Part shown: positions 1-64,000 of the stretch, one piece after another
Layout of the letters: each line of letters starts with the position of its first letter
Position numbering within the stretch: position 1 is the stretch's first letter
From: Selenomonadaceae bacterium
GTDB lineage: Bacteria > Bacillota > Negativicutes > Selenomonadales > Selenomonadaceae
DNA: 64,000 nt
Assembly: GCA_017554235.1 (NCBI GenBank)
Contig: JAFZIV010000061.1
Location: 15,984 to 79,983 of the forward strand
Direction of reading: 5' to 3'
Translations under genes and position numbers: made by a program
The notes under the pieces: generated by a model
Told to the model about the DNA's origin: nothing
Seen by the model: the letters and a program-made list of their open reading frames with translations, nothing else
The model's database searches: none

Positions 1-1
1 C

Positions 2-475
2 TTGGTGATAATAATAATTTTTATTTTGTTAGCAAGTCAGCAAAAAATTTTTGTATTGACGGAAGTTGGCGGAAAATACGAGATTGTGACATCTGCGAGG
101 GCTGAAAAAAATTTGCCGTTGGAAATAAATTTTACTCATTCGGTACAAAAAACGCCGGTTATTGAGGAATTAGAATTTGATGGCGAAAAATTTATTTTAA
201 TACGAACAAAATATAAATCTCACGGTGTTGGTTTACCTTTTATGGAAAGTGACGGAGAATTTCGCGAAGAGGACGGATATTTTATAATGGACAATATGAA
301 CCGCCCGATTGAAAATCTTTCATTGCGAACGGGCGTCGGAACAAATTTGACGATTAAGCTTGACAGCGAAGAAATTAAACTTTATGAAAAATATCCTGCC
401 GGTACGTTGATTGACTTTAAAGTAAGTTCTAATCTTAAAATGTTTTTTGATAAAATATTCGGCAGGAACTTTTAA
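2..475 (+). CDS. DUF1850-like small membrane-anchored protein (5' end at or beyond window edge)
   Basis: The ORF is open at the window edge. It has an N-terminal hydrophobic helix, then the motif HSVQKTPVIEE...KSHGVGLP, which I recall from DUF1850 (TRAP-transporter-associated) proteins. The family call is from memory only. Confidence 0.35.
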   Translation: MVIIIIFILLASQQKIFVLTEVGGKYEIVTSARAEKNLPLEINFTHSVQKTPVIEELEFDGEKFILIRTKYKSHGVGLPFMESDGEFREEDGYFIMDNMNRPIENLSLRTGVGTNLTIKLDSEEIKLYEKYPAGTLIDFKVSSNLKMFFDKIFGRNF

Positions 476-532
476 AATAAAAAAATTCCCCCTAAATAAT
501 CAGGAGGAAAAATATTTACAAGAATTTTTATT

Positions 533-868
533 TTACAACAAAAAATTATACAAACTTCCGACTGCTGAATAATAATCCGTAGAAATTGAAGATTTTCCGG
601 TATAAAGCGGCGTCGAGGCATTAAAATAATTTGACAAGGCTTTTCTTGATTCATTATCGATGGAAATTTTTTTATTTTCATCGTAACCATTGATAGAATT
701 TTTTACTGCGCTTGAAAGTTTTTTGTCATATTCGGACAAAGTATTTTTGACTTTTTTCGAACTAGAATCAACGCGATTGTTCATAATTTGCGAAAAAATA
801 TTCCTTGTAAGTCGAGGATTATTCAAACTCATCGTGGCAAGAAAATTGCCGTAACCGTACATTTTCAT
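533..868 (-). CDS. hypothetical protein (111 aa)
   Basis: Uninterrupted ORF directly downstream of, and co-oriented with, the 881-1628 genes. No recognisable motif. Confidence 0.4.
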   Translation of the reverse strand: MKMYGYGNFLATMSLNNPRLTRNIFSQIMNNRVDSSSKKVKNTLSEYDKKLSSAVKNSINGYDENKKISIDNESRKALSNYFNASTPLYTGKSSISTDYYSAVGSLYNFLL

Positions 869-880
869 AATAAAATCTCC

Positions 881-1150
881 TTAAATCAAAACATCTACAG
901 AAAAATTTTCTTCGGTATCATCAACTTCACTCAAATGTTTTTCAGCTTGTTCAATCATTTTTTTAATTTTTTCGACTTCCTCCGCATCGCACCAATTATT
1001 TTTTAATCCTTCTTCGCATTGCTCCAAATCTGTCTGCAATAAATTTATCAGCGAACGAACTTTATTTTTAGAATTTGCGGCGGCAAGTTGGCGAGCGCGT
1101 TTACTTTCATTAAAAGCAACTTTTCCTGAAATTTTTTCTTTTTTTTTCAT
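881..1150 (-). CDS. hypothetical protein, possibly the C-terminal part of a gene split at an A9 tract
   Basis: 89-aa ORF whose ATG lies inside the A9 run (minus strand aatgaaaaaaaaag, about 1137-1150). It overlaps the end of the 1110-1628 ORF by 41 nt. Confidence 0.4.
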   Translation of the reverse strand: MKKKEKISGKVAFNESKRARQLAAANSKNKVRSLINLLQTDLEQCEEGLKNNWCDAEEVEKIKKMIEQAEKHLSEVDDTEENFSVDVLI

Positions 1151-1628
1151 TAAGAGCGGCTAAACATTCTTCAGAAATTTCAACGTCCGCGCTTTTATTT
1201 TCTTTAAGTTTTTCGAGAAGTTTTTCCCACCAAGATTTAATTTCTTCGCGTTTAACGGAAATTTTTTCACTTTTACTTTCGCCAATCGACCACATAGACA
1301 TTTCTCCGTTGCTGTCGATAATAACGCCATGCGATTTAATATTCATACTTGAAGGCGGCGGATTTAAATTTGCAACATCGTAAAGTAAAGCCTCGTACTC
1401 AAGCTTTTTTTCAGGATTTTTTTCCATTTCGCGCAGAATATTCGGCGCAATCGAAACATTATTTAAACCACTTCCGCAAAAAGGTTTAGTTCCGATTGAA
1501 AATTTAAGATTTGGAAATTTTTCAGACAAAGTTTTTAAAGTTTCGCCTTCGTCAGTTTGAGATTTTGCGTACTCGTAAGCCGATTCAGAAACGTAGCTGT
1601 TACCAACTTTTACCGGCATTTTCATCAC
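1110..1628 (-). CDS. hypothetical protein, possibly the N-terminal part of a gene split at an A9 tract
   Basis: 172-aa ORF. Its frame terminates 30 nt after an A9 homopolymer. Removing one A fuses it in frame to the 881-1150 ORF. Confidence 0.5.
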   Translation of the reverse strand: MMKMPVKVGNSYVSESAYEYAKSQTDEGETLKTLSEKFPNLKFSIGTKPFCGSGLNNVSIAPNILREMEKNPEKKLEYEALLYDVANLNPPPSSMNIKSHGVIIDSNGEMSMWSIGESKSEKISVKREEIKSWWEKLLEKLKENKSADVEISEECLAALNEKKRKNFRKSCF

Positions 1629-1707
1629 TCCTTTAAAAGTTTATCGTGAAGAAAATTTATACGATAAAAATTTTGGTGTGAAAGTATAAAATTTTGGAGT
1701 GAAATAA

Positions 1708-2220
1708 ATGTTAAAAATTTTTTCGGTAATAATTTTTTTAATGGCAGGATTTATTTTCCTTCGACCGCGTGAAGAATTTCCAAAAACTTTTCCGCAATTT
1801 ACGACGGTTGATTTATATGGCAACGTCATTACAAATAAAATTTTTGAAGGAAAAATTACGGCGATATTACTTTGGACGACGAACAGTTCACCTTGCATTG
1901 AAGTTTTAAAAAATTTGGACGTAAACTTGCCACAAAATTTTCAAATAATCGGTTTAATCGGCGATAAAAATTTTGACGCCGCGCAGATTAAAAAATTTTC
2001 TTCAATTTTACAGTTACAAGTAAATGATGACTTTGCTCCGCTGTTGACAAAAATAAAAGTTGTGCCGACCGTAATTTTCATAGATAAACAAGGAAATTTG
2101 ATTGAGTCGCCGCAATTTGTCAGTGATTCAAAATTTATTCGCGAAGAGTTAATCAGATTATCAGAATTAAATTTGCCGAAAGTTAAAACGTTGCGATTAC
2201 TTCAAGAAAAATTTTTTTGA
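1708..2220 (+). CDS. thioredoxin-fold (TlpA/redoxin-like) membrane-anchored protein with degenerate active site
   Basis: N-terminal TM helix, then a TlpA-like layout (FTTVDLYGNVI..GKITAILLWTTNSSPC...VVPTVIFIDKQGNL). The position of the CXXC motif reads SSPC, so only one Cys remains. Confidence 0.45.
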   Translation: MLKIFSVIIFLMAGFIFLRPREEFPKTFPQFTTVDLYGNVITNKIFEGKITAILLWTTNSSPCIEVLKNLDVNLPQNFQIIGLIGDKNFDAAQIKKFSSILQLQVNDDFAPLLTKIKVVPTVIFIDKQGNLIESPQFVSDSKFIREELIRLSELNLPKVKTLRLLQEKFF

Positions 2221-2281
2221 ATAAATTTTTAGCAACAAAAAAACTCGATACAAATTAATGTACCGAGAATAAAAAATTTTT

Positions 2282-3124
2282 TTAAGCTTTAAGTTCAACC
2301 AAATATCTTTTCAAAGCGTCCTGCCAAGTTGGAAGACGATTAAAGCCCGCTTCGTCCAAAGAATTTTTACTAAGCCGCGAATTAAACGGACGCCGCGCAG
2401 GTGTAGGATAATCAACCGTCAAAATTTCTTCGACTTCAACATTTTTTTTCGCCTGCTTAAAAATTTCCTTAGCAAATTCTGCCCAACTGCAAAATCCTTC
2501 GTTCGTCGCGTGATAAGTTCCAAATTTTTCAGTGTGAATCATATCGACTAACAGAGGCGCAAGGTCTTTAGTATAAGTCGGACTGCCAATTTGATCGCAA
2601 ACAACTCTAAGTTTTTTATTCTTATTGGCAAGATTTAACATTGTCTTGACGAAATTTTTTCCATTTAATCCGAAAACCCAACTGATTCTTACGATAAAAT
2701 GATTTCTGATGAGAGCGCGGACAGAATCTTCGCCCAAAAGTTTACTCCTACCGTAAACATTGCAGGGATTTTTTTCATCGTTAATTTCGTAAGGTATGTG
2801 ACCGTCGCCGCCGAAAACGTAATCTGTGCTGGGATAAAGCAATTTTGCATCAATATCGCGGCAAGCTTCCGCGATATAACGCGTTGCCATTCCGTTTACC
2901 ATTAATGCTTGTTCCGCTTCACTCTCCGCCTTGTCAACTGCAGTATAAGCCGCACAGTGAATTACGGCAGACGGCTGATGACTTTTGATAAAAGTTTTAA
3001 TACTTTTTTCGTCATTTAAATCAATTTCTTTACGCGACGTTGCAATAAAATCTTCGCCGCGCTTTTCAAGTTCCAACGCGACATCATAACCGAGTTGCCC
3101 CGTTATGCCTGTTACAATTACCAT
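2282..3124 (-). CDS. rfbD: dTDP-4-dehydrorhamnose reductase
   Basis: N-terminal Rossmann motif VTGITGQLG, then the STDYVF..G and YGRSKLLGE (YxxxK) motifs typical of RmlD. Length 280 aa. Confidence 0.9.
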   Translation of the reverse strand: MVIVTGITGQLGYDVALELEKRGEDFIATSRKEIDLNDEKSIKTFIKSHQPSAVIHCAAYTAVDKAESEAEQALMVNGMATRYIAEACRDIDAKLLYPSTDYVFGGDGHIPYEINDEKNPCNVYGRSKLLGEDSVRALIRNHFIVRISWVFGLNGKNFVKTMLNLANKNKKLRVVCDQIGSPTYTKDLAPLLVDMIHTEKFGTYHATNEGFCSWAEFAKEIFKQAKKNVEVEEILTVDYPTPARRPFNSRLSKNSLDEAGFNRLPTWQDALKRYLVELKA

Positions 3125-3140
3125 TTAAAAATATTCGCTC

Positions 3141-3521
3141 CTAAACTTCCTCAATATCTTCTGGATGATTTTTGACATATTCGTGATAACTTTTAACCTC
3201 ATCCCAAAAATTTTTACCTTCTGTAGCCTTAAGTTGAAAAGCCAACATTGCCACTGCTGAAATACGCGCGACTTCGTGCGGTTTGAAAGTGTCAACCAAT
3301 TTTTCAACTGTACGCGCCATTTCGGTGAGTACATCGCGTTCATAAGTTCCTACGCGATTCAGGAAAAGAAGGTCAAACATTTGCTGTTCCAAAGGCGACC
3401 AATTCAAAGCAATTCCGGCATTAGAGCGCGGACTTTCATGGTACTCAATATTTTCGTCAACTGCCCCAATATCAGGAATATACATTTCTTCTTCGTCATC
3501 AATAATAGGTCTCTTTTTCAT
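3141..3521 (-). CDS. hypothetical protein (126 aa)
   Basis: Clean ORF between rfbD and the lpt operon. No recognisable domain. Confidence 0.45.
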   Translation of the reverse strand: MKKRPIIDDEEEMYIPDIGAVDENIEYHESPRSNAGIALNWSPLEQQMFDLLFLNRVGTYERDVLTEMARTVEKLVDTFKPHEVARISAVAMLAFQLKATEGKNFWDEVKSYHEYVKNHPEDIEEV

Positions 3522-3639
3522 AGAAAAGAACCGCCTCCGTAAATAAAAAAATTTCTACGCAATGAGTATATCACTAATTGCGCAGGACTGCAAATTTTTT
3601 TTATATTAGTTTTTTTAAAAACATATTCAAATCCTAAAT

Positions 3640-4749
3640 TTAACGTGACGCGCGATAAATTAGCACTGTACCGAATGCCAATCCGATAGCATTGGGAATC
3701 CATACAGCGTAAATTGGTGCGATTAATCCGCTGACTGCAACGGCATTTGCTAAAGTCATTATTGCATAGTAAACAAAAATTATAATTACCGACAATGCAA
3801 AGCCCATTGATGAGGCATTACGCGTAGGTTGCAAACCCAACGGCACACCGATTAACGCAAATATCAAACTTGCCATTGGGATTGTAAATCGCTGATAAAG
3901 TTCCGTTTCAAGTTCATTAGTATTGATATATTGCGACTTCATAATTTCAATCTGCGCACGCAGTTCTCTCATCGTTAATTCTTCAGGTTTTTTCTGTTCG
4001 CGGACAATTTGACGGGGACTAGCCTTAACGGGTAAAATTTGTCGATTAAATCGCATTGACCTTGTACGATCGTCCTCTGAAATGTCGTAAATTATTCCCT
4101 CGTGCATAATCCACGCGCCGTCACGCCATTCAGCAAAATTCGCGTTTTCGACGTGCGTAACTTTGCCGTTATCGTTAAACTCCTGCATAGTAACGCCTTG
4201 CAAAGTTTCATCACTCGCTCGATATTCCCGCGCATAAACAAGCCGCTGAATCCTATCGTTCATAATTTCCTTAACGATAATGTGTTCCTGCGACTTCATT
4301 TCAGTATTGCCTTCAATCTCGTAATAAACGACATTGTTGTAAGCCGTCTTAGACCAGGGAACAATGTGTTCATTAAATAAAATTGAACAAACACTGACGA
4401 CAAAGCCCAAAAAAATTGCGGGCGCAGCTATTCTGCTAAAACTTATTCCACAAGATTTCATTGCCGTAATTTCACTGGAACTTGATAAACGTCCAAAAGT
4501 TAAAAGCGTTGCTAAAAGTGTTGACATAGGAAATGTCCACATAATTATGCCCGGCAAACCGTATATAAAAATTTTCACGACGGCAGATACAGACGCGCCA
4601 TATTCGGTAATGTATCGCGCTATTCGGAACAATGTTCCCGAGCCGATAAATACCGCTGTAAACGCGCAGATTGCGAATACTAATGCGTATAAAACTTCTC
4701 TTAATATGTATAAGTCCAAAATTCTAAGGCGCAATGAATCACGCTCCAT
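3640..4749 (-). CDS. LPS export ABC transporter permease, LptF/LptG (YjgP/YjgQ) family
   Basis: 369 aa. Three TM helices, a periplasmic beta-jellyroll insert, then three TM helices. It lies immediately downstream of lptB. Only one permease gene is present here. Confidence 0.85.
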   Translation of the reverse strand: MERDSLRLRILDLYILREVLYALVFAICAFTAVFIGSGTLFRIARYITEYGASVSAVVKIFIYGLPGIIMWTFPMSTLLATLLTFGRLSSSSEITAMKSCGISFSRIAAPAIFLGFVVSVCSILFNEHIVPWSKTAYNNVVYYEIEGNTEMKSQEHIIVKEIMNDRIQRLVYAREYRASDETLQGVTMQEFNDNGKVTHVENANFAEWRDGAWIMHEGIIYDISEDDRTRSMRFNRQILPVKASPRQIVREQKKPEELTMRELRAQIEIMKSQYINTNELETELYQRFTIPMASLIFALIGVPLGLQPTRNASSMGFALSVIIIFVYYAIMTLANAVAVSGLIAPIYAVWIPNAIGLAFGTVLIYRASR

Positions 4750-4779
4750 TTCTAGGGAATAGGGATTAGGGAAGAGGAT
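4750..4779 (-). repeat. Family C heptamer repeat, copy C1 (single CCCT-rich arm)
   Basis: The whole lptB to lptF/G spacer on the transcribed strand reads atcctcttccctaatccctattccctagaa, followed directly by ATG. These are TTCCCTA-type 7-nt units and there is no GGAGG. Confidence 0.7.
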
Positions 4780-5499
4780 TTACAATCTAAAATTATCGCC
4801 GAGATAAAATTTCTTGGCAATGGGACTTTCGGCAATTTCCTTCGCACTGCCTTCTACAAGTATAGTCCCCAAATTCAAAATATATGCGCGGTCAACAATG
4901 TTCAAAGTCTCTCTAACATTGTGGTCGGTAATCAAAATTCCCATTCCACGTTCGCGCAGATAACGGATAATCTCTTGAATATCGGCAACGGCAAGCGGAT
5001 CAACTCCCGCAAAAGGTTCGTCCAATAAAATAAATTGCGGCTCCAAAGCAAGACACCGCGCAATTTCTACGCGTCGACGTTCACCGCCTGAAAGTTCCGT
5101 ACCTTTACGCTCTCTTACGTGATTTATATTGAACTCGCTTAAAAGTTTTTCAAGTCTTTCGATACGCTCATCTTTGCTTAAATTCAACGTTTCAAGAATC
5201 GCCATGATATTCTCTTCGACTGTCAACTTGCGAAAAATTGACGCCTCTTGAGTCAAATAGCTTATTCCCAACTGCGCACGCTGATACATAGGCATTTGAG
5301 AAATATTTACATCAGAAATAAAAACTTCTCCTTCGTCAGGCTTTTCAAGACCGACAATCATATAAAACGAAGTCGTTTTACCTGCACCGTTCGGACCGAG
5401 TAAGCCGACTATTTCGCCTTTCTCAACTTTTATTGAAACGTCATTTACGACAACGCGTTTTTTAAAAGCTTTTACTAAATTTTTCGCTTCAATGTACAT
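4780..5499 (-). CDS. lptB: LPS export ABC transporter ATP-binding protein
   Basis: Walker [10 protein letters not shown], signature LSGGERRR, Walker B ILLDEP. 239 aa, in lpt operon context. Confidence 0.92.
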
Positions 5500-5558
5500 T
5501 TTAGGGAATAGGGATTAGGGAATAGGGAATTACTTAGCCCTAAAACCTAAGCCCTAAT
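5500..5558 (-). repeat. Family C heptamer-hairpin repeat, copy C2
   Basis: The transcribed strand reads TAGggct TAGgttt TAGggct aag taa ttccctattccctaatccctattccctaaa, then ATG. The 5' arm starts with the TAG stop of the lptA-like gene. The 3' arm ends at the lptB start codon. Confidence 0.75.
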
Positions 5559-6807
5559 TATTCGTACCTCCCGAATTTTTTTCACGTTCAAAAACTTCAA
5601 CTTCCTGCGCGGACAATTCTTCTGACTTAGGCGTAGGTTCAGGCTTTACATTTAAATTTTGGCTGTCATCAAGGTAAACTGTTATGCGATTACCGCGCAT
5701 GGTATTATTATCTTGAATCGCCCAAGCATTACCCGTCATAACTGCCTTGCCACCATTCTTGCCAAAATATTCTACTTTATCGCCGCCGGCTTCCATATCA
5801 TTTGGCGGGCTGATTGCGTGCGCATTACCCGTGCCAATATAATATTCTTCATCAAGCCAACCTTCCATAAAGTCAGCGGTAAAATCTCCGTCGCTACTCG
5901 TCACAAGACCGCCTGCAGGTATTACAACGTGCTTTTTGTCATTGGGATAATAATCAACGTGATCTCCCAAGAAAGTGCGCCTGTCACCGGCAGGATATTT
6001 TTCATTGGGCGCAACAGTTTGAACGCCATAAACATTTCCGTCCGCCTGCATATGTCCCGTGCCGTCGCTTAAAAGTTTGTCGCAAGTAATTCTTACGTCA
6101 TCACGAACCGCAATAACATCATCAATCAAGTAAGCCTCTTGAGTCTGCGTGTTGTACATTGCGCGAAGACCCGTTGCCCGCGCAGTTCCTTGACGCAACA
6201 GTACATTACCAACCGCATTGATAATGCCCTTGCTTACGCTGTATTCCACAATGTCAGCGTTAAGTTCAGCAGGCTCTTTACCCGGCTCTTCTTGGTGCTG
6301 AACGTGAACATCGCCGGTTGCCTTCGCGTCTTGTGTGTTCATATGATATTCAATTTCGTCAGCTTCCAAATATGACGACTCCTTACCTGACGCCTGATGT
6401 TGGGCATTGACTTGACCAGACGCTTTAGCTTGTTGAGTTCCAAAATTATATTCGGCTTCATTCGACACTAAGTGCGTAGTTTCATTTTTCTCTTTGTCTT
6501 CGTGCTGAATATCGACATTGCCGGTTGCAGTAGCTATTTGTGCTTCCATATCGTATTCGACTTTTTCAGCTACTAAATGAAAAGTCTTTTTATCGCCATC
6601 AATTTTATGATGAACGTCAACGTTGTTTGTTGCTACGGCTTTTTGCGTTTCCATATCGTATTCGATTTCGTCCGCTTTAAGTTCGGAAGTCGCTTCAATT
6701 CCCTCAACTTTAATTTTAGAAGTCGTGTTGGTTTCCTCCGCAAAAGTTACATTCGTCATAAGACTTGCCGCAAACATTACGGCGAAAAATTTTTTACGAT
6801 TTATCAT
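5554..6807 (-). CDS. elongated LptA/OstA-family periplasmic LPS transport protein with internal repeats
   Basis: Signal peptide, then five or more roughly 35-aa repeats of the type L.ADEIEYdM.TQ.A.AtGNV.vqH (an OstA-like strand pattern). It sits between lptC and lptB. It is 417 aa, versus about 185 aa for classical LptA. Confidence 0.7.
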   Translation of the reverse strand: MINRKKFFAVMFAASLMTNVTFAEETNTTSKIKVEGIEATSELKADEIEYDMETQKAVATNNVDVHHKIDGDKKTFHLVAEKVEYDMEAQIATATGNVDIQHEDKEKNETTHLVSNEAEYNFGTQQAKASGQVNAQHQASGKESSYLEADEIEYHMNTQDAKATGDVHVQHQEEPGKEPAELNADIVEYSVSKGIINAVGNVLLRQGTARATGLRAMYNTQTQEAYLIDDVIAVRDDVRITCDKLLSDGTGHMQADGNVYGVQTVAPNEKYPAGDRRTFLGDHVDYYPNDKKHVVIPAGGLVTSSDGDFTADFMEGWLDEEYYIGTGNAHAISPPNDMEAGGDKVEYFGKNGGKAVMTGNAWAIQDNNTMRGNRITVYLDDSQNLNVKPEPTPKSEELSAQEVEVFEREKNSGGTNN

Positions 6808-6828
6808 AATGCCTCCCTAAAAATTTTT

Positions 6829-7425
6829 TCACTGCGGATTATTATTGCCTTCATTGGGCTTAGGATTTTCCGTTGTATCATCCTTAACGCCCTTCAAAAC
6901 TCTTGCATTACCTTTCAACAAAAATTTTTGAAAACCGTTCATACTCTCTGCGCGATCAGCAAAGGCTCGCATATCGTCTTTAGCAATTCTTACGTCCTCT
7001 GTTGCAATTAACATTTCTTCATTACTAAGCCAATCAAGATTAACCGTCTCAAGCTTGCCGCCATCGCCGTCAGTCATTACGACATCTCCTTCAACGTGAA
7101 CATTGTGTGTATCTTGATCGTAGTAACCTTGAATCGCAGTCAACTCCAAAACTTTTCCGTCTTCTTGAAAAAATTTTCCTTTAATGTTGCTAAACTCTGC
7201 GCGGTGGGTATTTGAATCGACACGAATTTTGTCGGAGGTAATTTCCCAAATTTTGACTCCGTCTTTTTCTTCAGTCAACGTATTATTTTCGTATTCCATA
7301 TAAGAAGGCGGTTCAACGTAATCGGAGGGCGGCGGTTTATCGGGAGTTGTTCGCACGACCCAAGTTACGAGACAAACAAATAATACCGCTAATACACCAA
7401 TTAAAACTTTTACTTTATTTTCCAT
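6829..7425 (-). CDS. lptC: LPS export system protein LptC-like
   Basis: Single N-terminal TM anchor plus a beta-rich periplasmic domain of about 170 aa. It is the first gene of the lptC-A-B-F/G array. Confidence 0.65.
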   Translation of the reverse strand: MENKVKVLIGVLAVLFVCLVTWVVRTTPDKPPPSDYVEPPSYMEYENNTLTEEKDGVKIWEITSDKIRVDSNTHRAEFSNIKGKFFQEDGKVLELTAIQGYYDQDTHNVHVEGDVVMTDGDGGKLETVNLDWLSNEEMLIATEDVRIAKDDMRAFADRAESMNGFQKFLLKGNARVLKGVKDDTTENPKPNEGNNNPQ

Positions 7426-7574
7426 ATCCCTACCAAATTTTTTTATTTATAATAAAAAATTTTATCACGAAAAATTGAAAAGCGCAATTTTTTAATTGGG
7501 AAATTATTTTCTACGTCTAAAAGTAATTACGCCTTATTTTATTTCCGCGCAGAGTTTAGCAAAAATTTTTACAT

Positions 7575-7605
7575 AAAAAATTGGCGGCTTAAAATTAAGC
7601 TCACC
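7575..7605 (-). terminator. candidate intrinsic terminator downstream of the PTS gene
   Basis: The minus strand reads ggtgagcttaattttaagccgcc followed by aatttttt, just after the stop at 7619. Confidence 0.45.
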
Positions 7606-7618
7606 AGAGGTTAAGTTA

Positions 7619-8944
7619 TCAATTTGTTTCTTCGGGATCATCAAATCCTAAAATCCATGTCGCGATAAATCCTGCAACGTATGAAACACCGACACCCAAA
7701 AGATAAATCGGAATATTATTTGTTGTAGCGGCAAGCGGCAATCCCGAAATTCCCAACGTCGCCGCGCCTACCATATTCGACGCTTGCACAGCTCCGCCAA
7801 ACGCCGCGCCTATGCACGCGCCTATAAACGGTCTGCCAAGCGGAAATGTTACGCCGTAAATTAACGGTTCACCTACGCCCATCATTCCGACGGGTAATGC
7901 CGACGCGATTGTTTTTTTGAGAAATTTATTTTTCGTCTTGAAATATACAGCCGCCGCCGCTCCGACTTGTCCCGCGCCTGCCATTGCTAATATCGGTAAC
8001 AAAATTGTTACGCCGTAAGTGGAAATTAAATCCACGTGTATTGGAGTGAACGCTTGATGAACGCCGAACATTACCATTGGCAGCCACATTCCCGCCAATA
8101 TCGCTCCGACAACTGCGCCGCCTGAAGCTATCGCACCCGTTGCCGCCGCACCTATTGCATCTGAAATTGCTCCGCCTATCGGTTGTAATACGAAAATTGC
8201 CGCCGCGCCCGCTATTAATACCGTAAACAATGGTGTCAAAAATAATTCAAACATTTCAGGAATAACTTTCCGCAAATTTTTTTCAAGCCATGCTCCCAAC
8301 GCCGCGACCAACACAACTGAAATTACTCCGCCGCGTCCCGGTACCAATCCCAATTCTGTAAGTGAAGGGTGCGTTATTATTGCCGCCAATACTCCGCCAA
8401 TTATCGGTGAGCCGCCAAAAACTTTTCCCGCGTTGTAACCTACGAAAAGATTCATTCCCCAAAATACCGCGTTACCAAAAACTTCCAGCAATTTGATAAT
8501 CTGCGCGGACTCAAGTTCAGGAGAAATTTTGAGCGTAACGCCTACCAGTCCCGTTATCAAGCCGCAAGCTATAAATCCCGGTATCAGCGGCAAGAATATG
8601 CTTGCAATTTTTTTAAGAAAAAGTTTAGCTGGTGTTGCATTTTTAGCGCGTATTTCTTCGTGCAAAGCTTTTCCGTCACCAATTCTTGATTTAGCCATAT
8701 CCTTAAGCAAAATTTCTTTGATAGCAGCGGCAACATTTGATGATTTACCCGGTCCTACGATAACTTGAAATTCGTTACCGTCTTCATTAGTACCGAGTAC
8801 TCCTTCAAGTTTTTTTATTTCATCCGCAGAAATTTTTTTGCCGAGTTGCAGACGTACACGCGTCATACAATTTGTGACGCTTATAACATTTTCTGCACCT
8901 CCGGCAAGTTTAAAAATTTTCGCGGCAAGTTCTTCGTTAGTCAA
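7619..8944 (-). CDS. PTS transporter subunit EIIBC (glucose/sucrose/MurNAc-type family), sugar unknown
   Basis: N-terminal EIIB domain with the phospho-Cys motif NCMTRVRL, followed by a roughly 350-aa polytopic EIIC domain. Confidence 0.8.
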   Translation of the reverse strand: MTNEELAAKIFKLAGGAENVISVTNCMTRVRLQLGKKISADEIKKLEGVLGTNEDGNEFQVIVGPGKSSNVAAAIKEILLKDMAKSRIGDGKALHEEIRAKNATPAKLFLKKIASIFLPLIPGFIACGLITGLVGVTLKISPELESAQIIKLLEVFGNAVFWGMNLFVGYNAGKVFGGSPIIGGVLAAIITHPSLTELGLVPGRGGVISVVLVAALGAWLEKNLRKVIPEMFELFLTPLFTVLIAGAAAIFVLQPIGGAISDAIGAAATGAIASGGAVVGAILAGMWLPMVMFGVHQAFTPIHVDLISTYGVTILLPILAMAGAGQVGAAAAVYFKTKNKFLKKTIASALPVGMMGVGEPLIYGVTFPLGRPFIGACIGAAFGGAVQASNMVGAATLGISGLPLAATTNNIPIYLLGVGVSYVAGFIATWILGFDDPEETN

Positions 8945-9084
8945 GTGAAAACCTCCAATTAAATTTTTACCGTTGAAATTTTACGCATTTTAAAAGATTC
9001 GTCAAGTCAAAAACTGTTTACAGAATTTACGGGTTATTGTAAACTTGAAATGGAAAATTTATTTGAACGTGTCGAGGATTTTTC

Positions 9085-9405
9085 ATGCTGAAAATTAAAA
9101 TTGCGAAAAGTTTTTTTAGCCGTTTTATAGGACTAATGGGCAAGAAAAATTTGCCAAAAGAAACGGGCTTGCTTATTGCTCCGTGTCAAAGTATTCATAT
9201 GATGTTCATGAGATTTTCAATCGACGCTGTTTATATCGACAAAAATTTTGTGATAAAAAAAATCGTCCCCAATTTAAAAACTTGGATAGGAATTTCGATT
9301 TGTACAAGTGCTTGGGGAGTAATTGAACTTGCGGCGGGCGAAGCTGAACGATTAAATTTAAAAGTTGGCGAAAAATTAACTGTAGAAATTGTAACCAAAA
9401 TTTAA
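9085..9405 (+). CDS. DUF192 domain protein
   Basis: 106 aa. The motifs F..RF.GLMG...L....GLLI.PC.SIHM.FM.F.ID match the DUF192 (COG1430) pattern as I recall it. Confidence 0.6.
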   Translation: MLKIKIAKSFFSRFIGLMGKKNLPKETGLLIAPCQSIHMMFMRFSIDAVYIDKNFVIKKIVPNLKTWIGISICTSAWGVIELAAGEAERLNLKVGEKLTVEIVTKI

Positions 9406-9452
9406 ATTTCTCTGTGAGATTATCCCGCTAAATCACAGCTAAATTGTTGTAA

Positions 9453-9476
9453 ATTGTCAGAATTTAGTTTGACAAT
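9453..9476. promoter_or_regulatory. 7-bp inverted repeat overlapping the -35 box (candidate operator)
   Basis: attgtca (9453-9459) and tgacaat (9470-9476), separated by 10 nt. The right half overlaps TTGACA. An aaattgt direct repeat lies just upstream. Confidence 0.3.
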
Positions 9477-9497
9477 GAAATTTATATGAGATATAAT
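9469..9497 (+). promoter_or_regulatory. sigma-70-type consensus promoter upstream of the Tad operon
   Basis: TTGACA (9469-9474), exactly 17 nt of spacer, then TATAAT (9492-9497). It lies about 140 nt upstream of the cpaB start. Confidence 0.55.
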
Positions 9498-9636
9498 TCA
9501 TAGAAATAAGTTATTGTATCAATAAAATTATTTCAATAAAAAATTTAAGTTCGGAATTTATAAATTTTTCTCTCTTACTATAAAAAATGAGGTGAGAAAA
9601 ATATTTTTTGCACTTATTTGCTGAGAGGCGAAACAT

Positions 9637-10677
9637 TTGTTTGACAAGCTTTTCAATAAATTAAATGATTTAAATCCGCGTCAACTCTTAATCTTAGCGG
9701 GAATTGTAATGTTTTTAATGTTCATTACAATTTATATTTTTTTATCGTGGTTTACGGCTAAAGAAGAACTCGATAAACCTGTAAATGAACCTGCACAACT
9801 TGAAACGGTAGCCAAACAAATTGTTGTCGTTGCCAAAACGGATATTCCGCCCTTGACAGTTATAAATCTTGATATGTTGCAAACTAAAGAAATTGCGGCA
9901 GATTTAGTTCCTGAAGGCGCGATAACTTCTGTTGAAAAAGTTTTGAATATTCCAGCCAAGACGGAAATTTTTGCGGGCGACGTAATCACCGAACGAAAAC
10001 TTGCATCTGATATGAAAGGTTCAACTTTTGTCGGTTCAATTCCTGCAGATTGTCGAGCCGTTTCGATAAGTGTAAATGAAATCACCGGTGTTGACGGTTT
10101 TGCCAAGCCCGGCGATAAAGTAGATTTGATTCTTGTCGAGACAGATAAAAATCGCAGAGTAAGTACAAGTATTTTGTTGCAAGATGTTTTGTTACTTAGC
10201 ATTAATAAAAACATGGATAAAACTAACACGACAACTACAACAGAAAGCGGACAAGTGGTGACTGCGGCGATAGACAGTCCTTCAATAGCAACTTTCGCGT
10301 TGCACCCTGATGAAGTTTTGAGATTGGTTTCTGCGTCTAAGATTGGCGAAATTTATTTAACACTTCGTCCGCTTAAACCTTCGACGAGATATTCCGGCAG
10401 TACTGCTTACGAAATGGATTCGGTTCTGGCAAATAAATTACAAGAAGAAAAACAACAGCCTGAACCTGAACCCGAGAAAAAAGAGGAAGTTAAACCACCT
10501 GTAACTGAAAAAGTTGAACCCGTTAAAGAAAAACCTGCTGAAGTTGCTCCACAAAATATTGAACCTGAAACATTTGAAATTATCTATGGTGACGTGCCAT
10601 CGAATCCTGAAAATGAGAAAAAGAAAGTTTCTGAGTCGAAGATTGATGAAGAAAGTAAAACTGGTACAGATGAATAA
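9637..10677 (+). CDS. cpaB: Flp pilus assembly protein CpaB/RcpC
   Basis: N-terminal TM anchor, SAF-like region, and the CpaB core (R.AVSI.V....GV.GF..PGD.VD..L). The low-complexity Pro/Glu/Lys-rich C-terminal tail is unusual. TTG start. Confidence 0.8.
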   Translation: MFDKLFNKLNDLNPRQLLILAGIVMFLMFITIYIFLSWFTAKEELDKPVNEPAQLETVAKQIVVVAKTDIPPLTVINLDMLQTKEIAADLVPEGAITSVEKVLNIPAKTEIFAGDVITERKLASDMKGSTFVGSIPADCRAVSISVNEITGVDGFAKPGDKVDLILVETDKNRRVSTSILLQDVLLLSINKNMDKTNTTTTTESGQVVTAAIDSPSIATFALHPDEVLRLVSASKIGEIYLTLRPLKPSTRYSGSTAYEMDSVLANKLQEEKQQPEPEPEKKEEVKPPVTEKVEPVKEKPAEVAPQNIEPETFEIIYGDVPSNPENEKKKVSESKIDEESKTGTDE

Positions 10678-10691
10678 AAGTGGGAAGAATT

Positions 10692-12125
10692 ATGAAACGA
10701 TTAATATTTTTGCTCCTTGTCGCGTATATAATGTGTGTAGCTGTATCTTCCGTTTACGCGCAGAATCACATTCAAACTGTTAATCTTAATTTTCATTCTT
10801 CAAAGCACATCAAGTTGAATTCAAACATTACCAGAATTTACGTAGGAAGTCGTACGATTGCCGTAGCCGACAGATTGCCGCCGGCTATGGACGAATTTAT
10901 TATCACCAGCACCGGCGCAGAAGGTACAACTACAATCTTTGTATGGACTGTCGACGGTTCAGAGTACGAATATACGATAAATGTGTTTGACGATGAATCC
11001 AGAATTGCTGATGAGATTGAACGCGCTATAAACTTGCCTGATGTTCACGTTAAAAAAGTTGATAAAAAAATTCTTTTGACAGGTACTGTTAAAAATCAGT
11101 ATGAAAAAAATTATGCTATTCAGGTTGCGCGATTGTATGCGGACAGCGGAAGCAAAAGCAGTTTAAACTTCGGTAGCACGGTAAATCCGCAATTAAGCAC
11201 CCAATCTTCCAAAGTCGACGAGTCAAATACAATTCTTACCAACACCGATAAAGTACAAGATGAAGGCAACGTCATTGATTTATTGCAAATGTTAAACGCA
11301 ACGCAAATTCGTCTTGAAGCACAAGTTTTGGCAATCAGTTCAGAAGATGCTAAAGACATAGGAATTTTATACGGTAACAGTAGTCCCAGTGGTATGCCCG
11401 GTGTGTTTTATGTTGGCGAGTCTTACAAAAGGAACGAATCGTCCGGTTCCTTATTAAATCCTTGGAATTGGTTGATGCACAGGCATGATAACATCAATAT
11501 GCAGATAAGTGCGTTAATTACAAACAGTAAGGCAAAAATTTTATCCCGTCCCAGTATTATGACTTTGAGCGGTGAACAAGCAACTATACAAATCGGTGGA
11601 GAAATTCCATACACAACTTACGACGAAAATAACAGACCCAGCGTTAAATTTAGAGATTACGGGATTATTTTACAATTCAAGCCAATAGTTGATGCTCAAG
11701 GTAATATTGTTTCGACAATCTACACCGAAGTCAGTAACGTCAGCGGAGAGTATGTAGGGGATAATCCGATTATTGCGACACGCCGCGCAGATTCCGTAGT
11801 TAGCTTACAGTCCGGTACAACTATGGTTATTGGCGGGCTTATGGATTCTTCAGAAAGAAAAGTTTTAAATAAAATTCCGTTGCTTGGCGATATTCCTATA
11901 ATCGGAGAATTTTTCAAGTATTCTTCCAAAACTAAGGATAAGCAGGAGTTAATAATTTTAGTCACACCGTACATTGTTGGCGATGACGAAACGGGACGCG
12001 CAAGAATGTCTGAATCGATGAGAGATTTGTATAATGCGGGACAAGAAGAAAAAGATAATTTGAATGACGTTGATCTAAACAATTCGCCCAAAAATGACTA
12101 TAAATCTGATATTCGTAGAAGATAA
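10692..12125 (+). CDS. cpaC: Tad secretin CpaC/RcpA
   Basis: Signal peptide, BON-like N-domain, and secretin core (ILSRPSIMTLSGEQATIQIGGEIPY ... IPLLGDIPIIGEFFKYS...ELIILVTPYIV). I chose the ATG at 10692 over the GVG-track GTG at 10680. Confidence 0.9.
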   Translation: MKRLIFLLLVAYIMCVAVSSVYAQNHIQTVNLNFHSSKHIKLNSNITRIYVGSRTIAVADRLPPAMDEFIITSTGAEGTTTIFVWTVDGSEYEYTINVFDDESRIADEIERAINLPDVHVKKVDKKILLTGTVKNQYEKNYAIQVARLYADSGSKSSLNFGSTVNPQLSTQSSKVDESNTILTNTDKVQDEGNVIDLLQMLNATQIRLEAQVLAISSEDAKDIGILYGNSSPSGMPGVFYVGESYKRNESSGSLLNPWNWLMHRHDNINMQISALITNSKAKILSRPSIMTLSGEQATIQIGGEIPYTTYDENNRPSVKFRDYGIILQFKPIVDAQGNIVSTIYTEVSNVSGEYVGDNPIIATRRADSVVSLQSGTTMVIGGLMDSSERKVLNKIPLLGDIPIIGEFFKYSSKTKDKQELIILVTPYIVGDDETGRARMSESMRDLYNAGQEEKDNLNDVDLNNSPKNDYKSDIRRR

Positions 12126-12167
12126 AAAATTTTAACTCTGTAATGTCAATACAGAGGAGGTTTTCAT

Positions 12168-12998
12168 ATGAAACAAGGAAGCGTAATTATCAGCGTGTTT
12201 AGTACAACGCCGGGTATAGGAAAAACATTGACAGCGATAAATTTAGCTACGAGATTGTCTAATGCAGGCAACCGAGTTTGTCTTTTGGATTTGGATTTGC
12301 AATTTGGCGACGTAATGCATTATTTGAAATTAAGTTCAGATAAGACAATCGCTACAGCTCAATGGACTTTAAAAAACGAGCCGGAAAAATTTGACATAAA
12401 AGATTTTTTAGTAGATTATATGCCGGATTATTTTACTTTATCGATTCTTGCCGCGCCTGTATATGTCCGTGACGCATATCAAATTGATGTTACAGCCGTC
12501 GAGACTATCATAACCGAATATCTCAAAGATTTTGATTTCATCGTATTGGATCTTAGTTCCGCTTTCAGTTCGCTTAATCTTGCAATGTTGGATTTGAGTA
12601 CGGTTATAAATTATCTCGGCGTCATAGATTTTTTGCCTGCGCTGAAAAATTATAAAATCGGTTACGATACTTTGATCCGCTTTGAATATGAGGAACAAAA
12701 AATAAGACTGGTTGAAAACCGCGCAGATTCTCAAAAGCTGATTAACAGTTCCGATGTCGAAAAACTTTTGGGTGAACCTTTTTATCACAGATTGCCTAAT
12801 GATTTTGCCGCTGCAAATAGATCCATTCAAGAGGGAAATCCGTTAATGTTTTCGGCGACCAATTCAAGATTGGATATGAGTTTTTTGCAACTTGCATCAA
12901 AATATTCAGACGGTAAAATAATATTACCAAAACAAGAAGAGGAAGAGAAACCTAAAAAAGGCTTCTTTTCACAAGTTATTGATAATTTGTTCGGCTAG
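12168..12998 (+). CDS. ParA/MinD-like ATPase, TadZ/CpaE family (no receiver domain)
   Basis: Deviant Walker A region SVFSTTPGIGKT and the LLDLDLQFGD motif typical of CpaE/TadZ. A GGAGG site sits 7 nt upstream. Confidence 0.7.
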   Translation: MKQGSVIISVFSTTPGIGKTLTAINLATRLSNAGNRVCLLDLDLQFGDVMHYLKLSSDKTIATAQWTLKNEPEKFDIKDFLVDYMPDYFTLSILAAPVYVRDAYQIDVTAVETIITEYLKDFDFIVLDLSSAFSSLNLAMLDLSTVINYLGVIDFLPALKNYKIGYDTLIRFEYEEQKIRLVENRADSQKLINSSDVEKLLGEPFYHRLPNDFAAANRSIQEGNPLMFSATNSRLDMSFLQLASKYSDGKIILPKQEEEEKPKKGFFSQVIDNLFG

Positions 12999-13011
12999 GC
13001 GGTGAAATTTT

Positions 13012-14118
13012 ATGGCATATCAAGTTATTGTAGTTGAAGAAGATAAACAGGTATTAGAAAAATTAACCACCGCGCTTAGAAGGTCGCCAGACTTTGAAGT
13101 TGCCTCAACTTACAAAACGGCTGATTTAGCACTTGGACAAAGCCGAATGTTTAAGCCAAATTTATTTTTGATTAATGTTGATGACAGCGAGAACGTTCAA
13201 TTACTTCGGTCTTTTGTGAATTCTTATCCCCACGCCAAAATTTTAGGAATGTTAAGTTCTTGGGATTCAAGTATAGTTTATTCTTGCACTAAGGTGGGCA
13301 TAGACGGCTGTATTTTAAAATCTTTTACCGTTGAAGAAATTAAAAAAGCTCTTCAACTTTATGCACTGCGCGGTGAAAAACGTCCATCACGTTTAATAGC
13401 TTTCTTCAGTCCGAAGGGTCGTGCAGGTCGCACAACCGCCGCGTCGATTCTTGCTTTAAAATTGGCTGAAAAAAGCGGTGATCGTGTCGCGTTAATCGAT
13501 GCCGATTTGCAATTTGGGGATATGCCGATTTTCTTTGACGTTGACCCTGAAAATACGATAATTGAGGCTTCACAAGATATAAAATTGCTTAACCCGCTGA
13601 CTTTTGAGCCATATTTTTGTCCTTTGAAAGATAATTTGTCTTTGCTTGCAAGTTCGGAGCAACCTGAATATGCCGAACTGGTAGAAGCGGAAAATTTTAT
13701 CGAAGTTATCAAAATGACTTGCACATTGTTCAGATATGTTTTGATAGATTTGCCTTCGGGATTTAATCCGATTTCAATAAATACTTGCGATTTGGTAGAC
13801 ACAAGTGTTATTATGGTAATGTTGGACAATGTCTTTGATATTTACCATATGCGCCGCGCCTTAGAAATGTTTCAAACTTTCAGAAAGGATCGCAAAAGAA
13901 TTTATACCTGTTTTACTCGTGTCAATCCTTGCACAGAGGAAGAGCGGTTAAAACTTCAGCGTGAACTCGGTTATCCCGTGACAGATATTTTGCCTAATGA
14001 ATATCAAATGATTTCGCTTGCTAACAGCGGCAGACTTTTAAAGGGCTTGCCGAAAGATTCCAAGTTTATGGAATATGCCGATAAATTTACTGACGACATC
14101 ATTAACGATAGGAGATGA
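13012..14118 (+). CDS. TadZ/CpaE with N-terminal receiver-like domain
   Basis: An N-terminal CheY-like fold of about 120 aa, then a MinD-like domain (FFSPKGRAGRTT, LIDADLQFGD). This is the classical CpaE architecture. Confidence 0.75.
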   Translation: MAYQVIVVEEDKQVLEKLTTALRRSPDFEVASTYKTADLALGQSRMFKPNLFLINVDDSENVQLLRSFVNSYPHAKILGMLSSWDSSIVYSCTKVGIDGCILKSFTVEEIKKALQLYALRGEKRPSRLIAFFSPKGRAGRTTAASILALKLAEKSGDRVALIDADLQFGDMPIFFDVDPENTIIEASQDIKLLNPLTFEPYFCPLKDNLSLLASSEQPEYAELVEAENFIEVIKMTCTLFRYVLIDLPSGFNPISINTCDLVDTSVIMVMLDNVFDIYHMRRALEMFQTFRKDRKRIYTCFTRVNPCTEEERLKLQRELGYPVTDILPNEYQMISLANSGRLLKGLPKDSKFMEYADKFTDDIINDRR

Positions 14119-14125
14119 AAAAATT

Positions 14126-15091
14126 TTGATTCTCCTTGCCGCGTTGTTAATGTCAATCTTTGGGCTTTTACTGCTTTTACTTTTGGTAGTGTATTCGCGC
14201 AAACAGGTTAATAAAATAGATATTTCTAGGATTCTTCGGCGGCAACATATCGTGGACGCAAAATTTAAAAAAGCTGATACAAAGACTTTGGTTGAAAGGC
14301 TTTACGGCATTGTTCAAGAAATTGCTAAGCCGCTTGTCGATAGAAGAATTTTTGAAGGATTAGACCTTAAATTGAAACAAGCTGACATACAAATTGCCGG
14401 CGCAGAGTTCTTCATAATAATTTTGTTTGTAGTACTTGTGACAGGTATTTTGATGTATATGCTGACGATCAATTTTTTGTTTTCTGTAGTAACGTGTTGG
14501 GGAATTCCGCTGTTTGCTTGGATTTTGATATTACTTCGGATTCAAAAGCGGAAAGCTTCTTTCACGGAACAGCTTGGAGATTGTCTCGTAACTGTGGCTA
14601 ATGCTTTACGCGCAGGATACAGCTTTCAACAAGCAATGGAGGTGATTGCAAAGGAAATGGAACCGCCTATAAGTCAAGAGTTTTCGCGAACTTTCACTGA
14701 TGTTAAAATGGGAATAACGCTTGAAAGAGCATTGGAGCAAATGAATCAACGCGTTGACAGTGCAGATTTCTCGCTTGTGGTAACTGCCGTATTGATTCAG
14801 CGCGAAGTCGGCGGTAACCTTGCACAAATCCTTGACTCAATCAGCGAAACGATTATTGAGCGCATCAGGATGAAACGCGAAATACACGCCTTGACCGCGC
14901 AGGGTAGAATGTCTGCAATGGTGTTATTAGCTTTACCTTTTGCAATGGGAATTTTCATGTATTTTGCCAATCCAGATCAATTTATGATTTTGTTTGAAGA
15001 TTCTTTCGGTCAAATTGCTGTTATCGTTGCGATTGTACTGAATATAATAGGATTTATTATTATAAGAAGAATCGTCGATATTGAAGTATAG
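14126..15091 (+). CDS. tadB: Flp pilus assembly platform protein TadB (T2SS F family)
   Basis: T2SSF domain (LRAGYSFQQAM, REVGGNL) and TM helices. TTG at 14126 is the preferred start (AGGAGA 10 nt upstream). The ORF-track start at 14075 would overlap tadZ. Confidence 0.8.
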   Translation: MILLAALLMSIFGLLLLLLLVVYSRKQVNKIDISRILRRQHIVDAKFKKADTKTLVERLYGIVQEIAKPLVDRRIFEGLDLKLKQADIQIAGAEFFIIILFVVLVTGILMYMLTINFLFSVVTCWGIPLFAWILILLRIQKRKASFTEQLGDCLVTVANALRAGYSFQQAMEVIAKEMEPPISQEFSRTFTDVKMGITLERALEQMNQRVDSADFSLVVTAVLIQREVGGNLAQILDSISETIIERIRMKREIHALTAQGRMSAMVLLALPFAMGIFMYFANPDQFMILFEDSFGQIAVIVAIVLNIIGFIIIRRIVDIEV

Positions 15092-15137
15092 TAAGCTTTT
15101 AGAGTGTGGAAAAATTTTTTGAAGGGAGGTGATTTCT

Positions 15138-15338
15138 ATGTTTAAACATATTTACGCTTTCACCAACAAGATTAAATCGTACCTTTCTGAAAAGGGACAG
15201 GGCATGGTTGAGTACGCGCTGATTCTTGCTCTGGTCGCCGGAATTGCTGCGGTAGCTTTGAATGGCGGTCTTAGAGATGCTGTTAGCGGTGCTTTTACCA
15301 AAGCAACCTCTCAAATTAACAGTGCAACCGGAAGTTAG
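15138..15338 (+). CDS. flp: Flp family type IVb pilin
   Basis: 66 aa. The Flp motif G/MVEYALILALVAGIAAV is present (processing site G-XXXXEY). The GGGAGG site lies 8 nt upstream of the ATG. Confidence 0.85.
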   Translation: MFKHIYAFTNKIKSYLSEKGQGMVEYALILALVAGIAAVALNGGLRDAVSGAFTKATSQINSATGS

Positions 15339-15395
15339 CAGTAACCCAAGCTAATAATATCAAGTAGACTTTTAATAACGATTAAAAATTTTCAT

Positions 15396-15422
15396 GCTCC
15401 TGAATTTGCAGGGGCTTTTTTC
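15396..15422 (+). terminator. hairpin plus U-tract after flp (terminator or attenuator)
   Basis: gctcctg aatttg cagggg c followed by tttttt. It lies between flp and tadE. Confidence 0.5.
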
Positions 15423-15439
15423 TTAGGGGGGTGAATTTA

Positions 15440-15841
15440 ATGAAGAATCAGAAGGGACAAGCCGCCGTTGAATTTGCATTAGTAGCAGTATTGTTTTTTA
15501 CGATGTGTTTTGGTATGATTTACGGTGGAATGGTTTTTATGGACTATCTCCAGTACAACAATTCGGCGCGTGAAGCTGTAAGAAATATTGCATTGGCAAC
15601 TACCGATAGCCAACGTACCGAAGCAGAAAATAACTTCAAAAATAGTACGTACCAGCTTACAAAGTTGTACATACCAACGCGTGAAGTTACATATTCCACA
15701 GATAAAACAAGTGTCGAAGTTAAAATCAAACTTAAATTGAATAAAGATGAATTTCCCGGACTTCCGTTAGATTTGAAATTTCCACCAGAAGAATTGACAA
15801 TTAAAGTAGTAATGCCATTAGAACATAAATCTGAAAGTTGA
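15440..15841 (+). CDS. tadE: TadE-like pseudopilin
   Basis: N-terminus KGQAAVEFALVAVLFF matches the TadE/TadF-type leader and hydrophobic segment. About 130 aa. Confidence 0.75.
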   Translation: MKNQKGQAAVEFALVAVLFFTMCFGMIYGGMVFMDYLQYNNSAREAVRNIALATTDSQRTEAENNFKNSTYQLTKLYIPTREVTYSTDKTSVEVKIKLKLNKDEFPGLPLDLKFPPEELTIKVVMPLEHKSES

Positions 15842-15854
15842 CGGTGATTAAAAA

Positions 15855-17351
15855 ATGAGGTCTCTTTCATTACTTGAAAGATTGAGCGGCAAGAAAAAAG
15901 ATACGAATAAACCAGTCCGCACGACATTAAAAGATTTAGCAAATCCGCAAACTTCGCCGCAAACTCCGCAAGTGCCTGAAGAAAAGCCGCAAATTTATTC
16001 GCGCGACGGTCATTCGCAAAATGATGCGCCGGTTATAGCGTCATCTTTCGTCGGCAGGCGTCCGATCGAAACAAAAAGCGAGCAGGTTCATGATTTAAAA
16101 CTTGCAATTCACAGGCGTATCGTAAACGAAATGACGCCGGAAGAAGAAGCGTTGCTGACTAGAGGCGAATCTGCGCGGGAAGAAGTAAAAAATGTAATTG
16201 CTTCTTACAGTACGCGTGAACTTACGGATAGCACGTATAATTTGACGCGCACCGACAGAAATAATTTGATTGAGGATATTTGTAATGAACTTTTAGGACT
16301 CGGACCGCTTGAACCGCTCTTGAAAGATGAAAGCATTACAGAAATCATGGTTAATGGTGCAAAAACTATCTTCATCGAACAAGCAGGTAAATTAAAACTC
16401 ACTGACGTATATTTTTATGACGACACGCATTTAATGAATGTAATTGAAAGGATACTGACGCCATTGGGAAGGCGCGTTGATGAATCTTCACCGCTGGTTG
16501 ACGCAAGACTTGCTGACGGTTCGCGCGTCAACATTATTATCCCGCCGTTGGCTTTAACAGGTCCTACAGTCACCATAAGAAAATTTTCCAAAAAGGCACT
16601 CGGTATAAATGATTTGGTCGGCTTCGGAACTTTAAGCGAAAACATGGCAGAATTTTTACAAGCATGTGTTAGAGCGCGATTGAATATTTTGGTTTCCGGC
16701 GGCACAGGTTCAGGAAAAACTACAACTTTAAATGCGCTTAGTTCATTTATTCCTGAAAACGAAAGAATTGTTACAATAGAAGACGCCGCAGAATTAAAAC
16801 TTCAACAGCAACACGTAGTTACTTTGGAGGCGCGTCCCGCGAATCTTGAAGGCAAAGGCGCAATTACGATTCGTGACTTGGTAAGAAATGCTTTGCGTAT
16901 GCGTCCCGATAGAATTATCGTCGGCGAAGTTCGCACAGGCGAAGCGTTAGATATGTTGCAAGCCATGAATACAGGACATGACGGCTCATTGACAACCGCG
17001 CACGCCAATACTCCGCGCGACGTTTTAAGCAGACTTGAAACAATGGTTTTAATGGCAGGAATGGAGTTGCCTGTTCGCGCAGTCAGAACGCAAGTTTCCT
17101 CTGCTCTCGATTTAATTATTCAGCAGTCCAGAATCCGCGACGGTAGCAGAAAAATTACTCATATATCAGAAGTTCAAGGTATGGAAGGCGACACTATTAT
17201 TTTGCAAGATTTATTTAACTACGTGCAAGATTATATTGACGATCGCGGAAAATCCGTCGGGCATTTTGAGGCGTCAGGACTTCAACCAAACTTTATGGAC
17301 AAATTTAAGATGAACGGCGTAGATATTCCCTTGTCACTTTTTCAACGTTAG
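15855..17351 (+). CDS. cpaF: Tad pilus secretion ATPase CpaF/TadA
   Basis: Walker A GGTGSGKTT, Asp box, Walker B, and His box (TGHDGSLTTAHAN). 498 aa with a disordered N-terminal region. Confidence 0.95.
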   Translation: MRSLSLLERLSGKKKDTNKPVRTTLKDLANPQTSPQTPQVPEEKPQIYSRDGHSQNDAPVIASSFVGRRPIETKSEQVHDLKLAIHRRIVNEMTPEEEALLTRGESAREEVKNVIASYSTRELTDSTYNLTRTDRNNLIEDICNELLGLGPLEPLLKDESITEIMVNGAKTIFIEQAGKLKLTDVYFYDDTHLMNVIERILTPLGRRVDESSPLVDARLADGSRVNIIIPPLALTGPTVTIRKFSKKALGINDLVGFGTLSENMAEFLQACVRARLNILVSGGTGSGKTTTLNALSSFIPENERIVTIEDAAELKLQQQHVVTLEARPANLEGKGAITIRDLVRNALRMRPDRIIVGEVRTGEALDMLQAMNTGHDGSLTTAHANTPRDVLSRLETMVLMAGMELPVRAVRTQVSSALDLIIQQSRIRDGSRKITHISEVQGMEGDTIILQDLFNYVQDYIDDRGKSVGHFEASGLQPNFMDKFKMNGVDIPLSLFQR

Positions 17352-17362
17352 GGTTGATAATC

Positions 17363-18952
17363 ATGGGACTGAGCAACAGCATTAGGCACAAATTATTTTT
17401 CCTGCTGATAATTATGGGCGCAATTCCTTTCACTATTGTGATAATTGTCAGCTCCTTTGCAACAGTTTCCGAGTGGGAACAATCTATCGAGCATAACGGA
17501 CGTTTAAGAAATGTACTTATCTCCGAGCACGTAACGGAATTATTTGAGAAAAATTTTTACGTAATGCAAACGGCGGCACTAAATTCAGATATAATCAATT
17601 ACGTAGGAAATCCGCAATCCGTACCAAATGATAAAGAAATTTTGCGCCTGATGAAAGATATAAACTCAATTTTTCACGTCCAAAACGTAATGGGCTTGAC
17701 GGCAAACAACGGCATGCAACTTATAAGAACAGACGGAGAAAAGCTTGTAGACATTTCTAAGCGCGAACATTTTATACAGGCAATGCGAGGAAACAATTTT
17801 GTTTCGGATGTTATTTTGAGTATGTCAACAGGAAAAATGATTGTTGTTTTAACCGTCCCAATAAAAAATGGAGATAATGAGATCGTCGGACTGGTACAAA
17901 GAAATTTTCACTTGTCGGCTTTTCAAGATTTTATCGCAATGCAAGATAACGCCGAAATTTCTATAATTATTTTGGATCGTAACGGCAACGTCATTGCAAA
18001 TTCTGATAACGGAGACGATTTAGCAAAAAATTTTTATGAAAACGATACATACAAATCTGTTGCTGATAAATTATATAAGTGGTCGGGGACTGTCCATGAG
18101 CAAGTAGCCGGTGAAGATGCGCTTGTAAGTTACTCAAAAAATAATTTAACGGGCTGGACAATTATCACGGTTCAACCTTATAAATATATTTTGAATCAAG
18201 TTTATTCGGAAATTATCAAGTACGCTTTCATAGGATTTTTTATGCTGTTATTAATCAGCGGCATTGCTTATTTCACTTCTGTTAGGGCGACAAGACCTAT
18301 TATCGAAATTACAAAAGCGGCAAGTCAAATCGCAAGCGGTGATGTTTCAAATGTCGAGGCGTTGAATATTCATTCTGATGACGAATTTGGCGAAATGGCA
18401 CAGGCTTTTAACAAAATGCGTACTGCGCGGGATAATTATCGGGCGGAAGCGTCGATTGACAGATTGACTAAACTTTATAACAAAATGACTTTTGAAAATG
18501 TCTGCCAAATTAAATTGAGAAAGTTAAATGACGTAGAAGAAAGGGAAAATTTGCTGGCACTTTACATAATCGACTTGGATCATTTTAAGGAAGTTAATGA
18601 CACGAAAGGGCATCAATTCGGCGACATAGTTTTAAAAGAATTTTCCAAAAAACTGCGCGGCTGTTTCAGACCGTATGATTGCGTAGCGCGATTCGGCGGA
18701 GATGAATTTGTAGTTGTCATAGATAACTTGCCGAACACCGAAGTAATAACCCGCAAGGCTGATATTATAAATCGTCTTGCACGCGAACTTGAAATTGACG
18801 GCGAAAACGCAAAAATTTCTGCGAGTATAGGAATTGCGATTGTTCCGCAAGCCGGTACAGATTACGAGGAAGTTTTCAAAGCTGCAGATAATGCTTTGTA
18901 CTACGTGAAAAAAAATGGACGCGACGGTTGGCATTGCGATAATTTAAATTGA
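17363..18952 (+). CDS. membrane sensor diguanylate cyclase (Cache-like sensor, HAMP, GGDEF)
   Basis: Two TM segments flank a periplasmic domain of about 250 aa. HAMP region (RPIIEITKAASQIASGD). GGDEF domain with an intact RFGGDEF active site. Confidence 0.9.
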   Translation: MGLSNSIRHKLFFLLIIMGAIPFTIVIIVSSFATVSEWEQSIEHNGRLRNVLISEHVTELFEKNFYVMQTAALNSDIINYVGNPQSVPNDKEILRLMKDINSIFHVQNVMGLTANNGMQLIRTDGEKLVDISKREHFIQAMRGNNFVSDVILSMSTGKMIVVLTVPIKNGDNEIVGLVQRNFHLSAFQDFIAMQDNAEISIIILDRNGNVIANSDNGDDLAKNFYENDTYKSVADKLYKWSGTVHEQVAGEDALVSYSKNNLTGWTIITVQPYKYILNQVYSEIIKYAFIGFFMLLLISGIAYFTSVRATRPIIEITKAASQIASGDVSNVEALNIHSDDEFGEMAQAFNKMRTARDNYRAEASIDRLTKLYNKMTFENVCQIKLRKLNDVEERENLLALYIIDLDHFKEVNDTKGHQFGDIVLKEFSKKLRGCFRPYDCVARFGGDEFVVVIDNLPNTEVITRKADIINRLARELEIDGENAKISASIGIAIVPQAGTDYEEVFKAADNALYYVKKNGRDGWHCDNLN

Positions 18953-18971
18953 AGTGAGGTGAATTTGGACA

Positions 18972-19955
18972 ATGGACGACTTGATTATCACCATTTCTTT
19001 TGCAGGAGCTATGTTTTGGTTTTTCTTCACAATATTTATTTTTCAGGTAAAGCAAGGTGCACAATCGCAGATAAGGCGCAGAGTAAGTATTATGATAACA
19101 AAAGCTGAAAATGAACGCGCCAAAAAAGCCGCCAAAATAAAACAAGATGCTAAACAGGCTGAAGAATTACAGATTAGAAAGTTACCTAAAAATAAATTTT
19201 ATACAAAAGTCATCTCACCCATTTTTGATAAACTTGATAAGCATTTCCAAAAATTTGTTCCTGAACAAATAAAAAAAATGTTGGAAGAAAAAATCTTTAT
19301 CGCAGGTAAAGCAAACGTATGGAGTTTAACGCGAGTAATTTCATTTTGCTTTCTCACAACTTTTGCAGGAGCATTGACGGCAGGAATGATAACGACTATA
19401 GTTGAAGTAAATTTTTTACAGAAAATCTTGATTGTTTTGATCGGAGGATTTTTGGGAGCAATATTGCCGATTGTGCGTTTAAATGCCTTGATTCGTATCA
19501 GACAGAAAGCGATTCGTCGAGGCTTACCTGAATTTTTAGATTTACTTTGCGTGAGTGTTCAAGCCGGACTTTCTTTCGACGGCGCGGTTGCCAAAATTAC
19601 TGACAGAATGGAAGGACCTCTTGTCGATGAATTTAAGAAAATGCAAAACGATGTAAACTTGGGAATGACGCGCCAATATGCACTGCAACAAATTGCGCGG
19701 CGTTGTGATTTGGAGGAAATGTATCTGTTTACTTCTTCGGTCATTCAATCGGAAAAACTTGGAACGAGCATGGGGCGTACTTTAAAAATGCAAGCTGACA
19801 ATATGCGTGAAAGACATCGCCAATTTGTAAAAGCAGAGGCGTTGAAAGCTCCCATAAAAATTATTTTCCCAATGGTACTGTTTATTTTCCCGTCAGTCTT
19901 CGTTGTACTTTTAATGCCAGCTATTTTAAACTTAATGAAAAATCTTGCCAAATAA
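18972..19955 (+). CDS. tadC: Flp pilus assembly platform protein TadC (T2SS F family)
   Basis: T2SSF domain (GLPEFLDLLCVSVQAGLSF, SEKLGTS) and TM helices. Confidence 0.85.
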   Translation: MDDLIITISFAGAMFWFFFTIFIFQVKQGAQSQIRRRVSIMITKAENERAKKAAKIKQDAKQAEELQIRKLPKNKFYTKVISPIFDKLDKHFQKFVPEQIKKMLEEKIFIAGKANVWSLTRVISFCFLTTFAGALTAGMITTIVEVNFLQKILIVLIGGFLGAILPIVRLNALIRIRQKAIRRGLPEFLDLLCVSVQAGLSFDGAVAKITDRMEGPLVDEFKKMQNDVNLGMTRQYALQQIARRCDLEEMYLFTSSVIQSEKLGTSMGRTLKMQADNMRERHRQFVKAEALKAPIKIIFPMVLFIFPSVFVVLLMPAILNLMKNLAK

Positions 19956-19959
19956 TTTT

Positions 19960-20208
19960 TGAAAAAGGCGGTGTTTGTAGTCAGTAACCCCCGCCTAACG
20001 GCGGAGGCTTGTTAAAAGCCTTGATTGACTAGCCTTAGTCTCTGACTACGTTACTTGCGAATGTATAGTTACCTACGAGCGTAAATCCTAACTTGTAGCT
20101 CTAAGGGCAATGGTTAAACAGTTCTGAGAGGTAAGAACAGTGCTGTTGCCATGTAAACCGCAAGATAACTTTGGCGAAGGATTATAACTCCGAGAGGAGG
20201 TATGCTTT
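19960..20208 (+). ncRNA. candidate IscB omega-RNA (guide plus scaffold)
   Basis: 253-nt non-coding gap directly 5' of iscB on the same strand. Nested helices readable by eye are: gtagtcag 19977-19984 with ctgactac 20042-20049; ccgcc 19991-19995 with ggcgg 20000-20004; aggctt 20005-20010 with aagcct 20016-20021; ggcaa 20106-20110 with ttgcc 20146-20150; gttct 20121-20125 with agaac 20134-20138. Size and position fit the known IscB omega-RNA arrangement. The exact ends and the guide are not determinable here. Confidence 0.6.
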
Positions 20209-21486
20209 TTGTTAGCATACGTTATCAATAAGCACGGAAAACCTTTAATGCCGTGCAAACCACAAAAAGCTAAAAAACTTTTGAAACAAGGTAGGGTAAA
20301 AGTTATTCGCCGCGAGCCGTTTACAATTCAGTTTTTGTATGGAGCAAGCGGTTATCAGCAGCTCGTAACATTAGGAGTAGACGCAGGTGCAAAATATATC
20401 GGTTTATCTGCGTCAACTGAAAAGAAAGAATTGTATTCTGCCGAAGTTGTGTTACGTACCGACATTACCGAATTAATTTCTACACGTAGAGAATTGAGGA
20501 GGGCAAGGCGCAATCACAAAACACGTTATCGTAAATCAAGATTCTTAAATCGAGTTAAGGCAAAGAAAAAAGGTTGGCTTGCACCGTCGATTTTAAACAG
20601 AATCAACGCACATTTAAAAGTTGTCGATAATGTTTGCCGAATTTTGCCGGTAACAAAAATTATTGTGGAGACAGCGAGCTTTGATATTCAGAAAATCAAA
20701 AATCCTGAAATCAGCGGCGTTGAATATCAGCAGGGCGAACAATTAAATTTCTGGAATGTGAGGGAATATGTTCTATTTAGAGATAAACACGAATGTCAAC
20801 AATGTCACGGGAAAAGCAAAGACAATGTTTTAAATGTTCACCATTTAGAAAGTCGAAAAACTGGAGGTGACGCTCCAAATAATTTAATCACGCTGTGCGA
20901 GACTTGCCACAAAAAATATCACGAAGGAAAAGTCAAACTGAAACGCGGACAGAGTTTTAAGGCAGAAGCATTTATGGGAACAATGCGTTGGATTTTCTTA
21001 AATAAATTGAAAGAAATTTATTTAATCGAAGTCCGAAATACATTCGGCTACATAACGAAGAATACAAGAATTAGATTGGGCTTTCCGAAGGAACATTACA
21101 TTGACGCTTATTGTATCGCAGGAAATGTTTGTGCCAAGAGATTAAATTATTACTGGTACTTGAAACAAGTGAGAAAACACAATCGGCAGATACACAAGCT
21201 TACGATTAATAAGGGCGGTAATCGCAAAAGAAATCAAACGCCGTTTGAAATTTTTGGCTACAGACTTTTTGATAAAGTAAAATGTAAAGGCGAGGTAGGA
21301 TTTATTTTTGGGCGCAGAGCAAGCGGCAGTTTTGATATTCGCAGGCTTGACGGCACAAAAATTTCTGCTGGAATCAGTTACAAAAAGTTAGAATTAATTG
21401 TAAAAAGGAAAAGTTATTTGAAAGAGAGGAGGGGCGCGGTTTCCTCCACACAACTAAATCAGGGGGTATCCAACGCGCATATGTGA
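20209..21486 (+). CDS. iscB: IscB RNA-guided nuclease (PLMP domain, split RuvC, bridge helix, HNH, C-terminal TID)
   Basis: 425 aa. The N-terminus NKHGKPLMPC is the PLMP motif. RuvC-I is LGVDAGAKYIG (Asp58). The Arg-rich bridge helix is RRELRRARRNHKTRYRKSRF. RuvC-II is IIVETASFD. The HNH region is CQQCHGKS..NVHHLESRKTGGDAPNNLITLCETCHKKYH. RuvC-III is HYIDAYC. The C-terminal part is FGYRLFDKV...GFIFGRRASGSFDIRRLDG. TTG start behind GAGGAGG. Confidence 0.85.
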   Translation: MLAYVINKHGKPLMPCKPQKAKKLLKQGRVKVIRREPFTIQFLYGASGYQQLVTLGVDAGAKYIGLSASTEKKELYSAEVVLRTDITELISTRRELRRARRNHKTRYRKSRFLNRVKAKKKGWLAPSILNRINAHLKVVDNVCRILPVTKIIVETASFDIQKIKNPEISGVEYQQGEQLNFWNVREYVLFRDKHECQQCHGKSKDNVLNVHHLESRKTGGDAPNNLITLCETCHKKYHEGKVKLKRGQSFKAEAFMGTMRWIFLNKLKEIYLIEVRNTFGYITKNTRIRLGFPKEHYIDAYCIAGNVCAKRLNYYWYLKQVRKHNRQIHKLTINKGGNRKRNQTPFEIFGYRLFDKVKCKGEVGFIFGRRASGSFDIRRLDGTKISAGISYKKLELIVKRKSYLKERRGAVSSTQLNQGVSNAHM

Positions 21487-23267
21487 TGAAAAAGTTTTTG
21501 AAGTTTTTGAAGTTCTTATCGGCACAGAAGGGACAAACACTTGTCTTATACGCGCTTTTAGTTCCGCTTCTTTTTATGGTAGGCGGAGCAAGTGTAGATT
21601 TAGGCTGGTATTATTACAACAACGCCCGTTTACAAAATATGGCTGACGCGGCAGTTATTGCCGGAGGAAAAGCTCTTGTAAGTGAAAATGGAGAATTGAC
21701 AAATTACACGTACAATAAATTTTTATCTGAAGTTCCCCGCGAAGAAAGGGACGATAAATACAACTTACAAACTCCAATAGGTGATGCAGAAGCTAAAAAT
21801 TATATTGTTAAAAATTTATCCGAAAATTCTAATTGGAACGGCAATCAGATAAACGACAATTTCAGTAACAGTGAATTAAATTTCCAAAGAAATATTTACG
21901 GAATAAAAGATAATCAGGATATTCCGCTTTATTACGAAGTGGAACTTACAGAAAAACATCAACACTTGTTCGACATTTTAAATGATCCCGAATATTCCTT
22001 AGGCAATACGGTTATTACCGTAAATTCTGTTGCGGAATTAAAATATTCGCCGCCTCCTGAGGACCCTACCCCGCCTCCTCAAGAGACTGCACCTGAACCC
22101 ATATCAAACAATATACCGCGACTGGCAGCTGTAAGTGTTGTTAGCGGAAACTGGGAACTTGAAGATGGAAGAATCAGCGGAAAATGGAAAAAAGCGAATG
22201 CAGAGAAAGAACTGGCTAAAAATACCGACAACCTTTTTATTCAAATGTCGGTAAACAGTATTTATCCTGTCGATAAAGTATGGCTGAATTACAATAGCAC
22301 AACAAATTCATATACGACTGGCAATTTTTATAGATCTGCTACGGTTTACGTTAATCCCGGTAACGGAAGATTACGTACAGGTAATGACAGCACAAAAGGC
22401 GAAAAATATCCCGATTCTATAACTCTTGGTTTCAGACAAGACCTTATCAGAGTTTTGCCGGGATATTTGGAAATTCAAGATGGTAAAGTCGTCCGCGTTA
22501 AAGACGGCGGAGACACAATTTTTGATCAAGATTGGGACATTAGAAGAAATACTCCATACAACAGAAAAACGGAAGTCAGATATATAAACCCCAATAAATT
22601 TTGGGACAAATCTTGTGATTTACGAATACACAACATTTTTAATTTTGATACGCCTTTTGAAGTTCGTCCTGAAGTAATTGAGGCAGATAAAAGTAACCCT
22701 TACGATGCTTTATGGGTACGAGTAGAAAGTGAAGCATTTATTCCGCTTAAAATGCTGGGCGTTAATAAAGCCAATCACGTTCAATATAAATCTGTTCGAC
22801 AAATAATTCTCAATATGAATGGCGATAATACTGTAAAAGATGAGAATGGAAATTATAAATACCGCCCTGTCGTAATGTTTTATATGGGGCCTGAAAAAAT
22901 TGATATGAGTTCGTCAGTAAGAAATTCAAAACCGATCATTTTAAATTTGAATGCAGACTTTAGGGGGATTTTGTTTGCGCCGTACAGTCCGGTAATTTTA
23001 AATGCAAATGGTCATAAATTTTACGGCTTTATTGTTGCAAAAGAATATCGCAAATTTACAGTAAATAAAAATGAAGGACATAAAGTTAAACACAATAAAA
23101 GCAACGAAATGTATATCGATGATTATGGAGAAGTATTTAGCGAAAGAACCGACATAGAAAAATGTGGCGACTATGATTCATTTAACATAATGAGTTTTGA
23201 GGACTACGGCTATCAAGTCGCAGATGAAGAAGCCTCCCAAAATAATTTGCTCATATACAGCGAATAG
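21486..23267 (+). CDS. TadG-like pilus-associated protein (putative minor pilin or tip protein)
   Basis: The N-terminus QKGQTLVLYALLVPLLFMVGGASVDLGWYY matches the TadG/Tad-like pseudopilin leader. There is a Pro-rich linker. The C-terminal motif is ADFRGILFAPYSPVILNANGHKFYGFIVA. Its ATG shares one nt with the iscB TGA. Confidence 0.65.
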   Translation: MKKFLKFLKFLSAQKGQTLVLYALLVPLLFMVGGASVDLGWYYYNNARLQNMADAAVIAGGKALVSENGELTNYTYNKFLSEVPREERDDKYNLQTPIGDAEAKNYIVKNLSENSNWNGNQINDNFSNSELNFQRNIYGIKDNQDIPLYYEVELTEKHQHLFDILNDPEYSLGNTVITVNSVAELKYSPPPEDPTPPPQETAPEPISNNIPRLAAVSVVSGNWELEDGRISGKWKKANAEKELAKNTDNLFIQMSVNSIYPVDKVWLNYNSTTNSYTTGNFYRSATVYVNPGNGRLRTGNDSTKGEKYPDSITLGFRQDLIRVLPGYLEIQDGKVVRVKDGGDTIFDQDWDIRRNTPYNRKTEVRYINPNKFWDKSCDLRIHNIFNFDTPFEVRPEVIEADKSNPYDALWVRVESEAFIPLKMLGVNKANHVQYKSVRQIILNMNGDNTVKDENGNYKYRPVVMFYMGPEKIDMSSSVRNSKPIILNLNADFRGILFAPYSPVILNANGHKFYGFIVAKEYRKFTVNKNEGHKVKHNKSNEMYIDDYGEVFSERTDIEKCGDYDSFNIMSFEDYGYQVADEEASQNNLLIYSE

Positions 23268-23303
23268 TCCGTTCAATTTTTGAGAAAAATTTAAAATTTG
23301 CGT

Positions 23304-23337
23304 AACTCCGTTGAGAAAAATTCAGCGGAGTTTTTTT
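23304..23337 (+). terminator. intrinsic terminator at the end of the Tad operon
   Basis: aactccg (15-nt loop) cggagtt followed by tttttaat, 37 nt after the stop. Confidence 0.6.
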
Positions 23338-23489
23338 AATATGATTCTATTCTGAAAGTAGAATTTTTCTGAAATTTTTTGAAGGAATTTTTGAAGGCGT
23401 GTAGAAATGCTTAATTAAAAGTAATTCAGCATAATCAGCGCGTCTAAAATTATTTGGCGCACTTGGATTTTAATCAGGGGGGATTATTT

Positions 23490-24620
23490 ATGAGGAAGAC
23501 AGAATGCTTGGGAATGATTCTTGCAGGCGGACAGGGCAGTCGTCTTAAAGCTCTGACAAAGACGGTAGCAAAGCCGGCAGTACCTTTCGGCGGAAAGTAT
23601 CGCATTATCGATTTTCCGATTTCAAACTGCGTGAACTCGGGCATTACGAAAGTTGGCGTTCTCACTCAGTACAAACCGTTTGAACTCCATAATTATCTTG
23701 GCGCGGGTTCCGCGTGGGATCTCGACCGTATTGGCGGCGGTATTTTTATTTTGCCTCCTTACGCTCGTGAAAAAGGTGCGGATTGGTACAGCGGAACTGC
23801 GGACGCCATTTATCAAAACTTGAATTTTATTGACCTGAACGATCCCGATTATGTTTTGATTCTTTCGGGCGACCATATTTACACGATGGATTATTCTTGG
23901 ATGCTTGAATCGCACAAGGCGAATAATGCTGACGTTACGATTGGCGTATTTGAAGTTCCGTTGGAAGAAGCTCCGCGTTTCGGCATTATGGTTACCGACA
24001 AAGAGACCGGCAGAATTACCGAATTCCAAGAAAAACCGAAAGAACCTAAATCAACGTTGGCGTCAATGGGTATTTACATTTTCTCGAAGCCCTTCCTTAA
24101 GAAATATCTTGAAGAAGATGGCGCAAATGAAAATTCTACTCACGACTTCGGTAACGACCTTATTCCGAAAATGCTTAATGACGGTGCGCGTCTTTTCTCC
24201 TATGCGTTCGACGGCTATTGGAAAGATGTAGGAACTATTGAATCTTTGTGGCAGGCAAATATGGACTTGCTCCAAGATCAGCCTCCCTTTGAACTGAATG
24301 GCGATTGGAAAATTTATTCCTCTAATCCTTCAATGCCTCCGCATTATATCGGACCCGATGGCGTTGTTAAACAAGCTATGATTGCTGAAGGTGCTCAAAT
24401 TCTCGGTCAAGTCGAACATTCCGTCATCTTCGGCGGCGTTAAAGTCGGTAAAGGCGCGAAAGTTACTAATTCCGTCGTCTTCCCCTTCACTAAAATTGAA
24501 GACGGTGCCGTTGTCGACCATGCTATCCTCGCTCAAGACGTTACCATTAAAGCTAATGCTAAAGTCGAAGGTAAGGAAGGCGAAATTTCCGTCATCCCTG
24601 AAGGCGAAATAGTTGGATAG
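23490..24620 (+). CDS. glgC: glucose-1-phosphate adenylyltransferase
   Basis: [23 protein letters not shown] and WYSGTADAI motifs. I chose the ATG at 23490 (G-rich RBS 8 nt upstream) rather than the track start at 23454. Confidence 0.95.
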
Positions 24621-24835
24621 TTAGGAGATCATTAGATCGCTAGTATTAAACACTAATAATCTAAAGGTCTAATTACTAACAACTAAAATTAAGATAGTTA
24701 GTTAGGAGATCATTAGATCGCTAGCAATTTACTAATGATCTAACGATCTAATTACTAGCAACTAGATAGTTAGTTGGGAGATCATTAAATCGCTAGTTAC
24801 TAATGATCTAACGATCTAATTACTAACAACTAAAA
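24616..24835 (+). repeat. Family B hairpin repeats, three tandem copies (B1-B3)
   Basis: There are three units of about 72 nt, each of the form (ga)tagttaggagatcattagatcgctag - loop - actaatgatctaacgatctaattactaacaacta. The first starts on the glgC TAG stop. The last ends 5 nt before the glgD GGAGG. About 30 TAG/TAA triplets occur in 220 nt. Confidence 0.85.
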
Positions 24836-24852
24836 ACGGAGGTGCTTATTTA

Positions 24853-25962
24853 ATGAAGACTGTAGTAGGTATCGTAAACCTGCAAGAAAGTAACGAATTA
24901 CTTAGAGAGTTAGCCGCAACTCGTGCCGTCGAGGCTCTTCCCTTCGCCGGTCGCTATCGCGTTGTCGACTTCTCCCTTTCCAATATGATTAATTCCGGCG
25001 TCAATTCCGTCGGTCTTATGCTTCCCGATTATTCCCGCGCTATCCTCGATCATATCCGTTCCGGTAAAGATTGGGATCTCGCTCGCCGTCGCGACGGTTT
25101 AACTTACCTCCCCGCCGCTCTCCCTTCCAATGACGCTCGTAAAGGCGATTTGAAAGATATTTATGCTAACCTCGACTTCGCCGAACTCTCCGATAAAAAA
25201 TATGTCCTCTTCGTCAACGGCTCTTACGTCTATAATATCGACTTCCAAAAGGTTCTCGACTTCCATAAAGACAGCGGCTCTGATATTACCATGATTTATA
25301 AGACTGTCGACGAGGATAAAGAAGGGCATACCGTCACTATCGAAACTTCTCCCAACGGCGTCGTTACCGATTTGGCTGAATCAAACGGCGTTAAAAAAGG
25401 TGCTAAAGCTGTTCTTAGCGCGTACCTGATGCCCGTTCCTACCTTCGCTTATATCGTCCGCTCTACCTATGAACGCGGCGGTCAAGATTTCCTCATCGAC
25501 GGCATTATTCGTCATTCCGGCGAACATAAAATCTCCGCTTACGAACATAAAGGTTACGTCGCTCGTATCAATTCCACTGCCGCTTACTATAAAGCTAACC
25601 GCGATTGCCTTAACCCTGAAGTTTGGGAAGAACTCTTTATGCAACCCGATCGTCCCATTTCTACAAAAGTTAAAGATGAAGTTCCTGTTCAGTACAAAGA
25701 AACCGCTGAAGTTAAAAATTCTCTCATCGCTAACGGTTGCGAAATTCGCGGACGTGTCGAAAATTCCATTCTCTTCAGAGGCGTTAAAGTCGGTAAGGGC
25801 GCAGTTGTCAAAGATGCTATCCTTATGCAACGTTGCGATATTCAAGATGGCGCACGCGTCGAAAATATTATCTGCGACAAAAACGTTATCATTACTAAAA
25901 ATCGCTGGCTGAAAGGCGTGGAGACTTTCCCCTACATCGTTACGAAAAATGCAAGAATTTAA
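24853..25962 (+). CDS. glgD: glucose-1-phosphate adenylyltransferase regulatory subunit GlgD
   Basis: GlgC paralog lacking the GGxGxRL motif (VGIVNLQES..). Same fold, with a left-handed beta-helix C-terminus. It lies directly after glgC, as in Firmicutes. Confidence 0.9.
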   Translation: MKTVVGIVNLQESNELLRELAATRAVEALPFAGRYRVVDFSLSNMINSGVNSVGLMLPDYSRAILDHIRSGKDWDLARRRDGLTYLPAALPSNDARKGDLKDIYANLDFAELSDKKYVLFVNGSYVYNIDFQKVLDFHKDSGSDITMIYKTVDEDKEGHTVTIETSPNGVVTDLAESNGVKKGAKAVLSAYLMPVPTFAYIVRSTYERGGQDFLIDGIIRHSGEHKISAYEHKGYVARINSTAAYYKANRDCLNPEVWEELFMQPDRPISTKVKDEVPVQYKETAEVKNSLIANGCEIRGRVENSILFRGVKVGKGAVVKDAILMQRCDIQDGARVENIICDKNVIITKNRWLKGVETFPYIVTKNARI

Positions 25963-26034
25963 TTACTAGGTACTAGTCTCCGCTGGTACGCAATAACATC
26001 TGAAATGCGGCGAATTTTTACGTCGGGGATTGAG

Positions 26035-26109
26035 TTTAGGGAACAGGGAATAAGGACAGGGAATGAACAAGAAAAACCAATCCCTAAATCCTTATTCCTA
26101 ACCCTAAAA
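26035..26109 (+). repeat. Family C heptamer-hairpin repeat, copy C3
   Basis: tttagggaacagggaataaggacagggaatg - loop - aatccctaaatccttattcctaaccctaaaa, built of NAGGGAA-type 7-nt units. It is flanked by a further 10-bp pairing: ggcgaatttt (26007-26016) with aaaattcgcc (26121-26130). Confidence 0.75.
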
Positions 26110-26117
26110 CACTCGGC

Positions 26118-26146
26118 TTGAAAATTCGCCTTATTTGTGGTTAAAT
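26118..26146 (+). promoter_or_regulatory. weak candidate promoter for glgP
   Basis: TTGAAA, 17 nt of spacer, then TGgTTAAAT (extended -10-like). It sits between repeat C3 and repeat A1. Confidence 0.3.
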
Positions 26147-26156
26147 ATACGAAGAT

Positions 26157-26229
26157 TCAGTGATCAGTAATCAGTGATCCGTAGTCAGTTAAAAAATTCT
26201 GATCACTGACCACTGACTACTAACCACTT
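26157..26229 (+). repeat. Family A heptamer-hairpin repeat, copy A1
   Basis: TCAGTGA TCAGTAA TCAGTGA TCCGTAG TCAGTTA - aaaaatt - CTGATCA CTGACCA CTGACTA CTAACCA CTT. It ends 5 nt before the glgP GGAGG. Confidence 0.85.
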
Positions 26230-26251
26230 AAAACGGAGGTGACTTTTGCCT

Positions 26252-28714
26252 ATGGCTATAAATGAAAAGAAAATTACCCATAGCAAAGAATACGAAAAGC
26301 TTAAGGAAAATCTGAAACAACGTTTCATCAGTTCCGCCCACATTATGTTTGGACGCGATCTGAAAGATTTGCCGATGAACGACATTTACAAAACTGTCGC
26401 GGCGGTTGCGAAACAGATTATTTCAGAAAACTGGATTCAGACCAACAAAGCCTATATGGACAGGCAGGTTAAGCAGGTTTATTACTTCTCAATCGAATTT
26501 TTGATGGGGCGTCTCCTGAAATCGAACTTGATTAATCTCGGTATTGATGAAGCTTTCCGTGAAGTCATGGAAGACCTTGAATTTAACCTTGACGAAGCCA
26601 TTGATGAGGAAATGGATATAGGTCTCGGCAACGGCGGTTTAGGGCGTCTTGCCGCGTGTTTTATCGACTCAATGGCGGCGCATCGTCTGCCCGGTCATGG
26701 TTGCTGTATTCGTTATCAGTACGGACTTTTCGAGCAAAAAATTATTCAAGGTAACCAAGTCGAAATTCCCGATAACTGGTTACGTGACGGTTTCGCGTGG
26801 GAATATCGTAAACCCGATAAGGCTATCAACGTCAAATTCAACGGCAACGCTTATATGAAGAAACAGCCTGACGGTTCATTAAAGCTTGTTCATGAAAATG
26901 CTATGGTCGTTATGGCGGTACCTTATGATGTGCCGATTGTAGGTTATCATAATAAGACCGTTAATACTCTTAGATTGTGGAACGCGGAAGTCAATCGTGA
27001 TTTCTCAGATTACGGAATGCTCACTCATGAACAAATGCGCCAAAAACAGGAATACCGTAACTTCGTTGAATCCATTACCCAATACCTTTACCCCGATGAT
27101 AGTTCCAATGAAGGCAAGCGTATGCGCCTGATTCAAGAATACTTCCTCGTCTCCGCCGGCGTCCAATCTATCGTCCGCCATTACGTTAAAGCCGGTATGA
27201 ATATCCGCGAATTTGATAAGAAAATCGCTATCCATATTAACGATACTCACCCCGCACTTTGCGTAGCCGAATTGATGAGAATTTTGGTTGACGATTACGA
27301 TCTTGAATGGAATGAAGCTTGGACTATTACCCGTGCTACCTGCGCTTATACCAACCATACCATTCTCCCTGAAGCACTCGAAACTTGGCCCGTCGATATG
27401 TTCAAAGCTTTACTCCCGCGTATCTATATGATTATCGACGAAATTAACCGTAGACACGTAGAATATATCCGCGCCCGTTATCCTGATAATGTCGATAAAG
27501 TTCGCGCTATGTCTATCATTGAATACGGCGTCGTTCATATGGCTCGCCTCGCTATCGTAGGTTCTCATTCTGTAAACGGCGTCGCGCGTATCCATTCCGA
27601 TATTCTTAAATCTACCACCCTTCACGACTTCTACGAATATTGGCCCCGTATGTTCAATAACAAAACTAACGGCATTACTCATCGCCGCTGGCTCATGGGA
27701 GCAAATCCCGAACTCGCCGACCTTATCGACCGTACTATCGGCTCTCGTATTTGGCACCGTCACCCTGAACAACTCGATTTGTTAAATGAAGCCGTTGATA
27801 ATCCTAAAGTCCTGCGTGAACTCGGCGAAATTAAACATATCCGTAAAGTCGCACTTGCCGAATATATCAAAAAGCATAACAATATCGACGTAGACCCTGA
27901 TACCATTTTTGATATTCAAGTTAAGCGCATTCACTCTTATAAACGGCAACTTATGAATATCCTCCACATCATTTGGCAGTATAACAAACTTAAGACGGAT
28001 CCCAGTTATAACCCGCCTGCTACTACTTATTTCTTCGGCGGTAAAGCTGCGCCCGGTTATTATATCGCTAAGGAAACTATCCGCTTGATTCTTGCCGTTG
28101 CTAAATTGGTTAATAATGACGCCAGCATAAAAGGAAAATTGAAAGTTGTCTTTATCGAAAACTTTGGCGTTTCCATTGGCGAAATTGTTTATCCTGCGGC
28201 TGATGTCTCTGAACAAATTTCAACGGCGTCGAAAGAAGCGTCCGGCACAGGAAATATGAAATTTATGATGAACGGTGCAATAACGCTTGGCACTCTTGAC
28301 GGTGCGAACGTTGAGATTCGTGAAGCTGTCGGCGACGATAACATTGTTATTTTCGGTCTTAAAGCCGGTGAAGTTCTGCGCTATTATGAAACGGGTACTT
28401 ATTCCGCGTGGCAAGAATTCAATGAAAATCCCAATGCGCGTTTAGTGCTTGACAAGTTGACTGACGGAACTTTCGGCAATTTCCAATCTTTGCGTGATTA
28501 TCTGTTGCACGGCAATGACGAATTTTTCATTTTGAAAGACTTCAATGCTTACATTGATGCGCACAACGAAATTTATGCACGATACGAAGATAAAATGAGT
28601 TGGTTGCGTTCAGCCGCTATTAACATTGCCAATTCTGCGCGGTTCTCGTCTGACAGGACGATTGATGAATACGCGGACGAAATTTGGCACATTGTACCTT
28701 GTAAGATTCAGTAA
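26252..28714 (+). CDS. glgP: glycogen/alpha-glucan phosphorylase
   Basis: About 820 aa. The GT35 hallmark EASGTGNMKFMMNGA (PLP lysine) is present, with conserved N-terminal glycogen-binding regions. The ATG at 26252 lies 10 nt after GGAGGTG. Confidence 0.95.
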   Translation: MAINEKKITHSKEYEKLKENLKQRFISSAHIMFGRDLKDLPMNDIYKTVAAVAKQIISENWIQTNKAYMDRQVKQVYYFSIEFLMGRLLKSNLINLGIDEAFREVMEDLEFNLDEAIDEEMDIGLGNGGLGRLAACFIDSMAAHRLPGHGCCIRYQYGLFEQKIIQGNQVEIPDNWLRDGFAWEYRKPDKAINVKFNGNAYMKKQPDGSLKLVHENAMVVMAVPYDVPIVGYHNKTVNTLRLWNAEVNRDFSDYGMLTHEQMRQKQEYRNFVESITQYLYPDDSSNEGKRMRLIQEYFLVSAGVQSIVRHYVKAGMNIREFDKKIAIHINDTHPALCVAELMRILVDDYDLEWNEAWTITRATCAYTNHTILPEALETWPVDMFKALLPRIYMIIDEINRRHVEYIRARYPDNVDKVRAMSIIEYGVVHMARLAIVGSHSVNGVARIHSDILKSTTLHDFYEYWPRMFNNKTNGITHRRWLMGANPELADLIDRTIGSRIWHRHPEQLDLLNEAVDNPKVLRELGEIKHIRKVALAEYIKKHNNIDVDPDTIFDIQVKRIHSYKRQLMNILHIIWQYNKLKTDPSYNPPATTYFFGGKAAPGYYIAKETIRLILAVAKLVNNDASIKGKLKVVFIENFGVSIGEIVYPAADVSEQISTASKEASGTGNMKFMMNGAITLGTLDGANVEIREAVGDDNIVIFGLKAGEVLRYYETGTYSAWQEFNENPNARLVLDKLTDGTFGNFQSLRDYLLHGNDEFFILKDFNAYIDAHNEIYARYEDKMSWLRSAAINIANSARFSSDRTIDEYADEIWHIVPCKIQ

Positions 28715-28782
28715 TCAGTGAAAAGTAATCAGTGATCAGTGAAGAGTGAAAAAAATTTCTGACCACTGACCACTGACCACTT
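28708..28782 (+). repeat. Family A heptamer-hairpin repeat, copy A2
   Basis: TCAGTAA TCAGTGA AAAGTAA TCAGTGA TCAGTGA AGAGTGA - aaaaaattt - cTGACCAC TGACCAC TGACCAC TT. The first TAA is the glgP stop codon. It ends 4 nt before the glgB RBS. Confidence 0.85.
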
Positions 28783-28799
28783 AAAAAGGAAGTGATTTT

Positions 28800-30758
28800 G
28801 TGAAAACAACCGAACTTAACGAGTATGATCTTTACTTGTTCCACAACGGCACAAATTATTACGCTTATCAAATGCTCGGCGCACACTTCACGGAACAGGA
28901 CGGCAAAAAAGGCGTTCGTTTCGCAGTTTGGGCGAAAAATGCAAAGTCCGTCAGCGTAGTTGGCGAATTTAATAATTGGGATACTCGCGTACACAGAATG
29001 ATCCGCTTGCAAGACGGTGAAACGTGGAGTATTTTTATTGAAGGTCTCAAAGAGGGTATGACTTACAAATATGCGATTGAACCGCAATGGGGCGGACCGC
29101 ATATTTTGAAAGCTGATCCTTACGGTTTCTATGCTGAAAAGAAGCCTGCAACCGCGTCACGCCTTTACGATATGGAAGGATACGAGTGGCAAGACGGCGA
29201 ATATATGGAAGAAAAAGCAAAAGAATCTTCCTATAGTCGCCCAATGTTGATTTATGAGGTTCATGCAGGTTCTTGGCAACGTAAAGCACGCGGTGATAGC
29301 GATAAAGATGATGTTTATCTTTCCTACCGTGAATTGGCGGATAGACTTATTGCGTATGTCAAGAAGATGAACTACACGCATATAGAATTTATGCCGCTGA
29401 CGGAGCATCCCTTTGACGGTTCATGGGGTTATCAGACGACAGGTTACTACGCAGTAACGAGCCGCTACGGTGCGCCTAATGATTTCCGCTATTTCATTGA
29501 GACTGCGCACAAAAACGGTATCGGCGTCATAATGGACTGGGTACCGGGACATTTCTGCAAAAATAATGAAGGACTTCGCGAATTTGACGGAACTAACCTT
29601 TACGAATCAGACAATCCGCAACTTGCCGATAACAAAGGTTGGGGAACAATTAATTTTGACTACGGACGAACAGAAGTACAAAGTTTCTTAATCTCAAATG
29701 CGCTGTTCTGGTTCAATGAATATCATATAGACGGGTTGAGAATAGACGGGGTAGCAAATATGCTGTACCTGAACTTCGGACGCGAAGAAGGCGAGTGGAC
29801 GCCGAATAAATATGGCGATACGGGCAACCTTGAGGCTATCGACTTCATTAAAAAGCTTAACGAAGCAATCTTCAAATATCACCCGCAAGCGTTGATGATG
29901 GCGGAAGAATCCACAGATTGGCCTTTAATTTCCAAGCCGGTATATATGGGCGGAATGGGATTCAATTACAAGTGGAATATGGGCTGGATGAACGATATGC
30001 TGAAATATGTGAGCCTTGACCCGATATACCGCAAGTGGAATCACGATAAAGTGACGTTTAGCTTTATGTATGCGTTCAGTGAAAACTTTATCCTGCCGCT
30101 TTCACATGATGAAGTAGTACACGGAAAATGCTCGTTGATAGAGAAAATGCCGGGCGATTATTGGCAGAAATTTGCAGGGTTGAGAGGATTCTTCGGATAC
30201 TGGATGGCGCATCCCGGCAAGAAATTATTGTTTATGGGCAGTGAATACGGACAGTTCATTGAATGGAACGAGAATGACAGCTTAGATTGGCATTTAGTTG
30301 AACAGTACGAAAAACATACGCAAATGCAAAAATATTCAGCCGCGTTGAATAAATTCTACTGTGACAATAAGGCGTTCTGGCAGGTAGACTTTGATTGGAA
30401 CGGGTTCCAGTGGATAGACTGCAACGACAATGAAAACAGCGTGGTATCGTTTATACGTAAGGCGAAGGACGGCGAAGATTATATCATAGCGGTGTGCAAC
30501 TTTACGCCGGAAGTACGCGTAGGTTACAGAATCGGTGTACCCGACAAGGGCGCGTATGTTGAAGTGTTCAACAGTGACCTTGAAGAATTTGGCGGAAGTG
30601 GCGTAAAGAATGAAGGTGAATTGTTGACGCAGGACGTAGCGTGGCATAATCGCGGACAGTCGATAGAAGTTAGAGTGCCGCCTTTGGCGACGATTTACCT
30701 TAAGTACGTGAAAGGTTCTTACGTTGAACCGCCGAAGGAAGAAGAAGAAAAAGAGTAA
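28800..30758 (+). CDS. glgB: 1,4-alpha-glucan branching enzyme
   Basis: GH13_9 motifs: DWVPGHF, GLRIDGVANM, MMAEEST, LPLSHDEVVHGK. There is an N-terminal CBM48-like region. GTG start. Confidence 0.95.
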   Translation: MKTTELNEYDLYLFHNGTNYYAYQMLGAHFTEQDGKKGVRFAVWAKNAKSVSVVGEFNNWDTRVHRMIRLQDGETWSIFIEGLKEGMTYKYAIEPQWGGPHILKADPYGFYAEKKPATASRLYDMEGYEWQDGEYMEEKAKESSYSRPMLIYEVHAGSWQRKARGDSDKDDVYLSYRELADRLIAYVKKMNYTHIEFMPLTEHPFDGSWGYQTTGYYAVTSRYGAPNDFRYFIETAHKNGIGVIMDWVPGHFCKNNEGLREFDGTNLYESDNPQLADNKGWGTINFDYGRTEVQSFLISNALFWFNEYHIDGLRIDGVANMLYLNFGREEGEWTPNKYGDTGNLEAIDFIKKLNEAIFKYHPQALMMAEESTDWPLISKPVYMGGMGFNYKWNMGWMNDMLKYVSLDPIYRKWNHDKVTFSFMYAFSENFILPLSHDEVVHGKCSLIEKMPGDYWQKFAGLRGFFGYWMAHPGKKLLFMGSEYGQFIEWNENDSLDWHLVEQYEKHTQMQKYSAALNKFYCDNKAFWQVDFDWNGFQWIDCNDNENSVVSFIRKAKDGEDYIIAVCNFTPEVRVGYRIGVPDKGAYVEVFNSDLEEFGGSGVKNEGELLTQDVAWHNRGQSIEVRVPPLATIYLKYVKGSYVEPPKEEEEKE

Positions 30759-30825
30759 TCAGTGAAAAGTAATCAGTGATCAGTGAAAAAACTTCTGACC
30801 ACTGACCACTGATCACTGACCACTT
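30754..30825 (+). repeat. Family A heptamer-hairpin repeat, copy A3
   Basis: aGTAATC AGTGAAA AGTAATC AGTGATC AGTGAAA - aaactt - cTGACCAC TGACCAC TGATCAC TGACCAC TT. The first TAA is the glgB stop. It ends 7 nt before the glgA GGAGG. Confidence 0.85.
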
Positions 30826-30845
30826 AAAAGACGGAGGAAAATGAT

Positions 30846-32294
30846 ATGAAAGTATTATACGTAGCGGCAGAAGCAGCCCCGTTCGTAAAAACGGGCGGAT
30901 TGGCAGACGTAGCAGGCAGCTTGCCGCACGCATTGAAAGCGCAGGGCGTAGATGTCCGCGTAATAATGCCGAAGTTCAGCAAAATCGGCGAAGATTTCCG
31001 TAACAATATGGAACACATTTACGACGGGACGATACCGGTATCGTGGCGCAATAAGTTTGTCGGAATTGACAGATATGATTATAAAGGCGTACCGTTCTAC
31101 TTTGTGGACAACGAAGAATATTACTACCGCGAAGGATTATACGGCTATGATGATGACGCGGAAAGATACAGCTTTTTTGCGAGAGCGATTCTGAATTGTT
31201 TGCCGGCGATAGACTTTTTCCCTGATGTAATAAATGCGAACGATTGGCACGCGGGATTGGTACCTGTGCTTTTGAAGTTGGAGCATCAAGGAGACGAGCG
31301 TTATCAAAATATCAAGACGCTGTACACGATACATAATCTTAAATATCAAGGCGTGTTCCCGAAAGATGTAATGGGCGACGTGCTTGGTTTGGATTGGAAA
31401 TATTTCAACAACGGCGACTTGGAATTTTATGACGCTGTAAACTTTATGAAGGGCGGCATAATTTACGCAGATTATGTGTCGACGGTGTCGAAGACGTATG
31501 CGCAAGAAATTCAGTATGAATATTTTGGAGAGCATTTAGACGGATTGCTTAGGAGTCGAAAAGATGATTTGTACGGCATAGTGAACGGAATAGATTATGA
31601 TGCGTACAATCCTGCGACGGATAAAAATCTTTTCGTAAATTATGATAACAGCGATGCGTTTACGGCATTTGAGAGAAAAGGCGACAACAAAGTAAAGTTA
31701 CAAGAGATGTTGAACCTGCCGAAAGACAGAAAGAAACCGATGGTGTCAATGGTAACGCGGTTAGTAGCGGCGAAGGGCTTAGACTTAGTCGTAAGAATGA
31801 TGGACGAACTTTTACAGCATGAAGATTTTCAATTTGTGTTGTTAGGAACTGGCGACAAAGTTTACGAAGATTGGTTTAAGGGATTAGCGTGGAGATTCCC
31901 GCAGAAGGTAAGTGCGAACATACTGTTTAACAATCAGCTTGCGCAGAGGATATACGCGGCGAGTGACATTTTCTTAATGCCGAGCAACTATGAACCTTGC
32001 GGAATAGGACAGTTAGTAGCTATGCGTTACGGTGCTGCGCCGGTAGTGCGTGAAACGGGCGGCTTAAAAGATACCGTCATTCAATACGACAAATATGAAG
32101 GCAAAGGCAACGGTTTTGTCTTCAGCAACTACAATGCTCATGAAATGATGTACGCCTTGAAACGCGCGCTCTCAACTTACGGCAACTTTGAAGTTTGGTT
32201 GAAGATTTCCTCCAACGCTATGAACAGCGATTACAGCTGGACAGAATCTGCGCGGGAATACATTGAACTTTATCAGAAACTGATGAATAAATAA
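30846..32294 (+). CDS. glgA: glycogen synthase (ADP-glucose type)
   Basis: N-terminal AAEAAPFVKTGGLADV (KTGGL motif). GT5 architecture, 482 aa. Confidence 0.95.
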   Translation: MKVLYVAAEAAPFVKTGGLADVAGSLPHALKAQGVDVRVIMPKFSKIGEDFRNNMEHIYDGTIPVSWRNKFVGIDRYDYKGVPFYFVDNEEYYYREGLYGYDDDAERYSFFARAILNCLPAIDFFPDVINANDWHAGLVPVLLKLEHQGDERYQNIKTLYTIHNLKYQGVFPKDVMGDVLGLDWKYFNNGDLEFYDAVNFMKGGIIYADYVSTVSKTYAQEIQYEYFGEHLDGLLRSRKDDLYGIVNGIDYDAYNPATDKNLFVNYDNSDAFTAFERKGDNKVKLQEMLNLPKDRKKPMVSMVTRLVAAKGLDLVVRMMDELLQHEDFQFVLLGTGDKVYEDWFKGLAWRFPQKVSANILFNNQLAQRIYAASDIFLMPSNYEPCGIGQLVAMRYGAAPVVRETGGLKDTVIQYDKYEGKGNGFVFSNYNAHEMMYALKRALSTYGNFEVWLKISSNAMNSDYSWTESAREYIELYQKLMNK

Positions 32295-32328
32295 ATTTGG
32301 ATAAATAAAATTCGTTAATAAAATTTTT

Positions 32329-32360
32329 TCCGATAAGTTATCTTGTCGGAATTTTTTTTG
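32329..32360 (+). terminator. intrinsic terminator after glgA
   Basis: ttccga (12-nt loop) tcggaa followed by T8. Confidence 0.6.
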
Positions 32361-32438
32361 TTTGAAGGTAATTTCGCGTCGACTAAGAATTATAACGTGT
32401 ACAAATTTTAGTCGAATTTTTTATTGGAGGTAAATTTT

Positions 32439-33803
32439 ATGGCAGTTGAAAAAAATTTGTTTAAATACGACTTCGCCGTTGTGTCGATTGTGAAAGACGC
32501 GGCAGAAAATATCAAAGAGTGGATTGAATATCATATGCTGGCAGGCGTTGACCATTTTTATATTTACGACAATGACAGCTACGACAATATTAAGGACATT
32601 CTTCAACCTTATGTTAATTCTAAACTCGTCACATATATTTTTTATCCCGGCAAAAATCAGCGTATCGCCGCTTATAATAACGCCGTTGAAAATTTCAAAT
32701 TTGAATGCCGCTATATGACTTTCCTTGACGTTTCGGAATTTCTTCTTCCGAAAAAAAATCAAACTGTCGTTGAAGTCACGGACGAAATTTTTAGCGGTAA
32801 AGATAATGTCGGAGGCATTGAACTTAATAGTTACAATTACAGCGCGGGCAGTCAGGAAATTCCCGAAGACGGAATACTCGGCAGATTTACTCGGCGCGAA
32901 CGTAACCCTTTTGAGATTGCCAACACGATTGTAAATCCTCGCAAGGTCGACTATCTTTTTAATGCTCGTTATGCGACTTACTTTGACGGAGTTTTCCGCG
33001 TAAATGATTACAGCGGCAAAGTCAATGAAGATTCTGACGAAACTGTTTCTGATAAAATCATTGTTAATTCCTACAAAAAAATTATTGAAAAAGAAAAGTC
33101 TAAACCCACTGATAGTTCACTTGATGCAACCAAATCTATGCTGGAATCTTTCTATCGTATTAAACTTTTTGACGACAGCATTTTAAAGTATCGCAAAGCT
33201 CGAAATGATCATTTCCTCAGAAATTATGATGAAATGTCTAAAAAGCTTTCCGGCAATATCGACGAATCAAAACTTTTAAACGTATTAGCGAAAACTTTAC
33301 TGCCAAATTTTAAAGATTATAACGCCATAGAATTTTTTAAGTCGAAAGAAAATCAACTTAGATATTTCCGCGCCATAAGTGAATTTTATGTGAGTGCGCC
33401 TAATGAATTTTTCCAAAATAAAATGGAAACTTTCTTGACTTGCTTTAACGTTTCATTACACCTTAAAGAAACGATACTTGACGAAATAGCGGGAAGATTT
33501 TTTGTAGACGCAACCTTAAATGCAATTTGCCAAACTTTGTGTACAGAAATTTCAACGTCGGACGCAAGACTTTTCATCAGAGAATTGCCGAAAATCTTAC
33601 CGTTGCCGTATCAGACAGTAGAAATTTTATTGTCAATTTGCGCGGGAATGTTGGATAAAATGAAAGATACTCTCAAAAATTCCAGCGAAGAGAAAAAGAA
33701 TTACGACATTGACGAAAACGAAATGGCAACGTGGCGCAAATTCACCGAGATTGAATATCTGCAAAAGCTTCTCAAATTCCTCAATGTTCCGAAAAATAAT
33801 TAA
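32439..33803 (+). CDS. GT-A fold glycosyltransferase (Glyco_tranf_2_4/GT92-like) with unknown C-terminal helical domain, paralog 1
   Basis: N-terminal pattern AVVSIVKDAAENIKEWIEYHMLAGVDHFYIYDNDS, typical of GT92/GT2_4 proteins. The DxD position reads DVSEF, which is degenerate. ATG at 32439 after GGAGG. Confidence 0.65.
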   Translation: MAVEKNLFKYDFAVVSIVKDAAENIKEWIEYHMLAGVDHFYIYDNDSYDNIKDILQPYVNSKLVTYIFYPGKNQRIAAYNNAVENFKFECRYMTFLDVSEFLLPKKNQTVVEVTDEIFSGKDNVGGIELNSYNYSAGSQEIPEDGILGRFTRRERNPFEIANTIVNPRKVDYLFNARYATYFDGVFRVNDYSGKVNEDSDETVSDKIIVNSYKKIIEKEKSKPTDSSLDATKSMLESFYRIKLFDDSILKYRKARNDHFLRNYDEMSKKLSGNIDESKLLNVLAKTLLPNFKDYNAIEFFKSKENQLRYFRAISEFYVSAPNEFFQNKMETFLTCFNVSLHLKETILDEIAGRFFVDATLNAICQTLCTEISTSDARLFIRELPKILPLPYQTVEILLSICAGMLDKMKDTLKNSSEEKKNYDIDENEMATWRKFTEIEYLQKLLKFLNVPKNN

Positions 33804-33814
33804 GAGGTTTAATT

Positions 33815-35197
33815 ATGAGCGTTGACAAAGATTTATTTATGTACGGACTCGCCGCTGTTACGATTGTACGTGACGAGGCTCCTTATATTAAAGAATGGCT
33901 GGATTATCACTTACTTGCGGGCGTGGATCATTTTCTGATTTACAACAATGAAAGCAGTGATAATTTGCAGGAAGTTTTAAAACCTTACGTCGAAAAACAT
34001 TTAGTGACTCTGATTCCGTATCCGAAAACTTATCGACAACTTATGGCGTACAATGACGCGGTAAAATACTTCAAATATTATTGTCGGCAGATGGTGTTCA
34101 TTGACGTTGATGAATTTATTTTCCCGCAAAATGGAAAAAATATTCTTGACGTGACGGACGAAATTTTAGGGGACAATGTTGCAGGATTAGCCGTCAATCT
34201 TCATACTTTCGGCTCAAATGGTTTTGAAAAAGCCGATTACAGCATAGGAGTTTTGGAAAGATTTACGCGCCGTGCAGAGGACAATTGGACGCCGATTGAA
34301 AATAATATTCCGCTGGGCAATGCCGCCGTCAAGACTATTGCTGACCCGCGCAGGTTGAAAATGTTCGTCGACAATACGCACGTTCCCGAATACTTTGAAG
34401 ATTATCATGCCGTCAATGAAAACTGTGAAGTTGTAGAAAAATTTTTTAATGTCCCAGTGACTTCCAATAAAATTGTCATAAATTATTACGGAACTAAATC
34501 TCGTGAAGAATACGCGGAAAAAGTTCATAAACGTGAGACAGCGCGATTTGTTAAGCGTAATGAACCTGTAGGATTTGACGCCAATGATCGCAATGAAATT
34601 TTTGATGACGGAATTTTAGCGTATCGTGAAAAGTTACGTGCTGAACAAATTTCTGATGGTAGTGATGCGTTAAAAATTTTAGCTGGACGTAAACGCATTA
34701 ACGGCAGACGTATGTTTGCGGCACTGGTAAGAAATTTGACGCCGGATTTTACGAAGAGCAACCTTAAAGATTTTTTTGCGAATCCCAAAAATCGCACAAC
34801 CTATTTTAACGACTTAATTAAGTTTTACAAGAAAGCACCGCCGACTTTTTTTGCCGGAAATTTGGAAACTTATTTAACTTGCTTATCAGTGAGTTCATAT
34901 CTTAGAAAAGGTTATCTTGACGATACGACAGGCGCATTTTTCGAGGAAGCGTCACTCAACGCGATTTGCAAAACATTTGCGTCGAATTTGTCACTTTTGG
35001 ACTTACGATTGTTAGTCGCCGAATTGCCGAGAATCTTAGCAATACCTTCTGCTACTGTAAAAGCACTTGTAACTGTCTGCCTTGAAATTTTCCCGCAATT
35101 CCTTGAAGATTTTCGAGTAAAGGGAGATATAAAAAATTTTGAAGAATTATCCTACTTGATAAAAATGTTACGCGTGTTCTCTCTTTACAGAAAATAA
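33815..35197 (+). CDS. GT-A fold glycosyltransferase (Glyco_tranf_2_4/GT92-like) with unknown C-terminal helical domain, paralog 2
   Basis: Same architecture as paralog 1. DxD is DVDEF. Shared C-terminal motifs are YLTCLSVSSYL, ASLNAICKT and ELPRILAIP. Confidence 0.65.
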   Translation: MSVDKDLFMYGLAAVTIVRDEAPYIKEWLDYHLLAGVDHFLIYNNESSDNLQEVLKPYVEKHLVTLIPYPKTYRQLMAYNDAVKYFKYYCRQMVFIDVDEFIFPQNGKNILDVTDEILGDNVAGLAVNLHTFGSNGFEKADYSIGVLERFTRRAEDNWTPIENNIPLGNAAVKTIADPRRLKMFVDNTHVPEYFEDYHAVNENCEVVEKFFNVPVTSNKIVINYYGTKSREEYAEKVHKRETARFVKRNEPVGFDANDRNEIFDDGILAYREKLRAEQISDGSDALKILAGRKRINGRRMFAALVRNLTPDFTKSNLKDFFANPKNRTTYFNDLIKFYKKAPPTFFAGNLETYLTCLSVSSYLRKGYLDDTTGAFFEEASLNAICKTFASNLSLLDLRLLVAELPRILAIPSATVKALVTVCLEIFPQFLEDFRVKGDIKNFEELSYLIKMLRVFSLYRK

Positions 35198-35273
35198 ATT
35201 GCGCGGGAAGATGTAGTACCAAAAAATCTTATCCTTAGTCACTAATACCTTTTCCCTAAGTTGAGGTGGTACC

Positions 35274-36650
35274 ATGAGCGTCGACAAAGATTTATTTCTG
35301 TACGATTTAGCGATTGTGTCAATCATGAAAAATGCCGCGCCTTATGTTGAAGAGTGGTTGGATTATCATTTGCTGGCAGGTGTAGATCATTTTTTCATTT
35401 ACGACAATGAAAGTGAAGATAACTTCAAAGAAATTCTTCAACCGTACATTGACGCTGGACTTGTCACATATATTTTTTATCCCGGTCAACGTGTAATGAT
35501 GGCTGCTTTTAATGAAGCTATTGACAAGTATAAATACCTCTGTCGTTACATTGCTTTTGTTGATGACGACGAATTTATTTTGCCTAAAAATAATCGCAGT
35601 ATTTCTAAAGTTGTTGATGAAATTTTGTTTAATGATATGAAAGCGGGCGGCTTGGAAATTTCTTGGGTCTTTTACGGTTCAAGCGGGCAGGAAAAAGCTG
35701 ATTATAGTCATGGAGTGTTGGAAAGATTTAAGCGTCGAGCCACTAAAGAATCGAGATCCGCCAAATCAATTCTTAATCCACGAAGAGTAAAATATATGTG
35801 GACTACGCATTTTGCTGTTTATCAACAAGGTTATGGCGGATTAAATCAAAATAAATTGGAACAATTTTCGGATATTCCTTTTCGACTTACTGACAAAATT
35901 GTTATAAATCACTATCATACAAAATCTTGGGAAGAATATTGTTTAAAGCGTAAACGCGGCGATGGTGTTGTAAAGACTGGAGATAAATACATTGACAAAA
36001 CATTTAAAGCCCATGATTTAAACGATATTTTTGACGAAGAAATTTTGCGATACCGAAAAGCTAGAAGTGATGAAATAATTTTGGAAGGAAAAAGTGTTCT
36101 GGAAACTTTTGCAGAGATTAATCGAATAGATTACAACAAAATTTTTAAGACACTGATTTCAAATTTGTTTGTCCCCTTTGAAAGATATAATCCTAAAGAT
36201 TTTTTTGACGAAAAGAAAAATCGCTATTTATACTCAAGTGTGGTATCACAATTTATTCAAGACATACCTCCCATGATTTTTAAAGATAAGCTTGAAAAAT
36301 ATTTAACGTGTTTGTCTATAAGCACGTATCTTAAGAAAAATTTTTTGGGCGATGAAATTGGTGAACTCTTTGAAGAATATTCTTTGTTATTGATTGAAAA
36401 AGTTTTGCTTAACGAAACTTCAATAGCAGATTTTCAACTTTTGATGCAGGAAATGCCGAGAATTTTAGCTTTACCTTATCCCGTCGTTTACAAAATTCGT
36501 CGACGTTGCATGGAAATGATTGCCTGTTACAAAGAAAGTCTTCAAGATTCCATTGATACTACAGATAAATTGCCGCTCTGGGAAGAAATTCTTCGTTGGG
36601 ATTATCATTTAAAAATGCTGAAAGTTTTTGATAATTACAATCACAAATAA
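35274..36650 (+). CDS. GT-A fold glycosyltransferase (Glyco_tranf_2_4/GT92-like) with unknown C-terminal helical domain, paralog 3
   Basis: Same architecture as paralog 1. DxD is DDDEF. Shared C-terminal motifs are YLTCLSISTYL and EMPRILALPY. Confidence 0.65.
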   Translation: MSVDKDLFLYDLAIVSIMKNAAPYVEEWLDYHLLAGVDHFFIYDNESEDNFKEILQPYIDAGLVTYIFYPGQRVMMAAFNEAIDKYKYLCRYIAFVDDDEFILPKNNRSISKVVDEILFNDMKAGGLEISWVFYGSSGQEKADYSHGVLERFKRRATKESRSAKSILNPRRVKYMWTTHFAVYQQGYGGLNQNKLEQFSDIPFRLTDKIVINHYHTKSWEEYCLKRKRGDGVVKTGDKYIDKTFKAHDLNDIFDEEILRYRKARSDEIILEGKSVLETFAEINRIDYNKIFKTLISNLFVPFERYNPKDFFDEKKNRYLYSSVVSQFIQDIPPMIFKDKLEKYLTCLSISTYLKKNFLGDEIGELFEEYSLLLIEKVLLNETSIADFQLLMQEMPRILALPYPVVYKIRRRCMEMIACYKESLQDSIDTTDKLPLWEEILRWDYHLKMLKVFDNYNHK

Positions 36651-36669
36651 TTGAAAGGAGAGTGGATTT

Positions 36670-39600
36670 ATGGACAACAGCAATGTTGAACACAATTCAC
36701 AAAATATTTATTATCGCTCGACGGTTGGCGCGGCGGAAGCCGGAAGTACCGTAAGGCTTGGACTTCGTATTAAGTCGCCTGAAACTATCAAGCAGGTTTT
36801 ACTGCACACTTGGGCTGACGGTACGGAAAATTGGGCGAATCTTACGACGCAGGATAAAGCAGACGCGCCTGAAAAATTTTATTCGCTGGAAGTCAAAATG
36901 CCTGAAAAAGGCGGCTTGGTCTGGTATTACTTCATAATCGTAGCTGACAGAACGTATTATTACGGCAACAATCCCGAACAACTCGGCGGCATTGGTCAAC
37001 TTTATTATGACTACGCGCCGCCTGCCTTCCAAATAACCGTTTATCGCAGGGGCGCGAAAACTCCTGATTGGTTCAAACATACGGTTATGTATCAGATTTT
37101 CCCTGACAGATTCTTCCGTGAAGGCAATGAGATTGTCGAAAAGCGCAAGGCAGTTTATCACGGCAGTTGGAAAGATAATCCTTTCTATAATCGCGATCCA
37201 ATTACGCGCGACGTTGTAGCTTATGATTATTACGGCGGCAATCTGCGCGGCATTGAAAGCAAGCTTGACTACCTCAAAGAAATGGGAATTTCCGTAATTT
37301 ATCTGAATCCAATATTTGAGTCGGAAAGTAATCACCACTACGACACAGGCGATTATCACAAAATTGATAAGACGCTTGGCACGGAGGAAGATTTTAAACA
37401 CCTCGTCGAAACTGCGCGGTCAAAAGGTATCGCGATAATTCTTGACGGTGTTTTCAGTCATACGGGTAGCGATTCAATTTATTTCAATCGTTATGGCAAT
37501 TATGATTCTTTAGGCGCGTATCAGTCTAAGGAGTCGCCTTATTACGATTGGTATATTTTCCGCAACTTCCCCAACGATTATGAAAGTTGGTGGAACTTTG
37601 CAAACTTGCCGAATGTCAAAGAGGATACGCCGTCATACATTGATTTTATAATCCGCAACAGTGATAGCGTTATGCACCATTGGATGCGCGACGGAATTGC
37701 CGGTTGGCGTCTTGACGTTATTGATGAACTCCCACCGGAATTTGCACAAGCGTTTTATTCAGAGCTTAAGAAAATTAATCCCGATGCCGTTATGATTGGT
37801 GAAGTGTGGGAGGACGCGTCAAATAAAATTGCTTACGGTGTCCAGCGTCAATATTTCTGCGGTTATGAAATGGATTCGTCAATGAATTATCCTTTCCGCG
37901 AGCACATGTTCAATTTTATTTTGGGTAATATTGACGGGCGGACTTGTATGCGTCGAATGGAAAGTTTGCGGGAAAATTATCCTAAAGAAAATTTCTACGC
38001 GACGATGAATTTAATTGCAAGCCATGACATTTTGCGCCCCGTAACTGTATTTGGTGAAGCACCGTATCATGAACAGATGACGGAGAGCGAACAAGTTAAT
38101 TTTAAGCTTGACGCAGAAGCGGAAAAACTCGGCAAAGCACGCTTGAAAATGGCGGCTTTATGGCAAATGACTTATCCCGGCGTTCCCTGCGTTTATTACG
38201 GCGATGAGATAGGTTTACAAGGCTTTAAAGACCCGTCTAACCGTCGTCCGTATGATTGGGAAGACGGCGATAATGAACTGCGCGAGACTTACAAGAAATA
38301 TATCAAGGTGCGTAATGAAAATATTGTTTTGCGGACTGGCGAATTTTTACCCTTGCCGTCGTATGATGATATTGTTGCTTATGCCCGCGTAATTCGTAAC
38401 GGACGCGACATTTTCGACCAAGAAGCTGCCAATGACGCTTATCTTGTGGCGTTCAATCGTTCGCGTCATGAGTCGCGCTTTGTATCTTTCGACGTAAGCG
38501 ATTTTGCTAACGGAATTTTTGTTGACGCTTTCGACAATACCAGAAAATTCCCCGTCAAGCGTAAACGTGTTGAATTTGAACTTAAGCCGCTTGAAGGTGT
38601 TTTGTTGCACCACGTACCGCAACAAAAAAATTACGATCGCCGCGCAGGAATTTTACTGCACCCGACGAGCTTACCTTCAAAATATGGCATAGGTGATTTG
38701 GGAAAAGAGGCTTTTGAATTTGTTGACTTCTTGAAATCTGCGGGACAAACTATTTGGCAAATTTTGCCGCTTAATCCTGTAGGCTATGGATTTTCGCCGT
38801 ATCAATCGCCGTCTGCATTTGCTTGCAATCCAATGTTAATTTCTATCGACAAGCTTATTGAAGATGGTTTGTTAAAGGAAACAGATTTTGAATTGCCGAA
38901 GAGATTTAAGACAACCAGCGTAGAATTTGAGCGTGTAATAAAGTTGAAGAAACCTGCGCTTAAAAAAGCCTTCCATAACTTTAAAGCACGTCTTGAAAAT
39001 GATGAAGGCTTGAAGGCTGATTTTGAAAAATTCCGCGCAGATAATTCTTTCTGGCTTGAAGACTACGCGCTGTTTATGTCACTTAAGAAAAAGTATAACG
39101 ATAAAGAATGGTCTGCTTGGGATGAGCCTATTAAAAATCGTGATGAAGCGGCACTGAAAGAAGTTGCCGAGACTTTGACGGAAGATATTTTGTATACAGA
39201 ATTTGAGCAATATATTTTCAATGTTCAGTGGCAAAAACTTCACGACTATGCACGGGAGCGCGGCGTACAAATTTTTGGAGATATGCCGATTTTCGTTGCT
39301 GGCGACAGTGCGGACGTTTGGGCGAATCAAAAATTGTTCCAGCTTGACGAGGACGGCAGAGCTAAAAAAGTTGCGGGTGTACCGCCTGATTATTTCAGTC
39401 CTACGGGTCAACTTTGGGGTAATCCTCAATACGATTGGGACGCAATGGAAGATGAAAATTATCATTGGTGGATGTTGCGTTTCAAGCAAATTTACAAGAT
39501 GATTGACATTGTGCGCATAGATCATTTCAGAGGATTTGAAGCATACTGGTCGGTTGACGGCGACGCGGAAAATGCTATGAACGGCGAATGGGTTAAAGGA

Positions 39601-40128
39601 CCGGGTAAACCTTTCTTCGACGCAGTTAAAAAGGAACTCGGCGATATGCAAATTGTTGCGGAAGATTTAGGCTTTATCACAAATGAAGTTGAAGAACTTC
39701 GTCAAGAATGCGGTTTTCCCGGCATGAAGATTTTGCAATTTGAGTTAGCCTTCAATGAAGACGGTCGAATTGGTTTCTTAGCTCCCGAAAACAGCATTAC
39801 CTACACGGGAACTCACGATAACAACACAGTTGTCGGCTGGTTTATGGAAGACGTTGACAATTTGAGTAAAGCGACTATAGCGGCGTTGTTGGGCGCAGAT
39901 CCGCGCAGACCTGATGACGTTTGCCAAAAGCTGATTGAGTTTGCATACGCATCTGATTCGCGCTTTACGATTCTTCCCATGCAAGACGTTTTGAAGCTTG
40001 ACAGTAAAAGCCGTATGAATACGCCCGGAACTGTCGGAACGAATTGGGGCTGGCGTCTTAAACCCGATTACCTGTTGGAAGCAGAGGCGGGCAAGTTAAA
40101 GGCTCTTTGCCAAAAATATTTGAGATAA
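36670..40128 (+). CDS. bifunctional GH13 alpha-glucosidase/neopullulanase-like enzyme fused to GH77 4-alpha-glucanotransferase (MalQ)
   Basis: The N-terminal half carries GH13 regions I-IV (DGVFSHTG, GWRLDVIDELP, MIGEVWED, LIASHDILR). From about aa 650 there is a complete MalQ domain (RRAGILLHPTSLPSKYGIGDLG, FSPYQSPSAFACNP, VRIDHFRGF, YTGTHDNNT). Confidence 0.85.
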   Translation: MDNSNVEHNSQNIYYRSTVGAAEAGSTVRLGLRIKSPETIKQVLLHTWADGTENWANLTTQDKADAPEKFYSLEVKMPEKGGLVWYYFIIVADRTYYYGNNPEQLGGIGQLYYDYAPPAFQITVYRRGAKTPDWFKHTVMYQIFPDRFFREGNEIVEKRKAVYHGSWKDNPFYNRDPITRDVVAYDYYGGNLRGIESKLDYLKEMGISVIYLNPIFESESNHHYDTGDYHKIDKTLGTEEDFKHLVETARSKGIAIILDGVFSHTGSDSIYFNRYGNYDSLGAYQSKESPYYDWYIFRNFPNDYESWWNFANLPNVKEDTPSYIDFIIRNSDSVMHHWMRDGIAGWRLDVIDELPPEFAQAFYSELKKINPDAVMIGEVWEDASNKIAYGVQRQYFCGYEMDSSMNYPFREHMFNFILGNIDGRTCMRRMESLRENYPKENFYATMNLIASHDILRPVTVFGEAPYHEQMTESEQVNFKLDAEAEKLGKARLKMAALWQMTYPGVPCVYYGDEIGLQGFKDPSNRRPYDWEDGDNELRETYKKYIKVRNENIVLRTGEFLPLPSYDDIVAYARVIRNGRDIFDQEAANDAYLVAFNRSRHESRFVSFDVSDFANGIFVDAFDNTRKFPVKRKRVEFELKPLEGVLLHHVPQQKNYDRRAGILLHPTSLPSKYGIGDLGKEAFEFVDFLKSAGQTIWQILPLNPVGYGFSPYQSPSAFACNPMLISIDKLIEDGLLKETDFELPKRFKTTSVEFERVIKLKKPALKKAFHNFKARLENDEGLKADFEKFRADNSFWLEDYALFMSLKKKYNDKEWSAWDEPIKNRDEAALKEVAETLTEDILYTEFEQYIFNVQWQKLHDYARERGVQIFGDMPIFVAGDSADVWANQKLFQLDEDGRAKKVAGVPPDYFSPTGQLWGNPQYDWDAMEDENYHWWMLRFKQIYKMIDIVRIDHFRGFEAYWSVDGDAENAMNGEWVKGPGKPFFDAVKKELGDMQIVAEDLGFITNEVEELRQECGFPGMKILQFELAFNEDGRIGFLAPENSITYTGTHDNNTVVGWFMEDVDNLSKATIAALLGADPRRPDDVCQKLIEFAYASDSRFTILPMQDVLKLDSKSRMNTPGTVGTNWGWRLKPDYLLEAEAGKLKALCQKYLR

Positions 40129-40151
40129 ATTTTTAGGGTCGGAGTAGGGAA

Positions 40152-40184
40152 TAAATTTTTGTTCCCTACTCTTTGAACCACAGA
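40152..40184 (+). terminator. hairpin after the GH13-GH77 gene (family C-like stem)
   Basis: gagtagggaa - taaatttttg - ttccctactc is a perfect 10-bp stem followed by ttt. The short U-tract makes terminator function uncertain. Confidence 0.45.
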
Positions 40185-40198
40185 AGAAATTTTTTAAT

Positions 40199-40534
40199 AT
40201 GAGCAATTATAATATCAGTTTTACAAATGATGAGTGGCAATTTTTTAAATGGCACTTGAAAGATGACTTGATGCACCGTAAAGATATAGATATAGACATT
40301 TTGATTGAGTGTGCGGTTAGTTCGGCACGATATTTTGTGGATATTGAAGGGCGTATCGCCAAAATGAATGCGCATGAAGGCGTTATATTTGTTGGAACGG
40401 AATTTGATCATTTTAATGAATTGGCTCAAAATGCCACGAAGCCTATTGATACTGAAAAACTTATTCGTGAAGCGCATCGATTGGCTGTGCTTGATGTTGA
40501 AAATGACCGGCATGAAGCTTGGGATTTGGAGTGA
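40199..40534 (+). CDS. hypothetical protein, paralog of the downstream antitoxin-like gene
   Basis: 111 aa. It shares the motif (S/N)ARYF.(D/E)I(E/D).RIA(K/E)M(N/D) and preceding segments with the 40541-40777 product. Confidence 0.4.
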   Translation: MSNYNISFTNDEWQFFKWHLKDDLMHRKDIDIDILIECAVSSARYFVDIEGRIAKMNAHEGVIFVGTEFDHFNELAQNATKPIDTEKLIREAHRLAVLDVENDRHEAWDLE

Positions 40535-40540
40535 TAAATT

Positions 40541-40777
40541 ATGATTGACGCAGTTAAAATTTCTGTCATTGAAAATGATGTGGAAACACATACATTTACT
40601 TTTAATCAACTTGAATTAAAGAATTTTGCACACGCAATTAGCGATATGGCTGACGAGGGTAAGGAAATCGACTTGGAGAAGGCGGCACACAACGCACGTT
40701 ATTTTTCGGAAATTGACAAACGTATTGCTGAAATGGACAAAGCTTTTTCTGCGATTAGTGGGGAAAAAAATGTATAA
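40541..40777 (+). CDS. putative antitoxin partner of YoeB (non-canonical sequence)
   Basis: 78-aa acidic protein. Its stop overlaps the yoeB ATG by 8 nt, the classical TA arrangement. I do not recognise a YefM/Phd N-terminus. Confidence 0.5.
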   Translation: MIDAVKISVIENDVETHTFTFNQLELKNFAHAISDMADEGKEIDLEKAAHNARYFSEIDKRIAEMDKAFSAISGEKNV

Positions 40778-41036
40778 GCTTTGGAACGAAATTGCATGGG
40801 CTGATTACGTTGATTGGCAACATCAAGATGATAACATTGTTGAACGTATAAACTTACTTCTCAAGGATATTGATCGTAATGGCGTTTCAAAAGGAATTGG
40901 AAAACCTGAAAAGTTAAAGCATCGTAAAGGTTGGTCGCGTCGAATTGACGAAAAACACCGCCTTATTTACGATACTTACGAGGGCAAAGAACAAAAATTT
41001 TTGTACATCATTTCCTGCAAAGGGCATTACGAATAG
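40770..41036 (+). CDS. yoeB: Txe/YoeB family addiction-module toxin
   Basis: 88 aa, reading MYKLWNEIAWADYVDWQ..D....RINLLLKDI.RNG..GIGKPE.LKH...GWSRRID..HRLIY......L.IISCKGHY. This is the canonical YoeB pattern, including the C-terminal H-Y. The internal ATG at 40770 of the longer track ORF is used as the start. Confidence 0.9.
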   Translation: MYKLWNEIAWADYVDWQHQDDNIVERINLLLKDIDRNGVSKGIGKPEKLKHRKGWSRRIDEKHRLIYDTYEGKEQKFLYIISCKGHYE

Positions 41037-41079
41037 CAACTTCAACGAGTACCAACAGATAAAAAATTTTTAAAGGAGG

Positions 41080-42708
41080 TTGAAGTTAATTTTTAAGTCT
41101 AAAAATTTTTTTAGTTATGCATTTATTTTAATTATACTTATCGGAATTATTTTTACAGTGCCGTCAACCTGCGCGGCGAAACCGAAAGATAAGGGCGAGC
41201 CTGAAAAAATTTTGTACATACCGCACGATAACCGCCCTGTTGTCAATCAGCAGACAGTTGAAGTGGTCGAACGCGCAGGTTACAAAGTGGTTATGCCGCC
41301 TCAAGAACTTCTTGGCAATCGCGATGATTTGGGACATCCCGATAAACTTTGGGATTGGCTTGAACGCAACACAGATAAAGATATTAAAGCCGCCGTCATT
41401 TCGTCAGATTCTATGTTATATGGAAGTTTGGTTGGTTCGCGTAAGCATTATTACGGCAAGCAATTAGTTTTGGAACGCGCAGAATTGTTTAAGGAATTTC
41501 GCAATAAACATAAAGACTTGCCTATTTATGTTTTTGGTTCAGTAATGCGCACTCCGCGAACTGGTGAGGCGTCAGGTTATGAAGAGCCGGATTATTATCG
41601 TAATTACGGCACAAATATTTTCCGTTACACTTCACTTGTTGATAAGCGTGAACTTGTAGGCTTGGATGCGCGTGAAGAAAAAGAAATAGCTTTTCTCAAA
41701 AAATTAATTCCGGAAAAAGCTATGGAAGATTGGATGAGTCGTCGCGGCAAAAATTTTGAAGCCAATGAAAAATTAATTGATATGGCACGCATAAATATTT
41801 TTGACTGCCTGCTGTTGGGGCGTGACGATAATGCGCCTTTTTCGCAAACGCATATGGAAGGCAGGAAGTTGCAACAGTACGGTCGCAATATTAATGAACG
41901 CCGTTATCAGACAATCGCAGGCATTGATGAAGTCGGTTTAATGGAACTTGCTCGGGCGATTAACGATTTGACAAAAAATTCTCCGACGGTTTATGTCAGC
42001 TACAATATAGGAGAAGGTTCTAAAATTATTCCCGCGTATTCAGATGAAAATATTGATAAGACGATTAATTCCGAGATTGTAGCAACGGGAGCGCGTAGGG
42101 TTAATGATCCTTCCCGCGCAGATTTTATTTTCGCAGTAAATACGAATCCCAACGGCATAACTTACGAAGCGGCGGGTGCGCTTAATGACAGCAGTGAACG
42201 CGACGGCACAAGTTATTTTGTAGATATGGTTAATGGTTACATTAACGGCGGGCGTCCCGTTGTAGTGGCGGACATTGCCTTTGCTAACGGCTCTGATAAC
42301 GCGCTTATGTTAAATCTTAGGGATAAAGATTTACTTTTCAAACTTCATGCTTACGCCGCTTGGAACACGCCGACAAATGCGTTGGGTTTTGCGTTAAGCA
42401 CAGGAATTTTGGCAAAAAATATGAAGTTGTCAGATAAACGCCAACTTCTTTTGACGCGATACATTGACGATTGGGGTTATCAAGCTAACGTGCGCGGAGT
42501 TGTCAACACTCAATTACGTAAAATGCACGGCGGATATTTTAACGCACTCAACGAAAACAGATATTACGCTTCTCAACAGTGTAGCGCGTTAATGCAGGAT
42601 TTTGCCAATAGAAATTTGAGAACAGTAAATTTTGACGGAGGATTTAAAGTAGAGTTCCCTTGGAACAGAATGTTTGAATCAGATATAACTTTCAAGATTA
42701 AGTCGTAA
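41080..42708 (+). CDS. DUF4127 family protein
   Basis: N-terminal signal/anchor, then ILYIPHDNRPV ... VISSDSMLYGSLVGSRKH, which matches the DUF4127 signature as I recall it. The start is uncertain because the TTG at 41080 directly abuts the GGAGG. Confidence 0.55.
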   Translation: MKLIFKSKNFFSYAFILIILIGIIFTVPSTCAAKPKDKGEPEKILYIPHDNRPVVNQQTVEVVERAGYKVVMPPQELLGNRDDLGHPDKLWDWLERNTDKDIKAAVISSDSMLYGSLVGSRKHYYGKQLVLERAELFKEFRNKHKDLPIYVFGSVMRTPRTGEASGYEEPDYYRNYGTNIFRYTSLVDKRELVGLDAREEKEIAFLKKLIPEKAMEDWMSRRGKNFEANEKLIDMARINIFDCLLLGRDDNAPFSQTHMEGRKLQQYGRNINERRYQTIAGIDEVGLMELARAINDLTKNSPTVYVSYNIGEGSKIIPAYSDENIDKTINSEIVATGARRVNDPSRADFIFAVNTNPNGITYEAAGALNDSSERDGTSYFVDMVNGYINGGRPVVVADIAFANGSDNALMLNLRDKDLLFKLHAYAAWNTPTNALGFALSTGILAKNMKLSDKRQLLLTRYIDDWGYQANVRGVVNTQLRKMHGGYFNALNENRYYASQQCSALMQDFANRNLRTVNFDGGFKVEFPWNRMFESDITFKIKS

Positions 42709-42740
42709 ACCTTTGCTGTTGGTATTCGACAAAATAAATA

Positions 42741-42786
42741 AAAGCGACATACTTTGACTTTTACTTATCAAGGTGTGTCGCTTTTT
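42741..42786. terminator. bidirectional terminator hairpin between convergent genes
   Basis: aaagcgaca ... tgtcgcttt forms a 9-bp stem, flanked by an A-run upstream and a T-run downstream. It lies between the DUF4127 gene (+) and ilvD (-). Confidence 0.55.
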
Positions 42787-42808
42787 AGTATACGAATAAT
42801 TTATTTTT

Positions 42809-44482
42809 TTACAAATGGACAACTGCACCGGTCGACGCGGAAGAAGTCATTTTAGCGTAACGTGCAAGGTAGCCGGTTTTAATTTTCGGTTCAGGCTTAA
42901 CCCAAGCTGCGCGGCGTTTAGCAAGTTCCTCTTCGCTGACTTCCAATTCCAATTTTCTATTCGGAATATCAATCGAAATAATATCGCCGTCCTCAATCAG
43001 AGCGATTGTGCCGCCCTCCATAGCTTCAGGTGAAATATGACCGATACACGCGCCTTGACTTGCGCCGCTGAATCTGCCGTCCGTTATCAAACCGACTTTT
43101 AATCCTGCGCCGGTTATCGCCGCCGTCGGGTTTAACATCTCCTGCATACCGGGTCCGCCCTTCGGTCCTTCATAACGAATTACTACAACGTCGCCGTTGT
43201 GAATTTCTCCCGCCATTATCGCGTTGATGGCAGTTTCTTCCGAATCAAAACATTTTGACTTGCCCTTGTAAACGAGCATATCTTCACTGACTGCAGACGC
43301 CTTTACAACTGCGCAGTCGGGACAAAGATTTCCCTGCAAAATTGCAATTCCGCCTGTAGGTCTGTAGGGATTCTCGACGCTGTGAATAACTTCGGGATTT
43401 TGAATTTCCGCGCCGCTAATTCTTTCTGCCATCGTCCCTTCAACCGTCAATGCGTCAAGGTGCAACAAATTTTTCTTTGAAAGTTCGTGCATAACCGCAG
43501 AAATGCCGCCCGCCTCGTCAAGGTCTTGCATATGATGAGTACCTGCAGGGCTTAACTTCGTAATGTACGGCGTCCGCGCAGAAATTTCATCAAAAAGTTT
43601 CGCGGGAATTTTTATACCGCATTCATTGGCAATCGCCGTTAAATGTAAAACTGTATTTGACGAGCCGCCGATACCCATATCAACGGTTATTGCATTTTCA
43701 AACGCCTTCAATGTCAAAATATCTCGCGGCAAAATATTTTTCTTAAGCAAGTCCATTACAACTTTACCTGCGCGTTTCGCCAAAATCAATCTTGCGCCGG
43801 TATATGCGGCAGGAATTGTACCGTTGCCCGCAAGTGCCATACCTAAAGCTTCGCTAAGACAATTCATTGTATTAGCCGTGAAAAGTCCCGCGCAGGAGCC
43901 GCAACCGGGACAAGCCTTTGACTCAAGCTCCGTCATTTCTTCTTGCGTCATTTGTCCCGCCGCAAATTTACCTGCCGCCTCAAAAGATTGACTGACACTG
44001 ATATTTTTTCCGTGAAATCTTCCCGCCAACATAGGACCGCCGCTGACAATTACCGAAGGAATATTTAAACGCGCCGCCGCCATAAGCATACCCGGTACAA
44101 CTTTGTCACAGTTCGGAATTAAAATCAGCGCGTCGAATCCGCTAGCCATTGTTACCGCTTCAATCGAATCAGCAATAAGCTCACGACTTGCCAGCGAATA
44201 TTTCATCCCTGTATGTCCCATTGCAATTCCGTCACATACGCCGATAGCCGGAAATTCAATAGGAGTACCGCCTGCCGCCGCAACTCCCAACTTTGCCGCA
44301 TCCGTAATTGTGCGCAAATGCGTATGTCCGGGAATAATTTCATTAAATGAATTGCAGACGCCAATCAACGGGCGTGAAAGTTCTTCAGGGCTGAATCCGT
44401 CCGCGTGAAATAAACTTCTGTGTGCGCAACGTGTCGCACCTTTTTTTACAATATCACTACGCAATTTTTTCTCTCCTAACAA
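42809..44482 (-). CDS. ilvD: dihydroxy-acid dehydratase
   Basis: 557 aa with the IlvD/Edd family motifs [17 protein letters not shown] and TDGRFSG. Confidence 0.95.
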
Positions 44483-44486
44483 AATT

Positions 44487-45971
44487 TTATTCTAATTCAG
44501 AAATTTTTCTAAGTATCTCAACAATCAGATTAACTTGCGGCGTTACCGTGTCGAGATGTAAGCGTTCGTCCGTGCTGTGAATAAATTCGTTTGTCGTACC
44601 GATTGAAATAATATCCAGCTCGGGATTTTTCTTTGAAAAGTAACTGCACTCAAGCCCCGCGTGAATAATTTTAATCTGCGCGGAAAAATTATTTTGACTA
44701 TTAAAAACTTCTGCCGCAATTTTCGCAAGCTTGCTATTGGGATTGTAATTCCAAGCCGGTGAATGTCCGCTAAATTTTACGTCAAAGTTTGTAAGCTTCG
44801 CAAGAGTTTCATTTAAAAATTTAAATTCGTCCGCAAGTTCATCAATGTTAAAACGCGGCATTAAATGCAACTCAACCTTTTTATCGTCTGTACGAATCAT
44901 CGCAAGATTGTTTGACGCCTGTGTAAATTTCGGCGTTGTGCTTGACGTTGACAAAATACCGCTATGAATCATCGTTATCAAGTCGAGCAATTTTGTAAAA
45001 TCTTCCGTGCTAAAAATTTTTTCAGGTATGTCAACTTCTTCAACGTCAATTTTCAAATTAACTTCGTCGATAAAAATTTTCTTAACCTGCGCGGAAAACT
45101 CCTTAACAAAATTTTTCACATTTTCTAAACTTAAATCAGTCAATATAACGGCTTCCGCATTACTCGGAATAACATTATAAGCCTTGCCGCCGTTGATATT
45201 AGCTAAACGAACATTCCCGCGCAGATTGAGTTCACTCAAAATTCTAGCCAAAATTTTTATGGCGTTAGCGCGATTATCGTCAATCTCAATTCCCGAATGT
45301 CCGCCGCGCAATCCATCAACTTTAATTTTCATTGACGCACGAGAATTTGACGCCGACAAAAAAATTTCAGCGTCTACGAAATTAATTTGCCGTGTGAAGT
45401 CAACGTACATATTACCGGCACTGCCAACAGCAATTTCATCAAAATTTTCACTGTCGCAGTTAATCAGAAATTGTGCGTCTTCAAGGTGTTCCTTATAAAT
45501 GTTAATCGCGCCGCTCATTCCCTGTTCTTCGTCAGTAGTGAAAATCAAACGCAACGGACCATGCGGAATATTTTCAAACTTGCCTTCAAAGAAATTTTTT
45601 GTAATGTAGAGAATTTCAGCGATACCAATACCGTCATCCGCGCCTAAACTTGTACCTTCTGCCGTCAAAAATTTTTCGTCACGCACAAGTTTAATCGGGC
45701 TAGTCAATGGATCGTAATTGTAACCGTTTTCAGCAACGCAAACCATATCCATATGAGCTTGCAAAATCGTCAACGGCGCATTTTCTTTACCCTCACTCGC
45801 TGGAACTTCGACGATAATATTTTTAAATTGATCCTGCGTAACTTCAAAGCCCAACGTAATTAAGTGTTGATATAAATACGCGCTGACTTTTTCTTCGTGC
45901 TTAGACGGGCGCGGAATTTCTGCAAGCTTTTTAAATTCGTCTAAGACTCCCTCTAAAATTTCATCTGTCAT
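44487..45971 (-). CDS. pepD: aminoacyl-histidine dipeptidase (M20C, PepD-like)
   Basis: Metal-site motifs QAHMDMV, GADDGIG and [11 protein letters not shown]. About 490 aa. Confidence 0.85.
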
Positions 45972-46852
45972 TTTATTACTCCGTTCGCCAGACGTTGCAA
46001 GTATTGACCGTAATCATTTTTGGAAAGCGGCTCGGCAAGTTTTAAAAGTTGTTCCGCGTCAATGTAATGCATACGGTAAGCAATTTCTTCAATACAAGAA
46101 ACTTTCAAGCCCTGTCGCATCTGAATTGTTTGCACAAATGACGCCGCCTGTAAAAGTGATTCGTGAGTACCTGTATCAAGCCACGCATAACCACGCCGCA
46201 TTTTTTCAACGCGCAACTTGCCACGCTCCAAATAAACTTTGTTCACGTCGGTAATTTCAAGTTCGCCCCGCGCAGAAGGGTTAATCGACTTCGCAACGGT
46301 TACAATATCTTTGTCGTAAAAATACAAGCCTGTTACCGCGTAATTTGAACGGGGATTTTTCGGCTTTTCCTCAAGGCTGATAGCTTCGCCGGTTGACTCA
46401 TCAAATTCGACAACGCCGTAACTTTCGGGATTGTGGACGTAATAAGCAAAGACCGTTGCGCCGTCATCATTGGCGGCGGCGTGACGCAAAATTTTTGGAA
46501 AGTCTGAACCGTAAAAAATATTGTCGCCCAACACCAATGCGCAACCGTCACCGTCGATAAATTTTTCACCAATTAAAAATGCCTGTGCGAGACCTTCAGG
46601 TTTAGGTTGAACGGCGTAGGAAATATTTAATCCAATTTGTGAGCCGTCCTTCAACAGTGCTTGAAACAGATGCGAATCTTGCGGTGTAGTGATTACTAAA
46701 ATGTCGCGAATGCCAGCCAACATTAGAGCCGACAGAGGATAGTAAATCATCGGTTTATCAAAAATCGGCATTAATTGTTTTGATACAACTTCTGTCAGCG
46801 GATAAAGCCGCGTTCCTGAACCTCCTGCTAAAATTATTCCTTTCTTAATCAT
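45968..46852 (-). CDS. rfbA: glucose-1-phosphate thymidylyltransferase
   Basis: [16 protein letters not shown], then the conserved RmlA core LGDNIFYG and YGVVEFD. 294 aa. Confidence 0.95.
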
Positions 46853-47262
46853 AAAATTGCCTCCTAAATTTTAATCGCAGATATTATCACATTGTTTTAA
46901 AAAATTATCAAGCAAAAAATTTTCAGAATCTACTCGAATATTTATAGACAAAACGCAATATTTGTAGTAGGATTTTAAGTGGAATAAAATAATTTTTTTG
47001 GAAAGGGAGTTTTAAACAGTAACCCCAAACATTGACAAAAATATACATAGTCTCTAAAATGTCCCTATCAGCGAGAACCAAGCTGAATAAAAAAGTTTTA
47101 ATACCGGTGGCTCGCCGGGAATTCACGACTGTGGAGTGTTACAGCAAACGTTAGTAGGTAAGCCGAGAACGGACACGATGAAGCAGTAAGACAGAATCGC
47201 GAGGTCTGTCCGATTCATCTTGACTTAGACTTTTGTCTATGTTTTAAGGAGCAGTGGTTGTA

Positions 47263-47631
47263 ATGGAAGTTAAAAGATTAAATGTACCGAAGGGAACATC
47301 GGGACTTTCTTTCCGAGATACAAGGTCGGGACAAGGTGCGCGACAAATACAACGTGCGCAAATGACGCCGGATCAAAGTCAAGGTTCGGCATATCAAATA
47401 AGTTTTGCGCGTAGGAGTTTCTTTTTCGAGGAAGACTTCAACGACATAACGATTGAGGAACTTGCGCAGTTTATGGAACGCGAAGAAGATTTTGTAGAGG
47501 AAGTTGACGAAGAAGCGGAAAAAGCTAAGATGGCGGCGGCACAAACTCAACAACCTTCTGAACCTGAACAGCCCGTCGATAAGCGTAAAGTTGCGGCAGT
47601 CGCGGCGTATGATTGGTTTGCATCTCTTTAA
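47263..47631 (+). CDS. hypothetical acidic protein
   Basis: ORF directly upstream of the ABC-F gene. The ATG at 47263 is preferred (AAGGAG 11 nt upstream). No recognisable domain. Confidence 0.45.
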   Translation: MEVKRLNVPKGTSGLSFRDTRSGQGARQIQRAQMTPDQSQGSAYQISFARRSFFFEEDFNDITIEELAQFMEREEDFVEEVDEEAEKAKMAAAQTQQPSEPEQPVDKRKVAAVAAYDWFASL

Positions 47632-47644
47632 TATTTAGAAAAAA

Positions 47645-49303
47645 ATGATTCAACTTGAAAATGTTACAAAATCTTTTGGTGAGCGGACGATTTTTTCGGA
47701 CGTAAGCTTTAAGATACAAGACGGAGAAAAAGTCGGTATAGTCGGTAAAAACGGCGCGGGCAAGTCAACGCTTTTAAAAATTATGATTGGTGTTGAAGAA
47801 TTTGACGCGGGAAAAATATTTGGACTTCGCAAAGAGGATATTGGTTACGCCGAACAAATGCCGAATTTTACACAAAAAACTTTACTTGAAGAAATGTTAA
47901 GCGATGGCGTTGAGGAATTTCAAGTAAGGAAAATTTTGTACGGTCTAGGCTTTACCGAATCTGAACTTGCTAAAAATCCTAAAAATTTCAGCGGCGGAGA
48001 AACGGGCAAAATTACTTTAGCGCGTGCACTTTTAAACGAACCGCGCATTTTGATTCTTGACGAGCCTACCAATCATCTTGACATTTACGCGATTGATTTT
48101 CTTGAAGATTTTATTAAAAATTATCGCGGCACGGTTATTGCAGTCACTCACGACAGACATTTCCTTCAAAATTGCGTGAATAAAATTCTTGATATGGAAG
48201 CCGGAAAGGCGACGATGTATCCCGGCAATTATGAAAAATATTTTCAGCTTAAAACAGAACGGCGCGAATATGAGTGGAAGGCTTACGAAAAACAGCAAGA
48301 AGAAATTGCAAAGCTTGAAGATTTTGTGCGCCGCAATAAAGTTAGGGCGTCAACTGCTAAACGTGCGCGAAGTCGTCAAACAATGCTTGATCGTATGGAG
48401 CGATTGGAAAAACCGCCGTCAAATGAATTTGTTAAGGTTAATCTTGGCGATGCGGCAGAATCTGCCAACAAAATTTTAATCCTCGACAAAATTAATTTTA
48501 AAAACATCATCAAAGATTTCAGTTTAGAAATTGTCAAGGGCGAAAAGGTCGGATTAATCGGAAAAAACGGTGTCGGTAAGTCTACGCTTTTAAAATTAAT
48601 CGTCGACGAGCTTAAAAAGGATTCGGGCGAAATTAAAATTGGCAGTCGTGTTAAAGTCGGCTACCTTTCGCAGGGACACGAGGAATTAAATGTAAACGCA
48701 ACTCCGCTTGAGGAACTTATAAACGAATTTGGATTGACGATTGAACGCGCCCGCGCAGAATTGGCAAGGCTTGATTTACCCGCGCAGATTGTTGAAAAAC
48801 CTATTGCGGAACTTTCAGGCGGTGAAAAAACTCGTGTAGCATTGGCAAAATTAATTTTAACCGGCGCAAATTTTTTGTTGCTTGACGAGCCTACGAATCA
48901 TTTGGATTTACCTGCGCGGGAGGCTATAGAATCCGCGTTGAAAAGTTTTGACGGCACAATTTTAATTGTAACTCACGACAGGTATTTATTAGAATCAGTT
49001 ACTACAAGAGTAATTGAATTTGAAAAGCGCGAAGTTGCAATATCTGAACAGGAAAAAATTTCTAAGTCGAAACCTAAAGCTGAAAAAATTTCGTCGACAG
49101 CTAAACCAAAACTTGAATCAAAATTAAATGAAGTTCAGTTAGAAAAGTTGGAAGCCAAAATAAAAATGACTGAAATGGAATTGAAAATGCTTGAACACGA
49201 AATTAACAGCGAAGTCAATCCCGCAAAGTTGGCAGAATTGGCGGCAGAACACGAAATTAAATTGAAGGAACTTGACGACCTTTATCAAACACTACTTGAT
49301 TGA
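47645..49303 (+). CDS. ABC-F family ATPase (translation-associated type)
   Basis: Two ABC cassettes (GKNGAGKST/LSGGE-like and GKNGVGKST/LSGGEKTR), an inter-domain linker, no TM domain, and a C-terminal coiled coil. Confidence 0.9.
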   Translation: MIQLENVTKSFGERTIFSDVSFKIQDGEKVGIVGKNGAGKSTLLKIMIGVEEFDAGKIFGLRKEDIGYAEQMPNFTQKTLLEEMLSDGVEEFQVRKILYGLGFTESELAKNPKNFSGGETGKITLARALLNEPRILILDEPTNHLDIYAIDFLEDFIKNYRGTVIAVTHDRHFLQNCVNKILDMEAGKATMYPGNYEKYFQLKTERREYEWKAYEKQQEEIAKLEDFVRRNKVRASTAKRARSRQTMLDRMERLEKPPSNEFVKVNLGDAAESANKILILDKINFKNIIKDFSLEIVKGEKVGLIGKNGVGKSTLLKLIVDELKKDSGEIKIGSRVKVGYLSQGHEELNVNATPLEELINEFGLTIERARAELARLDLPAQIVEKPIAELSGGEKTRVALAKLILTGANFLLLDEPTNHLDLPAREAIESALKSFDGTILIVTHDRYLLESVTTRVIEFEKREVAISEQEKISKSKPKAEKISSTAKPKLESKLNEVQLEKLEAKIKMTEMELKMLEHEINSEVNPAKLAELAAEHEIKLKELDDLYQTLLD

Positions 49304-49319
49304 AATTTAGCAGACAAAT

Positions 49320-49357
49320 TAAAAAAAGTGGTGGAAATAAAATCCGCCACTTTTTTG
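49320..49357. terminator. bidirectional terminator between the ABC-F gene and rpsA
   Basis: aaaaaa agtggtgg aaataaaat ccgccact tttttt. It sits between convergent genes. Confidence 0.65.
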
Positions 49358-49419
49358 TTGCGCAACGAAAACCGTCACGACTTAAAGAAATTCACGACCT
49401 GCGTGTTACGACTTACGAA

Positions 49420-50607
49420 TCAATATTCATCAGCATTATTTGAACGGTAACGTCTGTAACCCGAGTCAGAATCGCCGCGTCTTGTTGCACGATTGATAGA
49501 AAGGGAAATGCGCTTACGTTTTTGGTCAACACGCATAATTTTAACTTTAACAACATCGTCGACTTGAACAGCCTCGTCAGCCGTTTCAATGCGGCGATCA
49601 CTCAATTCGCCCATAGGAATCAATCCGTCAAAGCCCGGTTCAATTTCCATAAATGCGCCGAATTTAGCCAATTTGACGATACGTCCTTCGATAATGTCAC
49701 CTTCGACATATTTTTCAGCCTTATCAAGCCAAGGATCACGTTGGGTATTTTTAACCGAAAGTGAAATTCTGTGGGCATCGGGATCAACATTTTTAACGTA
49801 AACGTCAATCACATCACCGACTTTGAGAACATCCGACGGTTGAGTAACACGTTCCCACGAAAGATCCGAAATATGTGCAAGTCCGTCAACGCCGCCAATA
49901 TCTATGAATGCTCCGTAATCAACAAGACGCTTTACGGTTCCCTTGAGAGTTTGACCTGCCTCAATCTTATCAAAAACTTCACGCTGCTTATCGTCGCGCT
50001 CCTTCTCCAAGACTTGACGGCGCGAAAGTACCAAGCGTTGCTTATGTTTGTCAATTTCAATCGGCATAACCTCAACGGTTTGATCAACGTAAACAGACAA
50101 ATCCTTCACGTAATGAAGTTCCATCTGCGACGCCGGAATAAAACCGCGCAATCCCTTAACGGAAGCGACGAGCCCTCCTTTTACCATTTGCGTGATCTTA
50201 GCTTCAACGGTTTCGCCGTTGTCTCTAATTGCTTCCATGTCTTTCCAAACAGACATACGATCCGCTTTAATTTTTGAAAGAGTTCCGCCGTTTTCGCCAC
50301 CGAGCGACTGAATGTAAACTTCAATCTTGTCGCCGACGTTTACAACATCCTCCGCAGATTCCGGTTCGGGAAATGCAAGCTCTTTTTTCGGTACAAGAAT
50401 TTCTTGCTTATAACCAATATCGACAAAAGCTCCGGCGCGATCCACTTGGACGACCGTACCTTCTACAATATCTCCTGCCTTAATATCGTTCATGTCTCCT
50501 GCTGCTTCGAGCAAACTTCCCATGTCCTCTACGTTTTTAATATCGTCTGACACTTCTCTGTAACCTGCTACCGAGATTTCGGAAAATGTAAAACTACAGC
50601 TGTTCAT
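49420..50607 (-). CDS. rpsA: 30S ribosomal protein S1 (four S1 domains)
   Basis: Four repeats of the S1 OB-fold motif (G.IVEGTV..V...GAFVDIG, etc.). The start is uncertain: candidates are ATG at 50607, 50523 or 50496, and the track start at 50655 has no RBS. Confidence 0.85.
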   Translation of the reverse strand: MNSCSFTFSEISVAGYREVSDDIKNVEDMGSLLEAAGDMNDIKAGDIVEGTVVQVDRAGAFVDIGYKQEILVPKKELAFPEPESAEDVVNVGDKIEVYIQSLGGENGGTLSKIKADRMSVWKDMEAIRDNGETVEAKITQMVKGGLVASVKGLRGFIPASQMELHYVKDLSVYVDQTVEVMPIEIDKHKQRLVLSRRQVLEKERDDKQREVFDKIEAGQTLKGTVKRLVDYGAFIDIGGVDGLAHISDLSWERVTQPSDVLKVGDVIDVYVKNVDPDAHRISLSVKNTQRDPWLDKAEKYVEGDIIEGRIVKLAKFGAFMEIEPGFDGLIPMGELSDRRIETADEAVQVDDVVKVKIMRVDQKRKRISLSINRATRRGDSDSGYRRYRSNNADEY

Positions 50608-50830
50608 ACTACACTTTCCGCTAAAAATATCCGGGCGATAAATTCGCCACGTCACTAGTACTTTACGAAATAATTCCTTCCCTGACTTGTGACCCTAAAA
50701 AATCGACGGCACTCGCTGACGTACTGCCGATTATCCGCGTAGCTTTTTCCTTTCCTCTTTATTACCAATTACAAATAATTACAATCTGTCTGTATTTTAA
50801 AAGCCGTACCCTGCAATTTTTACAAGGCTT

Positions 50831-51676
50831 TTATAACTCGTCATAAACTTTTAATTTTTCGGTAACCTCCTTTATAATCCAATCCGGCGTCGACGCACCG
50901 GCAGTTATCCCAACTTTAAGGGCTGATAAATTTTCAGATTGAATGAACCATTCGGGCAAAATTTCTTCTGCCGTTTCAATATGGTAGGTGATACATTTTT
51001 TTTCACAGAGTTTGGCAAGTTTTGTAGTATTCGCGCTGTTTCTGCCGCCTACTACAAGCATCACGTCAACTTTTTCGGCAAGTTCCATTGCGGCTTTCTG
51101 TCTTTGATCCGTCGCTGTACAAATTGTGCGTAAAATTTTTATGTCGCTTGACTTCTTCAAAAGTTGCAGAACTATTTCCTCAAATCGCATGCCAGATACG
51201 GTTGTTTGTGAAACTATTCCGAGTCTTTGACAAGGCGCAAATTTTTCTGCCTCTGCCGCCGTTTCGATGATAGTTGTATTTTTTTCCGCCCATTCAAGAA
51301 TGCTTTTAACTTCGGGATGATTTTTTTCGCCGACGATAACAACGTCGTAACCTTCATTAACTAATTCCCTAGCAGCCATTTGCGCCCTTTTTACGTGCGG
51401 ACAAGTTGCATCAACTAATCGTAAACCTTTGGCTTTAATTTCATCATAGATTTTCGGACCTACGCCATGCGAACGTATTATTACCGTGCCTTCATTAATC
51501 GAAGACAAATTTTCCGCCGCGTCCACACCTTCCTCCCTAAGTCTTTCGACCATTTGCGGATTGTGAATTATCGGACCCAGCGTGCAACATTTTCCGTCCG
51601 CATTTTCTTTAGCGATTTTTATAGCGCGTTTAACGCCATAACAAAATCCTAAATACTCTGCTAAAAAAATTTTCAA
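50831..51676 (-). CDS. ispH: 4-hydroxy-3-methylbut-2-enyl diphosphate reductase
   Basis: The three conserved Cys contexts (GFCYGV, ATCPHV, TICTAT), with HNP and SANT motifs. 281 aa. Confidence 0.95.
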   Translation of the reverse strand: MKIFLAEYLGFCYGVKRAIKIAKENADGKCCTLGPIIHNPQMVERLREEGVDAAENLSSINEGTVIIRSHGVGPKIYDEIKAKGLRLVDATCPHVKRAQMAARELVNEGYDVVIVGEKNHPEVKSILEWAEKNTTIIETAAEAEKFAPCQRLGIVSQTTVSGMRFEEIVLQLLKKSSDIKILRTICTATDQRQKAAMELAEKVDVMLVVGGRNSANTTKLAKLCEKKCITYHIETAEEILPEWFIQSENLSALKVGITAGASTPDWIIKEVTEKLKVYDEL

Positions 51677-51799
51677 AATCTCACCTTCAAAAATTCCTCC
51701 AATCTAATTGCGTATTTTAAACGAAAATTTTAATATCGGCAAGTTTTTTTTGAAATTTTTATGAAGATTTTTTCGGCGGTAAAAATTAACCTCTAAATC

Positions 51800-51847
51800 A
51801 AAAAAATGGTATGGCGGAAATTCCACTATACCATTAAAATTTTTTTA
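51800..51847 (-). terminator. intrinsic terminator downstream of the 51862-52647 gene
   Basis: The minus strand reads aatggtat agtggaatttccgcc ataccatt followed by tttttt. Confidence 0.5.
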
Positions 51848-51861
51848 GATTAGTTTACGGT

Positions 51862-52647
51862 TTACAATTCTGCCCACTCGAAAGGTCCGAGCGATGCGAT
51901 ACCTGAACGACAAAATTCACGTACAGTATAATAGTGAACATTATTCATAATCATAGGATAATAAGCCTGCGCGGGATGCCAAAAGTCCATAACTAACTTA
52001 TCGCCCCACTTATACGCCAACTTTGAACCCTTAACAATTTCGTCTTTATAGAAAACAAAATCGCGTTTACGTTTTGTCTTCGCATCTTCAGGAGGATTGC
52101 CTACCAAGTATTTGAAAACGCCACAACACAAAATCACGTCAGGATTAATGAGTTCAATTTCTTTGCGCAATTCGGTAGCATCTTCACGAGCAAAATTCTT
52201 CACGATACCAAGTTTAGGGATTTTTTGCCCGTCGCTTTTTTTGACATTGACGATAGCAATAGCGCGAATCAAATCGTCTTTTTGATCCATTATAGACTTT
52301 TTCACGTAAGGCACGGGATCAAAAAATGAATCGTAGACCGCCTGCACCCATACGGAAAACTTGAACATCAACTTCGTAAAGCAACCCTGTTCATTCCACT
52401 GCGCGGCAAGATCATGACCTTCGGGATATTGTTCAATATCAGCATATCCGCCGGGTTCCGGCATTACGAAACAAATTTTCGGCTCTTGAATCGCCCACTT
52501 ATCGGGATTTACAATTCCGTCACGAACAAATTTTCCGTAAGGCGGCTCATGCTTAAGACCATACGGCTCTTCAGCAGAAATTTTCTTAGCATGTTTTTCC
52601 GCCCACTTGTCGAAAAGTTTTTCCAATTTTTGCGGTTGATAGCCCAT
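51862..52647 (-). CDS. hypothetical protein with uracil-DNA-glycosylase-superfamily-like motif order
   Basis: 261 aa. The segments ICFVMPEPGG ... IAIVNVKKSDG ... INPDVILCCGV ... DFWHPAQ follow the order of UDG-fold motifs (GEAPG-like ... N.KK ... G ... HPS-like). The call is by eye only. Confidence 0.35.
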   Translation of the reverse strand: MGYQPQKLEKLFDKWAEKHAKKISAEEPYGLKHEPPYGKFVRDGIVNPDKWAIQEPKICFVMPEPGGYADIEQYPEGHDLAAQWNEQGCFTKLMFKFSVWVQAVYDSFFDPVPYVKKSIMDQKDDLIRAIAIVNVKKSDGQKIPKLGIVKNFAREDATELRKEIELINPDVILCCGVFKYLVGNPPEDAKTKRKRDFVFYKDEIVKGSKLAYKWGDKLVMDFWHPAQAYYPMIMNNVHYYTVREFCRSGIASLGPFEWAEL

Positions 52648-52870
52648 TTTAACCAGTTACTGAAAACTTCAAGGAAGTTATCAAATTTTATATTCTATGT
52701 AGAAATAAAATTCTATCAGTAACGTTGTTCACCTCCTCATAGTTTGGTAAGCAAATTTTTGCGAAAGCCGCAAAAAAAATTTACTTATAAATTTTCGCAC
52801 AATTTTAGTATATCGTCAAGAAATTTTTATAAGTAAATAATAATAATTTTGGCAAATTTTTTTATTGAGA

Positions 52871-53707
52871 TTAATCTTCTGTTTCAGATTTTTTCTGCTG
52901 ATTCTCCAACTTTTGTAAAGCTTTTTTCGCCGCTACTTGCTCGGCAGATTTTTTAGAATTGCCGACACCTTTGCCCATAATTTTATCATCAATCTTCACG
53001 GCAAATTCAAAAGTTGGCAAATGAGGAGGACCACTCGCGCTAAGTTCGACATATTCGATTCTGACGTTGGGATTATCTTTCATCAAAATTTCCTGCAAAG
53101 TTGACTTGTAGTCAGAAAGATTTTTCCGCACCATTTTTTGAAGTTCGTCCGCAATATTTTCGTCCGACAAATTCTTAAATTCAGGTGCAAGTTGTTCAAA
53201 GACAAATCCCCGCGCAGTTTCCCATCCGCAGTCAAGATAAATTGCACCGATAACAGATTCAAAAGCGTCCTCCAAATTCGATTCACGCGTTGCCCCGCCG
53301 CTGGAACTTTCACCGTAATCAAATTGAATTATATTTCCAATCTTAAGGCGTTTAGCGATTTTTGAAAGCGTAGATTGACATACGACACTGGCGCGAAGTT
53401 TAGTTAATTCGCCCTCGTCAAGTGAAGGAAATTTTTTGAAAATGTAAGTACTCGACGCCAATTCCAAAACCGCATCGCCCATATATTCAAGCTTTTCATT
53501 GTCGTCAAAAACTTTGTCATAGTAGCGTGAGTAGGAACTGTGAGTAAGTGCGACGTTTAAAAGTTCCAAGCTATTGAAAGTGACGCCAATTTTTTTTTGA
53601 AAATTTTGCAGTGTACGACGGCGCGGCGCGTCAATCGGCGAACTTATTAAACCGTGTTCAATCGGAATTACTTCGCCAACTAAAATATGTTTTTCTTTTT
53701 CTTCCAT
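52871..53707 (-). CDS. rnc: ribonuclease III
   Basis: RNase III signature LTHSSY...NEKLEYMGDAVLEL and a C-terminal dsRBD (KSTLQEI...KKSAEQVAAKKAL). The ATG at 53707 is preferred; it sits 1 nt after the fabF stop. Confidence 0.9.
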   Translation of the reverse strand: MEEKEKHILVGEVIPIEHGLISSPIDAPRRRTLQNFQKKIGVTFNSLELLNVALTHSSYSRYYDKVFDDNEKLEYMGDAVLELASSTYIFKKFPSLDEGELTKLRASVVCQSTLSKIAKRLKIGNIIQFDYGESSSGGATRESNLEDAFESVIGAIYLDCGWETARGFVFEQLAPEFKNLSDENIADELQKMVRKNLSDYKSTLQEILMKDNPNVRIEYVELSASGPPHLPTFEFAVKIDDKIMGKGVGNSKKSAEQVAAKKALQKLENQQKKSETED

Positions 53708-53708
53708 A

Positions 53709-54953
53709 TTAATCAACAAACTTTTTGAAGACTAAGCAAGCGTTATGTCCGCCGAATCCGAAGGAATTTGAAATAGCGACGTTTACAATTTTTTCTCGCG
53801 CAGTATTCGGCACGTAATCAAGGTCAAGCCCTTCATCAGGTGTTTCATAGTTAAGCGTAGGCGGCAAGAAATTTTCCGAAATAGCCAAAACGCTTGCAAT
53901 AGCTTCAGCACCACCAGCGGCTCCGAGCATATGTCCGGTCATAGATTTTGTAGACGAGACGGCAACTTTATAAGCATGTTCACCGAATACAGTTTTAATT
54001 GCCTTTGTTTCGCCTTCGTCGTTAAAGTGCGTTGAAGTTCCATGAGCGTTAATGTAATCGACTTCGGCAGGAGAAATTTTTGCGTCGTCAAGTGCAAGCT
54101 GAATACATTTAGCTTGATATTCACCGTTTGGAGCGGGTGTAGTAATGTGATAAGCGTCATTGTTTCTGCCGTAACCGATAATTTCAGCGTAGATTTTCGC
54201 GCCGCGATTTTTGGCACTTTCAAGACTTTCAAGCAGTACAATTCCCGAGCCTTCGCCCATTACAAAGCCGCTACGATTTTTATCAAAAGGTCTTGACGCA
54301 TGATGAGGATCGTCATTGTGATCCGCGCAGAGTGCTTTCATAGCCGCGAATCCTGCAACGCCCGCTTGGGAAATGCTAGCTTCTGCACCGCCCGCAAACA
54401 TTATATCAGCTTCGCCGTTTTGAATAACGCGGTAAGCATCGCCAATACAATTTGTACCAGTCGCGCAAGCAGTCACAACACAAGCTGAAGGTCCATGAAC
54501 GCCGAGAGTAATTGCAACTTGCCCTGCCGCCATGTTAGCAATCATCATGGGAATAAAAAACGGGCTGATTTTTGAAGGACCTTTAGCGAAAAGTTTTTCG
54601 TATTGAGTATGAAGAGTTTGCATACCGCCGATACCCGCGCCGACAAAAACTCCCGCGCGTTCACGATTAATTTTGCTAAGGTCAAGTCCCGCGTCATTGA
54701 GTGCGAGTTTAGCGGCGGCAACAGCGAATTGCGAATACCTATCCATACGTTTAGATTCTTTTTTGTCGATAAAGTCATCGGGATTGAAGTCTTTCACTTC
54801 ACCGGCGATTTGGGAATTATATTCTGACGGATCAAACTGCGTGATTCTTTCAATGCCGTTACGTCCTTCACGCAATCCCGCAAGAAAATTTTCCTTACCA
54901 ATGCCAATCGGAGTGACTGCCCCCAATCCCGTAATGACTACCCTATTTTTCAA
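53709..54953 (-). CDS. fabF: beta-ketoacyl-ACP synthase II
   Basis: Active-site contexts ACATG (Cys), HGTST and GHMLGAAG. TTG start at 54953, 7 nt after AAGGAGG. Confidence 0.92.
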   Translation of the reverse strand: MKNRVVITGLGAVTPIGIGKENFLAGLREGRNGIERITQFDPSEYNSQIAGEVKDFNPDDFIDKKESKRMDRYSQFAVAAAKLALNDAGLDLSKINRERAGVFVGAGIGGMQTLHTQYEKLFAKGPSKISPFFIPMMIANMAAGQVAITLGVHGPSACVVTACATGTNCIGDAYRVIQNGEADIMFAGGAEASISQAGVAGFAAMKALCADHNDDPHHASRPFDKNRSGFVMGEGSGIVLLESLESAKNRGAKIYAEIIGYGRNNDAYHITTPAPNGEYQAKCIQLALDDAKISPAEVDYINAHGTSTHFNDEGETKAIKTVFGEHAYKVAVSSTKSMTGHMLGAAGGAEAIASVLAISENFLPPTLNYETPDEGLDLDYVPNTAREKIVNVAISNSFGFGGHNACLVFKKFVD

Positions 54954-55007
54954 AATACATCCTCCTTTTTTAGCTTTCAAGTTAGTTTTAAGCTTTTAGG
55001 AATTTTT

Positions 55008-55949
55008 TCAAACTGATTCAGCTTCTGTGACAAGCTGATTAATAATTTCTTTAACCGGCAAAATTTTTTTGATACGCGGCATATATTCACCCGTAAAAAC
55101 TAAACCCGTTTCAACGTCGCCCTGTTGCGCCCTCATCAACGCACGAACTATGCAGAAATTATGTTTGCAAGCTTTAAGGCAAGAATCACAAACTTTAGGC
55201 GGAACTCGACCTTCCATAACGCGCTTAGAAAACGGAGTACGAACCGCACGTCCCGGCAATCCTACGGGACTTTGAATAACGACGACATCTTCAGGACGCG
55301 ATTTGAGATAATATTCTTTAAGACTTGGCGCGGCATTGGATTCGACGCTTGCCGCAAAACGTGATCCGAGTTGAACGCCGTTAGCTCCCATATTCAGCAT
55401 TTCAATAATATCTTTGCCGTTGAGGACGCCGCCCGCCGCAATGACGGGAATTTTTACAGCGGCACGTATAGGCGTAATCAATTCGCGAACGGAAATATCT
55501 GTTCCTAAATGTCCGCCCGCTTCTTTACCTTCGACGACGATAGCCGCCGCTCCGAGTTTTTCAGAAATTTTTGCAAGACGCACTGACGAAACGATTGGCA
55601 CGATAGGAGTTTTTGACGCCTTGCCGAGTTCAAAAATATCACGCGAAAAACCCGCGCCTGCAACGATTAAATCAATGCCGGCGTCAATCGCCGTGTTGAC
55701 AATTCCCGCAAAATCTGACGCCGCAACCATTATATTTATACCAATGACGCCGTCCGTTAAAGAACGCGCCAATTTTATTTCGTAGCGCAATTCAGGATGG
55801 GACATTCCGGACGCCGCGATTAAGCCTATACCGCCTTCGTTGGCAACAGCCGCCGCGAGCCTTGCCGTTGATAACCGAATTGCCATTCCGCCTTGCACTA
55901 TCGGTATTTTTGCCGTCTTTGTTCCTATTTTAAGTTCAGGAAGTTTCAA
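55008..55949 (-). CDS. fabK: enoyl-ACP reductase II (FMN-dependent, nitronate monooxygenase fold)
   Basis: IPIVQGGMA motif, TIM-barrel NPD family, in the middle of the fab cluster. TTG start at 55949, 8 nt after GGAGG. Confidence 0.85.
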   Translation of the reverse strand: MKLPELKIGTKTAKIPIVQGGMAIRLSTARLAAAVANEGGIGLIAASGMSHPELRYEIKLARSLTDGVIGINIMVAASDFAGIVNTAIDAGIDLIVAGAGFSRDIFELGKASKTPIVPIVSSVRLAKISEKLGAAAIVVEGKEAGGHLGTDISVRELITPIRAAVKIPVIAAGGVLNGKDIIEMLNMGANGVQLGSRFAASVESNAAPSLKEYYLKSRPEDVVVIQSPVGLPGRAVRTPFSKRVMEGRVPPKVCDSCLKACKHNFCIVRALMRAQQGDVETGLVFTGEYMPRIKKILPVKEIINQLVTEAESV

Positions 55950-56085
55950 TCGGCATACCTCCATTTTTTAGGGAAGAGTATGTGTAATAAATAATCATTA
56001 TTAATTATTTAAAAAAACCCGCGAAGATTTTATCACTTCACGGGATTTTATACAAGTTGCTTTATTAATCGAAAAATTTTTCGGC

Positions 56086-56325
56086 TTACTGATTGCCTTC
56101 GATATATTTCACAACATCTTCCACAGTTTTAATTTTCTCGGCTTTCTCGTCGGGAATTTCAATGTTGAATTCCTCTTCAAAAGCCATGATAAGTTCAACA
56201 ATGTCAAGAGAATCGGCACCAAGATCATCAACGAAAGTTGAAGTCATCTGAACTTCATCAGCTTCAACTCCGAGCTGTTCCACAACAATTTTTTTAACTT
56301 GGTCAAAAGTTGACACTAAATTCAC
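56086..56325 (-). CDS. acpP: acyl carrier protein
   Basis: 79 aa with the phosphopantetheine site DLGADSLD. Confidence 0.95.
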
Positions 56326-56366
56326 ACCTCTCTAAAATTAACGTCTGTACTTTTAATTAGTCAAAA

Positions 56367-57116
56367 CTACATAGCCATTCCGCCATCGACGGAAATAACT
56401 TGACCGGTAATGTATGCCGCTTGATCTGAAACCAAAAACGCTACAAGATTCGCAACGTCTTCAGGATTTCCCAGTTTTCCCGCAGGAATATTTTTCAGCA
56501 TTTCCTCTTTGATTTTGTCGGAAAGTACCTCTGTCATATCAGTGCTGATAAAACCGGGTGCAACTGCATTCACGGTAACATTTCTGGAGGCGAGTTCTTT
56601 AGCGGAAGACTTTGTAAAGCCGATAATTCCCGCTTTAGCCGCCGCGTAATTCGCTTGACTTATATTGCCCGTCATTGCCACGACCGAAGACATATTCACG
56701 ATACGCCCGCTACGTTGCTTCATCATAAGACGCGTTACAGCCTTCGTGCAGTTAAAGACGCCCTTTAAGTTTGTTGCGATTACTTCATCAAAGTCAGATT
56801 CGCTCATCTTAATCAGCAAATTATCCCGCGTGATTCCGGCATTGTTTACCAAAATGTCAATCGTCCCAAAATTTTCTACAACGCTTTTCACAATAGACTG
56901 AACGGTTTCAAATTCGGCAACATTACCTTGCACTAAAATAGCCTGCCCGCCTTGCGCTTCGATTTCAGCTTTAACTTCCTGCGCCTTTGTAAGATTACCG
57001 GCAAAGTTTATAGCGACCTTTGCACCTAAGCTTGAAAGTTTCAAAGCAATGGCACGACCTATTCCTCGTGACGCGCCGGTTATCAACGCAGATTTTCCCG
57101 TCAAACTTTTTTCCAA
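56367..57116 (-). CDS. fabG: 3-oxoacyl-ACP reductase
   Basis: SDR motifs TGASRGIG, NNAG and YAAAKAG. TTG start at 57116 behind GGAGG; the track start at 57146 is unlikely. Confidence 0.9.
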   Translation of the reverse strand: MEKSLTGKSALITGASRGIGRAIALKLSSLGAKVAINFAGNLTKAQEVKAEIEAQGGQAILVQGNVAEFETVQSIVKSVVENFGTIDILVNNAGITRDNLLIKMSESDFDEVIATNLKGVFNCTKAVTRLMMKQRSGRIVNMSSVVAMTGNISQANYAAAKAGIIGFTKSSAKELASRNVTVNAVAPGFISTDMTEVLSDKIKEEMLKNIPAGKLGNPEDVANLVAFLVSDQAAYITGQVISVDGGMAM

Positions 57117-57222
57117 AAATTTCGCCTCCACGCGAAAATATAGCACAAACGTCTTGACTTGTCCACTTTTTTAAGAAATTGAAAATTTTCTAAAAAATAA
57201 TTTACAATTTCCCATAAAGTTT

Positions 57223-57570
57223 TCAGTTTTCGTCAACGAGTTCAATTACAACCATAGGTGCGGCATCTCCGCGACGCGGACCAAGTTTTAAAATTCTCGT
57301 GTAACCGCCTTCACGTTCATTGAACTTTGCGGGTAATTCTTCAAAAACTTTATGTACAACTCCGACATCGGCGACCATCTGAATTGCTTGACGGCGTGCG
57401 CTAAGGTCTCCGCGTTTAGCAAGCGTTATAACTTTGTCTGCAAATTTGCGAAGTTCTTTAGCCTTAGCTTCCGTCGTTTCGATTCGCCCGTAGTTGAAAA
57501 ATGCGGCGAGGAGAGATTTAAACAGGGCTTTACGCGCACCTGAATTCCTGCCGAGCTTTCTATAACTCAT
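57223..57570 (-). CDS. rplQ: 50S ribosomal protein L17
   Basis: [20 protein letters not shown]... is the canonical L17 N-terminus. It follows rpoA. Confidence 0.95.
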
Positions 57571-57636
57571 AGCAAATAAATTCCTTTCTGTAGCGGTTAG
57601 CTTTCAACTTCCAGAAAATTTCCTACCGGCTACAAA

Positions 57637-58716
57637 CTAAATATCCATATCGCTATTGACGTGAAGGCTGGGTTTCAGCGACAAGCCAATATCCTCAAGT
57701 TTCTTTTTAACTTCGTCGAGTGACTTTCTGCCGAGATTGCGAACTTTCATCATATCATCTTCGGACTTATTGACGAGGTCTCCTACAAAGTCAATTCCCG
57801 CACGCTTAAGGCAGTTAAACGATCTTACCGACAAATCTAAATCCTCAATCGTCATATCAAGAATTTTTGTAGATTTATCTTCAGAGGCAGGTTGAACTTC
57901 GACAGTAGACGCCACCTGTTGCGGTTGTTCATCCTCATAGTCTTCGTCAATCTCGTCAGACAGACCACGCATAGATTGGAAAAGTCTCAAACGATTTACA
58001 AGAGTGTCAGCCGCCTTAGAAACAGCTTCGTCCGGCGTAATTGTGCCGTTTGTCCACACTTCCAAAACCAGTTTGTCGTAGTCCATTTCGTTACCTACGC
58101 GGGTATCTTGAACTTCGTAATTCACGCGCAGAACCGGCGAAAATATCGAATCAATCGGGATCGTTCCAATAACGTCATCAGCGCGTTTATTTTTTTCTGC
58201 ATCGACGTAACCGAAATTCTTTTCAACACGCATTTCAATTCTAAGTTGTCCGTCAGAATTTAAAGTCGCTATGTGCAAATCGGTATTGACAACCTCAACG
58301 TCTGCGCCACAAATTACATCGCCGCCGGTAATTTCAATGTCTTGACCTTCCGCGTGATTTTTTCTGCGCGTCTCGTCGGAATCAATCCTAATTATGTGAT
58401 GCTCTTCGTCGGGATTATCAGGATTAATTTGCCCTGTGCCAATGATTTTCAAATAAAGTTGCTTAATGTTCAAAACGATATTTGTAATATCTTCACGAAC
58501 GCCCTTTAAAGTTGAAAATTCGTGTAAAACGCCGTCGATTTTAATTGAAGTAACCGCCGCGCCTTCCAACGATGCCAAAAGCATTCGACGCAGACTATTT
58601 CCTATTGTGTGTCCATAACCGCGTTCCAAAGGCTCGCAAGAAAATTTCCCGTAATCTGCGCGAAGTTCAATAGATTCTATTTTCGGCTCAATTTTAGATT
58701 TTTCATTGTCTGCCAT
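57637..58716 (-). CDS. rpoA: DNA-directed RNA polymerase subunit alpha
   Basis: NTD motifs ([13 protein letters not shown]) and CTD ([16 protein letters not shown]). It is 359 aa, with an extra insertion in the NTD and an acidic linker. Confidence 0.95.
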
Positions 58717-58747
58717 TAAGAGTCATTGCTCCTTTCACTACGCATTA

Positions 58748-58838
58748 CGCATTATTATCTTTCAGTTTTCAGCTTTTAGAAAATTTCCATAAGCTATAGG
58801 CTGAAAACTTTCATTACGCATTACGTACTAGCAGACCG
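58748..58838 (-). repeat. Family D heptamer repeat/hairpin, copy D1
   Basis: On the transcribed strand, GTAATGC GTAATGA precedes a perfect 10-bp hairpin: agttttcagc (plus-strand 58775-58784) with gctgaaaact (58811-58820). ATAATGC GTAATGC GTAGTGA follows, and then the rpoA AAGGAG. Confidence 0.75.
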
Positions 58839-58839
58839 A

Positions 58840-59433
58840 TTATCTGGAGTACAATTCGACGATGGACTGTTCATTAACGGGAACGTCTATCTCATCACGC
58901 GTAGGAAATCTTACGACGCTACCTTTAAGGTTAGCTTGATCCGATTCAAGCCACGCCGGCGCACTCAAGGCATTATTGGTTTCCTTGAGAATTTTGAAAA
59001 TTTCCTTACTCTGACTTTTTTCGCAAACTTCGATAACGTCACCGGCTTTAACTAACGCGGACGGAATGTCAACGCGCTTGCCGTTTACGGTAATATGTCC
59101 GTGAGTTACGAACTGACGAGCTTGACGGCGGGTATTGGAAAAACCAAGACGAAATACTACGTTGTCAAGGCGACGTTCCAAAAGGATTAAAAGATTTTCA
59201 CCGGTAACGCCGGCGATTTTCTTAGCCTTGTCGTAGTAATTACGGAACGGACGCTCCAACACGCCGTAAATAAATTTAGCTTTCTGCTTTTCTTTAAGCT
59301 GATCTGCGTATTCACTGGTTTTACGCATTGTGCGATGCAGTTGACGCTTGGATTTACGCGAACGTCCAATCAACGCGGCTTCAATCCCCAGCGCACGGCA
59401 ACGCTTTAAATCAGGTGTTCTATCGATTGCCAT
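58840..59433 (-). CDS. rpsD: 30S ribosomal protein S4
   Basis: Canonical S4 sequence with an S4 RNA-binding domain ([11 protein letters not shown]). 197 aa. Confidence 0.95.
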
Positions 59434-59450
59434 TAAATTTTCTCCTTATA

Positions 59451-59467
59451 ATTACGCATTACGCATT
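59451..59467 (-). repeat. Family D heptamer repeat, copy D2 (no hairpin)
   Basis: The transcribed strand reads AATGCGT AATGCGT AAT, between the rpsK stop and the rpsD AAGGAG. Confidence 0.7.
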
Positions 59468-59470
59468 GAA

Positions 59471-59863
59471 TTAAACTCTTCTGCGTTTCGGGGGACGGCA
59501 TCCGTTATGCGGAATGGGTGTAACGTCTTTAATCATATTGACTTCAAGACCCGTAGCCTGCAGTGAACGAATCGCCGCTTCACGACCTGCGCCCGGACCT
59601 TTGACGAAAACTTCAACCTGTTTCAAGCCGTGTTCCATAGCCGCCTTTGCCGCTACTTCCGCCGCCTGCTGTGCCGCAAACGGAGTACTTTTACGCGAAC
59701 CGCGAAAACCGAGTCCGCCTGCACTTGCCCACGAAAGTGCGTTGCCGCCCTTATCGGTAATTGTGACAATCGTGTTATTGAAAGTGGAGCTGATATGCGC
59801 CACGCCGTATTCTACATTCTTGCGGACTTTTTTCTTTGCACGAACTGTTCTTTTCGTTGCCAC
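59471..59863 (-). CDS. rpsK: 30S ribosomal protein S11
   Basis: Canonical S11 ([18 protein letters not shown]..., [13 protein letters not shown]). GTG start 9 nt after GGAGG. Confidence 0.95.
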
Positions 59864-59884
59864 CTAATTAATCCTCCTTAATGA

Positions 59885-59962
59885 AGTGGTCAGTGGTCAG
59901 TGATCAGTGGTCAGAAGTTTTTACTATTCACTGATCACTGATTACTATTCACTGATCACTCT
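59885..59962 (-). repeat. Family A heptamer-hairpin repeat, copy A4
   Basis: The transcribed strand reads gag TGA TCAGTGA ATAGTAA TCAGTGA TCAGTGA ATAGTAA - aaactt - cTGACCAC TGATCAC TGACCAC TGACCAC TT. The first TGA is the rpsM stop. It ends 5 nt before the rpsK AAGGAGG. Confidence 0.85.
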
Positions 59963-60327
59963 TTCTTCTTGCCTTGTACAAGCTTTTTAGGACCTTTACG
60001 CGTTCTGGCGTTGTTTTTGGTATTCTGTCCACGAACGGGAAGACCGAGACGATGGCGGCGTCCGCGATAGCAGCCAATATCAATGAGTCGCTTAATGTCC
60101 ATCTGAATATCGCGGCGAAGGTCACCTTCAACCACGTAGTTATGATCGATGACATCACGAAGCTTTACAACCTCGTCGTCCGTGAGGTCTTTCGTTCTGG
60201 TATCGGGATTAATACCCGTTTCCTTCAAAATTTTTTGTGACGAAGGAAGACCGATTCCAAAAATATACGTCAACGCGTATTCGATTCTCTTGTCACGGGG
60301 CAAATCTACACCGGCTATACGTGCCAT
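59956..60327 (-). CDS. rpsM: 30S ribosomal protein S13
   Basis: [26 protein letters not shown] is the canonical S13 N-terminus. Confidence 0.95.
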
Positions 60328-60354
60328 AAAAAATTTTCACCTCCTCAAAAAAAT

Positions 60355-60468
60355 TTATCCCTGACGCTGTTTGTGCTTGGGATTTTCGCAAATAACCATA
60401 ACGCGACCTTTGCGCTTAATAATTTTGCACTTGTCGCACATCTTCTTAACTGAAGGTCTAACTTTCAA
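60355..60468 (-). CDS. rpmJ: 50S ribosomal protein L36
   Basis: This gene is not in the ORF track. The minus strand translates to M(TTG)[36 protein letters not shown] (37 aa, zinc-ribbon CxxC...C..H). GGAGG lies 7 nt upstream. It sits between infA and rpsM as expected. Confidence 0.9.
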
Positions 60469-60580
60469 AGTTCCCGCCTCCTATTCAACAATCAGCTAAT
60501 TTACCACGTTTTTAATTAATTGTCTACAAAAATTTTTAATTTGACGAAAAAATAATTTAAATTTGACTCGAAAAAATTTT

Positions 60581-60799
60581 TTACTTGAAACGATAAGTAA
60601 TTCTGCCGCGCGAAAGATCGTAGGGCGTAAGTTCAATCGTCACCTTATCGCCGGGCAAAATGCGGATAAAGTTCATACGAATTTTTCCGGAAACGTGCGC
60701 CAAAACCATATGCCCGTTTTCAAGCTGCACTTGGAACATTGCATTGGGCAAGGCTTCTACGACTTTGCCTTCTACTTCGATTACGTCTTGCTTTGACAT
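60581..60799 (-). CDS. infA: translation initiation factor IF-1
   Basis: [30 protein letters not shown]..., the canonical IF-1. 72 aa. Confidence 0.95.
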
Positions 60800-60815
60800 C
60801 TCTTTTTACCTCGAT

Positions 60816-61469
60816 TCATCCTTCCACCGAGTTCAAGACGTTTTCGAGTTCTTCGGTGACTTTTTCTATCGGCTGTCTGCCATCTACTTCCGTATACAAT
60901 CCTACTTTTTCGTAGTACTCTATCAACGGGCGCGTCGATTCTTCATACACGCTTAACCTTTTCTTCATCGTCTCTTCAGTATCATCTGCACGTTGATATA
61001 ACTTACCACCGCAATTATCGCAAGTGTCTTCAACTTTCGGCGCATTGAACTTTACATGATACGTTGCGCCACATCCTTTGCAAATTCGCCGTCCTACTGC
61101 GCGTTCAATCAAAAATTCCGCCGGTACTCTTATATTTAAAACTTTCGTAAGCTTTAAATTCAGTTCGTCCAAAATTTTTTCTAACGCCTTCGCTTGCTCC
61201 ACTGTGCGCGGAAATCCGTCTAATATAAATCCGCCCTTGCAGTCATCTTTAGCAAGTCTTTCACGGACTATTCCTACCGTTACTTCATCAGGTACAAGCG
61301 TCCCTGCATCCATACACGCTTTTGCTTTTTTGCCGAGCTCCGTACCTTCCTTTACTGCCGCGCGGAACATATCTCCCGTTGAAATTTGCGGTATCTTATA
61401 TTTTTCTACCAGTTTGACCGCCTGCGTACCTTTTCCTGCGCCGGGAGGTCCCATTAATAAAAGTTGCAT
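60816..61469 (-). CDS. adk: adenylate kinase
   Basis: P-loop [10 protein letters not shown]. Zinc-lid CKGCGATYH...CDNCGG. Confidence 0.95.
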
Positions 61470-61488
61470 TTTGTTTCCTCCAATTTTA

Positions 61489-61585
61489 AGTGGTCAGTGA
61501 TCAGTGGTCAGTGGTCAGAAATTTTTCACTTTTCACTGATCACTGATTACTTTTCACTGATCACTGATTACTTTTCACTGATTAC
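61489..61585 (-). repeat. Family A heptamer-hairpin repeat, copy A5 (longest)
   Basis: The transcribed strand, starting right after the secY TAA, reads GTAATCA GTGAAAA GTAATCA GTGATCA GTGAAAA GTAATCA GTGATCA GTGAAAA GTGAAAA - attt - cTGACCAC TGACCAC TGATCAC TGACCAC TT. It ends 6 nt before the adk GGAGG. Confidence 0.85.
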
Positions 61586-62842
61586 TTACTTCATAAAGCC
61601 TTCATAGTGCCGCATGACGACCATTGATTCTATCTGTTTCATCGTATGAAGCGCAACACTTACCACGATTAATAATGCCGTCCCGCCGAAATATACGCCT
61701 TGTATGTGCGTCGCTCCTCCTATCATCGTCGGCAATACCGCTATAAATGATAAGAAGACTGATCCCGCCAGCGTCAATCTCGTCAATACGTGATCTATAT
61801 AATCTGCCGTCGGTTGCCCCGGTCTGATTCCAGGTATAAACGCTCCATACTTTTTAAGATTGTCCGCCATATCAGGGATTTTTACCGTTACTGCCGTGTA
61901 GAAATACGTAAAGAAAATTATCAGCACAACGTAGATTGACGTTTGTAACGGCGTTCCCCATTGTAAATACGCCGCCACTTTCTGTACCGTCGGATTGTCG
62001 ATAAACTGTACCACCGTTATCGGGAACATCAGCACGCTTGACGCAAAGATTATCGGTATTACACCTGCTTGATTCACTTTCAACGGTATGTGGCTTGAAT
62101 GTCCGCCATATGCTCTTGAGCCTGTAACTCTTTTTGCGTAGGTTATCGGTATCCGTCTGTATGCCGCCTCGACGTAGATTACGAATACTATCATCGCTAC
62201 CGCTATCATTGCGAAAAGTAACGCGTTGAAATAATTTATCGTTCCGGCTTGCAGATAGCTGTATATCATTCCCAGATTTTTAGGCAGTGCCGCGACTATT
62301 CCCGCGAAGATGATTAACGATATTCCGTTTCCTACGCCCTGCGCCGTTATCTGTTCGCCTATCCACATCAACAGCGTTGTCCCTGCCGTCAACGTGATTG
62401 CTATGATTAATATGTTGACGGGATTGGGATTTAATATCGCCGCTTTCAGACCGATTGACATCCCTATTGCTTGTAAGAATGCCAGTACTACCGTTAATTT
62501 GCGCGTTACCTTCGTCATCTTTTTATGACCTTCCGCGCCTTCCTTCGACCATTGCTCCAATGTCGGTATCACTACCGTTAAAAGTTGCATTATGATTGAC
62601 GCGTTGATATACGGCGTGATACTCATCGCGAAGATTGAAAATTTACTGAACGCTCCGCCTGAAAATAAATCCAGCAGTCCGAATAAACTTCCGTTGTTGA
62701 AAAGTTGCTCTATCGCCGTTGGATCGACGCCCGGTACAGGTATGTGAGTTCCCAGTCGAAATACCGCAAACATTATCAGCGTAAAGATTATACGTTGTCG
62801 CAGTTCAGGAATTTTGAAAATATTTGAAAGTGCGGAAAGCAC
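61586..62842 (-). CDS. secY: preprotein translocase subunit SecY
   Basis: 418 aa, 10 TM helices, with conserved SecY motifs (GISPYINASIIMQLL, etc.). In ribosomal operon context. Confidence 0.95.
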   Translation of the reverse strand: MLSALSNIFKIPELRQRIIFTLIMFAVFRLGTHIPVPGVDPTAIEQLFNNGSLFGLLDLFSGGAFSKFSIFAMSITPYINASIIMQLLTVVIPTLEQWSKEGAEGHKKMTKVTRKLTVVLAFLQAIGMSIGLKAAILNPNPVNILIIAITLTAGTTLLMWIGEQITAQGVGNGISLIIFAGIVAALPKNLGMIYSYLQAGTINYFNALLFAMIAVAMIVFVIYVEAAYRRIPITYAKRVTGSRAYGGHSSHIPLKVNQAGVIPIIFASSVLMFPITVVQFIDNPTVQKVAAYLQWGTPLQTSIYVVLIIFFTYFYTAVTVKIPDMADNLKKYGAFIPGIRPGQPTADYIDHVLTRLTLAGSVFLSFIAVLPTMIGGATHIQGVYFGGTALLIVVSVALHTMKQIESMVVMRHYEGFMK

Positions 62843-62843
62843 C

Positions 62844-63284
62844 TCAAATCACCTCAGCCGTGCCGCCGGCGGCTTCAATCTTTGCCTTAGCTGATTTTGT
62901 GAATGCCTGCGCCTTTACCGTCAACTTCTTCGTAATTTCGCCATTACCCAAAATTTTTACGCCGTCCAAAACATTTTTCAAAATGCCGTATTCAATGAGA
63001 GCGACTGCATCGACTTCCGCTCCGTCATCAAAACGGTTAAGCGTTTCGACATTTACTTCAGCAAATTTTTTCGCCCAAACATTTTTGAAACCGCGTTTCG
63101 GCAAGCGACGGTAAATCGGCATTTGACCGCCTTCAAATCCCGGACGAACTCCGCCGCCCGAACGTGCCTTCTGACCTTTGTGACCGCGTCCGCAAGTCTT
63201 ACCGCAACCGGAGCCGATTCCGCGACCTACACGCACTTCTTTTTTACGCGCACCGTCATTCGGTTTAAGTTCACTTAAATTCAT
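62844..63284 (-). CDS. rplO: 50S ribosomal protein L15
   Basis: [43 protein letters not shown] is the canonical L15. Confidence 0.95.
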
Positions 63285-63310
63285 TACATTTCCTCTCTTT
63301 ACTATACGCG

Positions 63311-63396
63311 GATAGTTAGTAGTAAATAGTTAATAGATCGTTAGATCGCTAGCAATTTACTAATGATCTAACGATCTAATCACTATTAACTAATTT
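63311..63396 (+). repeat. Family B hairpin repeat, copy B4
   Basis: gatagttagtagtaaatagttaatagatcgttagatcgctag - caattt - actaatgatctaacgatctaatcactattaactaatt. It has the same plus-strand orientation and the same loop as copy B2, but here the surrounding genes are on the minus strand. Confidence 0.8.
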
Positions 63397-63426
63397 TCCG
63401 CTCGCTGGAGTTTAATTTTCAAAAAT

Positions 63427-63912
63427 TTATTCGACAATCTTTTCTGCAATAGCCGGACCTTTTACGGCATTAACGATATTTTTTGACTTAGAAAGAATTT
63501 TTTCGTTAGGTGTCGCAATAGAATTCTTAACGGCGTTCACTATGCTTGCTGCCTTAGCCGCAACTTTTTCATTAACCGCAGCATTAGAATTTTTAGCAGC
63601 ATCCATAGTAATTTTGGCCGCTTCGATAATTTTTTTGCCGGCTTCTACAGAAACGTTTTCCGCATCTAAGCTGATAGTTTTTTCAGCTTTCGTTAAAGAT
63701 TTTTTTTTTAAATTTACGGAATCATCATCGTCCGCAATTTCCTCAACCGCCACAAGATGTTTGACTTTAAAAATTTGTCCGCGAATGGTGGGAACATCAG
63801 GCAAGATTGAAAAAGAATTGATTTTGCAAAGTCCGAGCGAACGGACAGTTTTCCTTTGCGTTTCGGGACGACTTATAAGGCTTCTTTTCAGCGTAACTTT
63901 CAACTTAGCCAT
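63427..63912 (-). CDS. rpmD: 50S ribosomal protein L30 with an approximately 100-aa C-terminal extension
   Basis: Residues 1-59 ([28 protein letters not shown]...[17 protein letters not shown]) form a complete L30. The ORF then continues without a stop into an acidic linker and a Lys/Ala/Asn-rich repeat region. Confidence 0.8.
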
Positions 63913-63924
63913 TTTGACGCCTCC

Positions 63925-64000
63925 TTACACAAAAAGTTCACCGACCGACTTGCCGCGCAGATTTGCGACAACTTCGGCACGTTTTAACATTTTCAAACCT
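63925..64000 (-). CDS. rpsE: 30S ribosomal protein S5, C-terminal end (partial, continues beyond window)
   Basis: The minus strand translates to ...GLKMLKRAEVVANLRGKSVGELFV*, a typical S5 C-terminus. It lies directly upstream of rpmD. Confidence 0.8.
   Translation of the reverse strand, partial: GLKMLKRAEVVANLRGKSVGELFV

Follow-up and report, generated by a model that had tools for sequence, protein, structure and literature searches.

Heptamer-repeat hairpins between ribosomal protein operon genes of a Selenomonadaceae bacterium are probably tolerated copies of a dispersed insertion family

Results

Two heptamer hairpins fill the rpsM-rpsK and secY-adk spacers

In the window, that is, the whole stretch of 64,000 nucleotides of DNA analysed here, the rpsM-rpsK and secY-adk junctions of the ribosomal protein operon each contain a hairpin built of tandem heptamers, termed A4 and A5, respectively (Table 1). 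Both lie on the minus strand at the positions given in the original prediction, which had been made from the sequence alone, and have the polarity of the three plus-strand copies of the glycogen genes (A1 to A3). It was also correct that the first unit of A4 supplies the TGA stop codon of rpsM and that A5 begins directly after the secY TAA. The transcribed strand of A4 reads AG-TGA-TCAGTGAATAGTAATCAGTGATCAGTGAATAGTAAAAACTT / CTGACCACTGATCACTGACCACTGACCACTT, then CATTAAGGAGG...GTG; the rpsM stop codon in relatives is TAA, versus the TGA found with A4. Each element occupies the full gap between stop codon and Shine-Dalgarno sequence, in spacers of 92 nt (rpsM-rpsK) and 116 nt (secY-adk), and the 3′ end of A5 is located 19 nt upstream of the adk ATG. 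The segment carrying the adk Shine-Dalgarno and ATG, TTAAAATTGGAGGAAACAAAATG, is almost the same as the sequence of the empty site in the sister species.

The arms have a period of 7 with 4.3–7.7 copies per arm, are composed of units such as CAGTGAT, AAGTAAT and CTGACCA, and enclose loops of 9–17 nt without an ORF. From its ends TTAAGT...ACTTAA inwards, the entire element is an inverted repeat, as expected of the terminal inverted repeats of a MITE. A5 has nine units in the 5′ arm versus four in the 3′ arm, an excess that had been ascribed to slippage; unit number does shift by repeat-register events, but what was duplicated in A5 is a 21-nt block, three units long (period 21, 2.8 copies, 97% matches), and not single heptamers. 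Allowing at most one mismatch, TGACCACTGA occurs 22 times in the window versus 1.55 expected, a count matched in none of 100 shuffles.

Table 1. Coordinates of the hairpin elements, the neighbouring signals and related loci (window positions unless a contig is named; G000 is the genome carrying this window and C-numbers are its contigs).
Feature	Coordinates	Strand	Remarks
A4, family-A heptamer hairpin	59885..59960	minus	76 bases; 6 units/loop/4 units (transcribed strand); fills rpsM-rpsK spacer
A5, family-A heptamer hairpin	61489..61586	minus	98 bases; fills secY-adk spacer
rpsM stop TGA	59956..59958	minus	within first AGTGATC unit of A4
secY stop TAA	61586..61588	minus	abuts first A5 unit
rpsK Shine-Dalgarno (AAGGAGG) and GTG start	59861..59884	minus	directly 3′ of A4
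rpsK GTG start codon	59861-59863	minus	
adk Shine-Dalgarno and ATG, TTAAAATTGGAGGAAACAAAATG	61467..61488	minus	directly 3′ of A5
adk ATG	61467-61469	minus	
A1, family-A copy	26159..26228	plus	upstream of glycogen phosphorylase-like gene
A2, family-A copy	28710..28781	plus	glycogen cluster
A3, family-A copy	30754..30824	plus	glycogen cluster
Family-A copy beyond window end	C58:80825-80901		rplF-rplR junction; co-oriented
Family-A copy beyond window end	C58:83101-83178		rplN-rplX junction; co-oriented
PF05635 gene in family-A-armed hairpin loop	C30:133-575		30-bp stem, -48.9 kcal/mol
PF05635 gene in AGTGAAT-family-armed hairpin loop	C51:29321-29752		
RNase III domain PF14622	53183..53566 (C58:69166-69549)	minus	single rnc of G000; enzyme that would act on the stems

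Dispersed copies share a core and land between stop codon and Shine-Dalgarno

The nearly identical core claimed for A2 to A5 was recovered as a 35-nt sequence, GTAATCAGTGAAAAGTAATCAGTGATCAGTGAAAA, which is exact in A3 and A5 and carries one mismatch in A2 and three in A4; it is common to dispersed copies at unlinked loci. About 46 family-A copies are present in the 2.27-Mb genome. With crude longest-ORF gene calls on an assembly of 65 contigs that is 94% complete, 84 of 85 AGT-phase hairpins are intergenic, and of the approximately 117 intergenic regions with dominant period 7 as many as 103 lie between co-directional genes, so that period-7 arrays occupy 15% of the co-directional spacers versus 4% of the others (p=9e-8). 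A stop codon lies inside the element or at most 7 nt from it in 23/30 family-A and 26/31 AGTGAAT-family copies, and the start codon of the next gene follows 8–27 nt past the element. The copies have been inserted into the short stretch that separates a stop codon from the following Shine-Dalgarno, often providing the stop, and leave the downstream ribosome-binding site intact. Other copies are found between convergent genes, seven inside the ends of TnpB/IscB-type insertion sequences, and one family-A copy lies within a gene and is read through in frame. The elements matched no Rfam family at gathering threshold, and there was no rRNA match within the window.

A dispersed element that is one long inverted repeat with common cores calls to mind a classical MITE, or a REP-type element moved by an IS200/IS605 Y1 transposase, a RAYT or a DDE enzyme, and the seven copies in insertion-sequence ends, as well as the TAA that flanks A5 at either end and would fit a 3-bp duplication, point in the same direction. 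However, the Y1 transposase domain PF01797 had no match in the 94%-complete assembly of G000 versus matches in 6 of 14 control genomes; the empty secY-adk site reads TAA/AATGGAGG and a TTAAGAA-family insert at the same junction shows no such duplication; and the arms are mosaics of variable units with no fixed terminal repeat. No related autonomous element with a transposase was found, the only longer relatives carrying a PF05635 gene. The earlier statement that no MITE is seen stands in part: the inverted repeat spans the whole element, but neither a consistent target duplication nor a transposase was found. We regard movement of this classical kind as quite improbable.

Orientation is absolute only in the core subfamily

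Family-A copies had been described as always co-oriented with transcription, and this strict orientation had been read as a sign of function or selection at the RNA level. All seven copies on the contig of the window (five in the window, two beyond its end) are indeed co-oriented, and so are the copies of the homogeneous subfamily with the 35-nt core (12:0). Tested genome-wide, the bias is real, with 22 copies in the same and 5 in the opposite orientation (p=0.0015), but it is not strict: these five copies are reversed to both flanking genes, besides the one inside a gene. Copies without the core gave a weak 10:5, the sister AGTGAAT family showed no bias (10:9, by energy) and neither did the CTGACCA-armed elements of the relative G017 (6:5), which belong to a hybrid family whose 5′ arms are of TAGCTGT. 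A bias that is absolute in the core subfamily and weak in diverged copies runs counter to what purifying selection on orientation would leave over long times, and directional spread fits it better. Most likely, then, the co-orientation of the A2–A5 subfamily reflects its mode of spread, selection for an RNA function being less likely; copying between stop-to-Shine-Dalgarno junctions would preserve direction. Replication direction was considered as the origin of the bias; bulk GC skew follows the coding strand and GC3 skew was too noisy over the 65 contigs.

The family-A stem is stronger on the strand opposite the genes

The elements fold with z-scores of -4.2 to -7.2 and energies of -35 to -44 kcal/mol. 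A4 gave -34.9 kcal/mol for the sense RNA (z -4.2) and -41.4 for the antisense (z -5.8); A5 gave -37.5 kcal/mol in sense, with a 13-bp perfect helix, and -44.4 in antisense, with a 31-bp stem. Averaged over the co-oriented family-A copies, the mRNA strand reached -28.7 versus -36.6 kcal/mol for the antisense, the stem on the mRNA strand being weaker because of A.C mismatches. We rejected a general rule by which strong double-stranded RNA would be selected against on the mRNA strand, as folding is slightly better in sense (56 versus 34 regions) over the 103 period-7 spacers between co-directional genes; a weaker sense stem is particular to family A. The stems lack the following U-tract of an intrinsic terminator: CUUAAAAUUGGAGG comes after the stem in A5 and CUUCAUUAAGGAGG in A4.

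One could argue that the antisense strand is the relevant one, because a near-perfect stem of 28–31 bp (G.U tolerated) forms only opposite the genes, where the element would oppose antisense transcription or act on the template strand in its single-stranded form. The advantage of 7–11 kcal/mol for A4 and A5 and the mean over co-oriented copies agree with this. The antisense stem, however, is likewise not followed by a U-tract, the sense strand is slightly favoured over all period-7 spacers, and the gene-carrying copy on C30 folds better in sense, so that we give this idea hardly any credence.

The junctions are empty or differently filled in relatives

The secY-adk junction is empty (12–15 nt) in L208, L211, L212 and L213 and measures 9–30 nt in seven genomes of the genus, and in other relatives it is filled by the TTAAGAA, TAGTTGC, AGGAATT or GTGGTCA families. 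Even in contigs of the same species (about 98% nucleotide identity overall) a family-B hairpin replaces A5, with adk at 97.6–98.3% nucleotide identity and an identical Adk protein, and empty, family-A and family-B alleles of secY-adk lie within about 2–5% nucleotide divergence. Contigs with identical Adk or RpsK proteins have A5 or A4 either 100% identical or replaced by the family-B allele, and metagenome pattern scans returned no copy-number variants of A4 or A5. We looked for a portable Shine-Dalgarno at the 3′ end of the family-B allele and found no second copy in G000. Among 19 genomes of the genus, only two have abundant family-A arrays, G000 with 124 pattern hits and G017 with 32. Copies are gained and lost on a time scale that runs from within species to between species, and A4 and A5 are not conserved regulators.

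Alternatively, the hairpin might be kept to process or stabilise segments of the polycistronic mRNA or to uncouple translation of neighbouring cistrons, and would in this way set protein ratios in operons of high expression. The ribosomal protein junctions bear a heptamer array of some kind in nearly all close lineages, at rpsM-rpsK in 10 of 10 contigs with identical RpsM, and at both rpsM-rpsK and rpsD-rpoA in all 10 close lineages, so that a hairpin of any sequence could be useful there; if the heptamer family did not matter, one could replace another without the hairpin being lost. Both arms of the insert orthologous between L149 and L150 are altered in concert. The exact stop-to-Shine-Dalgarno placement, the enrichment between co-directional genes, the family-A orientation bias and the function proposed for STRR repeats (PMC2670836) would also suit such a role. 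Against it, secY-adk and rpsM-rpsK are empty in several members of the genus and in every outgroup, where nothing points to compensation, the sequence is not conserved, the bias is missing or weak outside the core subfamily, and some copies are found at convergent gene pairs, within the ends of insertion sequences or within a gene. An RNA-level function, as deduced from orientation, is not supported in view of the empty junctions and unrelated families in sisters, the family-B allele within the species and the weak bias of diverged copies, and we think a maintained RNA module unlikely.

Longer relatives carry PF05635 genes

Proteins of the PF05635 family ("23S rRNA intervening-sequence protein") are widespread, and no function has been assigned to them. 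G000 has two PF05635 genes, and both sit in the loops of heptamer hairpins, one with family-A and one with AGTGAAT-family arms. In a sample across phyla, 40 of 59 PF05635 genes had inverted arrays of 7- or 8-mers on both sides, versus 4 of 245 control ORFs (p=8e-31), and the period was 7 in 35 of the 40. In Microcoleus, a PF05635 gene is flanked by arrays of CAACAGT, which we take to be STRR3.

This association raises the possibility that the short hairpins are non-autonomous partners, mobilised or maintained in trans by the PF05635 protein that a long copy with the same arms encodes, as REPINs are by RAYTs; the family-A and AGTGAAT short hairpins would then be ORF-less, trans-dependent derivatives of the C30 and C51 cassettes. 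The two commonest AGT-phase families of G000 are the arm families of its two PF05635 genes, and in genome G004 a PF05635 copy between AGGAATK arms occupies secY-adk, and rpsM-rpsK, at a distance of 1.5 kb, has a hairpin of that family without an ORF. However, random landing of a cassette in the commonest hairpins would give an identical pattern, and for the families TAGGGAA, AGATCGTT and TTAAGAA of G000 the assembly contains no gene copy. CTGACCA arrays are numerous in G017, which lacks a PF05635 gene with CTGACCA arms, so that a same-armed gene copy is not required for a family to be present. The PF05635 proteins form a four-helix bundle for which, to our knowledge, neither catalytic activity nor a role as transposase has been described. 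They group by host lineage and not by arm sequence, on which ground we rejected protein-to-arm specificity. Dependence on PF05635 is a tentative proposal, rather unlikely in our view. A reverse transcriptase as partner of an Avd-like protein was also rejected, as the sole reverse transcriptase resembles a group II intron maturase inside nrdD (translations judged by eye).

Discussion

The evidence is best explained if A4 and A5 are tolerated, ORF-less copies of a dispersed STRR/IVS-type family of heptamer-hairpin insertions, a reading that we consider probable. The original prediction left open whether such insertions are tolerated or useful between essential genes; our results agree with tolerance between these closely packed genes. 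From the shared cores and from sites that are filled, empty or replaced, we infer that the family has spread between loci. A4 and A5 would be co-transcribed with the operon, and each would fold on the mRNA into an interrupted stem of -35 to -37 kcal/mol, in which further pairs flank a perfect helix of 13 bp; all three reading frames would be closed by the 5′ arm, and the Shine-Dalgarno would not be part of the stem. Such a structure could plausibly be an RNase III target or protect 3′ ends, in the manner of intervening sequences and of what has been suggested for STRR, and by analogy the stems of A4 and A5 may be cleaved by RNase III. The net effect on the operon would be near neutral, A4 and A5 being tolerated passengers on which the operon does not depend.

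In kind the elements match the STRR hairpins of cyanobacteria, and in build the stem of the 23S rRNA intervening sequences that contain a PF05635 gene. STRR heptamer repeats have been on record since 1990, and neither a function nor an origin has been assigned to them. Our elements resemble them in the tandem 7-nt units, in the many dispersed intergenic copies and in the inverted arrays able to form hairpins between genes that are transcribed together, as at hupS-hupL; in relatives a heptamer hairpin separates the genes for the small and the large subunit of a NiFe hydrogenase. They differ in the units, CAGTGAT/CTGACCA here versus CCCCAGT/TTGGTCA/CAACAGT in heterocystous cyanobacteria, the nearest being STRR2 TTGGTCA, one base off GTGGTCA, in the host, an uncultured ruminant-gut bacterium, and in filling stop-to-Shine-Dalgarno gaps precisely, with one subfamily strictly co-oriented with transcription. 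The STRR hairpin of Anabaena/Nostoc lies in the hupS-hupL intergenic region, and roles in transcript stability or translational coupling have been proposed for it (PMC2670836).

The 23S intervening sequences (Coxiella burnetii, Leptospira; S23p/PF05635) share with our elements a terminal-inverted-repeat stem with tandem heptamers and a pairing of about 28–30 bp, and the long family-A copy on C30 holds a PF05635 gene in its loop. That of Coxiella has a 28-bp stem, with tandem heptamers that vary by strain, and is cut within the stem by RNase III (PMC4990558). A4 and A5, in contrast, have short loops without an ORF, lie in mRNA spacers between protein genes and not in helix 25 or 45 of 23S rRNA, and have a stem broken on the mRNA strand by A.C mismatches, RNase III excision being putative here.

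REP/BIME and REPIN-RAYT elements of proteobacteria are short dispersed extragenic palindromes in tens to hundreds of copies, which often lie between co-transcribed genes and can protect upstream mRNA. G000, however, has no RAYT/Y1 transposase, the arms are arrays of variable 7-nt units and not a fixed palindrome, and several unrelated families coexist and replace each other at one site. Correia elements of Neisseria and ERIC/IRU of Yersinia are MITE-like hairpin insertions inside operons that are co-transcribed; Correia is cleaved by RNase III and ERIC alters mRNA stability by orientation, which makes them the best functional analogue for a putative orientation-dependent effect on mRNA. Their fixed consensus, defined terminal repeats and TA target duplications are not seen in the elements described here.

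For annotation, such spacers should be taken as a warning, as they contain probable passengers and no conserved regulators. G000 unites dense and precise stop-to-Shine-Dalgarno colonisation of essential operons, fast turnover and arms shared with PF05635 genes. The secY-adk junction, with A5, family-B and empty alleles, offers concrete constructs on which the effect of a hairpin on operon mRNA can be tested, and the C30 PF05635 protein with the family-A arms is a protein/repeat pair for binding tests. If the short hairpins do depend on PF05635 cassettes, G000 would be a natural autonomous/non-autonomous pair for testing, and PF05635 proteins, STRR-like arrays and rRNA intervening sequences would be one system colonising transcribed junctions.

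Anatomy of A4 and A5

A4 and A5, described here on the minus, transcribed strand, are single hairpin elements that take up nearly the whole of the rpsM-rpsK spacer (92 nt) and of the secY-adk spacer (116 nt), respectively. Heptamers such as AGTGATC, AGTAATC and AGTGAAA make up the 5′ arm, the loop reads AAAAA(C/T)TT, the 3′ arm is made of CTGACCA and CTGATCA units with the terminus CACTT, and a Shine-Dalgarno sequence (SD) and start codon follow immediately 3′ of each element. Tandem Repeats Finder returned period 7 in all four arms and, in A5, also a higher-order repeat of 21 nt (2.8 copies, 97% matches), to which the 5′ arm of A5 owes its nine units, as against four in its 3′ arm; about nine had been predicted. 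The spacer sequences also bore out the original prediction on the stop codons: the first unit of A4 includes the rpsM TGA as the first stop triplet of the repeat (the same codon is TAA in relatives), and the first unit of A5 directly adjoins the secY TAA. Read off the sequence, every reading frame is closed by the 5′ arm within 14 nt in A4 and 33 nt in A5. The family-A motif gave 22 matches in the window against 1.55 expected, the elements folded better than 200 of 200 shuffles, and an Rfam search returned no family matching them. Rfam matches at other positions of the window, and the sole reverse transcriptase of the genome, are listed in the table.

Census and placement in the source genome

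The source genome G000 (2.27 Mb, 39.8% G+C, 65 contigs), in which the window spans C58:15984-79983, was scanned for at least three AGT-phased units, a short loop and at least three ACT-phased units. This pattern was matched by 85 hairpins, 46 of family A and 36 of a sister AGTGAAT/ATTCACT family, and 84 of them lay outside the ORF calls, which are crude. A search independent of unit sequence identified 117 spacers with dominant 7-nt periodicity. In 103 of these the flanking genes are co-directional (15% of all co-directional spacers), compared to 14 among 330 convergent or divergent ones (p = 9e-8). The upstream stop was inside the element or at most 7 nt away in 23 of 30 copies of family A and in 26 of 31 of the AGTGAAT family, with the next start codon 8-27 nt downstream of the element. 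Just past the end of the window, the same ribosomal cluster holds two more family-A copies, one between rplF and rplR and one between rplN and rplX; the proteins concerned were identified by eye from sequence.

A further copy, outside the window, lies within a gene of ~1380 aa carrying helicase and N6-methylase motifs (DEAH ... NPPY), restriction-modification-like by reading; its changed units keep the host frame open, and it is read through as ~30 extra residues (LSNQLSVISDQKNSKSSLTTDHFSLTTFFP). Seven family-A hairpins are part of two multi-copy insertion-sequence families, within their non-coding ends, and therefore family A also hitch-hikes in other mobile elements.

Locations of the elements, PF05635 genes and other features (G000 unless stated otherwise)
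Feature	Location	Details
A4	window 59885-59960 (-)	rpsM-rpsK
A5	window 61489-61586 (-)	secY-adk
Family-A copy within gene	C62:18885-18962
Family-A hairpin, insertion-sequence end	C16:41049-41117
Family-A hairpin, insertion-sequence end	C17:37804-37872
Family-A hairpin, insertion-sequence end	C37:12346-12407
Family-A hairpin, insertion-sequence end	C21:5129-5200
Family-A hairpin, insertion-sequence end	C26:53-124
Family-A hairpin, insertion-sequence end	C36:107776-107847	begins ~50 nt past stop of TnpB-like ORF
Family-A hairpin, insertion-sequence end	C42:52735-52806
PF05635 gene	C51:29367-29684	AGTGAAT-family arms
PF05635 gene	C30:190-504	family-A arms AGTGGTCAGTGATCAGTGGTCAGTGG ... CTGACCACTGACAACTGATCACTGATCACTTAAAA; stem ~30 bp, -48.9 kcal/mol
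One-armed GCGTAAT arrays	window 58717-58839 and 59434-59470 (-)	rpsK-rpsD and rpsD-rpoA spacers
adk-infA insert, same-species contig	L219:2034-2320	~280 nt
HEARO (IscB omega-RNA)	window 19980-20188	Rfam, 128 bits
RAGATH-18	window 47128-47189	Rfam, 70.6 bits
Reverse transcriptase	C61:13661-14362	476-aa ORF; group II intron maturase-like, in nrdD-like gene (by eye, ORF translations)

Orientation and strand asymmetry

Family-A copies had been described as always co-oriented with transcription. Orientation was scored only for copies between co-directional genes, because convergent and divergent placements always score alike, and leaving out the seven copies riding in insertion-sequence ends. Among all informative family-A copies, 22 had the same and 5 the opposite orientation (p = 0.0015); copies carrying the 35-nt core at no more than 3 mismatches (A2-A5 among them) scored 12:0 (p = 0.0005) and those lacking it 10:5 (not significant). 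The bias is real, and strict in the core subfamily, but it does not extend to every copy genome-wide. Orientation was unbiased in the AGTGAAT family of G000 (10:9 by energy) and in the relative G017, where CTGACCA 3′ arms are joined to TAGCTGT 5′ arms (6:5). Since these sets show no bias and the core-less copies none that is significant, the orientation rule is a property of one homogeneous family-A subfamily. This core-bearing subfamily is presumably young, and survivors of long-term selection would be expected to show the reverse trend, which speaks against strict orientation as a sign of RNA-level selection; we therefore favour a directional mode of spread, possibly by copying from one junction to another that is likewise bordered by a stop codon and an SD.

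The original prediction missed a strand asymmetry of the family-A stems. The 5′ arm has A opposite C of the 3′ arm; on the mRNA strand, the A.C mismatches leave a 13-bp perfect helix and short flanking helices, and on the opposite strand they turn into G.U pairs, giving a 28-31-bp stem. The predicted energies on the mRNA and antisense strands are -37.5 and -44.4 kcal/mol for A5, -34.9 and -41.4 kcal/mol for A4, and on average -28.7 and -36.6 kcal/mol for the 22 co-oriented copies. General avoidance of strong mRNA stems was ruled out: across the 103 period-7 spacers between co-directional genes, folding is slightly better on the sense strand, and the gene-bearing family-A copy likewise folds better in sense.

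Conservation and turnover

The operon was compared in 27 relatives, using Adk as anchor. The secY-adk junction measures 14-23 nt in outgroups and is empty (9-30 nt) in seven genomes of the genus; in the remaining genus genomes it is occupied by hairpins from unrelated heptamer families (TTAAGAA, AGGAATT, GTGGTCA, others), and rpsM-rpsK follows the same pattern. In contigs with identical RpsM protein (90-96% nt identity), the family differs at nearly every alpha operon junction, and four of these contigs have an empty secY-adk junction (TAA followed directly by AATGGAGGAAACAAAATG, versus TAA-A5-TAAAATTGGAGGAAACAAAATG in G000). Contigs with identical Adk fall into one group that matches the window at 100% identity, including an unaltered A5, and another in which adk and secY are 97.6-98.3% identical and a family B hairpin, AGATCGTT/AACGATCT, takes the A5 position. 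Empty, other-family and family-B junctions in relatives therefore identify A4/A5-type elements as transient insertions, not an ancestral component of the operon. Family-A arrays are abundant in only two of 19 genus genomes, G000 (124 pattern matches) and G017 (32). Copy-number variants of A4/A5 were not seen in a tiny sample, and two metagenome scans gave no matches. There was no evidence of a transposase for the elements in G000, nor of consistent target duplication between filled and empty junctions, partly in agreement with the original prediction, in which no MITE-type terminal repeats or target-site duplications were seen.

At neighboring junctions, the adk-infA insert of a same-species contig resembles the insertion-sequence-end sequences bearing family-A hairpins in G000. 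The one-armed GCGTAAT arrays are common to sister lineages, and the one in rpsD-rpoA is interrupted where a hairpin from a different family (AGCTTAT/AAGCTGA) is nested within it.

PF05635 genes within heptamer hairpins

In three relatives, the loop of a secY-adk hairpin with AGGAATK arms holds a 120-aa ORF encoding a PF05635/TIGR02436 four-helix-bundle "23S rRNA intervening-sequence protein"; among solved structures the closest is 2GSC, a deposition of five chains. Both PF05635 genes of G000 lie within heptamer hairpins, and their arm families are the two most abundant ORF-less families of that genome. Nearly all 30 PF05635 copies of the genus and one outgroup have such arms, each with its own unit, at sites that include the junction preceding atpD and the one between the small and large subunit genes of a NiFe hydrogenase. 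In L155, L156, L157 and L160 (G007, G014, G004 and G005), a PF05635 gene with TAGGGAC/CCCTA-type arms is flanked by apparent NiFe hydrogenase small and large subunit genes, the same junction that holds the classical hupS-hupL short tandemly repeated repetitive (STRR) hairpin in cyanobacteria.

Likewise armed PF05635 genes were found in 11 of 12 genomes of other phyla, picked solely for holding CTGACCA arrays. Reverse-complementary 7/8-mer arrays bordered 40 of 59 PF05635 genes on both sides, compared to 4 of 245 control ORFs, in a sample biased to repeat-rich genomes. Clustering of the proteins follows the host lineage and not the arm sequence, and between the orthologous inserts L149 and L150 the protein was kept while both arms changed in concert. 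The same build is described for the Coxiella intervening sequence (IVS), whose 28-bp stem is cut by RNase III and whose tandem heptamers differ in number from strain to strain (PMC4990558). The rnc gene of G000 is located inside the window.

More than 119 contigs (L001-L119; 37-71% G+C) contain exact (CTGAYCA)x3 arrays; they come from Acidobacteriota, Planctomycetota, Chloroflexota, Verrucomicrobiota, Bacteroidota, cyanobacteria (Microcoleus) and others. Many of the arrays form CAGTGGT...CTGACCA hairpins, so that the same unit is met again in different phyla. The CTGACCA and TAGCTGT arms of G017 (L229-L248) are poorly complementary, so arms can mix between families; TAGCTGT is the arm family of the G017 PF05635 gene L153.

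Nature of A4 and A5

A dedicated regulatory role of A4 and A5 is unlikely, since the junctions function without them in sister lineages, and their dependence on a PF05635 protein is a tentative possibility. A4 and A5 are ORF-less hairpin insertions of the STRR/IVS type, tolerated in stop-to-SD gaps. They would be co-transcribed with the operon and able to fold on its mRNA, where, by analogy, the most likely molecular consequence would be RNase III cleavage or 3′-end protection.
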